From the NCBI GenBank assembly GCA_965250285.1, contig OZ252299.1:2080001-2144000 (forward strand): a DNA stretch of 64,000 bases, in the 5' to 3' direction. The notes under the pieces are model-generated. The model worked only from the letters and a program-made list of their open reading frames with translations. It had not been told where the DNA came from and did no database searches. The translations under genes were made by a program, and so were the position numbers. Source of the stretch: Myxococcota bacterium (GTDB lineage Bacteria > Myxococcota_A > UBA9160 > UBA4427). Positions 1-64,000 of the stretch are shown one piece after another (position 1 is the first letter of the stretch; each line of letters begins with the position of its first letter).

Positions 1-1
1 C

Positions 2-157
2 GCATCAGGCGCCGATGTGCTGACGCTTCCGTTCTCGACGAACGACGACGCGCCGAAGCTGAGGCCGATTGCCCCCGAGCCGGGCGGCACAGTCATCACG
101 GGCCCCGCGCTGTGCTTTCATACCGACGCGGGCGCACTCGAGGCGTGGACGGCCTAG
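2..157 (+). CDS. C-terminal fragment of an unidentified protein entering from the left edge
   Basis: Open frame from base 2 (ASGADVLTLPFSTNDDAPKLRP...ALEAWTA*) with genome-typical codons, ending TAG at 155-157. Confidence 0.4.
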   Translation, partial: ASGADVLTLPFSTNDDAPKLRPIAPEPGGTVITGPALCFHTDAGALEAWTA

Positions 158-249
158 CGCGCCGGCCGAGCCGGGATCCGACGCCCACGCGTGTCGCGTC
201 GGATGGTCATGGAGCGACGCCATTGCCACCTGCGGGCACGCGGGTCACC

Positions 250-1131
250 GTGCGGGTCGTGACCGAACGAACGAGCGCAGCGCCGCAGACCTCCTCACAG
301 CCCATTGCTCTCGTGACCGGCGCTTCGTCGGGCATCGGCGAGGCGTCTGCCCGCGCGCTCGCGGCGGCGGGCTTTCACGTCGTGCTCGCGGCAAGGCGAG
401 CCCCCGAGCTCGATCGCGTCGCCAAGTCGATTGCCGAGGCCGGCGGCTCGGCGCTGTCCGCCGCGGCCGACCTCTCGAACGAGGCCGAGACGACCGCGCT
501 CGCACAGCGCGTCCTTCGAGACTTCGGCGGCATCGACGTGCTCGTGAACAACGCGGGCTACGGCCCGGCGGCGGCGATCGAGCAGATCTCGCGCGACGCC
601 CTGCGCCATGCCTTCGAGGTGAACCTGCTCTCGGCGCTGCACCTGGTGGGCGCCGTCACGCCGGCGATGCGCGCGCGGGGTGGTGGCCGGATCATCAACA
701 TGGGCTCGCTCGGCGCGCGGGTGCCTGCGCCGCTGGCGGTGCCCTACGCAGCGACGAAGGCCGGCCTCGACATCGCGACCCGCGGCCTGCGCCTCGAGCT
801 CGAGCCCTTCGGCATCCACGTGGTGCAGATCGTGCCGGGCTTCGTCGACACCGCGACCTTCGACAACTCGCGCAAGGCGTCGGAGGCGCTGCGCGCCGAC
901 GCGACGAATCCGTACCGCCAGCGCATGATCGATCTCGATGCGTTCGCCCGGGCGAACGAGCAGAAGGCGATCCCGCCCGAGCACGTCGGTCGGCTGGTCG
1001 TGCATGCGGCGACCGCCAAGCGGCCGCACCCCACCTACTACGCACCGAGCTCGGCCCGGCTGCAGAGCGCGCTCTTTGGCGTCCTGCCCGAACGCCTCGC
1101 GGATGGCATCCTGCGTCGCGTCTACGGCTGA
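250..1131 (+). CDS. Short-chain dehydrogenase/reductase (SDR)
   Basis: TGASSGIG Rossmann motif, NNAG, catalytic YAATK; start uncertain (GTG at 250 or 259). Confidence 0.9.
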   Translation: MRVVTERTSAAPQTSSQPIALVTGASSGIGEASARALAAAGFHVVLAARRAPELDRVAKSIAEAGGSALSAAADLSNEAETTALAQRVLRDFGGIDVLVNNAGYGPAAAIEQISRDALRHAFEVNLLSALHLVGAVTPAMRARGGGRIINMGSLGARVPAPLAVPYAATKAGLDIATRGLRLELEPFGIHVVQIVPGFVDTATFDNSRKASEALRADATNPYRQRMIDLDAFARANEQKAIPPEHVGRLVVHAATAKRPHPTYYAPSSARLQSALFGVLPERLADGILRRVYG

Positions 1132-1289
1132 GCGGGGTTCACAGAGCGCGCGCCTTACCGTGCTGCCCGAACGCCTCGCCGACGGCATCCTGCTTCGCGT
1201 CTACGGCTGAGCGGGGTTCACAGAGCAGGCTCTTCGGCGTGCTGCCCGAACGCCTCGTCGACGGCATCCTGCTTCGCGTCTACGGCTGA
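1063..1289 (+). repeat. Three 79-bp tandem copies of the SDR gene 3' end
   Basis: CAGAGC...CTGCCCGAACGCCTCG...GTCTACGGCTGA units start at 1063, 1142, 1221; TGA ends at 1131, 1210, 1289. Confidence 0.95.
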
Positions 1290-1353
1290 ACAGGCTTCGA
1301 GCACCTGCGCGTCGACCGTCGGCTGATCGCGCGGGGTCGGCCTTCGTGATCGG

Positions 1354-2616
1354 TCAACGCTCGAAGGGCTCCGCGCGCACGTCGAAGCGCGCCCGGTAGT
1401 CGGCGAATTTCCGGTCGAGCCCCGCCTCATCGAGGCCGAACGTCTCGGGCAGATAGCTGTGCGTGCCGTGGCGATGCCGGGGGTTGTCGGCGAGGTAGCG
1501 CTTCATGCGCGCCTCGCTCTCACCATCGAGCGTGAGATCGAAGTGGTCGTAGATGCGGCCGACCGTGCCCATCGGATCGCCCACGACGTCGTCGTATGCG
1601 AGGTCGAGGATCCGGGCATCGATGTCGGGGCGCTGCGCCCGGGTCTCGATACACCGATCGAGCATCGCGCTCCACTGCGTGAGGTTCTCGCGACCGACGC
1701 GCTCGGGGTCGACCGCATCCGAGCTCGCCTGGCGCATCGTCACCTCGAGACTCGCGACCGACGGCATCACGCGCACCGGGTCGCGGTGCGTCTGCACGAT
1801 CATCGCGTCGGGATAGACCTCGAGCAGGGTCTCGAGCGTCCCGAGATGCCCGGGCGACTTGAGCACCCAGCGCCCCTTCGGCCCGCGCCACTGCAGATGC
1901 TGCAAGAAGCTGCGATGGAAGCGGTAGGCGTCGCCCATGTCCTGCTCGAGCATCCACTGCTGGTAGCCCCAGACGCCGAAGGTCATCTCGAAGCGCATGC
2001 TCATGAACTCGGGCGCCATCATCACGATGCACTCCTGAGGCATCAGCGCACCGATCGGATGGATCGCCTGAAAGCCGGGGGCGAGCTGCCGCACGTAGCC
2101 GAAGCGCTTCTCACTCGACGCGATGCGCGGGTCGGTTGCGAACGTCTCGGCCTCGGGCGGGGGATCGGGCTGGTCGACCTCCCACGACATCGGCGCGCGG
2201 GCCGCGGTGTCTTCGGCGAGCAATCCATAGAGCAGCGTCGTGCCGGTGCGCGGCAGACCGAGCACGAAGAGCGGGCGCTCGGTCGGGCCTGCGGCGATCC
2301 CGGGCTCGCGGTTGCGCCAGTCGACGAGACGCAGCCGCTGCTCGAGGAGCTCGACGATCTGCCGGCGCGCCATGAAGCGACCGAACAGGTTCAGCTCGGC
2401 ATCCTCTTCGAGCGACTGCACGAGGCGCGCAAGCCCGGGGCGAAAGCTCGCGGGCCCGAAGTCGTCGAGCCGCGTCGCGCGCGTCGCAGCGCGAAGCATC
2501 GACTCGGGGGCGAGCGAGACCGGCCGACGCCCGACGCGCTCGAGCCCACGACCGACCGCATTGGCGGTGCGAATCGGCCACGGTCGAAACGGCGTCGGCG
2601 GCAACACGGCGGTCAA
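1354..2616 (-). CDS. Sulfotransferase family protein (Sulfotransfer_3/Stf-like)
   Basis: PAPS-binding loop GLPRTGTT, WVLKSPGH, THRDP. Confidence 0.9.
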   Translation of the reverse strand: MTAVLPPTPFRPWPIRTANAVGRGLERVGRRPVSLAPESMLRAATRATRLDDFGPASFRPGLARLVQSLEEDAELNLFGRFMARRQIVELLEQRLRLVDWRNREPGIAAGPTERPLFVLGLPRTGTTLLYGLLAEDTAARAPMSWEVDQPDPPPEAETFATDPRIASSEKRFGYVRQLAPGFQAIHPIGALMPQECIVMMAPEFMSMRFEMTFGVWGYQQWMLEQDMGDAYRFHRSFLQHLQWRGPKGRWVLKSPGHLGTLETLLEVYPDAMIVQTHRDPVRVMPSVASLEVTMRQASSDAVDPERVGRENLTQWSAMLDRCIETRAQRPDIDARILDLAYDDVVGDPMGTVGRIYDHFDLTLDGESEARMKRYLADNPRHRHGTHSYLPETFGLDEAGLDRKFADYRARFDVRAEPFER

Positions 2617-2877
2617 GCGGTGGGCTCCTGGATGCGCGTCGATCGGACGCCGAGAGCGCGGGGCGCGCGGCGCGTTCGACGACGGACGAGACGCTCGGGG
2701 GCGACGCGCGAAGGCGCAACCCCCGTCCGCTCCACGCCGACGCTCGATGTCCGACGCTCGGGCGGTCCGAGTCCAACACGACGGGGGGCCGGCCCCTCGA
2801 CCGACTGCGCTCGGCTACGTTCGACCGCCCCGCGCAACGCGGGGCCCCGACCCAGACCCGTTGCCAGGAGAATCCCG

Positions 2878-4092
2878 ATGTCCGAAGGCCCGCTCTCACC
2901 GAGCCAACAGGCGTGGAACGACTTCGCCGACGAGCTCAAGCGCATCGGCGAGAAGATCACCGGGCCGACCGGCGCGCGCTCGGCCCGCGAACGCGCCGAG
3001 GGGTACCGCTATCTGGTGCGACTGCTCGCGGCCGCGCACGAGCTCGAGTTCGAGGCCGATCCGCTGAGACCCGAGCTGCGACGCATGATGACCCCGATCC
3101 GCAAGCTCAAGGGCGACGGGCCGGACACCCTCTACCACGAGGCGAAGCTCGATGCCGCCCATGGCTACGTGCTCGAAGTCGATCGCGGGGACGACCTCTT
3201 CTTCTCGGCGACGGTCTATGCGCGCAACGACGAAGGCGGGTTCTACATCGTCGACCACCTCGTCGACGACGACATCGAATGGACCGAACGCGACGGTCGC
3301 CCCCATGCGCGCATCAGCGTCTCGGCCGAGGGCGCCGGTGAGGGCCCGAACCGACTCGACGTCGCCGAGCGCGAGCCCGTGCTCTTCCTGCGACAGTACT
3401 TTCCCGAGCCGGTGCATCACGTCGACGCCGGCCGCTACGCACAGGCGCGACTCGCCCTCCACTGCACGAGCGACCTCCCCGCCCCCGAGACGTTCGACGA
3501 GGCGTCGCTGGTCGCAGGGCTACGTCGCGTGATCGACTTCGTCGACGACACGTCGAACGTGTCCATCGGGCTGTCGATCTATGCCGGGCTCAACCGGGTC
3601 TCGGCCGAGGGCTCGGTCGAGGGCATCGAGATCGCGGAGGGCCGCATGACCGAGGACCCGTTTGCCGACAGCGACCACTCGCCCGAAGAACTCGCTTCCA
3701 TGGTCGACCCCAAGCTCGTATCGAACAACCTGCCGGGGCCGGGCATCCAGTACCTCGGCGCCTGGTTCCAGCTCGGCGAAAGCGAAGCGGTGCGCATCAC
3801 GGGCACCCAGGTGCCCTGCCGGTACTGGTCCTGCCAGATCCTCAACCGTTTTCTCGAGTCGCTCGACTACCGGCACCGGCCGGTCGCGATCAACGATCGA
3901 CAGGTCAAGCTCGACGCGGGCGGGCGCTTCACGATCTACGCGAGCCGTGAGAACCCGGGCGTCGAGAACTGGATCTGCACCGAGGGCCTGACCGACGGGC
4001 ACATCGTGCTGCGCACCCTACTCGCCGACCCGCTCATGGAGGTCGAGTTCTCGGTGGTCGACGTGGCCGACATCTCCCCGGGCGCCGTCTGA
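2878..4092 (+). CDS. DUF1214-domain protein
   Basis: ATG after AGGAG; N-terminal AEGYRYL; C-terminal CRYWSCQ...ESLDY...NPGVENWI typical of the family. Confidence 0.75.
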   Translation: MSEGPLSPSQQAWNDFADELKRIGEKITGPTGARSARERAEGYRYLVRLLAAAHELEFEADPLRPELRRMMTPIRKLKGDGPDTLYHEAKLDAAHGYVLEVDRGDDLFFSATVYARNDEGGFYIVDHLVDDDIEWTERDGRPHARISVSAEGAGEGPNRLDVAEREPVLFLRQYFPEPVHHVDAGRYAQARLALHCTSDLPAPETFDEASLVAGLRRVIDFVDDTSNVSIGLSIYAGLNRVSAEGSVEGIEIAEGRMTEDPFADSDHSPEELASMVDPKLVSNNLPGPGIQYLGAWFQLGESEAVRITGTQVPCRYWSCQILNRFLESLDYRHRPVAINDRQVKLDAGGRFTIYASRENPGVENWICTEGLTDGHIVLRTLLADPLMEVEFSVVDVADISPGAV

Positions 4093-4126
4093 GCGGCCGA
4101 CCCGAGACCCCGGCTCGGCACCGACG

Positions 4127-4960
4127 CTAGATGCGCTTGAAGGCCGGTTTCCGCTTCTCGAGGAAGGCCTGCACGCCCTCGGCGAAGTCGGGCTGCTTGA
4201 ACGTGTCGAGCATCAGCTGGAACGACTGCTCGTTCGCGTGCTCGAGGTTCTCGGTCAGATCGCCGTACACCTGCCGCTTCATGGTGGCGATGCTCGAGGG
4301 CGAGCACTTCTCGGCCAGACTCTTCGCATAGTCGGTGACGTACGGCATCAGCTCGTCGGCCGGCAGCGTGCGGTTGACCAGGCCGAGCCGTTCGGCTTCG
4401 GCCCCGTCGATCTTGCGCCCCGAGATCAGCAGATCCATGGCGTTGGCCGGGCCCATCAGCCGCGAGAGCGTCCAGCTCGAGCCCCACTCGGCGATCAGGC
4501 CCCGTTGGGCGAACGCCGTGGTGAAGACCGCCGTATCCGACGCGAAGCGCAGGTCGCAGCAGGCGGCGATCGGCACGGCCATGCCCGCACACGGCCCGTT
4601 GATCGCCGCAATCACGGGCTTGGGGATCGACATCGGGTACGAGTAGTGCGCGCGGAAGCTCGCATCGGCGTTCGAGTCGCCGGGATCGGCCGCGAGCCAA
4701 TCGGGCAAGCCGCCGCCGCGCTCCCCCGCGCTGATCGCCTGCAGCCCCTTGAGGTCGGCCCCCGAGCAGAAGCCACGTCCGGCCCCGGTCAGCACGATCG
4801 CGACGACGCTCTGATCGCGCTCGGCACGCGCGAATGCGTGGCGCACCTCGGCGCCCATGCGATCGGTCCAGGCATTCAGCTGGTCGGGGCGGTTCAGCGT
4901 GATCGTCGCGATCGGATCGTCGACGCTGTAGATGATCTGCTCGTAGGACTCGTCCGGCAT
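4127..4960 (-). CDS. Enoyl-CoA hydratase/isomerase (crotonase)
   Basis: ITLNRP, FCSGADL, KPVIAAINGPCAG, EGVQAFLEKRKP; RBS before ATG 4960. Confidence 0.92.
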   Translation of the reverse strand: MPDESYEQIIYSVDDPIATITLNRPDQLNAWTDRMGAEVRHAFARAERDQSVVAIVLTGAGRGFCSGADLKGLQAISAGERGGGLPDWLAADPGDSNADASFRAHYSYPMSIPKPVIAAINGPCAGMAVPIAACCDLRFASDTAVFTTAFAQRGLIAEWGSSWTLSRLMGPANAMDLLISGRKIDGAEAERLGLVNRTLPADELMPYVTDYAKSLAEKCSPSSIATMKRQVYGDLTENLEHANEQSFQLMLDTFKQPDFAEGVQAFLEKRKPAFKRI

Positions 4961-5074
4961 GTCTGCTCCTGTGCTCCTGCCCTGTGTGCCTGATGGAGCC
5001 GCCGAGTGTACCGATTGCAGGAACGTCGCGAGGGTCTGGCACAGACCCACGCCCGGGTGCCGTAGCATTCGCCC

Positions 5075-6226
5075 ATGCCGATCCGCGTGCTCAGCCTCAA
5101 CACCTGGGGCCTCCCCTACGGCGTCGCGCGCGACCTGCCCGCACGGACCGAGGCGCTCGGCTCTGCGCTTGCGGTGCTCGAGCCCGACGTCGTCGCGCTG
5201 CAGGAGGTCTGGACCCCGCGCGCGCGCGGTCGGCTTCGCCAGCTCGCCGCCGAGGCGGGCCTGCCGCATGCCTTCTTCGTCGATCGCCCGCGCGGCAACG
5301 CAGGCCTGGTCGTGTTCTCGCGATGGCCCTTGGCACGCGGCGAGGCCCACCACTTTCGGGTCCGTGGCCGCGCCGAGCGGGTGCAACACAGCGATTACTG
5401 GGCGCGCAAGGGCTGGCTCGATCTCGCGATCGAGACGCCCGACGGCGAGCTCGGCCTGATCGACACCCACGTGCACGCGGCCTACGCCGACGGCGATCGT
5501 CCCGATGAGTACGCGGGCGAGCGGCTCGCCCAGGTGACCGAGCTGGCCCACGGGCTGCGCACGCGCGCGGGCTCGCTCCTCGCCGTCGGCGACTTCAACA
5601 TGCACGAAGGCAGCGAGGAGTACGAGGTCTGGCGCGCGCTCTCGGGCGCCACCGACGTCGCGGCGGCACTCGACCAGCGTCGAGCGACGGTGGAATCGAC
5701 CCACCCGTATACGCCCGCAGACGCCGAAGACCAGCGCATCGACTATGCGTTCACGCGAGGCGGGCTCCGCGCGCTGTCGATCGACCGCGTGCTCGACGGC
5801 CCGGTCGACCTCGGCGCGCGGCGCGGTCACTACTCGGATCATCACGGACTGCTGATCGAGCTCGACCCGAGCTCGGTCGGAGCGTCGCACGCGCCGTCGC
5901 CGCCCCCCGCCCGGTCGGTGCTCGAGCGCGCACGCACCCGGCTCGAGGAGGCCGCCGCCCGCACCGAGGCCCGGGCGCGGTTTCAGACGCGCGCCGGCGT
6001 GGCCGGGCTCGTGCTCTCGGGTGCAGCGGGCATCGCCGGCGGGCTCCGCACGCGCGAACGCAGGCGCTGGCTGCGCGCCGTCGCACTCGGTATCCCGGCG
6101 CTGACGGGCGTCGGTTCGGGGCTCGCCGTCGCGCTCGGCCGTGGCTTCACAGACGCCGAAGCCCGGCGCTTCCGCGAGGTCGCCCGCCTGCTCGACGGCT
6201 TCGAGCCGGCCGATCCGACGGCCTGA
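5075..6226 (+). CDS. EEP-family phosphodiesterase, neutral sphingomyelinase (SMPD2/Isc1)-like, with two C-terminal hydrophobic segments
   Basis: SLNTWG, LQEVW, HSDYWARKG, THVHAAY, GDFNMH, RIDY, SDH motifs. Confidence 0.75.
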   Translation: MPIRVLSLNTWGLPYGVARDLPARTEALGSALAVLEPDVVALQEVWTPRARGRLRQLAAEAGLPHAFFVDRPRGNAGLVVFSRWPLARGEAHHFRVRGRAERVQHSDYWARKGWLDLAIETPDGELGLIDTHVHAAYADGDRPDEYAGERLAQVTELAHGLRTRAGSLLAVGDFNMHEGSEEYEVWRALSGATDVAAALDQRRATVESTHPYTPADAEDQRIDYAFTRGGLRALSIDRVLDGPVDLGARRGHYSDHHGLLIELDPSSVGASHAPSPPPARSVLERARTRLEEAAARTEARARFQTRAGVAGLVLSGAAGIAGGLRTRERRRWLRAVALGIPALTGVGSGLAVALGRGFTDAEARRFREVARLLDGFEPADPTA

Positions 6227-6249
6227 ACGTCCTGCTACCGTCCGGCGCC

Positions 6250-6891
6250 ATGTCAGTGCGAGCCGTCATCTTCGATCTGGGGGGCGTCGTGCTGGGCTCG
6301 CCCCTGCACGCGATCCGCGACTACGAGCGCGAGCGCGGGGTTCCCGAGAACTTCGTGAACCACGTCGTGCGCGACACCGCACCCCACGGCGCCTGGTCCC
6401 GCCTCGAGCGCGGCGAGCTCTCGATGAATGCGTTCTACACCGCGTTCGCCGAAGACTGCCGCGCGGCCGGCCAGGAGATCGACGTGCCGGTGATGTTCCA
6501 GCGGATGGGCGAAGCCGCGAAGCCGCGGCCCGCGATGTTGACGGCGATCGACCGCCTGCGGGCCGGGGGGCTCAAGGTCGCCGCGCTCACGAACAACTGG
6601 GCGCACGACGGTGAACGAGGCGTCGACGACGGCACGCGCGCGCTCGAGCGCGTCTTCGACGTCTTCGTCGAGTCGAGCGTCGAGGGCCTGCGCAAGCCCG
6701 ACCCGCGCATCTACGAGCTCGTGTGCGAGCGTCTCGACGTCACACCCGACGTCTCGGCCTTCCTCGACGACATCGGCGGCAACCTCAAGCCGGCGCGCGC
6801 AATGGGGATGCAGACGATCAAGGTCGACGAGCCGCGCCAGGCGCTGAGAGAGCTCGAGGCGATCGTCGGGCTGAGCCTGCTCGAGAGCTGA
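6250..6891 (+). CDS. HAD-family phosphatase (epoxide hydrolase/ACAD10 N-terminal-like)
   Basis: FDLGGV, LTNNW, RKPDPRIY, FLDDIGGN. Confidence 0.9.
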   Translation: MSVRAVIFDLGGVVLGSPLHAIRDYERERGVPENFVNHVVRDTAPHGAWSRLERGELSMNAFYTAFAEDCRAAGQEIDVPVMFQRMGEAAKPRPAMLTAIDRLRAGGLKVAALTNNWAHDGERGVDDGTRALERVFDVFVESSVEGLRKPDPRIYELVCERLDVTPDVSAFLDDIGGNLKPARAMGMQTIKVDEPRQALRELEAIVGLSLLES

Positions 6892-6913
6892 CCCGAGCCG
6901 GGTCGCCGCCGGG

Positions 6914-7978
6914 CTACTCGGGGTACTCGACCTTGGCCGTCGGCGACTTCAAGACGCCCTGGCACGTCAGCACCCAGCCCTGCTCGATCTGCTTCGCGTC
7001 GACGCCGCCATCGTTGTGCAGCATCTCGACGTCGCCTTCCTTGACCAGCGCCATGCAGCAGCCGCAGTAGCCGTCCTCGCACGCAAAGGGCGGTTCGAGG
7101 CCGACGCGGCGCGCCGCGTGCAGGATCGTCTCTCCGTCCTGCAGCGTCACCTCGTGGGTCGCGCCGTCGAGCTGGAGCGTGACCGTCGGGCCGCCGCCCG
7201 TCGCGGGCACGCCGACCTCGACCTCGGCGACGGGCTCGAACTCGTCCGGCGACTCGAAGCGCTCGATGTGGAACTGCTCTCGCGCAACCCCCATGTGCTC
7301 GAGCGTCGATTCGACGATGTCCATGAAGGGACCCGGACCACACACGTAGAAGTCGGCGCCGGTCTGATCACCGACCTGTCCGCGCACGAAGTCGCTGTCG
7401 GCGAAGCCGTCGCGGTCGTCGAGGCGGTGCACCACCTCGAGCCGGCCACCATGCTTCGACTGCAACGCATCGAGCTCGGCCTTGAAGATGATCGACCGCT
7501 CGTCGCGGTTCGCGTACACCAGCTTCACGCTGCGCTCGGTCGTGGCCAGCGCCGTCTTGACGATCGAGATGACCGGCGTGATCCCGCTGCCCCCCGCGAA
7601 GAGCACGATGGGCGTCGCGCGGTCCTGCAGCACGAACACACCCGCCGGCTTCATCACCTCGAGGGTCGTGCCGGCCTGCACGTTGTCATTGAACCAGTTG
7701 GAGGCCCGGCCCTCGACGACGCGCTTGATCGTGACCTTGTGCACACCATCGGTGATCGGCGAGCTCGCAAGCGAGTAGCACCGCACCAGACGCTGCCCGG
7801 CGACCTCGACGCGGAACGTCAGGAACTGCCCGGCCTGATACGCGAACGTATCGGCGAGCGACTCGGGCACGTCGATCACCACCGACCGGGCGTCGTGGGT
7901 CTCATCGATCACCTCGCGCACGAGGAGGTCGTAGTAGGGGCCGTGGGGCTCGACGCCGCCATCCGCGCTGGCGCTCAT
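6914..7978 (-). CDS. Ferredoxin-NAD(P) reductase with C-terminal 2Fe-2S domain (KshB/PaaE-like oxygenase reductase)
   Basis: RCYSLASS, AGGSGITP, YVCGPGPFM, C-terminal ACEDGYCGCC...LTCQ. Confidence 0.88.
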   Translation of the reverse strand: MSASADGGVEPHGPYYDLLVREVIDETHDARSVVIDVPESLADTFAYQAGQFLTFRVEVAGQRLVRCYSLASSPITDGVHKVTIKRVVEGRASNWFNDNVQAGTTLEVMKPAGVFVLQDRATPIVLFAGGSGITPVISIVKTALATTERSVKLVYANRDERSIIFKAELDALQSKHGGRLEVVHRLDDRDGFADSDFVRGQVGDQTGADFYVCGPGPFMDIVESTLEHMGVAREQFHIERFESPDEFEPVAEVEVGVPATGGGPTVTLQLDGATHEVTLQDGETILHAARRVGLEPPFACEDGYCGCCMALVKEGDVEMLHNDGGVDAKQIEQGWVLTCQGVLKSPTAKVEYPE

Positions 7979-8245
7979 GCTTGGCTGCTCCGTTCAGACC
8001 CGCGCCGCGCGCGGGCTTTGATCCTAGGATGCGCTCGGCATCCTGCACCGGCTCGGTCGCCCCCTTTCGAGGGGACACGGCTCGAACCGGTTGGGCGCGC
8101 TCTCGAGGATCCCCTTGCGGGGAGCCCGCCGCGGAGAGCCCGGGCGGGCCGCACCGAGGGCCGGGAGGCGCTCGGCGCGGCGGGAGACTACCACCGATCG
8201 CCGGGCCTCGAAAAGCCGTGGGGGAGCAACGTTGGGCGGCGGGCG

Positions 8246-8632
8246 TCAGGGCGCCGCCTGGGCTTCGGGCGACGCTGGAGCGGCCTGTCCACCGTCGTCG
8301 AGCTCGACTTCGAGGCGGCGGCCCTTCGGCGTCGCGGGCCGCAGCTCGACCACGATCTGGGCCGGCTCCAGCGCGGGCGGCCCGCTCGGCTGGTCGACGC
8401 TGCGCAGGATCACCTGCTGCGCGCGGTGCCCGTCTTTCTTGACGAAGACCACGTGCCCGCGGTTGGCTTTCAGATCGAGCGTATCGGGCGGCGGCTCCGG
8501 CAGCGGCTCGCCGTCGACGAAGACCTGGACGACGCCGGGCCCCACCTGGAGCGGCACGATCTGCTTGGGCGCGCAGGCGAGCGCCAGCGCGACGACCAGC
8601 AGCCCCACCCCCCACGCGAACGACTTCGGCAT
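8246..8632 (-). CDS. Small lipoprotein, PEGA-like domain
   Basis: Signal peptide with lipobox LALAC; VFVDGE...HVVFVKKDGH pattern. Confidence 0.6.
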   Translation of the reverse strand: MPKSFAWGVGLLVVALALACAPKQIVPLQVGPGVVQVFVDGEPLPEPPPDTLDLKANRGHVVFVKKDGHRAQQVILRSVDQPSGPPALEPAQIVVELRPATPKGRRLEVELDDGGQAAPASPEAQAAP

Positions 8633-8819
8633 CGATTCCCCCACGGAACCCGCCAAGGCGGGCCTCCGCGACAGTGTAGCCGCAGACCGCCCGGCCCCCC
8701 GCGATGCGCACCCTGGGCCGCCGCAAAGCGATGCCCGTCGTGGCCCCCCGGTTCCCTCGCGATAGACTCCGCGCCCTCCGCGATCAAGATCCGGTCGCGC
8801 GACCGAAGAGAGGCCCGCC

Positions 8820-9977
8820 ATGAGCGCCGACGCAAAGCCCGACGTCCGTCCCGCCCGCCCCTGGTTCTCGTCTGGCCCGTGCGCGAAGCGACCCGGCTGG
8901 TCGCTCGACGCGCTCGAGGGCGCACTCGTCGGTCGCTCGCACAGGGCGAAGCCCGCGAAGGCGCGCATCCAGGAGGTGATCGACCGCTCGCGCGCCGTGC
9001 TCGGCCTGCCCGACGACTGGCGCCTCGGCATCGTGCCGGCGAGCGACACCGGGGCCGTCGAGATGGCGATGTGGTCGATGCTCGGCCCGCGTCCGGTCGA
9101 CATGCTCGCGTGGGAGAGCTTCGGCAGCGGCTGGGTCACCGACGTGGCCAAGCAGCTGGGCATCGAGCACCGCGCGCTGACGGCCGACTACGGCAGCCTG
9201 CCCGATCTCTCCCAGGTCGACCCGGACCACGACGTCGTGTTCACGTGGAACGGCACGACCTCAGGTGTGCGCGTCCCCAATGCAGACTGGATCGCGACCG
9301 ACCGCGCCGGGCTCGCGATCTGCGACGCGACCTCGGCGGCCTTCGCGATGCAACTCGACTTCGCCAAGCTCGACGTCGTCACCTGGTCGTGGCAGAAGGT
9401 GCTCGGGGGGGAAGGCGCACACGGCATGCTCGCGCTCTCGCCCCGGGCCGTCGAACGGCTCGAGTCGTTCGCGCCCGAGCGACCGCTGCCCAAGATCTTC
9501 CGCCTCACCAAGGGCGGAAAGCTCATCGAAGGCATCTTCGAGGCGGCGACGATCAACACGCCCTCGATGCTCGCAGTGGAGGACGCGGTCGACGGTCTGC
9601 GCTGGGCCGAGCAGGTCGGGGGCCTCGCCGGTCTCATTGAGCGCAGCCGCGCGAATCTCGCTGTGCTCGAAGGCTGGGTCGAGAAGACGCCCTGGATCGA
9701 GTTCCTCGCCGCCGACCCCGCGACGCGCTCGTCGACGTCGATGTGCCTCTCGATCGTCGACCCGTGGTTTCGGGCGCTCGACGCCGATGGTCAATCGGCC
9801 GCCGCCAAGAAGATCGGTTCGATCCTCGACTCGGAAGGCGTCGCCCAGGACATCGGCAGCTACCGAGACGCCCCACCCGGTCTGCGCATCTGGGGCGGCG
9901 CCACCGTCGACACCGCCGACCTCGAAGTCCTGATGCCCTGGCTCGACTGGGCCTGGCAACAAATCGCCCAGAACTGA
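8820..9977 (+). CDS. serC: Phosphoserine aminotransferase (Methanosarcina/alphaproteobacterial type)
   Basis: [31 protein letters not shown] lysine in [22 protein letters not shown]. Confidence 0.95.
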
Positions 9978-10075
9978 CCCGCCCCCCCTCGCCAAGCGAG
10001 GCGACCTCCGACCGGCATGCAGCGCCCCTCCACACGCGCACAAACGAGCTGCACCGCCCGCACCAGACGTCCGTT

Positions 10076-10208
10076 CGGGCGTTTTCGGGTCTCCAGCCGA
10101 ATCGAAGGGGCCCCATCCCAACCGACCACGAGCCGCTCCGTCCTAAAACGGATCAACACCGTATGGCCGGGGCCCCGAAGACTGAGGCGGGAGACCCGAA
10201 AACGCCCG
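10076..10208. repeat. Long imperfect inverted repeat between convergent genes
   Basis: CGGGCGTTTTCGGGTCTCC (10076-10094) is the exact reverse complement of 10190-10208; inner GGGGCCCC at 10107 and 10169 symmetrically placed. Confidence 0.85.
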
Positions 10209-10253
10209 CCCCGAGCAACCCACCCGGCCCTGGCACCAGCCCCCCGCGCGTCG

Positions 10254-10952
10254 TCACGACTCTGCAGGAGCGTCCGAGTCGACGAGCGCCACTTTGAGGG
10301 CCTGCAGTCGTTCGATCTGCTCTGCCTGGGTCGCGAGCCGATCCTTCTTGGCTTCGAGCTCGCCGCGCAACGCGACGTACGCCGTCTCTTGCGACTCGAG
10401 CCGCTTCTTCAGGCGCGTGACCTGCTTCGCCGCATCGTCGGCGGCCTGTTTCGCCGACTTTGCCGAAGCCAGCGCCGCCGCCGACTCGCTGCGCAGCTTC
10501 TCGGCTTCGTCCGGCGACACGGCGCCTTCGGGTGTGCGCGCGCGCTCGGCCGCCAGCGCATCGGCGTGCGCGGCGCGCGCCGCCGCCAGCTCGCCCTGGA
10601 GTGACGCCGCCTCTTCGCGCGCGCGGTCGCGGGCCTGCCGGGCCTCTTCGAGGTCGCGGTCGGTGACCGAGCCCGTCGCCGGCCCTGAGCTCTTCGAGTC
10701 GCCCGCGTCCTTGCGCTTGCGCAACTTGTCGTAGCGCTTGCGCACGTCGACGAGCTCGTCGCTCTTGCGCCTGAGCTTGCCCGACTCGCGCTCGAGCTGG
10801 TCGCGCGTCGCGCGCAGCTCGCCCTCGAGCTTGTCGGTGCCGATCTGCGCCTCGCTCACTTCGACGGTGAGCTGACGCAGCCGCGCGATCAGCGCGACGG
10901 CAAGGACGGCGAAGAGCGCTGCCGCGCCCCAGGCGATGGCGGTCGTTCCCAT
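10254..10952 (-). CDS. Single-pass membrane-anchored coiled-coil protein
   Basis: N-terminal hydrophobic helix followed by a heptad-rich charged region. Confidence 0.75.
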   Translation of the reverse strand: MGTTAIAWGAAALFAVLAVALIARLRQLTVEVSEAQIGTDKLEGELRATRDQLERESGKLRRKSDELVDVRKRYDKLRKRKDAGDSKSSGPATGSVTDRDLEEARQARDRAREEAASLQGELAAARAAHADALAAERARTPEGAVSPDEAEKLRSESAAALASAKSAKQAADDAAKQVTRLKKRLESQETAYVALRGELEAKKDRLATQAEQIERLQALKVALVDSDAPAES

Positions 10953-11101
10953 GCGGGCCCCCGTTGATTCGGCCAGACATTACCCACGGTCGGCGTCAGT
11001 CGCGCCCCTGTGGCGCAGATCACGACCGGGGGCCGCCTCGCTCGTCGACAGGACGATACTCGCGCGGCTGAGCCCCCGTGTCCGACGCGAGCGGGAGGCG
11101 C

Positions 11102-12154
11102 TCAGGGCCGCACGGCGTAGAAGGCGTTCATCGGGTTGGGCACGTCGAGCCGCTCGAACCCACCGAACCCCGCCTCGCGGCAGAACTGCTCGGCCTTCGC
11201 CGGCCCCCAGGCGGCGCCCAGCCCCTCGCCCCCGTGCGCCAGCGAGACCGTCATGCAGTGAAGCGTGCTCATCGCGTAGAGCAGCGCACCACCCGGGTTG
11301 ACGTTGCCTTCGAGCGCCGGCGCCACGTCGGGCTCGACCATGAAGAAGAGACCGTCGTCGCGCAGCACCTCGCGAATCCGCGCGAGCACGCCCTTCGGGT
11401 CGACGAGATCGTGGACGACGTCGAACGCCGTCACGAGGTCGAAGCCCGGGTCGACGGGCAGCGCCTCGCCGCCGGCGTGCTCGAAGTGCGCGTTGTCGAG
11501 CCCTTCGGCCGCCGCCGCGGCGCGGGCAGCTTCGATCGACCGCTTCGACACGTCGAACCCGACGATCTCCGATCGTGGATACGCGCGCGCGAGCGTCAAC
11601 ACGGCCGTGCCGGCCCCGCACCCCACGTCGGCGACCCGCAGGCCCGACTCGAGTCGCTCGGCGAGGCCCGGCACCGCCGCCAGCCAACGCCGCGTCAGCA
11701 GCAGCCGCATCCCGGGCGAATTCGCCCGCGAGATCCCCTGCACCATGAAGTCACCGTACTCGTCGTAGGGGACACCCCCGCCTTCGTGGCAAGCGGCCGA
11801 CACGCCCGGCACCGCGCGGTACAGCCCCTGCAGAATCTGGGTCCAGCCCCCCATGAAGTAGGGGCTCGATTCGTCGGCCAGCACGGCGGCGACCTCGTCG
11901 CGCAGCTCGAGCGTGGCCGCGTCGGCGTCCCACTCGAGCAGCCCGGCGGCGACCAGCGTGGCGGTGACCTCTTCGACGTAGCGAGGCTCGAGGCCGCTTC
12001 GGTCGGCGAGCGTGGCGACGCCGATCGGGCCCGCGCCCTGCAGATGCCCCAGCAGCCCCGTGCGATCGACCACGCCCAGCACGGCCATCACGGCGGCACT
12101 GCTCGTCATGTCGAAGAGGCGACCCATCGTGGCCTTGGCGACGTCGCGATCCAT
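11102..12154 (-). CDS. Class I SAM-dependent methyltransferase with N-terminal wHTH (Rv2258c-like)
   Basis: VADVGCGAG, FDVVHD, STLHCMTVSLA. Confidence 0.88.
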   Translation of the reverse strand: MDRDVAKATMGRLFDMTSSAAVMAVLGVVDRTGLLGHLQGAGPIGVATLADRSGLEPRYVEEVTATLVAAGLLEWDADAATLELRDEVAAVLADESSPYFMGGWTQILQGLYRAVPGVSAACHEGGGVPYDEYGDFMVQGISRANSPGMRLLLTRRWLAAVPGLAERLESGLRVADVGCGAGTAVLTLARAYPRSEIVGFDVSKRSIEAARAAAAAEGLDNAHFEHAGGEALPVDPGFDLVTAFDVVHDLVDPKGVLARIREVLRDDGLFFMVEPDVAPALEGNVNPGGALLYAMSTLHCMTVSLAHGGEGLGAAWGPAKAEQFCREAGFGGFERLDVPNPMNAFYAVRP

Positions 12155-12294
12155 CTCGCACTCCCGGATTGAGCTCGGTGGACACCGGCCCCGAAGAGAG
12201 TGCCCCGATGCGCCGCCGCAGCCAACCGGCGCATGGTAGGCTCCGCCGCCCGCTTCCCCGGGCCCAGCGCCCGCGCCCCTCTGCCGAGGCCGCC

Positions 12295-13035
12295 ATGCCG
12301 ACCGCCGATCGCCTGCTCAACATGACTCGAACGCTGCGCAGGCGGACCGCGGCCCTCGAGTTCGCGGCCCCCGTCGCCTACGTCTACAACCCGCTCGACC
12401 ACGCGAAGCGGCCCTATGCCCAGTACGTGCGCCGCTTCGCCGATGGCCGTCGGCGCGTCCTCTTTCTCGGCATGAACCCGGGGCCCTGGGGCATGGTGCA
12501 GACCGGGGTGCCATTCGGCGAGGTCGCCCTGGTGCGCGACTGGATGGGGATCGAGGCGAAGGTCGACCGCCCCGCCCGCGAGCATCCGAAGCGCCCGGTG
12601 GACGGCTTCGCCTGCACGCGCAGCGAGGTCTCGGGCGCGCGACTCTGGGGCGCGATCGCCGAGCACTGGGGCACCCCCGAACGTTTCTTCGCGCACCACT
12701 TCATCGCGAACTACTGCCCGCTCGTCTTCATGGAGGAGAGCGGCCGCAATCGCACACCCGACAAGCTGCCTGCGCGGGAGCGCGAGCCGCTCTTCGAAGC
12801 CTGTGACCACGCGCTGCGCCGAACCGTCGAGATTCTCGAACCCGAGTGGATCATCGGCGTGGGCGGCTTCGCCGCCGATCGCGCCGAGCAGGTCCTCGAG
12901 GGCTTCGATGTGCGCTTCGGGCGGGTGCTGCACCCGAGCCCGGCGAGCCCGATCGCGAACCGCGGCTGGGCGCCGAAGGCACGCGAGCAGCTCGTCGAGC
13001 TCGGGCTCTGCCGAGCGGGTTCGACGCGGCGCTGA
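12295..13035 (+). CDS. smug1: SMUG1-type (family 3) uracil-DNA glycosylase
   Basis: GMNPGPWGMVQTGVPFGEV, RSEVSG, NYCPL, HPSPASP. Confidence 0.92.
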   Translation: MPTADRLLNMTRTLRRRTAALEFAAPVAYVYNPLDHAKRPYAQYVRRFADGRRRVLFLGMNPGPWGMVQTGVPFGEVALVRDWMGIEAKVDRPAREHPKRPVDGFACTRSEVSGARLWGAIAEHWGTPERFFAHHFIANYCPLVFMEESGRNRTPDKLPAREREPLFEACDHALRRTVEILEPEWIIGVGGFAADRAEQVLEGFDVRFGRVLHPSPASPIANRGWAPKAREQLVELGLCRAGSTRR

Positions 13036-13156
13036 AGCCCGACGGATCCGCACTTTGTCGGTTGGACCGGACCGGCGCCGACGTTACTCTTGGCGCCCTT
13101 CGAGATCGCCCCTGCACGCATGGCCGGGGCGACCCACACCTTCGAGGAGCCCCGAG

Positions 13157-13915
<759 letters not shown>

Positions 13916-13936
13916 CGCCGAGCGGACGGTCCGGGC

Positions 13937-14341
13937 ATGTCGAGCGACGAAGAACGCGCCGCCGCGCTCCAGTCGAACGATGCGTTCTACCGCGCGTTCG
14001 CGGCGGGCGACTACAGCGCCATGGATTCGCTCTGGGCCCGGGCCGAGGCGGTGCTCTGCATCCACCCGGGTGGACCGCCGCTCCATGGACGCGACGCCGT
14101 GATGGAGAGCTGGCAGGAGATTCTCGCCCAGCCGCCGCCGATCGAGCACCGGGACCCGCACGTCGAGATCGTGCGCGGCGTGGCGTTCGTGACGTGCCTC
14201 GAGGCGGTGGCGGGTCGTCCGCTCGCCGCGACCAACGTCTTCGTCTGGGAGAATGGACGCTGGCGCCTCACGCACCATCAGGCGAGCGCGATCGCGGCGC
14301 CGGCGCCGCTGCAAGCCCCCGGCTCCGACACGATCCACTAG
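13937..14341 (+). CDS. NTF2/SnoaL-like domain protein
   Basis: NDAFYRAF, CIHPG, ATNVF...WRLTHHQAS. Confidence 0.88.
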   Translation: MSSDEERAAALQSNDAFYRAFAAGDYSAMDSLWARAEAVLCIHPGGPPLHGRDAVMESWQEILAQPPPIEHRDPHVEIVRGVAFVTCLEAVAGRPLAATNVFVWENGRWRLTHHQASAIAAPAPLQAPGSDTIH

Positions 14342-14353
14342 CTCGACCCGCGC

Positions 14354-15211
14354 TCAGGCGTCGGCGTCGATCTCGACGAACGGGACGAGCAGGCCGTGGC
14401 GGGCGACCGAGAATCGATCGCTCGCCACGGCCGCGTCGTCGTCGTCCTCGCTGCGCGTCTTTGCACCCGGCGTGTAGAGCACGGCCTTCAGGGCATCGGA
14501 CACCCGCTGCTCGTCGGCCGCTTCGATGCGGATCCCGCGCACACACAGCGTCGGCAGGTGGTGCTGTGCGTCGGGCACGCCGACGTCGCCGGGCGCAGCG
14601 TCGTGGATCGAGATCGCGAAGTGCGCGGCCAGGGCGGTCGCGATCGCATCGGCCTTCGCGATCGAGGCATCGCTCGACCAGTCGAGCGCCGCGACGAAGA
14701 GCATCGCCGCGGCGTCGGCCTTGCTGCGGCGTTTCGTCTTGACGAGCCGGGCGCGCAGCCCGGCCAGGGTCGGCTCGAGCGAGCGCTGCAGGTCGGCGAG
14801 CAGAATCGGCGGCGGAGGCGCATTCGACTGCTCGAGCGCCCCGAGTTCGCCGTGCCAGAGGCAGGTGAAGAGTCGCCCCTGGGTCGTGACCAGCCGCCGT
14901 GGCTGCGCGTCGGGCGCGTCGGCGAGATCGAGCTCGACCGGCGACCCCCACTGCGCGACGAAGCGTCCCGCATCGCCGCCGCCGGCGACCGCTCGGGCGC
15001 TCCGCGGCGGATCGAGGACCTGCAGCCAGCGCCCGGGCGCGCCCTCCGCCCAGTCGCCATACCCGCCCTCGCCCTCGTGCAGCACGTCGCCCTGCTCGAA
15101 GCGGCAGCTCGAGACGGCGCCCGCGAACGCAGCGGGAAGCGCCCAGGCGAAACCCGGCAGCCAGGACGCGCGCTCGGTGTGGGCCGCTTCGGGGGTCTTC
15201 GAAGGCGGCAT
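14354..15211 (-). CDS. Hypothetical protein
   Basis: ATG after GGAGG, genome-typical codons; no recognisable family. Confidence 0.55.
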   Translation of the reverse strand: MPPSKTPEAAHTERASWLPGFAWALPAAFAGAVSSCRFEQGDVLHEGEGGYGDWAEGAPGRWLQVLDPPRSARAVAGGGDAGRFVAQWGSPVELDLADAPDAQPRRLVTTQGRLFTCLWHGELGALEQSNAPPPPILLADLQRSLEPTLAGLRARLVKTKRRSKADAAAMLFVAALDWSSDASIAKADAIATALAAHFAISIHDAAPGDVGVPDAQHHLPTLCVRGIRIEAADEQRVSDALKAVLYTPGAKTRSEDDDDAAVASDRFSVARHGLLVPFVEIDADA

Positions 15212-15453
15212 TGGCCCCCTCCTCCATCGTCCCGCCAGGCACGCTTGGCGGTGCCCGGCCGCGCTCGCTCGGCGGCGCCGATTCGCACACGCTTCGCGGC
15301 GACCGCCCGCGCCCCCTGCGCGGCGCACGTCGCGGCGCCGACCCGCGCACGCGGACGGTACCCGAAGCCGCTCGACATGCGCCCGCGCTCCCCGAGTCGG
15401 CTCAGGTATGCTCGAACGGGTCGCCCGCGTCCGCCCGAGGAGCTGCTCCGACG

Positions 15454-16104
15454 ATGAGCCCCGCCCACCCGCGCGATCCCGACGTCCAACTCGAAGCGCT
15501 GCGCACACGAACGCTCGCCGAGCTCGAGCACCAATTCGAGCAGGAGCGCATCGACCGACCCGAGTTCGAGCGGCGCCGCGCCCAGGCGGCCGGGGCGCAG
15601 TCACCGATCGAGTTGCGCCCGGTCGTGGCCGACCTGCTCGAATCGCCGCCGGCACCGCTTCGCGACGCGCCTGCAGTCGGCTCGTTCGCCGAAACGGCCG
15701 CCGCGCCGGTCGAATCCGGCCGGAACGACACCGATCACGACTGGGCGATCGCGATCATGAGCGGTTCGACCCGATCGGGTCACTGGGAGCCCGCCGAGCA
15801 CGTCACGGCGCTCTCGATCATGGGCGGGATCAAGCTCGACTTTCGCGAGGCGGCGCTGCTCGAGGGGGTCGTGACCGAGGTGTCGATCTTCTGCTTGATG
15901 GGCGGCGTCGAGGTGCTGGTCCCGCCGGACATGCACGTCTCGGTCTCGGGGACCGGCCTGCTCGGCGGATTCGGGCACGTCTCGCACACCGCGACCACTC
16001 CCGACGCGCCCCGATTGCATGTCAGCGGACTCGCCGTCATGGGCGGCGTCGACGTGAAGGTGCGAGCACCGGGCGACGACGACGACGACGACGAGTCCCC
16101 GTAG
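15454..16104 (+). CDS. DUF1707 plus LiaF/DUF2154-like domain protein
   Basis: N-terminal EFERRRAQA..ELRPVVADL; repeated IMGG/LMGGV beta motifs. Confidence 0.8.
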   Translation: MSPAHPRDPDVQLEALRTRTLAELEHQFEQERIDRPEFERRRAQAAGAQSPIELRPVVADLLESPPAPLRDAPAVGSFAETAAAPVESGRNDTDHDWAIAIMSGSTRSGHWEPAEHVTALSIMGGIKLDFREAALLEGVVTEVSIFCLMGGVEVLVPPDMHVSVSGTGLLGGFGHVSHTATTPDAPRLHVSGLAVMGGVDVKVRAPGDDDDDDESP

Positions 16105-16548
16105 GGGGTGGATCGGCCCGAATGTCGATTCACCAGTCAATCTCGAAAAAGTTTCTCTTTGATTCCAGCCACTTGGAGGCTCTCCTTGACAGGGGACCCT
16201 CAGAACGCGCATACCATTCGAGACAACTTCGATGGGCCACGATCGGCGGCATGCCTCATTTGGCGTCCCCACTCGGGTCCGAAGACCGCATGACCGGAGC
16301 CGGCGGCATGCTCGCGCAGCGCGAGCCCGCCGGTTTTCCTCCATGGCGTTCCCGCCACTTCGATCGACACGCCCGCTGACGAGCAGGCCTTCGTTCGACC
16401 TTCAGGAGGCCGGCCTCGAGCACGCCCCGCCCGGGCGTGACCCGCGACGCTGCGGCTCGCCCACGAGGCGATCGATGGCGATGCAGGGCGCGGATCGACC
16501 GACGCCGTCGATGTCGACCCGGGCGCGGGGAGGAAGCAGAGCGCAGCT

Positions 16549-16719
16549 CCAAGCGGAGAGCGGAGAGCAGAGAGCGGAGAGCAGAGACGAGAGCGGAGCG
16601 GGCAGAGAGCAGAGCCCAGCGGCAGAAGAGCCGAACAAAGAGCCGAACAAAGAGCCGAACAAAGAGCCAAACGAAGAGACGAGCAAAGAGCCGAACAAAG
16701 AGACGAGGAACGAGACGCA
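16549..16719 (+). repeat. T-free purine-rich tract with 7-bp (GCRGAGA) and 12-bp (AAGAGCCGAACA) tandem repeats
   Basis: No T on the + strand from 16549 to 16719; seven 12-bp units at 16626-16709. Confidence 0.9.
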
Positions 16720-16811
16720 TTCGAGCAGCACGGGCATCCCGGCTGCGCACCGACCGGACCCGCGCGGGCTTCCGGCCCGAGAGAACGAAAGAACCCACGG
16801 AGGAACAGCCA

Positions 16812-17933
16812 GTGGCCGCAGAGGCAATGCACGCCGAGCAGACGGACATCCCCCCCACGTCCGGAGACTTCAGCCTCGCCCCACACGAGGTCGCCAAAGG
16901 CGAGCGCGCCGCGAGCGCCTACCTCAGCTCCCTCAAGCCCGGTGAGCCCCAGCGCGTCGCCGAGGAGGCGCTCGACACCCTGGCTGCCGTCGTCAGCGGT
17001 GGCATCTGCGACGCGAGCTCGTTCCCCTGGCACCAGATCCAGCCCTATCACGGCGCCCTCGCCTTCACGATCCTCAAGGAGAAGGGCGCCCCGGCGCACA
17101 TCGAGGCCATGCGCTGCCGCGCCGACGACACCCGCAAGTACCAGCCCGTCCCTGAGAGCTACCCGCCCAAGCAGGTCGCCCGCATCAAGAGCTCCTTCAA
17201 GGGCATCATGACCGAGTGCCAGAACCTCGGCTTCATCAGCGACGAGGAGCGCGACCTCACGATCACGGCGTCGACATCGTCGACGTCCGCCAAGCCCACC
17301 GAAGCCCGTGCAAAGGCGGGCAAGAAGGCCCAGACGGACCGCGAGCTGGCGCGCACCGAGGTCCTGGCGCTCCAGGCCGCCTGCCGGCTCGACGACTCCC
17401 CGGCCGGCAACCGCGACGGCCTGATGATCTCGCTCGCATACCACGGCGCGCTCAAGACCGTCGACCTGATCGGTCTCACCGTCGATCACATCCAGTTCGA
17501 CGCGCGCACCCAGAAGTCGGGCGTGCTGTTCAAGCCGGCACAGGCGAAGCGCTCACGGCGCGTCCCGTTCAGCAACGAAGAGATGATCGCGCTCGAAGAC
17601 TGGCTGATGGTGCGCGGCAACGAGCCGGGCCCCCTCTTCTGCTCACTCGGTCGGGGCGACAAGGTCGAGATCAAGCGCATGACCGCCGCGGCGGTCCGCG
17701 AGATCTGCGACCAGCGCGCAGGTGAGGCCGGCGTCCAGCCCTTCTCGCCGAACGACCTGGCCAAGAGCAGCCCGCTCGCCGCCAAGAAGCCGCGCAAGAA
17801 GGCCGCCGACGCCGAGTCGACCGAGGAAGACGAGCTGCCCGAGAACGAGAGCGTGCTCTTCGGCGACGAGCCCGAGGTGGACGACTCGGCCCGACGCATC
17901 TCGTTCCCGTACCACGTGCGCCTCGGTCAATAG
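16812..17933 (+). CDS. Tyrosine recombinase/integrase-like protein with degenerate catalytic site
   Basis: AYLSSL..FPWHQI; PAGNRDGLMISLAYHGALK; LEDWLMVRGNEPGPLF; AGVQPFSPNDLAKS; start GTG 16812 after GGAGG or ATG 16827. Confidence 0.8.
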   Translation: MAAEAMHAEQTDIPPTSGDFSLAPHEVAKGERAASAYLSSLKPGEPQRVAEEALDTLAAVVSGGICDASSFPWHQIQPYHGALAFTILKEKGAPAHIEAMRCRADDTRKYQPVPESYPPKQVARIKSSFKGIMTECQNLGFISDEERDLTITASTSSTSAKPTEARAKAGKKAQTDRELARTEVLALQAACRLDDSPAGNRDGLMISLAYHGALKTVDLIGLTVDHIQFDARTQKSGVLFKPAQAKRSRRVPFSNEEMIALEDWLMVRGNEPGPLFCSLGRGDKVEIKRMTAAAVREICDQRAGEAGVQPFSPNDLAKSSPLAAKKPRKKAADAESTEEDELPENESVLFGDEPEVDDSARRISFPYHVRLGQ

Positions 17934-18066
17934 CCGCCCTCGCCCCTGCGCCAAATCGAGGTCTTTTGGCCCCGCACCACCCCGGTTCGCGGCGCCACGC
18001 CGTCGTGCGCCCTCTCAAGCTCAACGGGCCGCCCAGCCGATAGCCAGGCTGGGAGGGGACCCCGCG

Positions 18067-18513
18067 ATGAGCGACACACGTTCGACGACCGAGCCGGCTG
18101 GCAAGGTGCAGGCCCACGCGCGGCGTGGGCTGCGCTGGCCCGTGCGCGTCGCGGCCATCGATCCCGAGATCGATCCGGTGAGCGGGCTGCCCTGCTACAC
18201 GAACTTCGAAGAGCGCTCGGGCAACGTGAGCGAGGGCGGCGTCTTCGTCGCGATGGACGACACCCTGACCCCCGGCCGCCGCGTGCTGGTCGAGGTCGAT
18301 CTGCCCGGCGGCGAGACCGTGCAGGCCGTCGGCGCCGTGGTCTGGCGGCGCATCCCCCAGCCGACCCGACCGACCGACCGACCGGCGGGCGTCGGCATCG
18401 AGTTCACCGGCATGGCCCGGTCTTCGGCGCGCGCCCTGGCCGACGCGCTCGAGCCCGCACGCCCCCGCCGCAAGCGCGGCGCGACCCGACCCAGCCCCTA
18501 CCGCCACCCCTGA
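18067..18513 (+). CDS. PilZ-domain protein
   Basis: RRGLR (RxxxR), NVSEGG (D/NxSxxG), GAVVW, GVGIEF. Confidence 0.85.
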   Translation: MSDTRSTTEPAGKVQAHARRGLRWPVRVAAIDPEIDPVSGLPCYTNFEERSGNVSEGGVFVAMDDTLTPGRRVLVEVDLPGGETVQAVGAVVWRRIPQPTRPTDRPAGVGIEFTGMARSSARALADALEPARPRRKRGATRPSPYRHP

Positions 18514-18712
18514 ATCGCGGCCGACCGCCGCGCCGATCGCTCCACGGCTCACTCGAGGCGCGCTCGCACCGACGAGGCCGACGTATACTCGACCGCCCTC
18601 GTCGCGTCGTGCGCACCGCCTCGCCGCGCGCGCTCGACCGCCCACGTCGTCGTGCGCACCCTCTCGCCGCGCGCGGTCGACCGCCCTCTCGGGCGCCAAG
18701 CGGAGTGCGTGC

Positions 18713-19615
18713 ATGCCCCTGCGGAAGATCTCGTCGCCCAGCGCACGGCCCGCCCGAGCGGGCGTGATCGCGGCGCTGCTCACCGTCACGCTCGTCTTAC
18801 CGCTCGCGCGCAGCGGTCCGGCGTCGGCCAACGACGAGACGTTCCTCCCGATCGCCGATTGGCAGGGGGACGACGGGCTGACCGGCAGCCAGATCTACGA
18901 CCGCGTGATCGACAATCGATTCGACGCGTCGACGCAGCTGATGAGCCTGAGCTCGAAGGACCGTGGCGGCTACAAGCAGTACGTCGAGATGGAGTCGCGC
19001 TATCTGCGGGGCGACGCCGACGACGACGTCATCGCGCGCACGATCGCGAAGTACACGCGCCCCCTCGATACGCTGCACATGGGCTACCTCGTCATCAACA
19101 AGCGACGGGGCCCTGACGACCAGTTCGTCTATCTGCCCAGCTCGCGCAGCGTGCGTCGGATCAACGCACGCACCGAATCGATCTCGGGCACCGACTTCAC
19201 GCTCGAGGACATCGTGCCCGAGGAGGCCGAAGACGCGGCGCACTACCGCATGCCCGACACCGAGTACAAAGGCGTGCCCGCGTGGGTCGTCACCGTCGTT
19301 CCGCACGAAGACACGCGCAGCGCGTACTCGAAGTTCGTCGTCACGATCGAGAAGGAGCGCGGTGTCCCGCTCCAGACCGAGTACTGGGACGACCGCGGCG
19401 TGCGCATCAAGGAGCTGCGCGCCGATCCACGCTCGATCGAGATGTACTCGAGCGAGGATCGCGGTGTCGAGAAGCGCGTCTGGATCGTCCGGCGCTCGAA
19501 GATGATGCACCTGAAGCGCGAGAGTCAGACGGTGCTGAACATTCTCGACTTCGTTCCGAGCCCCGAGCTCACCGTCCGCGACTTCAGCCAGAGGGAGCTG
19601 ACGGCCGGCCGCTGA
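18713..19615 (+). CDS. LolA-like outer-membrane lipoprotein-sorting family protein
   Basis: Signal peptide; DDQFVYLPS..VRRI..GTDFTLED signature. Confidence 0.8.
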   Translation: MPLRKISSPSARPARAGVIAALLTVTLVLPLARSGPASANDETFLPIADWQGDDGLTGSQIYDRVIDNRFDASTQLMSLSSKDRGGYKQYVEMESRYLRGDADDDVIARTIAKYTRPLDTLHMGYLVINKRRGPDDQFVYLPSSRSVRRINARTESISGTDFTLEDIVPEEAEDAAHYRMPDTEYKGVPAWVVTVVPHEDTRSAYSKFVVTIEKERGVPLQTEYWDDRGVRIKELRADPRSIEMYSSEDRGVEKRVWIVRRSKMMHLKRESQTVLNILDFVPSPELTVRDFSQRELTAGR

Positions 19616-19642
19616 CCTGACGCGCGGCGGTCGACGATTCGA

Positions 19643-20926
19643 TCAGTTCGTCGCTTCGGGCGCCGCCGGCTCGAGCGAGATCCAGCGCGCGCGAAACCGC
19701 TTGGGCCCCGCTCGCACCACCCCGCCACAGGGACACGTGCCGTCTTCGTTCAGCCGGGCGCGGCAATCCTCTTGCGACTCGACCGGCAGCGGCACGGCGC
19801 TGTCGTCGCTGAAGACGAGCGCGCGCTTGCCATCGGTCGACACGATGAAGCTCTGCACGTCGAGTGCCTCGGGCAGGGGCTCGCCTTTCGACGGCTTCTG
19901 ATTCGGATCGCCCGACCAGCGGTGCAGCTGATAGCCCGTGGTTGCACCGAGCGGCGCCGTCACGAGCAGGTACTGCCCGAGCTCGGGCACCCACTCGATT
20001 GCGCTGATGCCGCGACGGTCGGTCACGATGCCGAAGGGGTCGCCGAAGACCGGCTGCCGGCCGGTGACGAGCGCCCGGGGGTTCTCGATGGGCACGAACT
20101 GGGCGCGAGACGCACGCGTCGGATTGCGCAGCGCGATCCAGACCGCCTCGTCGTCGGGGGCCATCGCCAGCCCCTGGATGTCGATGCCGCGCACCTGCGG
20201 CGCGAGATGCTCCATCTTTCGGTACTGGGGCATCATCGAGTTTCGAACGCCAGATCGTTTGATCTTCTCATCGGCTTCGAGCTTGTAGGTGAGATCCATG
20301 ACCGGCTTGCCGACGGGGACGAGCACCTCGAGGCCCATCCGCGACACGATGTTCGTCGCGAAGAAGCGTCGGCGGTTCGGCCGCGTCTCGCCGTCCGCGC
20401 GCCGCGCATGCGAGGCGATCCAGTAGACGATGCCGTCGCCGCGGGCAGCCCCCTCGATCGCCGAGAAGTTGCGGACGCTGAGCTCCTTGACCTGCAGGAA
20501 CGGGTAGAAATCCTGGGTCGCGCGCGGGCGGTGGACGCCGGATCGCTTCGGGTCGGGGGTGCCATCGGCGCCGACGAGCTCGAGCGCCGCGGGCTCGATC
20601 AAGTCGTAGGTGCGCAGATAGTTGTCGTCGTCGCTGCCGATCACCACCCGATCGCCATTGAGCCGGACCGCGGCCGACGCGCCGCATGTGCCCCAGAAGT
20701 GCATGATCTCGGGATCGGGATCGGCGGGCACCGACGTGATCGGCTTGACCGGCGGTTTGATTCGCTTCGGCAGGCTGGGCAGGGCCGGCGAAGCACTCGA
20801 GCCGCCGGCCGGCGGCGCCTGCGCGGCGTCGTCGGGGGCGCCCTGCGACTGCGCCCAGCCGTCGTTTGCCAAGAGCAGCATGATTGAGAGGCCGAGGCAG
20901 GCGAGCGACGACGCGAGCTTCCGCAC
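19643..20926 (-). CDS. Secreted DUF3616-like (beta-propeller) protein
   Basis: Signal peptide; IEGAA..YWIASH, GIDIQGLA, ALRNP motifs. Confidence 0.7.
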   Translation of the reverse strand: MRKLASSLACLGLSIMLLLANDGWAQSQGAPDDAAQAPPAGGSSASPALPSLPKRIKPPVKPITSVPADPDPEIMHFWGTCGASAAVRLNGDRVVIGSDDDNYLRTYDLIEPAALELVGADGTPDPKRSGVHRPRATQDFYPFLQVKELSVRNFSAIEGAARGDGIVYWIASHARRADGETRPNRRRFFATNIVSRMGLEVLVPVGKPVMDLTYKLEADEKIKRSGVRNSMMPQYRKMEHLAPQVRGIDIQGLAMAPDDEAVWIALRNPTRASRAQFVPIENPRALVTGRQPVFGDPFGIVTDRRGISAIEWVPELGQYLLVTAPLGATTGYQLHRWSGDPNQKPSKGEPLPEALDVQSFIVSTDGKRALVFSDDSAVPLPVESQEDCRARLNEDGTCPCGGVVRAGPKRFRARWISLEPAAPEATN

Positions 20927-21215
20927 GGGCGATCTTCCTCCGGTTCGACGTCGGACCTTGGTCCGACGGGCCCCGCAGATTAGCCGAATCGGGCCACGAG
21001 GCGGCGCCCGAAGCGCCGAGTTCGCTGGCGGCGGAACCGTTCCATTCCCGCGGCATGGCGGGCATGCCTCGCCAACGCGCCGCTGCCAGCGGGGCGTACC
21101 TCATGCCACGCTCGGGCTCAGCCGATGTAGACGAGGCACGAGCCCGATCGGTTCACGCTGGAGGCCCCGCACGTCGGTGGCGCGCCTCTCGCGCGGCCGC
21201 GCACGGAGACACGCA

Positions 21216-21719
21216 ATGAGCGACGGAGACGCGACGTCTCACAAGCCGAACGGCCGTGTCGGCCTCAGCCGATTCATGGTCCCGCACTCGTCCTTCGACT
21301 GGTACGTGCGCGGCATCGGGCTCTCGGCCCTCGCGTTCGGTCTGCTGACCGGCCTCGCCTCGTGGGGCTATCACATGCAGCTGTTCGACGCGCTCGGCCT
21401 GGCCGGCCAGGCGGGCTGGCCGGAGCTGGTCGCTCAGTACGGCCGCTTGTCGATGCTCGCGAGCGGCGTCGTCGCCGTCACGATGTCGATCTTCATCACG
21501 CTCGTCTCGATGTTCCTCTTCCATCGCATCGTGGGGCCGGTCTACCGGTTGAAGCAACACATGATCGCCGTCGCCAACGGTGAAGACGTGCGGCCCCTGC
21601 GATTTCGCGAGGGCGACCAGCTTGCGGACGTCGGCGACGTCTACAATCAGATGCTCGCCGCGCTCGATGTGATCGACGCCGACAAGCCCGAGACCGAGCC
21701 GAGCGCACACGGCGGCTGA
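21216..21719 (+). CDS. Two-TM membrane protein with C-terminal HAMP domain
   Basis: Two hydrophobic helices then HRIVGPVYRL...REGDQL...YNQML. Confidence 0.75.
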   Translation: MSDGDATSHKPNGRVGLSRFMVPHSSFDWYVRGIGLSALAFGLLTGLASWGYHMQLFDALGLAGQAGWPELVAQYGRLSMLASGVVAVTMSIFITLVSMFLFHRIVGPVYRLKQHMIAVANGEDVRPLRFREGDQLADVGDVYNQMLAALDVIDADKPETEPSAHGG

Positions 21720-21847
21720 CCGAGACACGGGCGTCCACGGCGCCGGTGTCGCGGGGTCACCGCTCACGCGGGGGCTGCCGCTCACGCGGCGGCTGCCGCG
21801 CCTCGATCCGATAACGTTCGCCGCGTTCACCTGCACGCGGGGAAGAC

Positions 21848-22915
21848 ATGGATCTACCGCCCGAAGTGCGCGCGGCCCTCGATGGCCTGCTGGCTGCGAC
21901 GCCGCGCAAGGCGCTGGTCGAGATCGCCGAACGCCAATCGAAGATCTACCGGGAGCGCGCCGACCACGGGTGCCGACAGCTCGTCGTACAGACCGAAGCC
22001 GACGCCTTCGCGTACGCGGCGTGGCGCCTCCCCGCGACCTTCGGCGCTGCAGCGGTCGCGCTCGCCGAACTCAGCCGGCTCGCGCCCGATTTCGAGCCGC
22101 GGTCCCACCTCGATCTAGGGGCCGGACCGGGCACCGCCCTGCTCGCGGCCGCGGCTGTCCTCGGCGCCGCCGAACGCAGGTCGGCCATCGAAGGGGCCCG
22201 CGTCTTTCGCGAGGCCGGCGCGCGGCTCTTCGACGCCCTCGACGATGCGGCGCCCCCGCCCACATGGCACGCCGGCGACCTCACGCGCGCCGATGCCCTC
22301 GACGCGATCGGACCCGCCGCCGATGCCCGCTTCGACCTGGTCACGCTCTGCTACGTGAGCGGCGAGCTCGACGCCGACCGCCGTGGCTCCCTGATCGACG
22401 ACGCCTGGGCGCGCACCGAGGGCTGCTTCGTCATGGTCGAGCCCGGGACGACGGCCGGGTACCGGCGGATCCTCGACGCGCGCGCGCGTCTGCTCGACGC
22501 CGGTGCGCATCTCGTCGGCCCCTGCCCCCACACCGCAGCCTGCCCGCTCCGCGCACCCGATTGGTGCCACTTCGCCGTGCGCGTGGCGCGCTCGCGCATG
22601 CATCGCCAGGTCAAGGGCGCCGACCTCGGCTACGAAGACGAGAAGCTCGCGTGGCTGGCCGTCTCGCGGAAGCCGGTGACGGCCGCGCCGGCCCGACTGC
22701 TCCGACCGTCGCACGTCACGAAGGCACACGTCGAGATCGATGTCTGTGACGCGAGCGGCGCGGCGCAACGCCGCACCGTCGCGCGGCGAACGAAGGCCGC
22801 GTGGAAGCAGGCCAAGAAGCTGCGCTGGGGCGACGCCGTCCCCACCGAAGTGCTCGACGCGGCCCAGACCGACGCTCGACCCGACCCGCCGACGCCGCAT
22901 TCGCGCCGCGGATGA
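21848..22915 (+). CDS. Rsm22/METTL17-family methyltransferase-like protein
   Basis: YAAWRLPATF, LDLGAGPGT, VEPGT, PCPH..CP...WCHF, EDEK. Confidence 0.88.
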   Translation: MDLPPEVRAALDGLLAATPRKALVEIAERQSKIYRERADHGCRQLVVQTEADAFAYAAWRLPATFGAAAVALAELSRLAPDFEPRSHLDLGAGPGTALLAAAAVLGAAERRSAIEGARVFREAGARLFDALDDAAPPPTWHAGDLTRADALDAIGPAADARFDLVTLCYVSGELDADRRGSLIDDAWARTEGCFVMVEPGTTAGYRRILDARARLLDAGAHLVGPCPHTAACPLRAPDWCHFAVRVARSRMHRQVKGADLGYEDEKLAWLAVSRKPVTAAPARLLRPSHVTKAHVEIDVCDASGAAQRRTVARRTKAAWKQAKKLRWGDAVPTEVLDAAQTDARPDPPTPHSRRG

Positions 22916-22918
22916 GCG

Positions 22919-24298
22919 CTACACCTCGAGCGTCTTCCAGCGTCCCTGCCGAAAGCGCCGAACCAGCAGCGCGGCCTTCGTCGCGTAGTCGAGAACGAGC
23001 GCGCACCAGACCATCTGGATCGTCGCATCCGTCAGCGAGATCAGCGCGAACGCGGGCAGCAGCCGAACGACGAAGAGCCCGACGAAGATCGCGATCATCG
23101 GGAAGAGCGTGTCGCCCGCGCCACGCAGCGCGCCGCCGAGGGCGAACTCGACGGCCATCAGGGGTTGAACGAGACCGAGGATCCAGATGAAGTCGACGGT
23201 CAACGAGACGACCTCGGGATCGTCGGTGAACATCCGCGCCAGCGGCTCGGCAAAGACGACGACGACCCCGCCCATGACACTCATCGAGAGCATCGCGCCG
23301 AGGTTGGCGCGCCAGCCCGAGCGCGCGGCCTCGTCGGGGTCGCCATCGCCGAGGTGCTGCCCGACCAGCGTTCCTGCGGCCGTCGCGAAGCCGATGCCCG
23401 GAATGAACGAGAACGAGAGGATCTGAGCGCCCACGTTGTACGCCGCGATCGCCGCCGTGCCGTACAGGCTCATGATGCGCTGGAACGCGAGCAGACCGAT
23501 CTGGAAGAGCCCCTGCTCGATCGCGGCGGGGTAGCCGATCACCGAGATGCGCTTCAGCATGCGCCAATCGGGGGCGAAGCCGGGGACGCGCGGCTCGAGG
23601 ACGAGCCAGCGCCGCCGCCACATCCACCAGAAGAGCACGCCCTGAAACAACATCGACAAGCTCGACGCCATGCCGGCGCCCGCCACGCCGAACGCGGGCG
23701 CACCGAGGTGGCCGTAGATCAGCACCCAATTGAAGACGACGTTCAGGACATTGGTCGCGATGCCCACCCAGAGCGGTGTATGCACGTCGCCCGCCGCGCG
23801 CAGCGCAGCACCGAACACGAACGACAGCGCAAAGGGCAGCGTGCCGGCGAGCAACCAGAACACGTAGTCGCCCCCCAACCGGACCACCGACTCTTCGACG
23901 CCGTAGATGCGGATCATCGCGTCGGCGAAGGGCAGCCCAGCCAGCGTGATGGCCACGCCCATGACCGCGCCGAGCAGCAGGCTCTGGCGCAGCACGAGAT
24001 CGACCTCGTCTCGATCCCCCGCCCCCCAGGCTCGGGCAAGGATCGCGGCCAGACCCATCGGAGCGAGGTTCACGAACGATTGCACCAGCCAGTAGACCTG
24101 CCCGCCGAGCCCGACGGCGGCGAGCGCGTCGGGGCCGAGGCCGCCCACCATTGCGAAGTCTGCGAAGCGCACGAAGGTCTGTGCACCGAAGCTCACGATC
24201 GTCGGCCAGGCGAGCGCCCACACCCCGAGCGACTCGGGCGACTGCGCCGATGTCGGCTCGAAGTCGTGCGGTTCGACCTGTCTGGGATCCTGGGACAT
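22919..24298 (-). CDS. MATE-family efflux transporter
   Basis: Multi-TM; ALRAAGD..TP, GVAGAGMA, VGQHLG, LRGAGDT. Confidence 0.92.
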   Translation of the reverse strand: MSQDPRQVEPHDFEPTSAQSPESLGVWALAWPTIVSFGAQTFVRFADFAMVGGLGPDALAAVGLGGQVYWLVQSFVNLAPMGLAAILARAWGAGDRDEVDLVLRQSLLLGAVMGVAITLAGLPFADAMIRIYGVEESVVRLGGDYVFWLLAGTLPFALSFVFGAALRAAGDVHTPLWVGIATNVLNVVFNWVLIYGHLGAPAFGVAGAGMASSLSMLFQGVLFWWMWRRRWLVLEPRVPGFAPDWRMLKRISVIGYPAAIEQGLFQIGLLAFQRIMSLYGTAAIAAYNVGAQILSFSFIPGIGFATAAGTLVGQHLGDGDPDEAARSGWRANLGAMLSMSVMGGVVVVFAEPLARMFTDDPEVVSLTVDFIWILGLVQPLMAVEFALGGALRGAGDTLFPMIAIFVGLFVVRLLPAFALISLTDATIQMVWCALVLDYATKAALLVRRFRQGRWKTLEV

Positions 24299-24392
24299 CG
24301 GCCGGGAGCATAGGCCCGGGCGGCATCGGTCGAACCCGCCCGCGACCTCGCGGCATCGCTTCTCGCGGTGAGCCCGGCCCAGCGCCGACGCC

Positions 24393-25766
24393 TCAGCTGG
24401 CGACGTCGACCTCGGCCTCGACCTCGACCTCGACCTCAGCATCGGTCGGCCGTCGCCGCTTGCGCATCGCTTTGGGCAGCGCGATCCCGTACTTGTCGAT
24501 CAGTCGATAGATGGCGCCACGGCTTCGCCCCATCTCTTCGGCGCAGCGCGAGATGTTGCCGCCGGTCCGGGCCAGCGTCGCGAGCAGCTCGTCGCGCTCG
24601 TCGGCCGCGCGCTTGCGGCGAATGGCCGAGAGGCTCTCCTCGAAGTCGTCGACCAGCTGCTCAATCGCCGTGGCGTCGAGGCGCCCGCTCGCACAGAACG
24701 CCACACCGCGCTCGAGCACGCGCGCGAGCTGCTGCACGTTGCCGGGCCAACCCTGGCGCGCCAGGTAGGCGTGGGCATCGGGCGTCAGTCGCACCTCGCG
24801 CCGCATGCGCTCCCCCAGCCGCTCGACGATCCGATCCGCGATCTCGGGCACGTCTTCGAGACGCTCGCGCAGCGGAGCGAGCTCGAGCGGAAACCGCGTG
24901 AGCTCTTCGAAGAGCGTCCGATCGAACGCGTCGGCCGAACCGGTGCCGACGTCGCCCGCGGCCGCGACGAAGCCCGGCCCGGCCGACGCCACGACCCGCG
25001 GCCCGCGTTCCCACCCCGCGCGCTCCATCTGGCGCAGCCGATGCGCGAAGTACTGCTGCCCAGGTGCGGACAGTCGATCGACGTGATCGAGGTAGAGGGT
25101 GCCCGACCGCGGGATCTCCTCGCCGGGCCGCCACTCGGCACAGTCGAGGCGACGAAACCCGTCGTCTGCGCCCGCGCCGGCTTCGTGGAGGGCGCGCGCC
25201 ACCGTATCCCGCCCGGTTCCGGCCTCGCCGACCACGAGGACGGGCCCCTCGAGCGAGGCGAGACCGTGCAGGCGAGATCGGGTGAGTCGCGCCGCGCGGC
25301 TGCGTCCGACGAGGTGGCGTTCGATCGGGGACGCCGAGGTCGGCGCCGGCTCACCGGCATGGCGATCGACCACGCGCTCGATCGCCGCGCGCAGACTCAC
25401 ATCGTCGATGTCGATTGCAACGAAGTCTCTCGCCCCGAGCTGAATCGCGTGGACGACCACCTCGGCCATCGGCGCCGAGGCGGCTGCGATGACCGGGGCG
25501 CGCGTGACCGCGCAGGCCTGTGCGACGCGCGCGCCGGCGTGGAAGCCCCGGCCGCGATCGGGTGCGACGCCACCTCGACCCTCGGCGTCGACCTCTGCTT
25601 CGACCTGCACGATGACCAGGGCGGCGTCGACCTCGCTGGCGACGCGTGCGAGCCCGCCGTCGGCATCGCTCGATACGCGGACCCGCCAGCCCAGCTCACC
25701 GAGCTGATCGATGAAGCGTCGCCGCGCTCGGGCGTCTTGCATGTCGAGGATCGCCGTCTGCCGCAC
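24393..25766 (-). CDS. Degenerate NtrC-like regulator (pseudo-receiver, atypical AAA+, Fis HTH)
   Basis: GEAGTGRD, WPGNV, GNISRCAEEMGRSRGAIYR; no GAFTGA. Confidence 0.8.
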   Translation of the reverse strand: MRQTAILDMQDARARRRFIDQLGELGWRVRVSSDADGGLARVASEVDAALVIVQVEAEVDAEGRGGVAPDRGRGFHAGARVAQACAVTRAPVIAAASAPMAEVVVHAIQLGARDFVAIDIDDVSLRAAIERVVDRHAGEPAPTSASPIERHLVGRSRAARLTRSRLHGLASLEGPVLVVGEAGTGRDTVARALHEAGAGADDGFRRLDCAEWRPGEEIPRSGTLYLDHVDRLSAPGQQYFAHRLRQMERAGWERGPRVVASAGPGFVAAAGDVGTGSADAFDRTLFEELTRFPLELAPLRERLEDVPEIADRIVERLGERMRREVRLTPDAHAYLARQGWPGNVQQLARVLERGVAFCASGRLDATAIEQLVDDFEESLSAIRRKRAADERDELLATLARTGGNISRCAEEMGRSRGAIYRLIDKYGIALPKAMRKRRRPTDAEVEVEVEAEVDVAS

Positions 25767-26112
25767 CGCCCTCTCCCTTCTCGCGCTCGCTCACGCGCGC
25801 GTTGCCTTCATCGTTTGCTCCGCCGAGCGGCCGAGCCACCGAACGCCCCACATCGCCGAGCGCTGGGTCGACCGGCCTGCGCCGCGCCACCCGGACATCG
25901 CGCATCATGCTATGAGGACACCGCATGCGGTCAACGCGGAATGACAAGGACGATCCGGCCTCGATTCGCGGCGCGGAAGCGACCTGCCGGTTCGATCACG
26001 CACCGGGCACGAAGCCGCGCGACGTGCACCGGCGAGCCGCGACCCGTTCGCGCGACGGCGCACCCGGGTGAAGCTTCGATGGGCGACGATCACCCCTGCG
26101 GCCGCGATCGTC

Positions 26113-26559
26113 TCAGTCGATCGAAGTGAACGTGCTTCGGCAATCGACGAGCTCGGCGCGCCCGCCGAGCACACCGCTCACGATGGCGCGCTGACCGAAC
26201 GCGCGGGCCAGCGCGACGCCCTCGGACTTCGACAGCCCGAGCACCAAATGGCTGATCTCGTGGGGCCACGCACCGTCGTCGCCGCGCCCGACGCCGTCGA
26301 ACGTCGCGCACCCCCGCTCGGCGAGGACGCGCCGCAAGGCTTCATCCCGCGTCTGATTGGTCTCGGCATCGAGGGCTTGCGAATCGGGGTTGGCGGCCGT
26401 CACGAAGCACCAGGTCTCGACGTCGGCCGCCGTCAGCAAATCGTCGAGCGCGGTGCAGCGCTCACCGATGCGCACCACCACCTCGCGCCCGTCTTCGGCG
26501 AAGACGACGTAGCTGGTTGCGACGTAGGCGCTCCAGAGTCGGGCCTCATCGATCGTCAT
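26113..26559 (-). CDS. DUF3293 family protein
   Basis: VTAANP.S...N, W.HE.S, ARAFGQRAI. Confidence 0.82.
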   Translation of the reverse strand: MTIDEARLWSAYVATSYVVFAEDGREVVVRIGERCTALDDLLTAADVETWCFVTAANPDSQALDAETNQTRDEALRRVLAERGCATFDGVGRGDDGAWPHEISHLVLGLSKSEGVALARAFGQRAIVSGVLGGRAELVDCRSTFTSID

Positions 26560-26599
26560 GCGACGAAGCGTCGCCGATCGTGATCGAGTCGACCCGCGC

Positions 26600-26812
26600 T
26601 CAGATGCCCTTCCAGGGTGAGGCGCGTCGCATCAAGCGACGCGCAAACTCGACGAGGCTCTCCCAAACGCTTCGTTCGGCCTCGAGTGACCGCTCGACCG
26701 AATCGCTGTCGAGCCCCCCCTGCACGTAACTCGGCACCCGGCTCTCGACGCGGCCCTCGATCGGTCGGACCGCTCGGCCCTGCACTTGGCTGTGTGTTCC
26801 ACTCTGCGACAT
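26600..26812 (-). CDS. Possible small hypothetical protein
   Basis: 70-aa ORF upstream of and co-directional with DUF3293, weak RBS. Confidence 0.3.
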   Translation of the reverse strand: MSQSGTHSQVQGRAVRPIEGRVESRVPSYVQGGLDSDSVERSLEAERSVWESLVEFARRLMRRASPWKGI

Positions 26813-27224
26813 GCGGCGCTGAAGTCCCTTGGAAGCTGCGGCTTGGACTGCAGTCTCGACCCATCATGCCAAATTCAAGCACCGAATCTCAATGCCCTAT
26901 CGAAACGTCACCCCGTCGGGCGTAGGAACCCGCCAAGCCGGGCGCACCGCTTGGTGTCACCCCACCCACATGGGGGGGCTGCGGCGTACGCAGCCGGGTG
27001 CGTGATGTGCCGAGCGTCACACCCCGGCACGTGCGCGGCCGGGGCGCATCGACCCATGGCCCATGTCGATGACGCGCGGCGCCGTATCGACCGCGCGACC
27101 GGACAGTTCGAACGGTCGATCGATTCGCGGGTCGAAGCGAGGCCCGCCCCGCTACAGTCGGCGGGCCTTCAACATCGATGCGCGTCGCGCATCTCGTCGT
27201 GCGGTGCGCTGGAGACCCTGCGCC

Positions 27225-28244
27225 ATGCGCCTTGCCCTCATCCTCTTCGCTGCGCTCGCAGCGCTGGCGGTCGCCAGCTGGGTCTACCTGTTCGAGACGT
27301 TCGAAGCGCCCCCGGTCGATCCGAATTGGGCGATCGCCCCGAGCCCCAGGGTCGAGGCCGGCGACGTCACCGTGCGGTACACGGGGTGCGCGACGCTGGT
27401 CTTCTCCGATGGCGACACGCAGATCGTGATCGATGGCTGGTTCAGTCGTCCAGGCGTGTTCAGTCTCGTCGGCGGCACGGTCGAGCCCGACCTGGATGCG
27501 ATCGAGCGAGGGCTCGCAGCCAACGCACTCACCGAGGCGGCGGTCGTCTTCGCCGTGCACTCGCACTACGACCACGCGATGGATGCACCCGAGGTCGCGC
27601 GCCGCACGGGCGCGCTGCTGATGGGCTCGGCTTCGACGGCGATGATCGGCCGCGGCTGGGGCCTGCCCGAAGCGCAGATTCGGCTGGCCGAGGATCGCGA
27701 GCCGGTTCGCTTCGGCGCGTTCACCGTGACGCCCATTGCATCGCGGCACTTCCAGTTCGCTGACCCCGCGGTGCGCGAGCGTGCCCTCGCTGACCCCACC
27801 ATCACCGAGCCGCTCGTACCGCCGGTCGGTCTCTTCGAATACAAGGTCGGCCAGCCCTACGCGCTGCTCATCGAGCATCCGCAGGGCCGTGTGTTGATTC
27901 AGGGGAGCGCCGGCTTCATCGAGGGGAGCCTCGCCGACGTCGAAGCCGACGTCGTGCTGCTCGGCATCGGCGGGCTCGGCTCGCAGTCCCCCGATTACCG
28001 CGAGACCTACTGGCGTGAAACGGTCGAAGCCAGCGGCGCGACGCGCGTGATTCCGATCCACTGGGACGGGCTCACGAGTCCGATCGAGGGGCCGTTTCGC
28101 GGCGCGCGGCGCATCGTCGCCCTGGTGGTCGGAACGGGTGAAGGCAGCCTGGCGTTCATGAAGCAGAAGGAGGCCGAGCGCCCCGATCTCTCAATCGAGA
28201 CGCTGCCTCGCTTCGATCCGGTGGTGTTGTTCGCAGCGCAGTGA
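27225..28244 (+). CDS. MBL-fold metallo-hydrolase, N-terminal signal/TM
   Basis: HSHYDHAMD, SRH, IPIHWD. Confidence 0.88.
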   Translation: MRLALILFAALAALAVASWVYLFETFEAPPVDPNWAIAPSPRVEAGDVTVRYTGCATLVFSDGDTQIVIDGWFSRPGVFSLVGGTVEPDLDAIERGLAANALTEAAVVFAVHSHYDHAMDAPEVARRTGALLMGSASTAMIGRGWGLPEAQIRLAEDREPVRFGAFTVTPIASRHFQFADPAVRERALADPTITEPLVPPVGLFEYKVGQPYALLIEHPQGRVLIQGSAGFIEGSLADVEADVVLLGIGGLGSQSPDYRETYWRETVEASGATRVIPIHWDGLTSPIEGPFRGARRIVALVVGTGEGSLAFMKQKEAERPDLSIETLPRFDPVVLFAAQ

Positions 28245-28277
28245 GCGACCCGAAGCGGGCCGTCCCGCGCTCCGCCG

Positions 28278-28829
28278 TCAGACTTCGCGGCGTCGCGTGA
28301 GCGCGAGCAGCCCGGCGCCAACGCCGACCAGCAGAGCGGTGCTCGGCTCGGGGATCGGGTTCTTGTCACGGTCCCGGCGCTTGCGGCGGCGCTTGCCGTC
28401 CTCGTCGTCACCGCCACCGCGGCGCTTCCACTTCTTGAGCACGCGCCGGAGCTTCTTGCGGTCGAGCTCGGGGTGCCCCTCGCCATTCTTCCAGCGGGCG
28501 AGCAGCGCGGCGAACGCCTCTCGGCGATCGTCGCCGCGATCGGCGGCGTCATCGCCGTCATCGCCGTGCGCGTTGCGGAAGCGCTCGAACAAGTGGGCCA
28601 AGAGGCCGCCCTTCGAGCCCTCGCTGTCGTCGTCCTCGTCGTCGAGCATCCAGTCGCCGAGACCGTCCATCTCGCCCCAGTCGCCCCAGTCGCGGTCGGA
28701 TCCGCCCTTCCCGTAGCCGAAGCCATGCGCCGAGGCCGACTGGGCGAGGAAGAGGACGAGCAGGAGCGTGAGCGCGCTGAGAAGGAGCGAGAGCGGCAGC
28801 GCGGAGCGGTTTCGAACCGGGGGTATCAT
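28278..28829 (-). CDS. PEP-CTERM sorting-domain protein, low-complexity charged
   Basis: Signal peptide (ASA-H); C-terminal IPEPSTALLVGVGAGLLALTRRR. Confidence 0.85.
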   Translation of the reverse strand: MIPPVRNRSALPLSLLLSALTLLLVLFLAQSASAHGFGYGKGGSDRDWGDWGEMDGLGDWMLDDEDDDSEGSKGGLLAHLFERFRNAHGDDGDDAADRGDDRREAFAALLARWKNGEGHPELDRKKLRRVLKKWKRRGGGDDEDGKRRRKRRDRDKNPIPEPSTALLVGVGAGLLALTRRREV

Positions 28830-28883
28830 GAGCGTCTCCCGTGGGCGTCGGGTGCGCAGACGCGCACCGAGCGAGTCACTGGA

Positions 28884-28908
28884 ATGTGGTCGTGAACGCC
28901 GATTTGTG
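28884..28908 (-). promoter_or_regulatory. CACAAA-N10-CGACCACAT motif, copy 1
   Basis: + strand ATGTGGTCG TGAACGCCGA TTTGTG, about 55 nt upstream of ATG 28829. Confidence 0.65.
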
Positions 28909-29077
28909 TCAGCAGTTGCCGAAGAAAGAAGGCGCAGGCCGCACGCAACGCCCATCTGCCGGGTCTCGTGGATCGCCATGGCCTGGAGCCGAGACGCAGT
29001 CGCCAGCCGGCGCTCGCCTCGGGGGCAAGGAAGGCGCGTTGCGCACCAGACTGGGAGGCCCGGAGCGTTCTCGGCGA

Positions 29078-29713
29078 CTAGATTCGAGCGGCGTTGCGGC
29101 GATGCAGACCAAGCAGGACGGCGCCGGTGCCGAGCAGCAGCGCGGTCCCGGGCTCGGGCACGACCCCGATCAGCTTCGACGATCCATCGCGATCATCGTC
29201 ATCGGAGCCGACGCTCGTCGCGCGGCCGCCCACGTACTGATCCTGGAAGAGCGACAGGTCGAGGTCGACGTCTCCGTGGGAGATCACGAACTCGACGACG
29301 GACAGATCGTCCTTGCCGATCCCGGGCGAACCGAAGGTGATGCCGATGTCGCACGGGCACGGCGACCCACCCCCGTTCACGTTGTTGCCCTGCTTCATGT
29401 TCGAGACGGCCCCGAACGCGAGGCCCGTGACCTCGTCGCCTTCGATGACCAGGCCATCGAGCAGACTGGTGTCGGCGATGTTCAAGAAGAGACCACGCAG
29501 GTCGGCGACCCCTTCAGTGACCTCGAAGCGGCCGCTGATCGTCCCGTCCTCAGCGCCGGCGTCCAGGGTCAGCTCCAGCGTGACGTCGTCGCCGGTGAAG
29601 GGATCGAGCGAGATCGTGATGCCATTTGCGGCGGCCGAACTGGTGACCACGAACGAGAGGAGCAGGAGCGAGAGCAGCGCGAAGGGCGCGAACAGCGTAC
29701 GAGCGGGAGCCAT
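29078..29713 (-). CDS. PEP-CTERM sorting-domain protein
   Basis: Signal peptide; C-terminal VPEPGTALLLGTGAVLLGLHRR. Confidence 0.88.
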   Translation of the reverse strand: MAPARTLFAPFALLSLLLLSFVVTSSAAANGITISLDPFTGDDVTLELTLDAGAEDGTISGRFEVTEGVADLRGLFLNIADTSLLDGLVIEGDEVTGLAFGAVSNMKQGNNVNGGGSPCPCDIGITFGSPGIGKDDLSVVEFVISHGDVDLDLSLFQDQYVGGRATSVGSDDDDRDGSSKLIGVVPEPGTALLLGTGAVLLGLHRRNAARI

Positions 29714-29770
29714 CTTGATTCTCTCCGAGTTAGGCGCGCAGTCCGGCGCACCCGAGGGGTTGGCCTTGAT

Positions 29771-29795
29771 ATGTGGTCGAAGCGACCTGTTTGTG
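29771..29795 (-). promoter_or_regulatory. CACAAA-N10-CGACCACAT motif, copy 2
   Basis: + strand ATGTGGTCG AAGCGACCTG TTTGTG, about 58 nt upstream of ATG 29713. Confidence 0.65.
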
Positions 29796-29967
29796 GCGAA
29801 ACAAATGCATCGCCCCAGCAGCTCGCCAGCACCGCCGCGGCAGGGCACCGGCGATTTCGCTTTCGATCCGGCACGTTGCGGCGAGCCCACCCAGCCGCAT
29901 TCAAAGTCGGTCACGCCCCCCTGGCCGCAAAAGAAGGCCGGAACCCGTCCTCGTGTAGCCTCGCGCG

Positions 29968-31752
29968 ATGGTCGACCACAGCCTCTCTCGATGGGCGCGC
30001 AGGGCCGGAGCGGGCGCCGTCGCCGTGATCGCGCTGGCCCTGGCGGGCGCCGCGCTCTGGCGTGCCACCGGCGTGCCCGCCCCCGACGATCGGCTGCGTC
30101 TGCTCCGCGCTCGACACATCCGCACGATGGACCCCGAGCGACCGGTGGTCGAAGCCGTCGCGATCCAATCGGGACGCATCGTCGCGCTCGGCCCGTTCGA
30201 CCGTCTCGTCGATGAGTTGGGCGACCGCATCGACGAGATCGACGAGTCCTTTCGCGACCATGTCCTGCTGCCGGGCTTCATCGACCCGCACATCCACCCG
30301 GTGCTCGCGGCGTCGATCCTGCCGATGGAGATCGTCTCGGCCATGTCGTGGACGACACCGCGGGGCCGGACCGAGCCGGTGGTGGGCCAGGACGCGTTCG
30401 CGGCGCGGCTGCGCGCGCTCGATGCCGAGCTCTCCGAAGCCGGCGATGCGGACGGCTGGCTGATGGTTTGGGGCTACCACGCGCCCTACCACGGTGCGCT
30501 CTCGCGTCGCGAGCTCGACGCCGTGTCGACGAAGCGACCGATCTTCGTCTGGCAGCGCTCGGTGCACGAGATGTTCTTCAACACGCGGGCATTGGAAGAG
30601 CTCGAGATGGTGCGGGCGGACTGGGACGCACATCCTCAGGCCGACTGGGAGGACGGCCATCTCTTCGAGGCGGGCACGCTCGAGCTCGGGCAGCCGATGA
30701 CCGCCGTGCTCGCGAGCCCGGGCCGCTACCTCGGCGGCCTGTCGATGATGAGCGAGGTGCTCCACCGGGGCGGGCTCACGACCGTCGGTGAGCAGGGGCA
30801 TCCCCAGGTCGATGCGCTGCTCGAGTACGCGACGCTCGCATGGGAGATGCACGGCGACGAGACGCCCTACCGCTTCGTGCTGGTGCCGAACGCGGCGTTT
30901 CTCATGCGGCGTGAGGGCAGCGCCGCCGCCGCGGTCGAAGCGGCCGAGGCCCTGCTCACTCGCGGCAATGATCAGATCGAGACGATCCGCCACGCCAAGT
31001 ACTACGCCGACGGCGCGATCTTCAGCCAGCTCATGCAGATGAGCGAGCCCTACATCGACGGACATCACGGGGAGTGGATGATGCCGCCCGAGGATCAGTC
31101 GGCGCTGTTCGACGCGTTCTGGCGGGCCGGGTGGAACATCCACATCCACGTGAACGGCGACGCCGGGCTCGACGTCGTACTCGACCACATCGAGGCCGCC
31201 CGGCAGACCCACCCTCGGCCCGACGGCCGCATCGTGCTCGAGCACTACGGCTACGCGCGCGAAGACCAACACGACCGGGTGAAGGCGCTGGGCGTCGAAG
31301 TTTCGAACAACGCGTACTACGTGCACGAGCTCGCGCCGATCTACGCCGAGTTCGGGCTCGGCCCCGAGCGCGCACGCGACATCTCACCCCTCGGTGGGCT
31401 CGTGCGGGCCGGTGTGCCGTTCTCGTTTCACAGCGACTTTCCGATGGCGCCGGCCCAGCCGCTGACGCTCGTGTGGGCCGCGGTGAATCGCATCGGGAGC
31501 GATGGCCAAGTGTGGGGCGAGGATCAGCGCGTCGATCTCGACCTCGCCCTGCGTGCCGTGACGCTCGAGGCCGCGCGCAGCCTCGGCCTGCAGGACGAGA
31601 TCGGATCGGTCGCGGTCGGCAAGCGCGCCGACTTCACGGTGCTCGACCAGGATCCGGCCGAAGTCGCACCGCAGGCGATCAAGGACATCGGGGTGTGGGG
31701 GGTCGTGCTCGGCGGGCGGGCCTTCCCCGTGCGGCCCGCGAACGGCGAGTGA
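29968..31752 (+). CDS. Amidohydrolase 3 family (YtcJ-like), N-terminal signal/TM
   Basis: PGFIDPHIH, KYYADG, HIHVNGD, LEH, HSDFP, GKRADF. Confidence 0.9.
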   Translation: MVDHSLSRWARRAGAGAVAVIALALAGAALWRATGVPAPDDRLRLLRARHIRTMDPERPVVEAVAIQSGRIVALGPFDRLVDELGDRIDEIDESFRDHVLLPGFIDPHIHPVLAASILPMEIVSAMSWTTPRGRTEPVVGQDAFAARLRALDAELSEAGDADGWLMVWGYHAPYHGALSRRELDAVSTKRPIFVWQRSVHEMFFNTRALEELEMVRADWDAHPQADWEDGHLFEAGTLELGQPMTAVLASPGRYLGGLSMMSEVLHRGGLTTVGEQGHPQVDALLEYATLAWEMHGDETPYRFVLVPNAAFLMRREGSAAAAVEAAEALLTRGNDQIETIRHAKYYADGAIFSQLMQMSEPYIDGHHGEWMMPPEDQSALFDAFWRAGWNIHIHVNGDAGLDVVLDHIEAARQTHPRPDGRIVLEHYGYAREDQHDRVKALGVEVSNNAYYVHELAPIYAEFGLGPERARDISPLGGLVRAGVPFSFHSDFPMAPAQPLTLVWAAVNRIGSDGQVWGEDQRVDLDLALRAVTLEAARSLGLQDEIGSVAVGKRADFTVLDQDPAEVAPQAIKDIGVWGVVLGGRAFPVRPANGE

Positions 31753-31789
31753 GCGACCGATCGAAGTGCGTCCGACGGTGGCCGGACGG

Positions 31790-31863
31790 TGAGCCCGCTG
31801 GGATTCGAACCCAGGACCGATGGATTAAAAGTCCACTGCTCTAACCAACTGAGCTACGGGCCC
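31790..31863 (-). tRNA. tRNA-Lys (anticodon UUU), CCA not fully encoded
   Basis: GGGCCCGTAGCTCAGTTGGTTAGAGCAGTGGACTTTTAATCCATCGGTCCTGGGTTCGAATCCCAGCGGGCTCA followed by CCG. Confidence 0.96.
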
Positions 31864-32324
31864 AGCGGCTGAGTACCACGCCGCCTCTGCGCAGTCGACC
31901 AGACGGCTTGCGACCGCTCTCACGCGATCCACCGGCGTGCGTGTCTCCACCCCCTCACCTCGACCCGACGAGCCCCAGAAGCGAAAGAAATTCGAAAATA
32001 CTTTCGCCTCTTCATTGCCTTTCGCCTCTCCTTCGCCTACCTCTGTTCACGCTGCGCCCCAGCAGCACTCCCGGAGGGTCACCCCTGATGAGGGACCGGC
32101 GACGCAGACCCCGCGAGCGCGATGCTCGTCGAGGTCGGGATCGAGCGCACGGACAGAGCCGGGCCGCTTCCGCCGAAGCGACTCGCGCTCGATGGGCTCA
32201 TCCCTCGACGCGGCGCGTCTCGAGTTGCGTCGGCGCCCTCTCCAGATGGCTTCGGGATACGCGGGCGGTGGAGGAACCCCAACCCCAATCACCCAGCCCC
32301 TCCGCCGCCCGCGTTCTGCTTTTC

Positions 32325-32500
32325 CTACGCCGCTGTTTCGACGCCCCTGTCTCTACGCCCCTCTCCTCTGCGCTCCTTTCTCTACGCCCCTCTCCTCTAC
32401 GCCCCTCTCTCTACGCCCCTCTGGCGAGACGCCCGTGATCCGCCGCCCCTGTTTCTACGCCCCTGTGTCTACGCACCTCTCTTCCGCGCCCTCTGGCGAA
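32325..32500. repeat. Degenerate 14-15-bp tandem repeat array, consensus approximately CTACGCCCCTSTYT
   Basis: About 12 units of ACGCCCCT-core repeats in the non-coding region upstream of tRNA-Lys. Confidence 0.85.
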
Positions 32501-33276
32501 GTCATGTGCCGGCTGAGGGGCGCAGTCTGGCGGCGTGCAGCTTCGGTTCAACCCACCCCCCGACGATCCGTTCACATCCCCATGGCCCGGGCCGCCGCGT
32601 GCGGCCCCGGTCCCGATCAGGAGCAACGCCGATGACCCTTCGCAGCCGAGTGAACCAGCGAAGTCAGCACCCCGTCGCCCGCGCCGAACGCGTCGCCAGC
32701 CGACCCTCGAGGCCCCTCGAATCGGGCGCAGTCCTCTCCGATTCGCTGCTGAATGACGCACCTCGGCCCCGATCGCGCGCCCGGTCGTGCGCGGCGGCCA
32801 AGGCGCCCCTCCTCGGCACTGCGACGCGGTGGGATGCGCCGTGCTCTTCGTTTCGAACGCCGGCGAAGGCACAGGCTCTTGCCGCTGTCCGACGCCCGGT
32901 GCTCTCGGCCGTGCCGGTCGACTGGAGTGCCGTCCGCTCGGTCGCAGGCGACTGACTGAGCCACGAGGGTCGCGCGCCCGGCTGAGTGCGAAGCACCGGG
33001 CATCGTTTGCCTCACCGAGCGGGGGGCGTCGTCGGGCGATTCTCATCGTCTAATTCCCGTGTCGAATCCGAACGATCACCGCGCGGCGATCGCCTCGGAC
33101 GACTCAGGGCCGGCTGAGCGGCAATCAAGCGACACGGCCGTCGCCAGTTGGCCGATCTCTGCAGGCTGACCGAGATCGCTCAACGTGATGCCTGCGTGAT
33201 CAATTCATGGTTTGAGGTGACGAATGGTCCCGAAGCGCAGCTGGGCTGGCATACTGCAATCATCCGGAGGTTGTTC

Positions 33277-33573
33277 ATGCCGCAGCGAGTCGAGACCCAG
33301 CCCGTCCCCGAGACCACGTGTGTCACGAACGTGACGACGACCGAGCCGGCGCGGGGCGACACCTATCTTTCGAGCCTGGCCCTGTTCGCGGCGTTGGCGC
33401 TTGCGCTCGCCGCCTTCTGCCTCGTCGTCGTTCAGAGAGGCGACCAAGGCGGGACGAGCGACCCGACGACGCTCGAAGCGCGCGCTCCGACGCTCGACGG
33501 GGTCGATCCGCGAGGCTTGGACCGATCGAGCCGCGCGGTGGCCGCACGGTCCGGCCTGGTGCGCCCCTACTGA
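33277..33573 (+). CDS. Small single-TM hypothetical protein
   Basis: GGAGG RBS at 33266-33270; central hydrophobic helix. Confidence 0.5.
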   Translation: MPQRVETQPVPETTCVTNVTTTEPARGDTYLSSLALFAALALALAAFCLVVVQRGDQGGTSDPTTLEARAPTLDGVDPRGLDRSSRAVAARSGLVRPY

Positions 33574-33595
33574 GATCGCCCCAAGCGCCCAAGCT

Positions 33596-33994
33596 TCATT
33601 CGAGCGTCTCGACCGCATCGACCACGAGGGTGATGCCGTCGAGCCGGCACACCCGCGCCTGGTCGCCCGACTCGAGCGGCGTCTCGCGCGCGTCGACCAG
33701 CCGCGCACGCCAGCGTTCGGTGCCCGCCACGACGTAGCCGTCGCGACGTGGCTCGATCGTCTCGACGACGCGAACGTGGCTGCCGATGAGCTCGCTCGCG
33801 CCGTGCGTCGGCCCGGGCTCGTAGGCGCGTTTCGTGAGCGGGAACAGCACGAAATCCTTCGCGACGAAGAGGCCGAAGAGCGTCCACGCGAGCACCGGGT
33901 CGAGCCACTCGAAGCGCACCGCGCCGTAGGCGACGACGAAGGCGACTGCCCAACCAACCGCCTCGAAGGCGACGAATCTCCAGAAGATGCTCAT
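33596..33994 (-). CDS. NfeD-like C-terminal OB-fold membrane protein
   Basis: Two TM segments then LIG...GYV..GTERWRA..GDQARV..DGITLVV. Confidence 0.8.
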   Translation of the reverse strand: MSIFWRFVAFEAVGWAVAFVVAYGAVRFEWLDPVLAWTLFGLFVAKDFVLFPLTKRAYEPGPTHGASELIGSHVRVVETIEPRRDGYVVAGTERWRARLVDARETPLESGDQARVCRLDGITLVVDAVETLE

Positions 33995-34142
33995 CGGGCT
34001 CCATCCTAGGGCAGCCCTTCGCGCACGGCGGCACTGCGCGCTTCCACCCGAGCTCATGCCGAGTCGGACTCTGGGTCGATCGCCCGTCGATCGCGCGGCC
34101 TTCGGGCGGGGCGCATCGCGGTGCGCGCGGCGAACGTTCGAT

Positions 34143-34865
34143 TCAGGGAGCGGCCGTGGCGCCCTGCCGGGCGCCATCGACGTCGACATCGACCACGATC
34201 GCGCTGTGGTCGCTGCCCGGCACGTGGACGACCCGGAAGTCGTCGACCTCGACGCCATCGATCATCGCATGGTCGATCCGCAGCAGACGCGGCGATCCAG
34301 ACCAGGGGCCCCAGGTATTGCGGGGCCGCTCGCCCTGGCGACGGGCCACGAGCGAGGCTGCGTCGCTCAGGTGCGCAGCGATGCGGCGGTAGACGGGCCA
34401 GACCGGCGTCGCATTGAAGTCGCCGACGAGCACCCGCTGCGTGGGCCCGCGGCGTCGCCCGAGCCAAGGCACCAGATCTCGCATCTGGCGCACGCGGAGC
34501 GCCAGACCGAGCCGGGGGCGCATCGTGTGTGGCGCGGCCATATGCAGATTCGCCAGTTCGAGGGGCATCGAGAGGTCGGGCCACTCACCGGGGTCGAGGG
34601 TGGCCACGCGGAGATCTCGGCAGGCGAGCGGCACGCGATGGATCTTGGCGGGACGCCTGAGCGCGATGCCCATCCCCGTGAAGTGCTCGTCGGGATGCAG
34701 CTCGCCGTGGGGCATGACCCGGGCGAGCGCGTCGGCCTGAGCGGGCGTCAGCTCCTGAACGCAGACGGCATCGACCGCGAGCGCCGCCACCAGATCGGCG
34801 AAGGCCTCGGGATCGGCGCCGCCGTTCCAGAGGTTGGCAGACAGAATGCGAATCGACTGGCCCAA
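34143..34865 (-). CDS. Endonuclease/exonuclease/phosphatase family protein
   Basis: LSANLW, VQE, GDFNATP, RIDH, GSDH; start uncertain (TTG 34865). Confidence 0.82.
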   Translation of the reverse strand: MGQSIRILSANLWNGGADPEAFADLVAALAVDAVCVQELTPAQADALARVMPHGELHPDEHFTGMGIALRRPAKIHRVPLACRDLRVATLDPGEWPDLSMPLELANLHMAAPHTMRPRLGLALRVRQMRDLVPWLGRRRGPTQRVLVGDFNATPVWPVYRRIAAHLSDAASLVARRQGERPRNTWGPWSGSPRLLRIDHAMIDGVEVDDFRVVHVPGSDHSAIVVDVDVDGARQGATAAP

Positions 34866-35054
34866 CGGCGGCTCGGCTCCAGGTGAGAGGCGGCGGCGGC
34901 CCGTCGTTTGCGGTGCGACCACGCCCCTCCGCTCGAATCGACCACGCCGCGCGCCAACTGAAGCGCAAAGCCAGGCAGGATGCTCGGGCGAGGACTTCGT
35001 CGGCATGAGCGCACCGCGCGTGCACGCCACCCACCATCGATGCGCGGCCCCCCA

Positions 35055-35726
35055 CTAGGCGGCGACGTGCTCGCGCAGCCAGTCGTGCACCGGGAGCAGT
35101 CGTTTCATCCGGGTGGCACACCAGCCGACGAAGGCAGGCTTCGCGATGCTGGCGGGGAGCGGCTCCATGAAGCGCACCTGAAAGCCATTCATCCGCAGCA
35201 GCTCCTCGCGCGGATGATCGGCGGGCCAGGGGGCTGGCACCTTCTTGAGCATCTCACCGGCGGTCTCGCAACGACCCGCCCGTGCCCCCTTCTGCACGCG
35301 CCCGATCGCCTTCACGAGTGCTTGGCCGGGCCGCCCGCCGACGGCTTCTCGCCAGCGCGCACGCGCCTTCGTGTCGAAGCTCATGCCGCTCGCGAAGCCA
35401 ACGCCGTCGGCGTCGAGCCGCAGCCACAGGATCGGCGCCGTCTTCTTGTCGCGGCCCGACCACGTCGTGAGAAGCAGATGATCCTTGTACCGCGGGGTGT
35501 CGGCCTTCGCGAAGCGCAGATCCCGGTGCAGCGGCGAGACCGACGACCGGCGCACGACCGTGAGCTCGGCATCCAGCCGGTCGGCCAGCGCTTCGATGAG
35601 ATCACCGCCGGGGTCGACCAAGTCGCGCTTCAAGCGCTGCTTCACTGCGGCGTAGGCCTTCGCATCGAAGTCGGGCAGCGTGCGCAGCTGGGCCAACACG
35701 GTCGGGTCGAAGCCTTCGAACGGCAT
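35055..35726 (-). CDS. DUF2461 family protein
   Basis: FEGF, HRDLRFAKADTPRYK, LKKVP..W.ADHPR.ELLR. Confidence 0.8.
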   Translation of the reverse strand: MPFEGFDPTVLAQLRTLPDFDAKAYAAVKQRLKRDLVDPGGDLIEALADRLDAELTVVRRSSVSPLHRDLRFAKADTPRYKDHLLLTTWSGRDKKTAPILWLRLDADGVGFASGMSFDTKARARWREAVGGRPGQALVKAIGRVQKGARAGRCETAGEMLKKVPAPWPADHPREELLRMNGFQVRFMEPLPASIAKPAFVGWCATRMKRLLPVHDWLREHVAA

Positions 35727-36217
35727 GGCACGCCTCCGGGTCTTGCTCGCATCGGCGCCCACGCGGCGCGGCGGGTCGGCTCGGGTGAACTCGCAGAGCC
35801 CCCCCCCGGCGTCGGCGATGGCTCGAACCGAAGCTACCCCGCCGCTGCAACCGGCGGACCTTGCGCCACGCGACCGAGGCCGACGCTCACCGTGCGACTC
35901 GACGCGCGGCTGTTTCGCAGCGATCGAATTCGTCGTCAGCGTGTCCCGGTCGGGCGGCGCACGGTCGCGTCGTCCCGATTCGAACGCAGTCTCACGCAGG
36001 GCACCGGGTCGACAACCCTACAAACGGCCGTTGCATGCGACGCGGGGGCCCCGCCTGATCGCGGCCCGCATCGCTGAGACGCTCGACGCGCTGACTCTCG
36101 ACGCCTTAGAGTCTGATTGTTTTCACCCACGCCGACTTTCTCTGATCCGATGCTCCATGCGATCTTCCGCCGCGCGCATTCGCAAAGAATTCGGTCCCCA
36201 CGTGGAAGGAAGCCGCC

Positions 36218-37261
36218 TTGTCCCAGCCCGCCGAGCACGGTCCCAGCCAGAACCGCACCGCCCCGCGCGCCAACAGCGGCGGCGACATGCGGACGGCCCT
36301 CGACGACTACTACGTGATGAAGGAGCTCGACGCCGATCAGCGGCCCGACGAGAAGGTCGAGGCGCAGCCGAATCTCGTCTCGCGCTACTACGACGTCGTC
36401 ACCCAGTTCTACGAGTACGCCTGGGGGCAGAGCTTCCACTTCTCGCCGCGCCAACCGGGCGAGAACCTCAAGACCTCACAGCGTCGCCAGGAGGAAGGGG
36501 TCGGCGAGCTCCTGCGCCTGAAGCCCGGCATGAAGGTCGCCGACATCGGCTGCGGCGTCGGTGGGCCGCTGGTGACGATCGGCAAGGCGACGGGAGCGAG
36601 CATCACGGGGCTCAACTTCAACGAGCACCAGATTGCACGCGGCCAGCAGATGGTGCGCAAGGCCGGGCTCGACGGCACGTGCGGCTTCCTGCTCGCGAAC
36701 TTCATGGACGTCCCGCTCGAAGACGGGCATTTCGACGCGATCTACTCGTTCGAAGCGATCTGCCACGCGCCCGATACCGGGCTGCTCTTCAAGGAGCTGT
36801 TCCGGCTGCTCAAGCCCGGCGGCGAGATCGCTGCGGTCGACTGGTGCCTGACCGAGCAGTTCGACGCGAGCAACCCCAAGCACGTCGACATTCGCGACCG
36901 CATCGAGTTCGCGAACGCGACGCCCGACCTGCTCACGCCCCAGCAGCAGCTCGACACGATGAAGGGCGCCGGGTTCGAGATCCTCTCCGCAACCGACCAG
37001 GCGGCGCAGAGCCATGCCGACACGCCCTGGTACATGGCGCTGCAGGGCCGCGACGTGTCGCTGGCCTCGCTGGCTCGTATCCCGGCCGGTCGAAGCTTCA
37101 CTTCGGGCGTGACATCGTTGCTCGAGAAGCTGCGCATCGCCCCGCCCGGCACGAGCGAGGCAGCGCAGCTGCTCAACGTCGCTGCCGACTCGCTCGTCGA
37201 AGGCGGCCAGCTCGGCCTCTTCACGCCGAGCTTCCTGGTCCATGCGCGAAAGCCCGAGTAG
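36218..37261 (+). CDS. smt: Sterol 24-C-methyltransferase (ERG6/SMT family)
   Basis: SMT region I YYDVVTQFYEYAWGQSFHF, II DIGCGVGGP, III FEAICHAP, IV LKPGG; Sterol_MT_C-like tail LVEGGQLGLFTP; TTG start after GGAAGGA (alternative ATG 36287). Confidence 0.9.
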   Translation: MSQPAEHGPSQNRTAPRANSGGDMRTALDDYYVMKELDADQRPDEKVEAQPNLVSRYYDVVTQFYEYAWGQSFHFSPRQPGENLKTSQRRQEEGVGELLRLKPGMKVADIGCGVGGPLVTIGKATGASITGLNFNEHQIARGQQMVRKAGLDGTCGFLLANFMDVPLEDGHFDAIYSFEAICHAPDTGLLFKELFRLLKPGGEIAAVDWCLTEQFDASNPKHVDIRDRIEFANATPDLLTPQQQLDTMKGAGFEILSATDQAAQSHADTPWYMALQGRDVSLASLARIPAGRSFTSGVTSLLEKLRIAPPGTSEAAQLLNVAADSLVEGGQLGLFTPSFLVHARKPE

Positions 37262-37273
37262 CGGAGAACCGGC

Positions 37274-38374
37274 TTGACCGAGGCCCGAGAGACCGACCGC
37301 GGCGCGGCACGCGACCACGATGTCCTGATCGTCGGCGGCGGCCCCGCCGGATCGACGTGTGCGCGGTTCGCAGTGCAGCACGGGCTCGACGTCGCCGTCG
37401 TCGAGCGCACGGGCATTCGACCGCCGAAGCACACGAGCGCTGGCATCTTCGATCACACCTGGAAGGCGCTCGAACTCTCGCCCGACGACTACCCGCACGC
37501 CATGCGGGCGCCGCACGCGTTCGAGTTCACGACGCTCAAGGATCGAGAGCAGCTCCCCGACGTGGTGCAGATCGTCGCGCCGAAGCTCAAGCGCCACGCG
37601 TACTTCCCCAACCGGGACGAGTTCGACATCTGGCTGCTCGAGCAGGCGCAGAAGTCGGGGGCGCTGGTCGTCCACGACGAGGTGGTGCGTCCGCACGACA
37701 TCGAACACGTGGAGAGCGACGCGGGGCACCGGTATCACGTGCGTGTCGGTCAAGAGGTGCACACCGCGCGCGTGCTGGTCGGCGCAGCGGGCACGCGTTG
37801 TCCGGTCTATCGCAAGTTCTTCGAGACCAGCGCGGGATGGCCCGGCCAGACCATGCTGCTGACCGAGGTCGAGGCACCCGAGAGCGAGTATCGGGGCCCG
37901 GCCTACGCGAGCTACTTCGGCTTCGCGAGCCCGGACGTGTTCGCCTGGACGTACGTCGTCGGCGATGGTCGCGTCCACATCGGCACGGCCGCGATTTCGA
38001 CCGAGAAGTCGACCAAGAAGGACATGCGCTTCGACGAGTTCCTCGACTTCCTGAAGGACGAGGACTACGTCGACCCCGACTTCGAGCCCAAGGATCATCA
38101 CACGAGCGGCGGCTCGATTCGCATGTTCGCGAAGTCCCCGATGGGTGTGCTGGACGGCACCTGCCATGTGATCGGCGATGCGGCCGGGCTACTCCAGTGC
38201 GACGCGTACAACGGCATCACGAACGCGATCCTCTCGGGCCGGCTGTGCGCCGACGCGATCGCGAAGGGCCAGCGTGAGCCGAAGCTGCGCAAGAAGCTGA
38301 ACCCGTACCTGTTCCAGGACGTGCTCCGCGACATGCTGAGCGGTCCGCTTCCGTTCCTGCGAAGATTCAAGTAG
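37274..38374 (+). CDS. Geranylgeranyl-reductase-family FAD-dependent oxidoreductase
   Basis: DVLIVGGGPAGS, RDEFDIWL..A..SGA, IGDAAG...GITNAILSG. Confidence 0.82.
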   Translation: MTEARETDRGAARDHDVLIVGGGPAGSTCARFAVQHGLDVAVVERTGIRPPKHTSAGIFDHTWKALELSPDDYPHAMRAPHAFEFTTLKDREQLPDVVQIVAPKLKRHAYFPNRDEFDIWLLEQAQKSGALVVHDEVVRPHDIEHVESDAGHRYHVRVGQEVHTARVLVGAAGTRCPVYRKFFETSAGWPGQTMLLTEVEAPESEYRGPAYASYFGFASPDVFAWTYVVGDGRVHIGTAAISTEKSTKKDMRFDEFLDFLKDEDYVDPDFEPKDHHTSGGSIRMFAKSPMGVLDGTCHVIGDAAGLLQCDAYNGITNAILSGRLCADAIAKGQREPKLRKKLNPYLFQDVLRDMLSGPLPFLRRFK

Positions 38375-38410
38375 CGCCGGCCCCTCACACGGAGGTCCCT
38401 GCCCCCCGCC

Positions 38411-39607
38411 ATGCTCGACAAGCTCCTGCCTCGTCCGCTCAAGAAGCGCCGATCGAAGAAGCGCACGTCGGAAGCCGTCCGTCTCGACAGCTACCCGCCG
38501 CCGTACCCCGACGGCTGGTATCGACTGATGAACACCGACGACCTGGCGCCGGGCGAGGCCACGTACGTCGAGGCGCTCGGTCGCGAGCTGGTCGTTTGGC
38601 GAAGCGAAGACGGCGCCCGGCTCTCGGCCATGACCGCTTTCTGCCCCCATGTCGGGGCCAACCTCGCGCACGGCCAGGTCAGAGGCGATCGCATCGTCTG
38701 CCCGTTCCACGCGTGGGAGCTCACGGGCGACGGCCGCGTCGCCTGCGTGCCCTACAGCGACTCGACCCCGGGCCGCGCCCTCAACGAGAGCTTCCCCGTC
38801 GAGGACGTCCACGGCCAGGTCTTCGTCTATCACCGAGGCGGCGAGCGGCAGTCGAGCAGCGAAGCGCCGCCCTACCCGCCGCCCCGCATCCCCGACGTCG
38901 ACGCCGGCGACTTCGTGTACCGCGGCCAGTACGACGCCGGGCGCGTGCACATGCACATCATCGAGTTCGCCGAGAACAGCGTCGACTTTGCGCACTTCGA
39001 TCCGATCCACAGCCAGCTGCGGGTGCCGTGGACGAACGTCCCGATCCCCGGCTTCGAGATCGAACACATCGCCGGCTGGGAGCTCGACGAGGAGCGCCCG
39101 CACGTCAGCTACTTTCTCGACGAGGCCCGCGTCCACGCGTTCGGGCGGCCGCTCGAGAAGGCGAGCGCCAGCGCCGTTGCCACCTTCACCGGCCCGGGCA
39201 GCGTCGTGAACTTCCGCTTCGACATCCCCGACCTCGGCAAGATGGAGCTCATGCAGACGCACCTGCCTGTGGGGCCGCTCGAGCAGCAGGTGAACTTCCG
39301 CTGGTTCTCCGATCCGAAGATTCCGCGACCCGTTTCGTGGTACATCGTCGGCAACTGGATCAGTCAGTGGAAGCAGGACATCGACATCTGGGAGAACAAG
39401 GTCTACCTCGATCGCCCGATGCTCTCGAAGGACGACGGCCCGGTGCAGCGCATGCGGCGCTGGTACAAACAGTTCTACCCCGAGACGTCCCCTGTCGACC
39501 CGATGCCGGTGCGCCGCATCGGCCGCGAAGCCGATCGCGACGGAGCGCCGCAGCCCGCGAGCGACGCCGCCACCGCCGCCGCGCCCATCTCGGCGAGAAA
39601 GAGCTGA
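38411..39607 (+). CDS. Rieske non-heme iron sterol oxygenase/desaturase (Neverland/DAF-36/KshA family)
   Basis: PPPYPDGWY; Rieske CPH...CPFH; ENSVDFAHFDPIH; QDIDIWENK...RRWYKQFY. Confidence 0.85.
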   Translation: MLDKLLPRPLKKRRSKKRTSEAVRLDSYPPPYPDGWYRLMNTDDLAPGEATYVEALGRELVVWRSEDGARLSAMTAFCPHVGANLAHGQVRGDRIVCPFHAWELTGDGRVACVPYSDSTPGRALNESFPVEDVHGQVFVYHRGGERQSSSEAPPYPPPRIPDVDAGDFVYRGQYDAGRVHMHIIEFAENSVDFAHFDPIHSQLRVPWTNVPIPGFEIEHIAGWELDEERPHVSYFLDEARVHAFGRPLEKASASAVATFTGPGSVVNFRFDIPDLGKMELMQTHLPVGPLEQQVNFRWFSDPKIPRPVSWYIVGNWISQWKQDIDIWENKVYLDRPMLSKDDGPVQRMRRWYKQFYPETSPVDPMPVRRIGREADRDGAPQPASDAATAAAPISARKS

Positions 39608-39609
39608 AC

Positions 39610-41049
39610 GTGGCCGCCACGACCGTTTCCGATTTCACCCAGCCGGCTTCGGCCTCTCGTCACCCGTGGCTTCGCCCCTGGGAGCGTCTGGTCGTGAAGC
39701 TCCGCAAGGGCCTCGGCCTCGCGCTGACGATCAACTTTCTGATTTTCTGGGCGGTGCCGATCTACGTGATGGGCGAGTCGTTCAACCGCTTTCTCCACTA
39801 CCTCTTGCGCCCAATCTACAACCTCGTCGACCGCAGCCCGCGCATTCGCACCTTCGCGCGCGAGCACGTCTACCGAAAAGAGGTCCACACCGACTACTTC
39901 GCGACGGCGCTCTTCTTCACCGCCGGCGCGGTGATCGCCCTGACGACGCTCTTCACCGTCCAGATCACGACGGGCGGACTGCCCTGGTGGCTGGTCGCGG
40001 CGTACTTCTTCTCGTGGGTCGGCTTCGGCGGTCGCGGCATGGGCGCGGCCTACACGTTCGCCCACCGCGAGGGCCACCTCGCCGGCGGCCGGATGTACAA
40101 GCCGTGGATCCGCGACCACATCGGCAATTTCTTCGAGAACTGGGGGGGCGTCTTCTACGGCGGGGTCCCGTACAACTTCTCGACGTCGCACAATCTGCTG
40201 CACCACCGCCTGAATGCCGGCAAGGGCGACCCCTTCTACATGTGGGATTTCGACCGAACCGACTTCTGGGGGCTGATGCTCTACCAATGGCGGATCTTCG
40301 TCTACATGACAGGCTGGAGCAGCCTGAAGGAGTTCCGCAAGCAACGCGACGTCAAGCGAATGGACGAGGCCTACCGCACGCTGCGCAAGGGCGCGCTGAT
40401 CTTCTGGGTGGCGACACCGTCGGTGATCCTCACGCTGCTGCTCGCCACGGGCAGCTCGCTGGGCGCAGCGCTGCTCTTCCTGTTCTTCGTGTGGTTCCAG
40501 CCGCTCTGCGCGATGTCGTTCTTTCTCGCGACGCTCAACATCGGCTTCCATGGCCTGATCGAGTTCGACGAGAACGGGCGCCACATCGAGTGCATCGCGG
40601 GCAGCACGATCCTCGGCGGCAAGGACGACTCGTTCGGCGAAGACGACCACATGGCCCATCACTACTTTGGCAACGTCGAGCACCGCGACCTGCCCGCGCA
40701 CCAGCACGACCAGGAGTCGCTCTGGGCCCGACACCACGCCACCGTCTTCAAGGAGCTCTCGATCATCGAGCTCGGCATCTTCATCCACTTCGGGCTGTGG
40801 GACATGCTGCTCGACAAGCACTACGTCGACTTTGCGGGCGATCTCAGCCGCGACGAGCTCAAGGCGCTGCTTCAAGCACGCGCCGAGCGCACCGAAATGG
40901 ACTACGAGGACTACGAATTCAGGTATCTACCGAACCTGCGCTCGACCGCACGTGAGCTCGTGCGCCGAGGCGTCTGCGAGACCGAGAACAAGGCCTACAT
41001 CTACCAGGCGCACCACAACGTGCAGTTCGATCTCAGCGTACCGAGCTGA
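39610..41049 (+). CDS. Membrane-bound His-box desaturase (fatty acid/sterol desaturase superfamily)
   Basis: HREGH, HNLLHH, HMAHH boxes with multiple TM segments; GTG 2 nt after the Rieske stop. Confidence 0.85.
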   Translation: MAATTVSDFTQPASASRHPWLRPWERLVVKLRKGLGLALTINFLIFWAVPIYVMGESFNRFLHYLLRPIYNLVDRSPRIRTFAREHVYRKEVHTDYFATALFFTAGAVIALTTLFTVQITTGGLPWWLVAAYFFSWVGFGGRGMGAAYTFAHREGHLAGGRMYKPWIRDHIGNFFENWGGVFYGGVPYNFSTSHNLLHHRLNAGKGDPFYMWDFDRTDFWGLMLYQWRIFVYMTGWSSLKEFRKQRDVKRMDEAYRTLRKGALIFWVATPSVILTLLLATGSSLGAALLFLFFVWFQPLCAMSFFLATLNIGFHGLIEFDENGRHIECIAGSTILGGKDDSFGEDDHMAHHYFGNVEHRDLPAHQHDQESLWARHHATVFKELSIIELGIFIHFGLWDMLLDKHYVDFAGDLSRDELKALLQARAERTEMDYEDYEFRYLPNLRSTARELVRRGVCETENKAYIYQAHHNVQFDLSVPS

Positions 41050-41097
41050 GTCTCAGGCCGGCCGCGGGACCACGCGCGCAGGTCGCGGGCACCTCGC

Positions 41098-42762
41098 CTA
41101 GGGCACGACCACGACGCCGTTTGCGCCGGGCGACTGCCCGGCTCCGCCCGACAGGTCGGTCTCGCCCCGAGATGCCGTTGCGGCAGCGATCGTGAGGTCT
41201 CCACCATCGCCACCGGCGGAGGCGAGCCGCTCGGGATCGCTGTTGCCACCGCTGAGATCGATCGCCGATCGCACGACGACGCGGCCCGATGCCTCGATCT
41301 CGTCGCTGCCGGCGGCGATCATCAGGTCACCGGCGTTCGAGCCGATGCGCGCTCCGTCTCCCCCCGACGTCGTGACTCGGTCGAAGCCGAGCCAGCGGAT
41401 CGACTGGCCGGTGGAGCCGTGGTCGTTGCGGATCATCGCCGCCACGCTGCCGCCGACGCCACCACGCGCAGTCGTATCGGCCACTGCAGAACCCCCGCCC
41501 ACGTAGACGCCGCCCGATACGGTGATGTCGCCGGCGCGCGGATCACCGGGGTCGACCAGCTCGTTGGTCTCGAAGTCGACGCGACCGCCACGGCCACCCT
41601 GAGCCGTCGGGCTCGCCGTCGAGCGGCCGCCATCCGCCCACAGGGCCCCACGGCTTCGAATCTCTCCGCCATGCGCCTCGAACGAGATGCGCCCGCCCTC
41701 GCCGCCGGGCCCGCCGGGCGAGGGGCCGCCGCGGCTCGTCAGCGACGCATCGTTCAGGATGCTGCCCCCGAGCAGCGCTCGCATCCACACGCGGCCACCG
41801 ATCCCGCCGAGATCGATCCCGTTGCCGCCCGAAGCGTCGATCGGGGCTGCGTTCAGGATCTGCTGATCGGCCACGAGCGTGACATCGGCCCCGGCTCCCC
41901 CGGTGCCCGAGGCCCCCGTACTCGCGCCGCCCCGAGCCCGGATCGCGCCGCGATTGCCGATCCAGCCCATCTCGTCGATCCCCTGGGCCGTCATCGTGAC
42001 GGCACCCGCGGCGCCGCCAGCGCCGCTCGACTGCGCGGCACCGTAGGACGAGATCGTGCCGAGGTTGATCAGCGCGCCGCCGGCCGTCAGATCGACGGCC
42101 CCACCCGCCTGACCCGGCTCGATGCCGTGCGCCTCGACGACGCCGTCGCCGATGTAGTTGCGCGCGGTGGTGATGCTGATCGATCCACGCTGGGTCGCAT
42201 CGACGTCGAGCACGGTGATCACGCCGTCGTTGATGACGTCTTGGCTGAAGACGAGCGCTGCGCCGGTGCCGACGTTGAGGGGCAGGGTCAGCGTGGCCCC
42301 ACGGACGACCTCGATGCCCGTCGCGATCGGGTCATCGGCATAGTTGGTATCGCCGTTCGAGATGCGAATCACCGTCTCGCCTTGCGGGATGTAGAGCGAC
42401 GTGTCGGGCAGCGTCTCACCCGGTGCGAGGATCCACAGCTCGAGATCCTCATCGATCACGATGCGAACCGGCCCGTACTCGGCCGCCGGGATCAAGAAGT
42501 CGAAGCCGGCGTCGGCGGCCCCGGAGTCGAGGATCTCGATGGCCGAGCCAGCGGTGCCGTCGGCGATCGTCACGTCGACGTTGCCGCCCATGGCACCGGC
42601 CTGCTCGATCTCGCCATTCGACCCGCTGCCGCCGCTCGTGTCGACGAGCACTTCAGTCACGCCGCCGCCGCCCTTGCAGCCGACGGCCGCGACCCAGACA
42701 GAGGTGAAGGCGACCGCGGCCAGGCGCGCCGCGCGCTGGCTCGTCGTGTGATTCCGGCCCAT
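41098..42762 (-). CDS. Gly-rich repetitive surface lipoprotein (beta-helix/adhesin-like)
   Basis: Lipobox AVGC; repeated GG(x)GGx(V/I) turns alternating with short beta strands. Confidence 0.7.
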   Translation of the reverse strand: MGRNHTTSQRAARLAAVAFTSVWVAAVGCKGGGGVTEVLVDTSGGSGSNGEIEQAGAMGGNVDVTIADGTAGSAIEILDSGAADAGFDFLIPAAEYGPVRIVIDEDLELWILAPGETLPDTSLYIPQGETVIRISNGDTNYADDPIATGIEVVRGATLTLPLNVGTGAALVFSQDVINDGVITVLDVDATQRGSISITTARNYIGDGVVEAHGIEPGQAGGAVDLTAGGALINLGTISSYGAAQSSGAGGAAGAVTMTAQGIDEMGWIGNRGAIRARGGASTGASGTGGAGADVTLVADQQILNAAPIDASGGNGIDLGGIGGRVWMRALLGGSILNDASLTSRGGPSPGGPGGEGGRISFEAHGGEIRSRGALWADGGRSTASPTAQGGRGGRVDFETNELVDPGDPRAGDITVSGGVYVGGGSAVADTTARGGVGGSVAAMIRNDHGSTGQSIRWLGFDRVTTSGGDGARIGSNAGDLMIAAGSDEIEASGRVVVRSAIDLSGGNSDPERLASAGGDGGDLTIAAATASRGETDLSGGAGQSPGANGVVVVP

Positions 42763-43058
42763 GGCCCCACTCCTCACGGCCATGGCGCGCGCATCGTCAC
42801 GCGCGGCCATGCCGGCCTCGCCCGGCGCTCATGCGCGCGGGGTCGGCGAAGTGGGGCCGCGGGCGGACCCGGGTCGGCCGGTAGCCGATCGCAGAGAGGC
42901 GCTCGCGGCCGGCGCACGCGCGCCGACGGCTTCTCATCGGCAGTCAGCGGGCGCGGCTGGAGACGCGGGCATCCGCGCCCCGCGCACCTGTACTCGAAAA
43001 TTCAAGCGCAGATGGAGGCCCATCGACGCGATGGGCAAGGCGCTGGGCCAATCGTGGC

Positions 43059-44350
<1,292 letters not shown>

Positions 44351-44354
<4 letters not shown>

Positions 44355-45958
44355 TGGCCCAGATCCACCAGCTCGACGCTGATCACATTGGGCAGCGCGG
44401 CGATGTTCTCGATCACCGAGCCCGGCGGCTGTCCATCGATGTTGACGAGCATGGCGGCCTCGTTGCGCTCGCGCACCAGCGCCAGCTGCATACGCGAGAT
44501 GTTGATGCCGGCTTCGCCGAGTGCCGTCCCGACGGTGCCCACGACGCCCGACTGGTCATGGTTGTGGACGAGCAGCGTCTGGCCCTCGGGAATCGCCTCG
44601 AGCATGAAGTCATCGAGCCGCACGATTCGGGGCTGGTCGCCGTGGAAGATCGCTCCCGAGATCAGGCGTTCGTTCGCACCCGACCCCGTCACGTTCGAGC
44701 CGCGAACGGTGACCGTGATCGCCGACGCGAAATCGCGCGGCTGAGTCGACTTGGTCTCGATGATCTTGATGCCGAGCTGCTGAGCGACGACGGGCGCGTT
44801 CACCATGTTGACGTTCTCGCGGGTCGGCGAGAGCAGACCGAAGAGCACGGCGATCGTGATCGGCGCGACGTCGAGGTCGGCAATCTCGCCGGCGTACTCG
44901 ACCTCGACCTGATCGATGTGGCTCTTGGCGAGCTGACCGTGGAAACGCCCCACCTTGCCGGCGAGCACCAGGTACGGCTCGACCTCCTCCATCAGCTCGG
45001 GCGAGACGCTCGGCACGTTCAGCGAGTTGCGGACGATGCCCTCGAGCAGGTAGTCGCGGATCTGCTCGGCCACGGCGACCGCCACGTTCACCTGCGCCTG
45101 CTCGGTCGACGCGCCGAGATGCGGCGTACAGATCACGTTCGGATGCGCGACGAGCGGATGGTCGTCGGGCGGAGGCTCTTCGACGAAGACGTCGAGGCCT
45201 GCGCCGCCGACCTTGCCGCTGTCGAGGGCCTCGAGCAGCGCCTCCTCGTCGACGATGCCGCCTCGGGCCGCGTTGATGACGAACACGCCGTCCTTGCACT
45301 TCGCGAAGGCCGCCTTGTTCAGGAGACCGGTCGTGCCCTTGGTCTTGGGCACGTGGACCGTGATGACGTCGGCGCGCTCGAGCAGCTCGTCGAACGACAC
45401 GAGTTCGGCACCGAGCTTCGCAGCGGCCTCGGGCGTGATGAACGGGTCGTGCACGATCACCTTCATGCCCAGCCCGGCCCCGCGAAGGCAGACGATCCGC
45501 CCGATGTTGCCCGCCCCGACGACGCCGAGCACACGGTTGTAGAGCTCCATCCCCTGGAACTTCTTCTTCTCCCACTTGCGTGCCTTCATCGAGGCGGTCG
45601 CCTGGGGAATGTGACGCGCGAGCGAGACCATGAGCGCGATCGCGTGCTCGGCCGTCGTGATGTTGTTGCCCTCGGGCGTGTTCACGACGACGACGCCGTG
45701 GTCGGTGGCGGCGGGCACATCGATGTTGTCGACACCGATGCCGGCGCGGCCGACGACCTTGAGCTTCTCGGCGCGGGCCAGAACCTCGGCCGTCACCTTG
45801 GTCGCGCTGCGGATGATCAGCCCTTCGGCGTCCCCGATCAGCTCGAGCAGCTCTTCGGGCGAGGTGCCCGGCTTGTTCACGACCTCGATCCCGGCCGTCT
45901 GTTCGAGAAGCTCGACGCCCTGGTCGGCGAGCGAATCCGTTACGAGCACCTTGGGCAA
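44351..45958 (-). CDS. serA: D-3-phosphoglycerate dehydrogenase (with ASB and ACT domains)
   Basis: GRAGIGVDN, GAGNIG, NAARGG, TPHLGAST, C-terminal ACT; TTG start after AGGAG. Confidence 0.96.
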
Positions 45959-46292
45959 CGGAAGATCTCCTGTCTGTCGGGGCGGGCCCAACGGCCGCGC
46001 TGCCCGGCGTGCGCTCTCGCGCTGGGTGTCACGCGTCGGTCCCACCGGCTCGCACGGGCCGGCGGCGCCGGGGCGGCCATGGAATGCGACGCATCGATCG
46101 CTACAACTCGCTCCAGCCCATGCGGCCGCGGCAGCCGCACTCCGGGAGCCGGTGTGTCGGATGATGGCCGAGACGGCCCGGTCACGCGGGGAGCCCCCCA
46201 CGACGCGACCTTTCCCGACCTGTTCCGTAGATCGCTCGCAGTGGATCCGCCCTAACCCCTTGATGGCCAAGGAGAATCGCACGAGCGCTGGA

Positions 46293-46321
46293 AGGGTGCC
46301 CCAGCCCCACCGCAGTGTCAA
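46293..46321 (-). promoter_or_regulatory. Possible sigma-70 promoter for serA-purA
   Basis: TTGACA-N17-CACCCT on the minus strand; weak -10 element. Confidence 0.3.
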
Positions 46322-46419
46322 CGCGACGCGCTGCAACACGGCGTGACGGCGGTCGCCGCACGCCCGAAGCGTGTATGGTCCGCTGCGAAGACGAACTCCG
46401 CGCGCCGAGAGAGCCCACC

Positions 46420-47718
46420 GTGTCCTCAGCTCCCACCCGCCACCCCGTGCAGCCGCGACCGGCGGTCGACGCCAGCGTCCGCGTGCCCGGTTCGAAATCG
46501 CTGACGAATCGAGCGCTTCTGATCGCGGGCCTCGCAGAGGGCGAGACGCGGCTCACCGGCGCGCTGTCGAGCGACGACACCGTGGTCATGCGCCAGGCCC
46601 TCGAGGCGCTGGGCGCTCGGGTCGACGATGCGCGCGATCCCTGGGTCGTCGTCGGCACGGCCGGCCACTTCGAGGCGCCCGGAGCCCGGCTCTACATTCG
46701 GAACTCGGGCACCTCGGCGCGCTTTCTGGCGGCGGCCGCGTCGCTCGCCGCCGGACCCGTGGTCGTCGACGGCAACGATCGCATGCGCGAGCGCCCCATC
46801 GTGCACCTCGCCGAGGGACTGCGCAGCCTCGGCGTCGATGTCACGATCGAAGGCCACGACGGCTGTCCGCCGATCCGCGTGGCGGGCGGTGGCCTGCCCG
46901 GCGGACCGGGCGAGATCGACGCGAGTCAATCGAGCCAGTACGTCTCGGCGCTGCTGCTCGCGGCGCCGTATGCAGACAAGGACGTCGAGCTCACGCTGAC
47001 CGGTGGCGCCGTCGTCTCGAAGCCGTACATCGACGTGACCCTGGAGTGTATGCGCGACTTCGGTGCCGAGGCCGACTGGACGAGTGATACAGGATTGCGT
47101 GTGCGCGCCGGCGCGACCTATCGCGGTCGCGACTACGCGGTCGAAGCCGACGCGAGCTCGGCGGCGTACCCGTTCTGTGCAGCCGCGATCGCCGGCGGGC
47201 GCGTCGCGGTCGAAGGCGTTCGACTCGATTCGCTGCAGAGCGACTTCGAGATTCTCGGCCTGCTCGAGCGCATGGGCTGCACCGTGAGCCGCACGGGCGA
47301 CACCGTCGAGGTGCGACGCCCGGTCGATACGCCGCTGCGCGCGCTCGGCACCGTCGACATGAACGCGTTCCCCGACGCCGTGCTCGCCTACGCGGTGGTG
47401 TGCCTGTTCGCCGATGGGCCCACGACCATCGAAGACATCTACAACCTGCGGATCAAGGAGACCGATCGCCTGGCCGCCCTCGAGAACGAGCTGCGCAAGC
47501 TCGGCGCCGAGGCCGAGACGGGCCGCGATTGGCTTCGCATCACGCCGCCCGCCGACTCATCGATGCTGCGAGGGGCCGAGATCGAGACGTACGACGACCA
47601 CCGCATGGCGATGGCCTTCTCGCTCGCGGGGCTGCGGGTGCCCGGTGTCGTGATCCTCGACCCCGGGTGCGTGAGCAAGACCTGGCCCGGCTACTTCGAC
47701 GTGTTCGAGAGCCTGTAG
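46420..47718 (+). CDS. aroA: 3-phosphoshikimate 1-carboxyvinyltransferase (EPSP synthase)
   Basis: PGSKSLTNR, NSGTSARF, SSQYVSALL, RIKETDR, DDHRMAM. Confidence 0.97.
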   Translation: MSSAPTRHPVQPRPAVDASVRVPGSKSLTNRALLIAGLAEGETRLTGALSSDDTVVMRQALEALGARVDDARDPWVVVGTAGHFEAPGARLYIRNSGTSARFLAAAASLAAGPVVVDGNDRMRERPIVHLAEGLRSLGVDVTIEGHDGCPPIRVAGGGLPGGPGEIDASQSSQYVSALLLAAPYADKDVELTLTGGAVVSKPYIDVTLECMRDFGAEADWTSDTGLRVRAGATYRGRDYAVEADASSAAYPFCAAAIAGGRVAVEGVRLDSLQSDFEILGLLERMGCTVSRTGDTVEVRRPVDTPLRALGTVDMNAFPDAVLAYAVVCLFADGPTTIEDIYNLRIKETDRLAALENELRKLGAEAETGRDWLRITPPADSSMLRGAEIETYDDHRMAMAFSLAGLRVPGVVILDPGCVSKTWPGYFDVFESL

Positions 47719-47720
47719 GC

Positions 47721-48506
47721 GTGGCCGTTGCGACCTTTCCCGACTCGACCACGAGGCTGTCCCGTGGCGCTCGACTCGAGGCGCGCGCCCTCGGACGCCG
47801 CTTCGGCGAGCTCGTCGCGCTCGATGCCCTCGACCTCGAAGTCGCATCCGGAGAGTCCTTCGGCCTGCTCGGCGCGAACGGCGCCGGCAAGACGACCTTC
47901 ATTCGCATGGTGCTGGGCTACCTGTTGCCTTCGTCGGGCAGCGTGTGGGTCGACGGACTCTCACCGACGACCCATGCCCGCGCTGTGCAGCAGCGCATCG
48001 GCTACGTGCCCGAGACGCCGCGCCTCTACCCCGAGCTCTCCGTACAGTCGTTCCTCGCGTTCGCCGCAGGCCTGCGCGAGCTGAGCGGCGCCGATGCGCG
48101 CGCCGCCGTCGAAGAGGTCGCGCACCGATTTCAGCTCGACGACGTGCTGCGCCGACCGATCGGCCATCTCTCGAAGGGCTATCGCCAGCGTGTGTCCCTC
48201 GCCCAGGCGTTCCTGCACGCACCGTCGCTGCTGATCGTCGACGAACCGTCGAGCGGGCTCGACCCGGTGCAGCGCCAACACGTGCGTGATGCCCTCGATG
48301 CGCTGCGCGGTCAATGCACGCTGATCCTCTGCACGCACGATCTCGGTGAGGCGCGAACGCTCACCGACCGCGTCGCGGTGCTGGCGCGCGGCCATTGCGT
48401 GGCGCTGGGCAGCAGCGCGGCCGTGCTCGACGTCGACGATCCGCTCGCGCTCTTCCGACGGGGCGCCGATCTGCACCTGGCCGGCTCACCGGAGGGCGCG
48501 GCGTGA
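47721..48506 (+). CDS. ABC transporter ATP-binding protein (GldA-like)
   Basis: GANGAGKTT, LSKGYRQR, VDEP. Confidence 0.92.
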   Translation: MAVATFPDSTTRLSRGARLEARALGRRFGELVALDALDLEVASGESFGLLGANGAGKTTFIRMVLGYLLPSSGSVWVDGLSPTTHARAVQQRIGYVPETPRLYPELSVQSFLAFAAGLRELSGADARAAVEEVAHRFQLDDVLRRPIGHLSKGYRQRVSLAQAFLHAPSLLIVDEPSSGLDPVQRQHVRDALDALRGQCTLILCTHDLGEARTLTDRVAVLARGHCVALGSSAAVLDVDDPLALFRRGADLHLAGSPEGAA

Positions 48507-49294
48507 TCGCCTTCCGCGCGCTCGTCCGCAAAGAGATTGCGGTGCTCTTCGGATCACCCGTGGCCTATCTCGTCCTGACCACGGTCGCGCTGCTCACGGC
48601 GATCACGTTCTTCGAACATCTGCGGCTCTACAACCACCAGCTCTTCCTGTACGCGTCGAGCAACATGGGCGGCTTCGAGTCGGACACGATCCCCGACTAC
48701 ATCAACCTGCGAGACACGGTCTTCTTCCCGGTCATGGAGCAGCTGGGCCTGCTGCTCTTGCTGCCGATCCCGCTGGTCACGATGGGCGTGTTCGCGCGCG
48801 AGCGCGCCGCGGGCACCGACGAGTTCCTGCTCACCAGCGGCCTGTCTCCCATGCAGCTCGTGGCAGGCAAGTTCTCGGTCACGTTCGGCTTCGTCGTGTT
48901 GATGATGGCGGTCGCGTTCATCTACCCGGTCACGGCGATCATGCAGGGCGGGATCGGTCTCCAGCACCTGTTCGCGGTCTTCACAGGGCTCGTGCTGCTG
49001 GGCGTCGGCATCGCGTCGATCGGGCTCGTTTGCAGTGCCGCCACCGACAGTCAACTCGTCGCGGCCGCGACCACGGTGGCAGGCGCCTATCTCTTCTACG
49101 ACTTCGGCTGGACCTACGGCTTCGTCGGCTCGGGCACGGCCGCCGTGCTCGACGCGATCTCGCTCCACCCTCATTTCGGTCACTTCTCAGAGGGCCTCGT
49201 GCGGCTGGCCGACCTCGTCTATTTCGCCGCCTTCGCCGTGATCTCGGCCGCGTGTGTGCGTTTTCTCCTCGAAGCGCGCCGGATCGGGGCCTGA
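48503..49294 (+). CDS. ABC-2 permease (GldF-like)
   Basis: KE...FGSPVAY, ERAAGT.EFLLT, GKF; multi-TM. Confidence 0.88.
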   Translation: MIAFRALVRKEIAVLFGSPVAYLVLTTVALLTAITFFEHLRLYNHQLFLYASSNMGGFESDTIPDYINLRDTVFFPVMEQLGLLLLLPIPLVTMGVFARERAAGTDEFLLTSGLSPMQLVAGKFSVTFGFVVLMMAVAFIYPVTAIMQGGIGLQHLFAVFTGLVLLGVGIASIGLVCSAATDSQLVAAATTVAGAYLFYDFGWTYGFVGSGTAAVLDAISLHPHFGHFSEGLVRLADLVYFAAFAVISAACVRFLLEARRIGA

Positions 49295-49295
49295 C

Positions 49296-50837
49296 GTGGG
49301 GGCCGGCCTGCCTGCACGCCTGCTGTGGATCGGCCTCGTCTGCCTGGCCTTCGCCCTCGCCGCCTACCGGATCCTGGGCGACGTCTCGCTCTTCATCGTC
49401 GCCAACGGCGTGGTGGCCGTCGCCGCGCTCGGCGCAGCCGCCTTGGTCACGCTCCGACGTGCCTCTGCGCCGCGTCCGAGTAGCCTGCGCGGGCCGCTCC
49501 TCGAGGCGGCGCTGCGCACGATCACCGCGATCTGGATCGCCGTGCTCGTCTTCCTCGCAGCCGACTGGAGCGGCATCCGTTTCGACTGGACCTTCGAGGG
49601 CGAGTTCGAGCTCGCCGATGCGACCACGCAGCTGCTCGACGGTCTGGCGCCGGGGGACGAAGCCCGCGCGACGCTCTACTACGACTTCGGCGACCCGCGG
49701 ATCCGCAACACCCGGCTCCTGCTCGAAGAGATGGCGTCGGGTCGGCCGGTCGAGGTGCGGCAGCGGCAGATCGACCAGTTCCCGCGCGACGAGGACCGTT
49801 TCGGCATCGGCTCATCGAACAGCGTGGTGCTCGAGCTCGGCAACCGGTGGACGATCATCGACCGGCCGAGCGAGGGCACGCTTTACGAAGGCCTCTCCCG
49901 CCTCGTGCACAGCCGAGCCCGCGTGATCTACGCCAGTACGGGCGCCGGCGAAGGCGATCTCGAACGCTTCGACGAAGGGGGCTTCTCGGGCCTGAGAGCC
50001 GCCCTCGAGACCGAGGGCTACGAGCTTCGCCCGCTGCCGCTCGCCATCGCCGACCGCGTTCCCGGTGACGCGGCGGCGGTGCTCGTGATCGGCCCAGAGC
50101 GCCCGCTGACCGGCCGCGGCCAGGCCGCGCTGCAGAGCTATCTCGACGAGGGCGGTCGGCTCGTGGCCTTTCTCGGCGACGCCCCCCTGCCCTCGCTCGA
50201 GTCGCTGCTCGCCCGACAGGGGCTCGTCGCTCAGCCGGGTCATGTCGTCGATCCGACGTCGGGCGCGATCGAGGGCGACGCCGCTGGGATCAATCCCGTC
50301 GCCTTCAACTACAGCGAACACCCGGTGTCGGCCGGCCTCGACTCGAATCGCATGACGTTCTTCCGACGCGCGCGCGCCTTCGTCCTGCGCAAGCAGAACG
50401 CAGATCAGCGCCTGCGTCCGGTCGTGCACGCGAGCGGTGACTCTTGGATCGACACCGCGCCGGCGACCGAGTGGTCTCGCGCGGCCCCCTCCCCACCCGT
50501 CGGCGCCCGGCTCGACTACTGGCCCCTCGTGGTGGCGAGCGAGACGCCCGGCGAAGCGGGAACGACGCGGGTCGTCGCGTTCGGCGATGCCGAGCTCGCG
50601 AGCAATCGCTACCTGCGGGCGCTCTTCAATCTCGACCTGGTCCTGAACGCCGTGCACTGGGTCACCGAGCAGGAGTCGCTGATCGCGCTTCGCCCGAAGC
50701 TCGGCGGCCGGCGACTGAACCAGTTCCCGGTCCCGCTCGAGTCTTCGCTGCAGGCGCTCTACGGCGCGGGGCTGCTCGTCCCTCAGCTGCTGCTCATCGC
50801 TGCGGGCTGGGTGTGGCTTCGCCAGCGCAGCGCTTGA
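49296..50837 (+). CDS. ABC transporter auxiliary component (GldG-like)
   Basis: RFDWT...ELADAT, GEGD, YLDEGGRL, FGDAE...NLDLVLNAVHW; C-terminal TM. Confidence 0.82.
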   Translation: MGAGLPARLLWIGLVCLAFALAAYRILGDVSLFIVANGVVAVAALGAAALVTLRRASAPRPSSLRGPLLEAALRTITAIWIAVLVFLAADWSGIRFDWTFEGEFELADATTQLLDGLAPGDEARATLYYDFGDPRIRNTRLLLEEMASGRPVEVRQRQIDQFPRDEDRFGIGSSNSVVLELGNRWTIIDRPSEGTLYEGLSRLVHSRARVIYASTGAGEGDLERFDEGGFSGLRAALETEGYELRPLPLAIADRVPGDAAAVLVIGPERPLTGRGQAALQSYLDEGGRLVAFLGDAPLPSLESLLARQGLVAQPGHVVDPTSGAIEGDAAGINPVAFNYSEHPVSAGLDSNRMTFFRRARAFVLRKQNADQRLRPVVHASGDSWIDTAPATEWSRAAPSPPVGARLDYWPLVVASETPGEAGTTRVVAFGDAELASNRYLRALFNLDLVLNAVHWVTEQESLIALRPKLGGRRLNQFPVPLESSLQALYGAGLLVPQLLLIAAGWVWLRQRSA

Positions 50838-50914
50838 GGCAGAACCGTCGGGCGACGCGCCGACGACCCAGTCGTCGCGATGGCTTCCGGCGGAACCGAA
50901 GTGACCCGCCCCGA

Positions 50915-51346
50915 CTATTGCGCGGGCTGCTGCGTCGCGATCGCGATGCCCTCGGCGCCGACGCGCTGAGCCATGTCGAGCACGTTCACCGCCTCACCGA
51001 GCAGGACGTTCTTGTCGCCCTTCAGCACGACGACCTTGTCGGTCGCTTGTGAGACGGCGCGACCGAGCGCGGCTTCGAGTCCCGCGTAGGGCACCTCGAG
51101 ATCGTTCACCTTGATGACGCCGTTCTCGGCGACCTCGACGGTCACACCCTCGGGCGGGGTCTGCTCGGCTTCGGTCGCCGACGGCAGATCGATGTTCTTG
51201 CCTTCGTCGTGCACCGCCGTCGTCGTCACCATGAAGATGATGAGCAACACGAGGAAGATGTCGGTGAGGGGTGTGACGTTGATCTCGGCGACGATCCCCG
51301 GATCTTCGTCGCTGCCGTCCTCGCCCGGAAGCGCCGATGCAGCCAT
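50915..51346 (-). CDS. exbD: ExbD/TolR family protein
   Basis: EINVTPLTDIFLVLLIIFMV, LPSA, KGDK. Confidence 0.92.
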   Translation of the reverse strand: MAASALPGEDGSDEDPGIVAEINVTPLTDIFLVLLIIFMVTTTAVHDEGKNIDLPSATEAEQTPPEGVTVEVAENGVIKVNDLEVPYAGLEAALGRAVSQATDKVVVLKGDKNVLLGEAVNVLDMAQRVGAEGIAIATQQPAQ

Positions 51347-52008
51347 CAGCCCTCGCCTCCGTTCGCCGCGGCGCGCGACGCGCCCGACTCGACGTAGATG
51401 ATCGCCTGCACGAGCCGCTCGCAGGCGCGCGCGTACACGGCGCTGATCGCGCCGACGCGCGTGTTCAGATAGTTGTAGAGCGTGAGCGCCGCGATCGCGA
51501 CGCCGAGACCGGCCGCGGTCGCGACGAGCGCCTCGCTCAGGCTCGCGGCGACGACCGCGAAGCCGCCGCCCTCGCTGCCCGCGAGGTCGGCGAACCCACG
51601 AATGATGCCAACGACCGTGCCGAACAGACCGACGAAGGGCGCGAGCGAGCCGACCGTGCCGATGATCCAGATGCCGCGCTTGAGCTCGGCGCTCGCCTCG
51701 GCGCGCATCGTGGCCAAGACCCGGTCGTAGTCGTCGACCGTCACGTTCTGCCAGCGCAGCGCCTCGAGAAAGATGCGCGCGATCGGCAGGTCGCTGTGCT
51801 CGCAGAGCTGACGGGCGCCGTCGGCATCGGGTCGCGCGAGCGTCTCGATCACGTCGCTGGCGAATGCCTTCGAGCGGGCGTCGAGGCCGCGAAACGTGCG
51901 CCATCGATCGAAGAAGACGGCGAGCGTCGCAATCGATCCGATGGCCAGCGGCACGTTGCTGAGCCACCCCATGATCAGCAGGTCGATCAGATGTTCGGCC
52001 GTGAACAT
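51346..52008 (-). CDS. exbB: MotA/TolQ/ExbB proton channel protein
   Basis: APFVGLFGTVVGII, SEALVATAAGL, YNY. Confidence 0.92.
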   Translation of the reverse strand: MFTAEHLIDLLIMGWLSNVPLAIGSIATLAVFFDRWRTFRGLDARSKAFASDVIETLARPDADGARQLCEHSDLPIARIFLEALRWQNVTVDDYDRVLATMRAEASAELKRGIWIIGTVGSLAPFVGLFGTVVGIIRGFADLAGSEGGGFAVVAASLSEALVATAAGLGVAIAALTLYNYLNTRVGAISAVYARACERLVQAIIYVESGASRAAANGGEG

Positions 52009-52366
52009 CGGCGCGCTCCCCCCATCTGGCCCGGCGCCGGGCGCGAGTGCGGGGAGACTACCAACGCGCTCAGGGCGCCGCAGCGACGCCGGCGGCCCGA
52101 TCGACCGGGTGCCCGCACCCTCGCTAGACTGCAGCCTTCGGTTGAAGGCCCGGCGAACCCGTCTGGGCGTTCGGGTGTCCAATGCGCCACAACAGGCGCG
52201 TCGCCGCGAAGCACGCGCTTCCCGGTGCACAGAGCGAGAGCGGAGCCAGGGGCGGAGACACGCCCCGCGCTTTGATCGACTCGAGGCCGCATTCGCACGG
52301 GGGACGATGCGGTCGCACGCGGCGTCGATGCGCGTCTTCCCCCAAGTCGTCGGGAGCCGGCCCACC

Positions 52367-53575
52367 ATGAGCGAACGCCTCGCGGTCCGCCCGCGCGCCC
52401 GACGCACACGCACGCCCGTCGACTTCATCTCGCAGCCTACGCAACCCATGGCGTGGGCCGTCGCGGGTGCCGGCGAAAACCAGGCTCCGCCCTCGCTCGT
52501 CTTCCTCGACGATTCGCACGCCCACGATGCGCTGCGCTCGGGTGGCCTCTCCGCACTGCTCCACCTCGCGCTGCTCGCTGCGCTCCTCGCCGCCGCAATG
52601 CTCGCCCCGCCCGAAGTGGTCGAGCGCATCATCCCCCTCGAGCTGCGCCCGCCTGCGGTCGAACGGCCGGGAACGAACGCCGAGCCGGCACCGGCCGGGC
52701 CGAAGGCGGTCGGCGCTGCGCGTCCGAGCGCGGCCGCGCTCGCGGCGGCGGCGGCGCCCGCCATCTCGGCGGCCGAGGCCGAGGCGCTGCGCGAAGCGGC
52801 GATGGCCGCCATGCGCGAAGCGCTCGAATCGATGGAATCGCCCCAGCCCGTGACCGCTCCGACCCAGATCGAACGCAATCAGGTGCAGGCCGATACCGTC
52901 GCCGCACGCGCCGCCGCAGCCGAGACGCTGCAGGCCGATCTCGTGGCCGAAGCCGACGTCGCACCGCTCGACATCGACCCCGCCGATCTCGCCGCCATCG
53001 ATCTGGGCGACCTCGAAGGCCCCCGCGACGTCGACACCTCGGCGCTCGACAGCCTCACGGCGGGGGATGCCTTCGCCGCCCTCAACGCGCTCGACGGCCG
53101 CGACTATGCCGACGCAGCGACGCTCGGCGAGGTGACGTCGGGCGCGACGACGAGCGGTGGGGTGGGCGGGAACGCCGTCGATCCCGGCGTCGCTGCCGAA
53201 TGGTCGGGCGTGGGAGGCACGGGGGCAGGCGGCGGAGGCGGCGGCGCGGGCGGCGAAGGCACCGTCACCGGGAGCGTCGCGTGCCTCGAGAGCGCGTTCG
53301 TCCAACGCTACCTCGAACGGGTGAAGGACCGCACCAACCAGCACTGGGTCGTGCCGGAAGGAGTCCCTCCGGACGCTCAGGTAAAGCTCCGATTCTCCCT
53401 CGACGACGCCGGGATGACATCCGGCGTTGAAACACTCGAGGCGGCCAATGCCCAGCTGGGTCGATCAGCCGCGTCGGCCCTGCGCCAGGCCGAGCCCTTC
53501 CCGCCGATGGACGACGCCAACCGCTGCCTCGCCGAGTTCCCGATCCGACTCACCTTCACGGTGCCCCAGGACTGA
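52367..53575 (+). CDS. TonB/TolA-like energy transducer (TonB_2-type C-terminus)
   Basis: TM with SALLH, long Ala/Gly-rich linker, C-terminal YLERVKDR..W..P...SA..ALRQAEPFPP. Confidence 0.75.
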   Translation: MSERLAVRPRARRTRTPVDFISQPTQPMAWAVAGAGENQAPPSLVFLDDSHAHDALRSGGLSALLHLALLAALLAAAMLAPPEVVERIIPLELRPPAVERPGTNAEPAPAGPKAVGAARPSAAALAAAAAPAISAAEAEALREAAMAAMREALESMESPQPVTAPTQIERNQVQADTVAARAAAAETLQADLVAEADVAPLDIDPADLAAIDLGDLEGPRDVDTSALDSLTAGDAFAALNALDGRDYADAATLGEVTSGATTSGGVGGNAVDPGVAAEWSGVGGTGAGGGGGGAGGEGTVTGSVACLESAFVQRYLERVKDRTNQHWVVPEGVPPDAQVKLRFSLDDAGMTSGVETLEAANAQLGRSAASALRQAEPFPPMDDANRCLAEFPIRLTFTVPQD

Positions 53576-53583
53576 AGCGCGCC

Positions 53584-56500
53584 GTGTCGTCCCCGATGCC
53601 CGAACACGCCCGACGTACCCGCGCCCTGCCCCAACGCGCTCGGCGGCGGCACCCGCTCTCGCCGCTCTGGCAGGCCGGCCTGCTGGCCGGCTTGCTTGCC
53701 TTCGGCACGACGAACCCGACCGCGGCCCAGAGTGGCCCCGCGCCGCCGCCCTTCGTGGTCGATCTGACGAAGTCGGCGCCGCCGGTCGAAGGCGAGATGC
53801 GCTGCCCGGCCGTCGAGCTCCACTACGACGAGAACGAGGCGCTCGCCGAGAAGCGCGAAGACACGAACCGCGACTGCCAGATGGACGTCGTCGTCGAGTA
53901 CGACGCAGGCAAGCCGCTGCGCTCGGCCCGCGATGCCGACTTCGACGGCCGACCCGACGCCTGGGTCGAGTACGACGCCCAGGGGCTCCCCACGCGCGAG
54001 GCCACCGATACGACGGGCGACGGCGGGCCCGACCGCTGGACCGACTCGAAGGCCGGCCTGCCCGTGCAGCGGCGCGAGGATCGCAACGCCGATGGGGTCG
54101 CCGACGTCGTGCTCGACTTCGTCGAGGGCGCGCCATCGGTGCAGGCCGAAGACACGAATCACGACGGCGTCGCCGACCGCCACACCTGGTTCGAAGACGG
54201 AGCACCGGCCCGCGTCGAGGCCGATACCCGCCACGACGGTCGCGTCGACAACGTCGCCCTGTTCGACGCGCAGGGGCAGAAGACGCGCGAGCAGCAGGAC
54301 ACGACCGGGGACGGTGCCCTCAACGTGACGATCACCTTCGAGAACGGCGAGCGCGTGCGCGTCGAGGAGGATACGACCGGCGATGGCCGCATGGACGTCG
54401 TCATCACCTACGCCGCGGGCAGCGTGGTCTCGCGCCAGGCCGATACCACGGGCGATGGCCGCTTCGATACGGTGGCGAGCTTCGAGAGAGGCGCCGAGCG
54501 CACGCGGCAGCTCGACGCCGACCAGGACGGCTTCCCCGAGATCGTCGCGATCGTCGGCGCGGGCGGTGCGCTCGAGAGTGAGCAGGTCGATACGGATGGC
54601 GACCGTCAATACGACCTGAGCCGCGTCTACGAAGACGGTACCCTGGTGCGCGAGGTCGTCGATGCCGACGGCGACGGCCGCCCCGAGGTCGTGACGACGT
54701 TCACCGGCGCCGAGGCCCTGCCCGCCCGGCGCGAAGCCGACACGACCGGCGACGGCGTGTTCGACACCACGATCGTCTTCGTCGAGGGCCGCCGCTTCGA
54801 GCAAACCGAAGATCGCAACGCCGACGGACGGGTCGACGCGCGGTACACGTTCGACGCCGAAGAACGCGCCGCCACCGAGGCGCTCGATGGCGACTTCGAC
54901 GGCCACTTCGAGGCGCAGGCGACGTTCGTGGATGGGCGCATGGACCGCCGCGAGATCGACGCCGACGCCGATGGCCGGGCCGAGCGGATCGAGATCTACG
55001 AAGCCATCGAAGGCGGCGCGACGTCGAGACTCGCCCGCGTCCAGATCGACGAGGATGGCGACGGCGACCATGAGCTCGAGAACGTGTACGACCTCGAGGG
55101 GCGTCTCGTCTCGCGCACCGAGGACCGATCGGACGACGGCGTCGTCGACACCTGGATCACCTTTCACGTCGACACGGGAGAGCTCGACGTCGTCGAGCGG
55201 GACACGACGGGCGACGGGGTGCGCGACCAGCGCCGATTTCACGACGCGTCGGGTGTGCCCCTGCGCCTCGAGGAAGATCGCAACGCCGACGGCCAACCCG
55301 ACCGCTGGGTCACGTTCGAGAACGGGCTGCCCGCCCGCTACGAAGAAACGACGTTCTTCGCCGACGTGCGCGACGTCCGCGGCGAGCTCGACGCCGAGGG
55401 CCGCGTCGTGCTGGCCGAGCGCGACTCGACGGGCGACGGCCAGTTCGACGTTCGCACCCACTTCGAGGCCGGCCAGCGCACGAAGGAGGAGCGCGACACC
55501 CGAGCCGACGGCGTCTTCGACATCGTGACCACGTTCACCGAGGGCGCGCGCGCGCAGCAGGAGCTCGACCGAAGCGGCGACGGGCGCTTCGACACCGTCA
55601 TCGTCTTCGAGAACGACGCCGCGGTGAGCCAGAGCCGCGACACGAACGCCGACGGCGAGCCCGACCAGGTCGTCGAGCTGGACGCAGCGGGCCAGCCGAA
55701 ACGCGAGCGCTTCGACACGAACCACGACGGGCAATTCGACGTCGAGCGCACCTATCTCGCGGGTGTGCAGACCGGCGAGCGCAGCGACTCGAACTTCGAC
55801 GGGCGCTTCGACACGACCAGCTCTTTCGCGGACGGCGCCATCGGCCAGACCCGGACCGACGTCGACGGCGACGGCACACCCGAGGTCGTGCTCGTCTTCA
55901 GCGGCGGCCGCAAAGCGCGTCAGACCGAAGATCGCGACGACGACGGCCGCGCCGACATCGTCATCGTGTACGACGATGCCGGCGAGACGGCCCGCATCGA
56001 AGAGGATCGCGACGGCGACGGCACCTTCGAGCTGGCCCAGATCTTCGAGGCCGGTATGCACCGTTCGACCGAACTCGACAGCGACGGCGACGGCCAGGTC
56101 GACGTCTGGATCGAGAACGACGAGAAGGCGGTGATCATCCGGCGGCGCGAGGACAAGAACCGGGACGGCGAGGTCGACTTCGTCGTGCACTTCGACGACG
56201 GCGTCGCCCAGAAGGTCGCCGAGGATACGACGGGCGACGGCTGCCTCGACGTCACCAGCTGGCTCGACGGCCAGGGCAACGTTGTGGCCGACGAGCGCGA
56301 CACGTCGGGCAACTGCCAGACCGATACCTGGCGCTACTACAAGGGCAAGAAGGTGTCACGCCAGGCGAAGGACACGACCGGCGACGGGCGCGCGAACCTG
56401 CTCGTCGGCTTCGACGGCGATCTCAACATCCGCACGCAGGAGCTCGTCAAGAAGGGATCGAATCGACCCTTCATGAAGATCCATCTCGACGCGTCGGGGG

Positions 56501-56880
56501 GCGAGCTGCGCCAGTGCCTCGATGCCGACGGCGACGGCCGCCTCGAGCTGGCGCTGCTGCGCGACGGCGATGCGCTGCGCGAGAGCCGGCTCGACAGCGA
56601 CGGCGACGGCCGGGCCGACCAGCGCGAGATCTACGAGGGCGGCGTGCGGATCCGGCTCGAGCTCGACACGAACGACGACGGCCGACCCGATGTCGTGCAG
56701 CACTTCGAGGGCGACCGGATGGTGCGTCAGGACGAGGACGCCGACTTCGACGGCACGATCGACCGCAGCTTCGAAGGCCAGCGGGCCGTGCCCGTCGAGG
56801 GGCGCCCGAAGGCGCCGCGCAAGCTCGAGGCGCTCGACTGCGGGGCATTCGACCGGTTCTGGAAGGTGCATGGCGGCTGA
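53584..56880 (+). CDS. Large secreted protein with about 40 DxDxDG-containing 24-25-aa repeats
   Basis: Signal peptide (TAA-Q); repeats such as DTTGDGRFDTVASFERGAERTRQL; start 53584 or ATG 53596. Confidence 0.85.
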   Translation: MSSPMPEHARRTRALPQRARRRHPLSPLWQAGLLAGLLAFGTTNPTAAQSGPAPPPFVVDLTKSAPPVEGEMRCPAVELHYDENEALAEKREDTNRDCQMDVVVEYDAGKPLRSARDADFDGRPDAWVEYDAQGLPTREATDTTGDGGPDRWTDSKAGLPVQRREDRNADGVADVVLDFVEGAPSVQAEDTNHDGVADRHTWFEDGAPARVEADTRHDGRVDNVALFDAQGQKTREQQDTTGDGALNVTITFENGERVRVEEDTTGDGRMDVVITYAAGSVVSRQADTTGDGRFDTVASFERGAERTRQLDADQDGFPEIVAIVGAGGALESEQVDTDGDRQYDLSRVYEDGTLVREVVDADGDGRPEVVTTFTGAEALPARREADTTGDGVFDTTIVFVEGRRFEQTEDRNADGRVDARYTFDAEERAATEALDGDFDGHFEAQATFVDGRMDRREIDADADGRAERIEIYEAIEGGATSRLARVQIDEDGDGDHELENVYDLEGRLVSRTEDRSDDGVVDTWITFHVDTGELDVVERDTTGDGVRDQRRFHDASGVPLRLEEDRNADGQPDRWVTFENGLPARYEETTFFADVRDVRGELDAEGRVVLAERDSTGDGQFDVRTHFEAGQRTKEERDTRADGVFDIVTTFTEGARAQQELDRSGDGRFDTVIVFENDAAVSQSRDTNADGEPDQVVELDAAGQPKRERFDTNHDGQFDVERTYLAGVQTGERSDSNFDGRFDTTSSFADGAIGQTRTDVDGDGTPEVVLVFSGGRKARQTEDRDDDGRADIVIVYDDAGETARIEEDRDGDGTFELAQIFEAGMHRSTELDSDGDGQVDVWIENDEKAVIIRRREDKNRDGEVDFVVHFDDGVAQKVAEDTTGDGCLDVTSWLDGQGNVVADERDTSGNCQTDTWRYYKGKKVSRQAKDTTGDGRANLLVGFDGDLNIRTQELVKKGSNRPFMKIHLDASGGELRQCLDADGDGRLELALLRDGDALRESRLDSDGDGRADQREIYEGGVRIRLELDTNDDGRPDVVQHFEGDRMVRQDEDADFDGTIDRSFEGQRAVPVEGRPKAPRKLEALDCGAFDRFWKVHGG

Positions 56881-56891
56881 ACCGCCCCCCG

Positions 56892-57572
56892 TCAATCCTT
56901 CTCGTAGCGGTCGCCCTTGCCCCGGAAGAAGTACGCGAAGTTGAAGTTGATGCGCTGATCGAAGCCGCTCAGGTAGGAGGGAACGCCGACGGCGTCCCCC
57001 GTGAAGCCCCGCCCCTGGTAGGCGGCCTGATAGCCGATCGTGAACGCGGCGGAGCCGATGTTGCCCGTATGCACATTGATACCAGCCGAGAGCCCGCCGC
57101 CCGCAGTGAAGTTGGCGATGCGACCGACGAGACCGCCACCAAGAGCGGAATCCTGGGTCATCACGCCGGCAGCCACGCGCAGCGAGGGGCCGATCCAGAC
57201 CCGCATCAGCTTCGAGCGGTAGAACCCGAAGCCGAAGATGTTCTCGAAGCTGCCCTGGTTGAAACGGGCGAACTCGAAGCCGTTGAACTCCTCGCGAAGA
57301 TTCTCGTAGCCGAGGTTCATGCGGTAGTTGAAGAGCTTGTCCTTCGCGACGGCGGTGTCGACAGCGAGCCCAGCGCCGATGCGCTTCGTGTCGTACTGCT
57401 GGCCAAACAGGAGAATCGCGTCGGGATCGGTCGGGCCGACGGCGTAGTCGAAGTACAGCCCGAGGCTGGCCGCCTCGGCGCGCGACGCGGTCAGCGTCGA
57501 AACGGCCACGGTCGCGACAAGGGTCGCCGCGAGGATCACGACGATGTGGGCGGTGCGGTGGGCAAGGCGCAT
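56892..57572 (-). CDS. Probable outer-membrane beta-barrel protein
   Basis: Signal peptide (AEA); alternating aromatic/Gly beta strands ending NFNFAYFF. Confidence 0.65.
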   Translation of the reverse strand: MRLAHRTAHIVVILAATLVATVAVSTLTASRAEAASLGLYFDYAVGPTDPDAILLFGQQYDTKRIGAGLAVDTAVAKDKLFNYRMNLGYENLREEFNGFEFARFNQGSFENIFGFGFYRSKLMRVWIGPSLRVAAGVMTQDSALGGGLVGRIANFTAGGGLSAGINVHTGNIGSAAFTIGYQAAYQGRGFTGDAVGVPSYLSGFDQRINFNFAYFFRGKGDRYEKD

Positions 57573-57933
57573 GGGGATCTCCTGGTGAGCGAAATGGGCG
57601 CGCCGCGATCAGGCCGCCCTGCCGCTACTCTTCGGTCATCGGCGAGATTCCTGAATCGAACTGGCGTTCTAGTTCGAGACCGCGCGCATCCGGCCCGCAG
57701 GCGCGCCTCGCGAGCCGGCAGCTCCGCCGACCCGACCCGGGAACGTGTGCCCCTTCCGTGACGGGCGCCACCCCGTGCCGCACCAGGCCCAGGGGTCGCG
57801 CGACCCGGCGCGGCGGGCGATCATGAGGCCGGCACCCCCCGCACCCGTGCACGCCACCCCATCGCCCCCGACCGCCGACACCCGTGCGCGCCGGCGACGC
57901 GACCGTGACCGATCCGAGGAGAACCGCCCCACC

Positions 57934-59097
57934 ATGTCCAACCCCGAACGCCCCCAGATCGAGGTGCAGAAGTACGGCCAGAGCCTTTGGTTCGACTTCA
58001 TCAGCCGGGACCTGCTGCTCTCGGGCGAGCTGCGCCGCCTCGTCGAAGAGGACGGCGTGCTCGGCGTGACGTCGAACCCCGCGATCTTCGAGAAGGCCAT
58101 CGCCGGCACGAGCGACTACGACCCGGCGCTGGCCGCCGCGACCCGCCATGGTGTGGCCGACGCCAAGTCGGCCTTCGAGACCGTGGCGATTCAAGACATC
58201 CAGCTCGCCTGCGACGTGCTGCGACCGGTCTACGACGCCACCGGCGGCGCCGACGGCTTCGTCAGCCTCGAAGTCTCTCCGCACCTCGCGTTCGACACCG
58301 AGGGCACGGTCGCCGAAGCCGAGCGCCTGCACGCCGCGGTCGCGCGCCCGAACGTCATGATCAAGGTGCCGGCCACGCCCGAGGGCGTCCCGGCCATCGA
58401 GCGCCTCATCGCGGCCGGCATCAACGTCAACGTGACGCTGCTCTTCGCGGTGTCGGCATACGAGGACGTGCACGAAGCCTACATCTCGGGGCTCGAGCAG
58501 TGGGTCGCGGCCGGCCATGACGCGAGCCAGGTGGCGAGCGTCGCGAGCTTCTTCGTGAGCCGCATCGACGCGGCGGTCGGCAAACAGGTCGACGCCAAAC
58601 TGGCAGACGATCCGAGTGGCGACGACAAGGCCCTGCTCGAATCGCTGATCGGGCACGTCGCCATCGCGAACGCCGTCAAGGCCTACGAGAGCTACCGCAA
58701 CACCGTCGCCGGCGCGCGCTGGCAGGCGCTCGCCGACCAGGGCGCCCTGCCCCAGCGCGTGCTGTGGGCGAGCACGGGCACGAAGAGCCCCGACCTCTCG
58801 GCGACGCTCTACGTCGATACGCTCATCGGCCCCGACACGGTGAACACCGTGCCGGCCGCGACTTTCGAGGCGTTCAAGAACACGGGCACCGTGACCAACG
58901 CCCTCGGCGACGACTTCGATGCACGGCTCTCCGACGCGAACGCAACCCTCGGCAAGCTCGCCGAGGTCGGCATCTCGCTCGACGCCATCACCGGCGAGCT
59001 GCTCACCCAGGGCTGCCAGCTCTTCGTCGACGCCTTCGACCAGCTGCTCGAAGCGGTCGAGAAGAAGCGCCTGCAGGTCAGCGAGACGCAGGCGTGA
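57934..59097 (+). CDS. tal: Transaldolase
   Basis: GVTSNPAIF, SLEVSP, MIKVPAT, NVTLLF, SFFVSRID, WASTGTK. Confidence 0.96.
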   Translation: MSNPERPQIEVQKYGQSLWFDFISRDLLLSGELRRLVEEDGVLGVTSNPAIFEKAIAGTSDYDPALAAATRHGVADAKSAFETVAIQDIQLACDVLRPVYDATGGADGFVSLEVSPHLAFDTEGTVAEAERLHAAVARPNVMIKVPATPEGVPAIERLIAAGINVNVTLLFAVSAYEDVHEAYISGLEQWVAAGHDASQVASVASFFVSRIDAAVGKQVDAKLADDPSGDDKALLESLIGHVAIANAVKAYESYRNTVAGARWQALADQGALPQRVLWASTGTKSPDLSATLYVDTLIGPDTVNTVPAATFEAFKNTGTVTNALGDDFDARLSDANATLGKLAEVGISLDAITGELLTQGCQLFVDAFDQLLEAVEKKRLQVSETQA

Positions 59098-59777
59098 GCG
59101 AAACGGCCGGACCGGAAGCCAGCGCCCAGGCCGCCCTCGAGTTCGTCGAAGACGGCCAGACGCTCGGCCTCGGCACCGGGCGGGCCGCGGCCGCGTTCGT
59201 GCGTGCGCTCGGCGCCCGCGTCGCCGGCGGCCTCTCGGTGCGCGGCGTCGCGACGAGCGATGCGACCGAAGCGCTGGCGCGCGAGGTCGGGATCCCGCTG
59301 CTCACGCTCGAGGAGGCAGGGCAGCTCGACGCCACCTTCGACGGGGCCGACGAGGTCGACCCCAACCTCGACGTGATCAAGGGCTACGGCGCGGCGCTGG
59401 TCAGAGAGAAGATCGTCGCAGCGTCCAGCGACCGGCTCTACATCCTGGTCGGCGACGAGAAGCTGGTCGACCAGCTCGGCCAACGCGGCAAGCTGCCGGT
59501 CGAGGTCGTGCCCTTTGCGCGCGCCCTCGTGCAGCGCCGCATGGTCAACCTCGGCTGCAAGGGCATCGAACGGCTCGACGAGAGCGGCGCCTCGGTGCGC
59601 ACCGACAATGGCAACCTGATCCTCGACGCCGAGGTCGGCCCGATCGACGACCCTGCGGCGCTCGACCGCGCCCTGCTCGACATCCCGGGTGTGCTCGGCA
59701 CCGGGCTGTTCGTCGGTATGGCCGACGCCGTGATCGTTCAGCGCGGCGACGGGGTCGAGGTGCTTCGGCGGGGCTGA
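59094..59777 (+). CDS. rpiA: Ribose-5-phosphate isomerase A
   Basis: GLGTG, DGADEVD, KGYGAALVREKIVA, TDNGN. Confidence 0.96.
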   Translation: MSETAGPEASAQAALEFVEDGQTLGLGTGRAAAAFVRALGARVAGGLSVRGVATSDATEALAREVGIPLLTLEEAGQLDATFDGADEVDPNLDVIKGYGAALVREKIVAASSDRLYILVGDEKLVDQLGQRGKLPVEVVPFARALVQRRMVNLGCKGIERLDESGASVRTDNGNLILDAEVGPIDDPAALDRALLDIPGVLGTGLFVGMADAVIVQRGDGVEVLRRG

Positions 59778-59939
59778 CGCGCGCCGTTTTGCCGGGCGAC
59801 CGACCTGCACATTCGCTGCTTGTCCCCTGCGCATCCCGCCCGCCCGGCGCCCGCCCAGCGGCGCCCGCCGCAATCCGTTTCACCCGAGCCCGACCGGCAT
59901 CCCGTGCTGTTAGAATCGGTCCGTCGAACGAGGAACCCC

Positions 59940-60188
59940 ATGCCCACCCGTCCCTTCCTGGTGCTCCGCAATCACGAGTGCGTGCCGCTCGAAGGGCCGT
60001 ACCGCGTCGAGACGCACGAAGATCGGTGGTTCGTGCTCGGGCACAACGAGGCGCACGCGTCGGCGAGCGAGATCGAAGCGCACGCGCTGCTCGAGCGGCT
60101 CCGCGACGACGAAGAGGCGCATCGGCTCGCAAACCAAGCGCTCGAGGGCCTCGGCGCCGAGTTCGAAGTGAGTGAGCTGCGCGGCTAG
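59940..60188 (+). CDS. Small hypothetical protein
   Basis: GAGGA RBS, TAGAAT about 30 nt upstream, genome-typical codons. Confidence 0.55.
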   Translation: MPTRPFLVLRNHECVPLEGPYRVETHEDRWFVLGHNEAHASASEIEAHALLERLRDDEEAHRLANQALEGLGAEFEVSELRG

Positions 60189-60200
60189 CGCCGCACCGGC

Positions 60201-61454
60201 TCAGGCACCCTGCCCGCCTTCGGGTGCGTTCAGCTGGCGCGATACCTCTTCGACCTCGGCCATCATGCGCAACAGATTCTCACCGAGCACCTTGCGCACG
60301 GTCGCCTGCGAATGCCCTCGATCGAGCAGCCCCCGCGTGAGCGCAGGCAGCTTCGACACGTCCTCCATGCCCTCGGGCATCGAGGGGACACCGTCCCAGT
60401 CAGCACCGATGCCCACGTGATCCGCGCCGGCGACGGCGATCGCGTGATCGAAGTGGTCGAGCAGCACGTCGAGTGAGACCTGGGGCGCCGGATCCTGCGC
60501 CACCAGCGCGCGGTACGCCGCGCGCCGCTCCGGACCGTCGGGCAGCTCGCCGAAGATCCGCTTCATCTCTTCGCCATTGCGCGCATACCACGCCTTCGTC
60601 TCGACGCTGGTGTCTTCGTCGATGTAGGCGGGGTAGAAGTTGATCATCACGACGCCCCCCTGCGCGGCCAGCGCCTCGAGCATCTCGTCGCTCATGTTGC
60701 GTCGGTGATCGGCAATGGCGCGCGCCGAGGAATGCGAGGCCAGGACCGGCGCCTGTGACACCTCGAGCACGTCCCAGAACGTGTCGTCGGAGACGTGCGA
60801 GACGTCGACCATCATGCCCAGCCGGTTCATCTCGGCGACGACCTCACGGCCGAACGGCGTGAGCCCCCCGTGCTCGGGCTCGACGTCGTCTCGCGTGCCC
60901 GCCGAGTCGGCCCAGTTCGTGTGGAACGAGTGCGTGAGCGTCATGTAGCGCACGCCCAGCTCGTGAAACATGCGCAGGGCGGGCAGGCTGTCTTCGATGA
61001 TGTGGCCGCCCTCGATCCCCATCAGCGCGACGAAGCGCCCCGCCGACACCGCGCTGCGAATCTCGTCGACGCTCGTGGCCAGCACGACGTCGGGGGCGTG
61101 GCGCCGCGCCATCTCGCGCACGGCGTCGATGCGCACGAGCGCTTTCTTGATCGCGGTTCCGTCTCCTTCGGTGGGGCCCATGTAGATCGCGAAGAACTCG
61201 ACGTCGAGACCGCCTTCGCGGATGCGCGGCAGATCCATGTCGCCATCGGATGCATCATGCCGCTCGTCGAATTGCCAGGTCGGGTCCTCGAAGCGCGGCG
61301 TGGTGTCGGAGTGGGTGTCGATTACGACAGCGGCCGCGTGAAGCCGCGCGGCCGCGGTCTCGCGATCGGCGTCGCAGCCGAGCGCCCACGTCGCGAACAC
61401 GAGTGCCGCCGCGCACGCCACGAAGGCTCGTAGGGATCCCTGCATCCGACTCAT
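60201..61454 (-). CDS. Membrane dipeptidase (peptidase M19), probable lipoprotein
   Basis: DTHSD, GIEGGH, TLTH, DVSH, SHS, GIGADWDG; lipobox ALGC. Confidence 0.92.
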   Translation of the reverse strand: MSRMQGSLRAFVACAAALVFATWALGCDADRETAAARLHAAAVVIDTHSDTTPRFEDPTWQFDERHDASDGDMDLPRIREGGLDVEFFAIYMGPTEGDGTAIKKALVRIDAVREMARRHAPDVVLATSVDEIRSAVSAGRFVALMGIEGGHIIEDSLPALRMFHELGVRYMTLTHSFHTNWADSAGTRDDVEPEHGGLTPFGREVVAEMNRLGMMVDVSHVSDDTFWDVLEVSQAPVLASHSSARAIADHRRNMSDEMLEALAAQGGVVMINFYPAYIDEDTSVETKAWYARNGEEMKRIFGELPDGPERRAAYRALVAQDPAPQVSLDVLLDHFDHAIAVAGADHVGIGADWDGVPSMPEGMEDVSKLPALTRGLLDRGHSQATVRKVLGENLLRMMAEVEEVSRQLNAPEGGQGA

Positions 61455-61671
61455 CCTCTCTCTCACCGGTGTCCGACCGGGATCGAAGGAGCGTAACACC
61501 CGTCTCGAGCGAGACGCTTCCTGAAGAGTCGACCACCGCCGAGCACTCCGGGCACCGCATTCGCTCGCAGCTCGTCACCACCGGACACCGCGCAGCACTG
61601 CACCGTGAACGCGAGGCCTGGCAGCGTGTCGCCCCGAGGCCACACGCCGCGCTCGACTCGAAAGGAAGGCC

Positions 61672-63063
61672 ATGCCCCCGATTCGCACCCTGCTCTGGAT
61701 CGGCCCCGCCGACGAGCTCGCCGCCCTCGGCGTACTCGATGCGCCGACGCTCGACGTCGTCTGGGTCGAGAGCGTCGAGGCCCTGAAGGAAACCCCGCCC
61801 CTCGCCCTCGACGCCATCGTCCTCGGCGACGCCGCGAGACCCGCAGCCGCGGCCCGCACGGCCCTCGAGACGCTCGACCGGGCCGAAGTCGACGCACCCG
61901 TCCTGGCGTTGCGCGCGGCGCCCGGTGGAGGCGAGCGAGCCCGTCTCGCCGCTGCCGGCGCGCCGCGGGTGCTCGACATCGAGGGGAGCGGCGACACCGC
62001 AATGCCGCGGCTGTTGGCGGCGATCGAGTCACTGCTGCAGCACCCCCGGCGACCGCCCGCGCAGAGGGGCGCGCCGTCCCGCGAAGCGGGCCCCGAGCTC
62101 GTGGGATCGAGCCGGGCCATCCAGGCGGTCGAGCAGGCGATCGGCTGCGCCGCCGGCTCGCCGGCCCCGGTGCTCGTACTCGGCGAGACAGGCTCGGGCA
62201 AAGAGATCGTCGCGCGCCGCATCCACGCCCAGAGCCCGCGTCGCGCCGCCGCCTTCGTGGCCGTGAACTGCGCGGCGTTCGCCGACACCCTGCTCGAGAG
62301 CGAGCTCTTCGGCCACCGCCGCGGTGCGTTCACCGGCGCCGACCGCGACCGCGTGGGCCTCTTCGAACGCGCCACCGGCGGCACCGTCTTTCTCGACGAG
62401 ATCGGCGAGACGAGCGCCGCGCTGCAGGCGCGCCTGCTGCGCGTGCTTCAGGAGCGCGAAGTGCTGCCCGTGGGCGGCGACCGACCGCGATCCGTCGACG
62501 TTCGGATCGTTGCGGCCACGCATCGCAACCTGGGCCGCGAGATCGAGGCGCGGCGATTTCGTGAGGATCTCTTCTACCGGCTCGCCGTGCTCACGATCGA
62601 GCTGCCGCCGCTGCGCGCGCGACGCAGCGACGTGGCCCGCCTCGCGGCGCACTTTCTGTCGAAACATGGCGAACGCGACGGACGACCAGGCTGCGCGCTC
62701 TCGCCCCGCGCGCTCTCGCTGCTCGAACGGCACGACTGGCCCGGCAACGTGCGCGAGCTCGAGAACGAGATGCAGCGCGTGCTCGCGCTCGCGGCGCCGG
62801 GCGAGCTCATCACGGCGCGGCGCCTGTCGCCGGCGCTTCGCCGCGATCCGCAGAGCGTCGGTCCAGCCCACGACCAAACCGCTCGACTGGCCGACGGTCT
62901 CGACGACGCCGAGACGCTCACACAGGCCCTCGACCGGATCGAAGCGGGCCTGATCCGCGACGCACTCGACCGAAATGCCGGGCGTCGTGCGCGCACGGCG
63001 CGGCGCCTCGGAATCACGCGCGAGGGCCTCTACAAGAAGATGAAGCGACTGGGCATCGGTTGA
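61672..63063 (+). CDS. Sigma-54-dependent transcriptional activator (Fis family)
   Basis: GETGSGKE, ESELFGH, GAFTGA, FLDEIG, WPGNVREL, HTH; degenerate N-terminal receiver. Confidence 0.93.
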   Translation: MPPIRTLLWIGPADELAALGVLDAPTLDVVWVESVEALKETPPLALDAIVLGDAARPAAAARTALETLDRAEVDAPVLALRAAPGGGERARLAAAGAPRVLDIEGSGDTAMPRLLAAIESLLQHPRRPPAQRGAPSREAGPELVGSSRAIQAVEQAIGCAAGSPAPVLVLGETGSGKEIVARRIHAQSPRRAAAFVAVNCAAFADTLLESELFGHRRGAFTGADRDRVGLFERATGGTVFLDEIGETSAALQARLLRVLQEREVLPVGGDRPRSVDVRIVAATHRNLGREIEARRFREDLFYRLAVLTIELPPLRARRSDVARLAAHFLSKHGERDGRPGCALSPRALSLLERHDWPGNVRELENEMQRVLALAAPGELITARRLSPALRRDPQSVGPAHDQTARLADGLDDAETLTQALDRIEAGLIRDALDRNAGRRARTARRLGITREGLYKKMKRLGIG

Positions 63064-63172
63064 GAAGCGGCGCGCCCCCCACAGCCGCCTCCGGGTGTAG
63101 AGCCGACCGCGCGCGCTCGATGCTGGCCGGGCCCTGGTAGGCTGTCGTCTCGACGCAACCAACGGGGGCCTC

Positions 63173-64000
63173 ATGCTCGAAGAGTTCGACATCGCCGAGT
63201 TGCAAGTCGGCATCGAACGGGGCGAGCTCTCCTCCGCCTCTCTGTGCGAGACGTTCCTCGACCGGATCGACCGCATCGATCGCGCCGGCCCCTCGCTGTG
63301 TTCGGTCATGGAGGTGAACCCGGACGCGGTGCCGATCGCCGAGCGGCTCGATCGCGAACGCGCCGAGTCGGGCGCCCGTAGCCCGCTGCACGGCGTCCCA
63401 GTCCTGCTCAAGGACAGCCTCGATACCGCAGACGACATGATGACCACCGCCGGCTCGTTGGCCCTCGTGGGCAACATCGCGGCCCGCGACGCTTTCGTCG
63501 CCGAGCGGCTGCGCGCGGCCGGCGCCGTGATCCTCGGCAAGACCAACATGAGTGAGTGGGGCTATATGCGCTCGACGCGAGCCTGCAGCGGGTGGAGCAG
63601 TCGAGGCGGGCAGGTCCGCAACCCGCACGGACTCGATCGCAGCCCCTCGGGCTCGAGCTCCGGTTCGGCCGTGGCCGTCGCGGCCGGGCTGTGTACCGTC
63701 GCGATCGGCGCGGAGGTCGATGGCTCGATCGTTCGACCGGCGTCGATCAATGGCGTCGTGGGATTGAAGCCCACCGTCGGGCTCGTGAGTCGATCGGGGA
63801 TGATCGGTGTCGCTGCGACACAGGACACGGCCGGGCCGATCGGCCGGTCGGTGCGCGACGTCGCCTGCGTGCTGAACGCGATCGCGGGCCTCGACCCCCG
63901 TGATGCCGCCACTCATGCAGCACCCACCCGGCCAACCGACTATCGCGGTGCGCTGCGCGTCGATGCACTGCACGGTGCGCGGATCGGGGTCGCGCGCGAC
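63173..64000 (+). CDS. Amidase signature family protein (partial, runs off the window)
   Basis: Frame from ATG 63173: PLHGVPVLLKD, GKTNMSEW, SGSSSGSA, DGSI, GLKPTVG; absent from the ORF track because it has no stop in the window. Confidence 0.92.
   Translation, partial: MLEEFDIAELQVGIERGELSSASLCETFLDRIDRIDRAGPSLCSVMEVNPDAVPIAERLDRERAESGARSPLHGVPVLLKDSLDTADDMMTTAGSLALVGNIAARDAFVAERLRAAGAVILGKTNMSEWGYMRSTRACSGWSSRGGQVRNPHGLDRSPSGSSSGSAVAVAAGLCTVAIGAEVDGSIVRPASINGVVGLKPTVGLVSRSGMIGVAATQDTAGPIGRSVRDVACVLNAIAGLDPRDAATHAAPTRPTDYRGALRVDALHGARIGVARD

What the first reader, a model, noticed from the sequence alone, without database searches (positions are those of the whole stretch)
36218..41049. Four-gene bacterial sterol-tailoring operon that could make ergosterol-type (24-alkyl, Delta5,7,22) sterols
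Seen: co-directional SMT, GGR-family flavin reductase, Neverland/KshA-family Rieske enzyme and His-box desaturase, with gaps of only 12, 36 and 2 nt. Established: SMTs methylate C24 of Delta24 sterols giving a 24(28)-methylene; GGR-family enzymes reduce isoprenoid C=C bonds; Neverland/DAF-36 are cholesterol 7-desaturases; ciliates use His-box enzymes, not CYP61, for sterol C22 desaturation. Inference: the four activities are exactly those needed to turn a desmosterol-like sterol into an ergosterol-like product, with a mosaic of enzymes largely non-orthologous to the fungal ones. No squalene epoxidase or oxidosqualene cyclase is in this window, so the substrate is made elsewhere or scavenged. 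If true it matters for reading 24-alkyl sterane biomarkers as eukaryotic.
Basis: partly seen in the sequence, partly recalled or inferred. Interest (0 to 1): 0.92.

Follow-up and report, generated by a model that had tools for sequence, protein, structure and literature searches.

The report
Bacterial four-gene sterol-remodelling operon
An uncultured bacterium with no detectable genes for building the sterol ring carries four tightly linked genes that likely rework sterols taken from outside into methylated, more unsaturated, ergosterol-like forms, and three of the four enzymes come from groups never tested on sterols.

Summary
The four genes are real, co-directional, 12/36/2 nt apart, under purifying selection, and conserved in order in the genus. 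The 95%-complete genome has no detectable squalene epoxidase, cyclase or 9,10-seco catabolic genes, so the operon likely tailors scavenged sterols.

It joins two recurring modules: SMT + Neverland-like Rieske (noted eight times before by this scan, on other DNA) and GGR-like flavoprotein + His-box desaturase. The desaturase lies beside one of three unrelated flavoproteins in 13 of 22 bacterial loci: this GGR-like clade, a DHCR24 homologue, or a RetSat/CrtISO-like protein. Some are in cyclase clusters. This points to a side-chain reduce-then-desaturate (likely C22) step.

Corrections: the flavoprotein is not the published reductase Bsr and lacks the GGR catalytic Cys. In three Nitrospirales genomes it occurs with no SMT found, so an ERG4-specific role is unsupported. 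The Rieske is not KshA, but Neverland orthology and ciliate-C22 family membership were not testable. Bacterial C24 alkylation is already published (Brown 2023), so the sterane argument adds little. An ergosterol-type product is about 30% likely. Interest 0.66.

The parts
36218..37261 (+). Sterol 24-C-methyltransferase homologue (SMT), 347 aa, soluble; region IV reads VDWC where 9 other bacterial SMTs aligned have YEWC
   Evidence: Sterol_MT_C 74 bits; 34-45% to other bacterial SMTs, 87% to G001; present in 3 of 41 genomes searched, own included
37274..38374 (+). GGR-fold flavoprotein of a distinct clade (not Bsr); catalytic Cys replaced by Ser (HTSAG, residue 55), YxWxFP replaced by FAWTYV; likely sterol side-chain C=C reductase or isomerase
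   Evidence: 52 proteins at 48% or more, then a drop to about 30%; 29 bits against a Bsr homologue; fold top hit 3OZ2; adjacent to the desaturase in other phyla
38411..39607 (+). Soluble Rieske non-heme-iron oxygenase of a bacterial clade separate from KshA and SdmA; Neverland-like, predicted sterol C7 desaturase
   Evidence: Tree and identities; 14 of 120 listed homologues auto-labelled cholesterol 7-dehydrogenase/desaturase, 0 labelled KshA; no transmembrane segment
39610..41049 (+). Membrane His-box di-iron enzyme (long-spaced FAD type with N-x3-H third motif); predicted sterol side-chain (C22) desaturase
   Evidence: Motifs and hydropathy; AlphaFold pLDDT 89, AlkB-like fold; recurs in cyclase/SMT/DHCR24 clusters

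Best explanation
The operon likely remodels sterols taken up from outside: the SMT would methylate C24, the flavoprotein likely saturates the resulting side-chain double bond, the membrane di-iron enzyme is predicted to add Delta22 and the Rieske enzyme Delta7, which would give 24-methyl Delta5,22 or Delta5,7,22 (brassicasterol/ergosterol-type) sterols. Shown: the genes, their linkage, purifying selection, the recurring partners, and the lack of detectable cyclase, epoxidase and seco-catabolism genes. Inferred: every substrate and reaction position. The SMT needs a Delta24(25) or Delta24(28) substrate such as desmosterol or 24-methylenecholesterol. C24 stereochemistry cannot be predicted. Electron donors for the Rieske and di-iron enzymes would come from elsewhere in the genome. 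My odds per step: all four act on sterols about 0.85; SMT methylates C24 0.85; flavoprotein reduces a side-chain C=C 0.55; C22 desaturation 0.55; C7 desaturation 0.55.
For: 1. No PF13243 or PF08491 match in a 95.4% complete, single-contig genome. KstD at most 25.5%, HsaA at most 27%, no HsaC hit.
2. Of 22 bacterial-looking desaturase loci (9, 13 of 25), 13 have one of three unrelated flavoprotein genes within two genes, never two at one locus. GGR-like clade in 8; FAD_binding_4 protein in 3 (L038, L052, L054; the L054 protein is 44% identical to the single hit in G388); RetSat/CrtISO-like in 2.
3. L052 reads DHCR24-like, desaturase, SMT, SE/OSC, CYP51, ERG24. A published cluster has the same order, with one unassigned gene ID between DHCR24 and SMT (PMC10070321 Supplementary Data 1 sheet 5).
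4. L130 has SdmA, ERG24, CYP51 and SE/OSC, then GGR-like + desaturase three genes on. De novo sterols already carry Delta24, so a further side-chain desaturation (C22) is the simplest reading.
5. The desaturase has the Asn-bearing third motif that PMC9485055 (section 5) reports for the C22/Delta3(E), SCD and AlkB families, and no Arg at the SCD Arg249-equivalent spacing.
6. SMT lies next to the Rieske clade in L031, L050 and 4 of 30 Polyangia loci.
7. Cyclase-less G225 holds SMT + Rieske, the desaturase and a DHCR24 homologue at three separate loci.
8. 14 of 52 GGR-clade proteins share an exact longest-contig length with a listed desaturase, against 1 of 68 generic GGRs; indirect.
Against: 1. 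No enzyme of the flavoprotein, Rieske or desaturase clades has a test in print that my searches found.
2. The flavoprotein has Ser for the Cys that is essential in S. acidocaldarius GGR (PMC10821996 passage). Ser in 43 of 52 clade members, Cys in 1, 8 unscored; Cys in 67 of 68 generic relatives.
3. Three Nitrospirales genomes with the flavoprotein have no SMT and no Rieske-clade match (completeness not given); two have the full desaturase, L042 only a remnant.
4. The desaturase fold is closest to the hydroxylase AlkB. In L051 its pair sits against a carotenoid cluster.
5. The Atlas could not separate KshA from cholesterol 7-desaturase clusters, both 0.97. A 46% Rieske homologue in G008 lies two genes from an HsaA-like gene scoring below cut-off.
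6. E. salina has a 55% Rieske homologue, and the passages read report cholesterol, C24-unsaturated intermediates and unidentified hydroxysterols (PMC10202945).
7. 9 of 22 loci lack a flavoprotein partner, 3 of them for want of flank, and several loci are close kin.
8. G000 has two ERG4/ERG24-family genes elsewhere that could do the reduction.
Confidence: 0.4

Rival explanations
1. Still sterol tailoring, but with other chemistry: the Rieske and/or the AlkB-like enzyme hydroxylate, and the Cys-less flavoprotein is a double-bond isomerase. Products would be oxysterols or unusual side chains rather than ergosterol types.
For: Loss of the GGR Cys and YxWxFP. The best family of one alternative partner is carotenoid isomerase. 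AlkB-like fold. Unassigned hydroxysterols in E. salina, which has a 55% Rieske homologue. Divergent SMT region IV.
Against: The flavoprotein swaps places with a DHCR24 homologue, a family whose main known activity is C24 reduction. Auto-labels favour the 7-desaturase.
Confidence: 0.25
2. The flavoprotein reduces only Delta24(25), like DHCR24 or Bsr, and competes with the SMT. Products would be a mix of C27 Delta5,7,22 sterols (Tetrahymena-like) and unreduced 24-methylene C28 sterols.
For: Flavoprotein next to a cyclase cluster in Nitrospirales genomes with no SMT found. Bsr acts on desmosterol and zymosterol (PMC12004948).
Against: The gene directly follows the SMT in this operon and in L058. 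Competing with the first enzyme of its own operon is less economical (inference).
Confidence: 0.15
3. The desaturase makes Delta24(25) from C24-saturated sterols such as cholesterol to prime the SMT, the step still unassigned in Capsaspora.
For: A scavenger meets mostly C24-saturated sterols (general knowledge). PMC4967820 section 3.3 says no such enzyme is known.
Against: The desaturase also occurs in de novo clusters, where Delta24 is native, beside a C24 reductase homologue (L052, L054) or in a genome with no SMT found (L130).
Confidence: 0.08
4. The flavoprotein-desaturase pair works on a non-sterol lipid (carotenoid, acyl chain or sphingolipid) and only travels with sterol genes.
For: L051 pair is convergent with crtB/crtI/crtY-like genes. 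The family relatives named in PMC9485055 include a sphingolipid acylamide Delta3(E) desaturase.
Against: Repeated, differently arranged placement beside SMT, DHCR24-like, Rieske and cyclase genes.
Confidence: 0.08
5. The Rieske is a catabolic 3-ketosteroid 9-alpha-hydroxylase and the locus feeds steroid degradation.
For: KshA_C domain; best PDB hits are KshA; a KshB-like reductase (36%) lies 28 kb away.
Against: 26-27% to three plasmid KshA proteins from catabolic-looking clusters, which are 43-59% identical to the Tsukamurella one; separate clade with 97% support; no KstD, HsaA or HsaC orthologue in G000. C. elegans Neverland is also 30% identical to KshA (PMC7609953 passage).
Confidence: 0.04

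Closest known systems
Bacterial sterol 24-C-methyltransferases and their clusters (Brown et al. 2023, PMC10070321; Kelly et al. 2022, PMC9531527)
   Same: Same SMT family and motifs. A tested SMT in a genome without other sterol genes is already reported (Chlamydiae MAG). One published cluster has the gene order in which homologues of this desaturase sit.
   Different: No cyclase here. The SMT is fused into one unit with three enzymes those papers do not assign: 0 hits for 'desaturase', 'Rieske' or 'geranylgeranyl' in the searchable supplements of Brown (one PDF unreadable).
Bsr, GGR-family bacterial sterol C-24 reductase (Lee and Welander 2025, PMC12004948)
   Same: GGR fold, sterol-cluster context, likely the same kind of job.
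   Different: Not orthologous: 29 bits, local alignment only, separate clade. Bsr keeps KTCG and YGWLFP; this clade has TSAG and FAWTYV.
Neverland/DAF-36/DES7 Rieske cholesterol 7-desaturases
   Same: Rieske and non-heme iron motifs as given in PMC7609953; about 30% to KshA; database auto-labels.
   Different: No transmembrane segment (that Neverland has one is recalled). Orthology untested, no bacterial member assayed in the papers found.
Tetrahymena Des22A/B and the C22-sterol/acylamide-Delta3(E) desaturase family (PMC9485055)
   Same: PF00487 long-spaced type, four motifs with Asn in the third, 5-6 hydrophobic segments, patchy protist and bacterial relatives.
   Different: Direct sequence comparison was not possible. 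The clade here is a separate, well-supported group of about 480-aa proteins with probable eukaryotic sisters; the distant relatives that could be named were a foraminiferan, a dinoflagellate, an amoeba and bacteria, no ciliate or fungus.
Capsaspora owczarzaki cholesterol-to-ergosterol conversion (PMC4967820)
   Same: The same four activities co-expressed on scavenged sterol.
   Different: Capsaspora uses a P450 C22 desaturase and ERG4; here the candidates are a His-box enzyme and a GGR-fold flavoprotein in a bacterial operon.

Membership tests
Sterol 24-C-methyltransferase (ERG6/SMT) | SAM domain plus Sterol_MT_C domain | tested here: met
   74 bits against cut-off 21.7
Sterol 24-C-methyltransferase (ERG6/SMT) | Conserved regions I-IV (consensus recalled; compared with 10 bacterial SMTs) | tested here: inconclusive
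   YEYAWGQSFHF, DIGCGVGGP and FEAICHAP present; region IV VDWC instead of YEWC
Sterol 24-C-methyltransferase (ERG6/SMT) | Methylates Delta24 sterols | not testable with these tools
   Needs an in vitro assay
Bsr (GGR-family sterol C-24 reductase) | Sequence orthology to Bsr | tested here: not met
   29.3 bits, 43-residue local match to the Bsr homologue in L128; separate clades
Bsr / canonical GGR | Active-site Cys (Cys47 equivalent) and YxWxFP | tested here: not met
   Ser in HTSAG and FAWTYV; features from PMC12004948 and PMC10821996
GGR superfamily fold | GxGxxG, RxxFD and GD motifs and the GGR fold | tested here: met
   Motifs; top Foldseek hit 3OZ2, E 3e-21; GG-red-SF below cut-off
KshA 3-ketosteroid 9-alpha-hydroxylase | Groups with KshA; catabolic context (KstD, HsaA-D) | tested here: not met
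   26-27% identity, separate clade, no KstD/HsaA/HsaC orthologues
SdmA 4-beta-methylsterol monooxygenase | NCBIfam NF052579 and clade | tested here: not met
   42.6 bits against cut-off 600; 22-24% identity, separate clade
Neverland/DAF-36 cholesterol 7-desaturase | CxHx16-17CxxH and E/Dx3Dx2Hx4H motifs | tested here: met
   also shared with KshA, so not diagnostic
Neverland/DAF-36 cholesterol 7-desaturase | Groups with animal and ciliate enzymes in a tree | not testable with these tools
   No eukaryotic sequence was returned among the listed hits; Atlas not discriminating
C22-sterol/acylamide-Delta3(E) desaturase family | Long-spaced His boxes with Asn in the third motif | tested here: met
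   H152, H194, N310-x3-H314, H347; also found in SCD and AlkB
C22-sterol/acylamide-Delta3(E) desaturase family | Homology and grouping with Des22A/B or the Fusarium enzyme | tested here: inconclusive
   Profile search gave 533 hits; 20 of the 150 listed were looked up and none was a ciliate or fungus. Nearest Atlas clusters are dominated by Haptophyta, Bacteroidota and Ascomycota, like the published family list; a lead only.
De novo bacterial sterol cluster (SE-OSC-CYP51-ERG24-SdmAB) | Squalene epoxidase and oxidosqualene cyclase in the genome | tested here: not met
   0 matches for either family; best SE/OSC and OSC tblastn: none at 1e-10

The most novel reading that the evidence does not exclude
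A bacterium turns scavenged Delta24 sterols into ergosterol or its 24-epimer with one operon, using the first bacterial sterol C22 desaturase, a bacterial C7 desaturase and a second, independently evolved, Cys-less GGR-fold sterol reductase; the same desaturase clade is the unassigned C22 step of bacterial de novo clusters and of protists that lack CYP710/CYP61.
Probability: 0.3. Interest if true: 0.86.

Novelty: new variant of a known kind. Interest (0 to 1): 0.66.

Why it matters
It names testable candidates for three sterol reactions with no bacterial enzyme in the papers found: C22 desaturation, C7 desaturation of an intact Delta5 sterol, and Delta24(28) reduction by a GGR-fold protein. 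Yeast erg5 and erg4 rescue would test two of them directly. It also proposes a function for an unannotated gene that recurs in de novo bacterial sterol clusters. If right, brassicasterol- and ergosterol-type sterols (used as algal and fungal markers; general knowledge) could be made or edited by bacteria, and bacteria could shift C27 to C28 ratios. For fossil steranes the gain is small: double bonds are lost, bacterial C24 alkylation is already published, and this organism appears not to make the ring system.

Tried and rejected
- Foldseek of the desaturase model against PDB: no match at E 0.001; only the wide VIA search found AlkB and SCD1.
- Desaturase in plasmids: none. In 401 sampled Polyangia-class genomes: only G225.
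- Careful tree of the desaturases did not finish; the tree used is FastTree. The flavoprotein tree is also FastTree, with long-branch warnings.
- Looking up 20 desaturase-family proteins gave no ciliate or fungal name.
- No RNA holder listed among sequencing runs, so expression is untested. Small-share marine, sediment and coral runs give no habitat; only X4 was laid, and it gave scattered short pieces of a relative.
- Promoter scan: 0 sites; terminators at chance level.
- The genome search for KstD (NF009478) returned nothing at 1e-30 although one G000 protein scores 6e-44, so I relied on tblastn.
- One search used an irrelevant family and was discarded.
- The two ERG4/ERG24-family genes of G000 could not be typed as ERG4, ERG24 or DHCR7.
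- L052, L054 and L050 accessions were not found in Brown's searchable supplements, so their SMTs are not known to be tested.
- The DAF-36/Neverland JBC paper is not held. The bioRxiv Neverland survey has no mention of bacteria.
- Bsr orthology, KshA and SdmA identity were tested and rejected.
Full report
Observation. The four ORFs are as described: 36218-37261, 37274-38374, 38411-39607 and 39610-41049, all on +, with gaps of 12, 36 and 2 nt and GC3 0.89-0.91 like the flanking genes. Families: Sterol_MT_C plus SAM domain; flavoprotein nearest GG-red-SF but under its cut-off; Rieske plus KshA_C; weak FA_desaturase. The same-genus genome G001 has the four genes in the same order at 86-87% identity, with dN/dS 0.15-0.18. 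In 225 genomes of the class, own included, the desaturase clade is in 3, the Rieske clade in 5 and the flavoprotein clade in 2; the SMT is in 3 of 41. The intact operon is therefore genus-restricted among those searched. The taxon is not given: a same-genus record is titled 'uncultured Spirochaetaceae' and a same-family one 'uncultured Myxococcales'. From recall this fits UBA9160 (Myxococcota_A); untested. Habitat is unknown.

Genome context. G000 (6.25 Mb, one contig, 95.4% complete) has no cyclase or squalene epoxidase match. It has two ERG4/ERG24-family genes, a P450 at 38% to a cluster CYP51 and a RetSat-like gene, all unlinked. With catabolic queries from plasmid records, KstD reaches 25.5%, HsaA 27%, HsaC gives no hit, and a KshB-like reductase (36%) lies at window 6917-7978. 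So the operon most likely edits sterols the cell did not build and does not degrade by the usual route.

SMT. It is a full-length family member, 34-45% identical to nine other bacterial SMTs, with VDWC for their YEWC. Bacterial SMTs are already shown to work in vitro, one from a genome lacking other sterol genes (PMC10070321; parts 1-3 of 7 and Supplementary Data 1 read).

Flavoprotein. The homologue search gave 52 proteins at 48% or more, then a drop to about 30%. The only tested GGR-family sterol enzyme found is Bsr, which reduces C24 of desmosterol and zymosterol and keeps the active-site Cys and YxWxFP (PMC12004948; parts 2-3 of 7, passages and supplement part 1 of 2 read). A Bsr homologue at coordinates listed in that supplement (L128:6443-7588, G388) aligns to the window protein over 43 residues at 29 bits and falls in another clade. 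The window clade has Ser at the Cys position in 43 of 52 members (1 Cys, 8 unscored), against Cys in 67 of 68 generic relatives. That Cys is reported essential in S. acidocaldarius GGR (PMC10821996 passages). The fold is GGR-like. It is therefore a separate GGR-derived enzyme whose chemistry may be reduction or isomerisation.

Rieske. It belongs to a bacterial clade (36 of 50 rows, support 97) apart from three KshA proteins, three SdmA proteins and its four in-genome paralogues; identity to KshA is 26-27%. C. elegans Neverland is likewise 30% identical to KshA (PMC7609953 passages). Of 120 listed homologues, 14 carry an automatic 'cholesterol 7-dehydrogenase/desaturase' label and none a KshA label; these are annotations, not tests. 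The Atlas scores both kinds equally. No eukaryotic sequence was available for a tree. The clade lies beside an SMT in L031, L050 and 4 of 30 Polyangia loci. The scan has noted this pair eight times in other genomes.

Desaturase. It has boxes HREGH, HNLLHH, NIGFH and HMAHH, six hydrophobic segments and an AlkB-like fold. The Tetrahymena C22 desaturases are long-spaced FAD-type enzymes with an Asn in the third motif, in one family with a fungal acylamide Delta3(E) desaturase (PMC9485055; passages, section 5 and part 1 of Table S2 read). The window protein has that Asn, but membership could not be shown. Its wider family is small, 533 hits in 1.84 billion proteins, and the bacterial clade sits among probable eukaryotic sequences.

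Neighbours of the desaturase. This is the strongest evidence. From 34 loci I set aside 12 that looked eukaryotic. Of the 22 left, 13 have a flavoprotein gene within two genes: the GGR-like clade in 8 (L034, L037, L039, L042, L046, L047, L049, L058), a DHCR24-like protein in 3 (L038, L052, L054) and a RetSat/CrtISO-like protein in 2 (L035, L051); never two at once. Nine have none, three of them for lack of flank. Several are kin (L034/L046/L058; L037/L039/L042), and in L042 the desaturase is a remnant. L052 and L054 are SE/OSC-SMT clusters. L052's order matches a published cluster in which one gene ID between DHCR24 and SMT is left unassigned; I did not see that gene's sequence. In L130 the GGR-like + desaturase pair flanks an SdmA-ERG24-CYP51-SE/OSC cluster, and no SMT or Rieske-clade gene was found in the three Nitrospirales genomes. 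SMT was found in 5 of 9 desaturase-bearing genomes. The swap with DHCR24 implies that the flavoprotein acts on the C24 double bond. The presence in de novo clusters, where Delta24 is native, makes C22 the simplest target for the desaturase. The SMT-less cases show the pair does not need a 24(28) methylene.

Mechanism. The operon reads as two recurring modules interleaved: SMT + Rieske and flavoprotein + desaturase. The likely route is Delta24 sterol, to 24-methylene sterol, to 24-methyl sterol, to Delta22, to Delta7. Capsaspora co-expresses the same four activities to make ergosterol from cholesterol (PMC4967820; passages and section 3.3 read). Each step beyond the SMT family assignment is inferred. 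I put the whole scheme at 0.4 and a true ergosterol-type Delta5,7,22 end product at 0.3. The main rivals are hydroxylation or isomerisation (0.25) and a Delta24(25)-only reductase (0.15).

Novelty. Ten literature searches (open-access library only) listed no paper on this operon, a bacterial sterol C22 desaturase or a tested bacterial Neverland homologue; most were judged from listings. Figures (Bsr alignment, Des22 alignment), one Brown PDF and bioRxiv supplements could not be seen and may bear on this. The scan's notes hold one earlier mention of a similar unassigned di-iron gene and none of this flavoprotein clade. Bacterial sterol side-chain alkylation and GGR-fold sterol reduction are known kinds; this is a new combination with new enzyme clades. 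Verdict: real, probably sterol-tailoring, chemistry untested; new variant of a known kind; interest 0.66.

Noticed in passing
window 6917-7978 (-): FAD/NAD/2Fe-2S reductase, 36% to a plasmid KshB; a possible electron donor for the Rieske enzyme, 28 kb from the operon.
   Followed up: partly
window 35808-35885 (-): ARAGORN calls a tRNA-Ala(TGC) 330 nt upstream of the operon, but Rfam does not support it; probably a false call or a degenerate tRNA.
   Followed up: partly
window 31788-31863 (-) and 16437-17930 (+): A true tRNA-Lys(TTT) and a phage-integrase-family gene; no link to the operon was examined.
   Followed up: no
window 41098-42810 (-): 570-aa Gly-rich protein with no Pfam family, convergent with the operon.
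   Followed up: no
G000:C1:4490155-4491438, 4857563-4858825, 5302757-5304097, 912461-914116: Two ERG4/ERG24-family reductases, a CYP51-like P450 and a RetSat/CrtISO-like gene (72% to the desaturase partner in L051) scattered in a cyclase-less genome; more sterol-editing capacity.
   Followed up: partly
L037:4550-6583 (-), L130:11308-15699: A GPP34-P450 fusion, an amine-oxidase-family flavoprotein and an unknown 244-aa gene lie between the cyclase and the GGR-like + desaturase pair in Nitrospirales MAGs.
   Followed up: no
L030:4412-10924: G010, same family as G000, has an ERG24-like, SdmA-like, CYP51-like and SMT cluster and a separate SMT + Rieske pair in L031.
   Followed up: partly
L041:7835-8618 and L042:8001-8186: The desaturase gene is in pieces in L041 and reduced to a C-terminal remnant in L042, while the L042 flavoprotein is intact.
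   Followed up: no
P0117, P0100, P0378, P0379, L057, L059, L064: Probable eukaryotic sequences at about 40-51% form the sister groups of the bacterial desaturase clade; candidates for a non-P450 C22 desaturase in protists. Taxa not determined.
   Followed up: partly
window 11105-12154 (-), 21848-22912 (+): A second methyltransferase and an Rsm22-family methyltransferase; no link to sterols seen.
   Followed up: no
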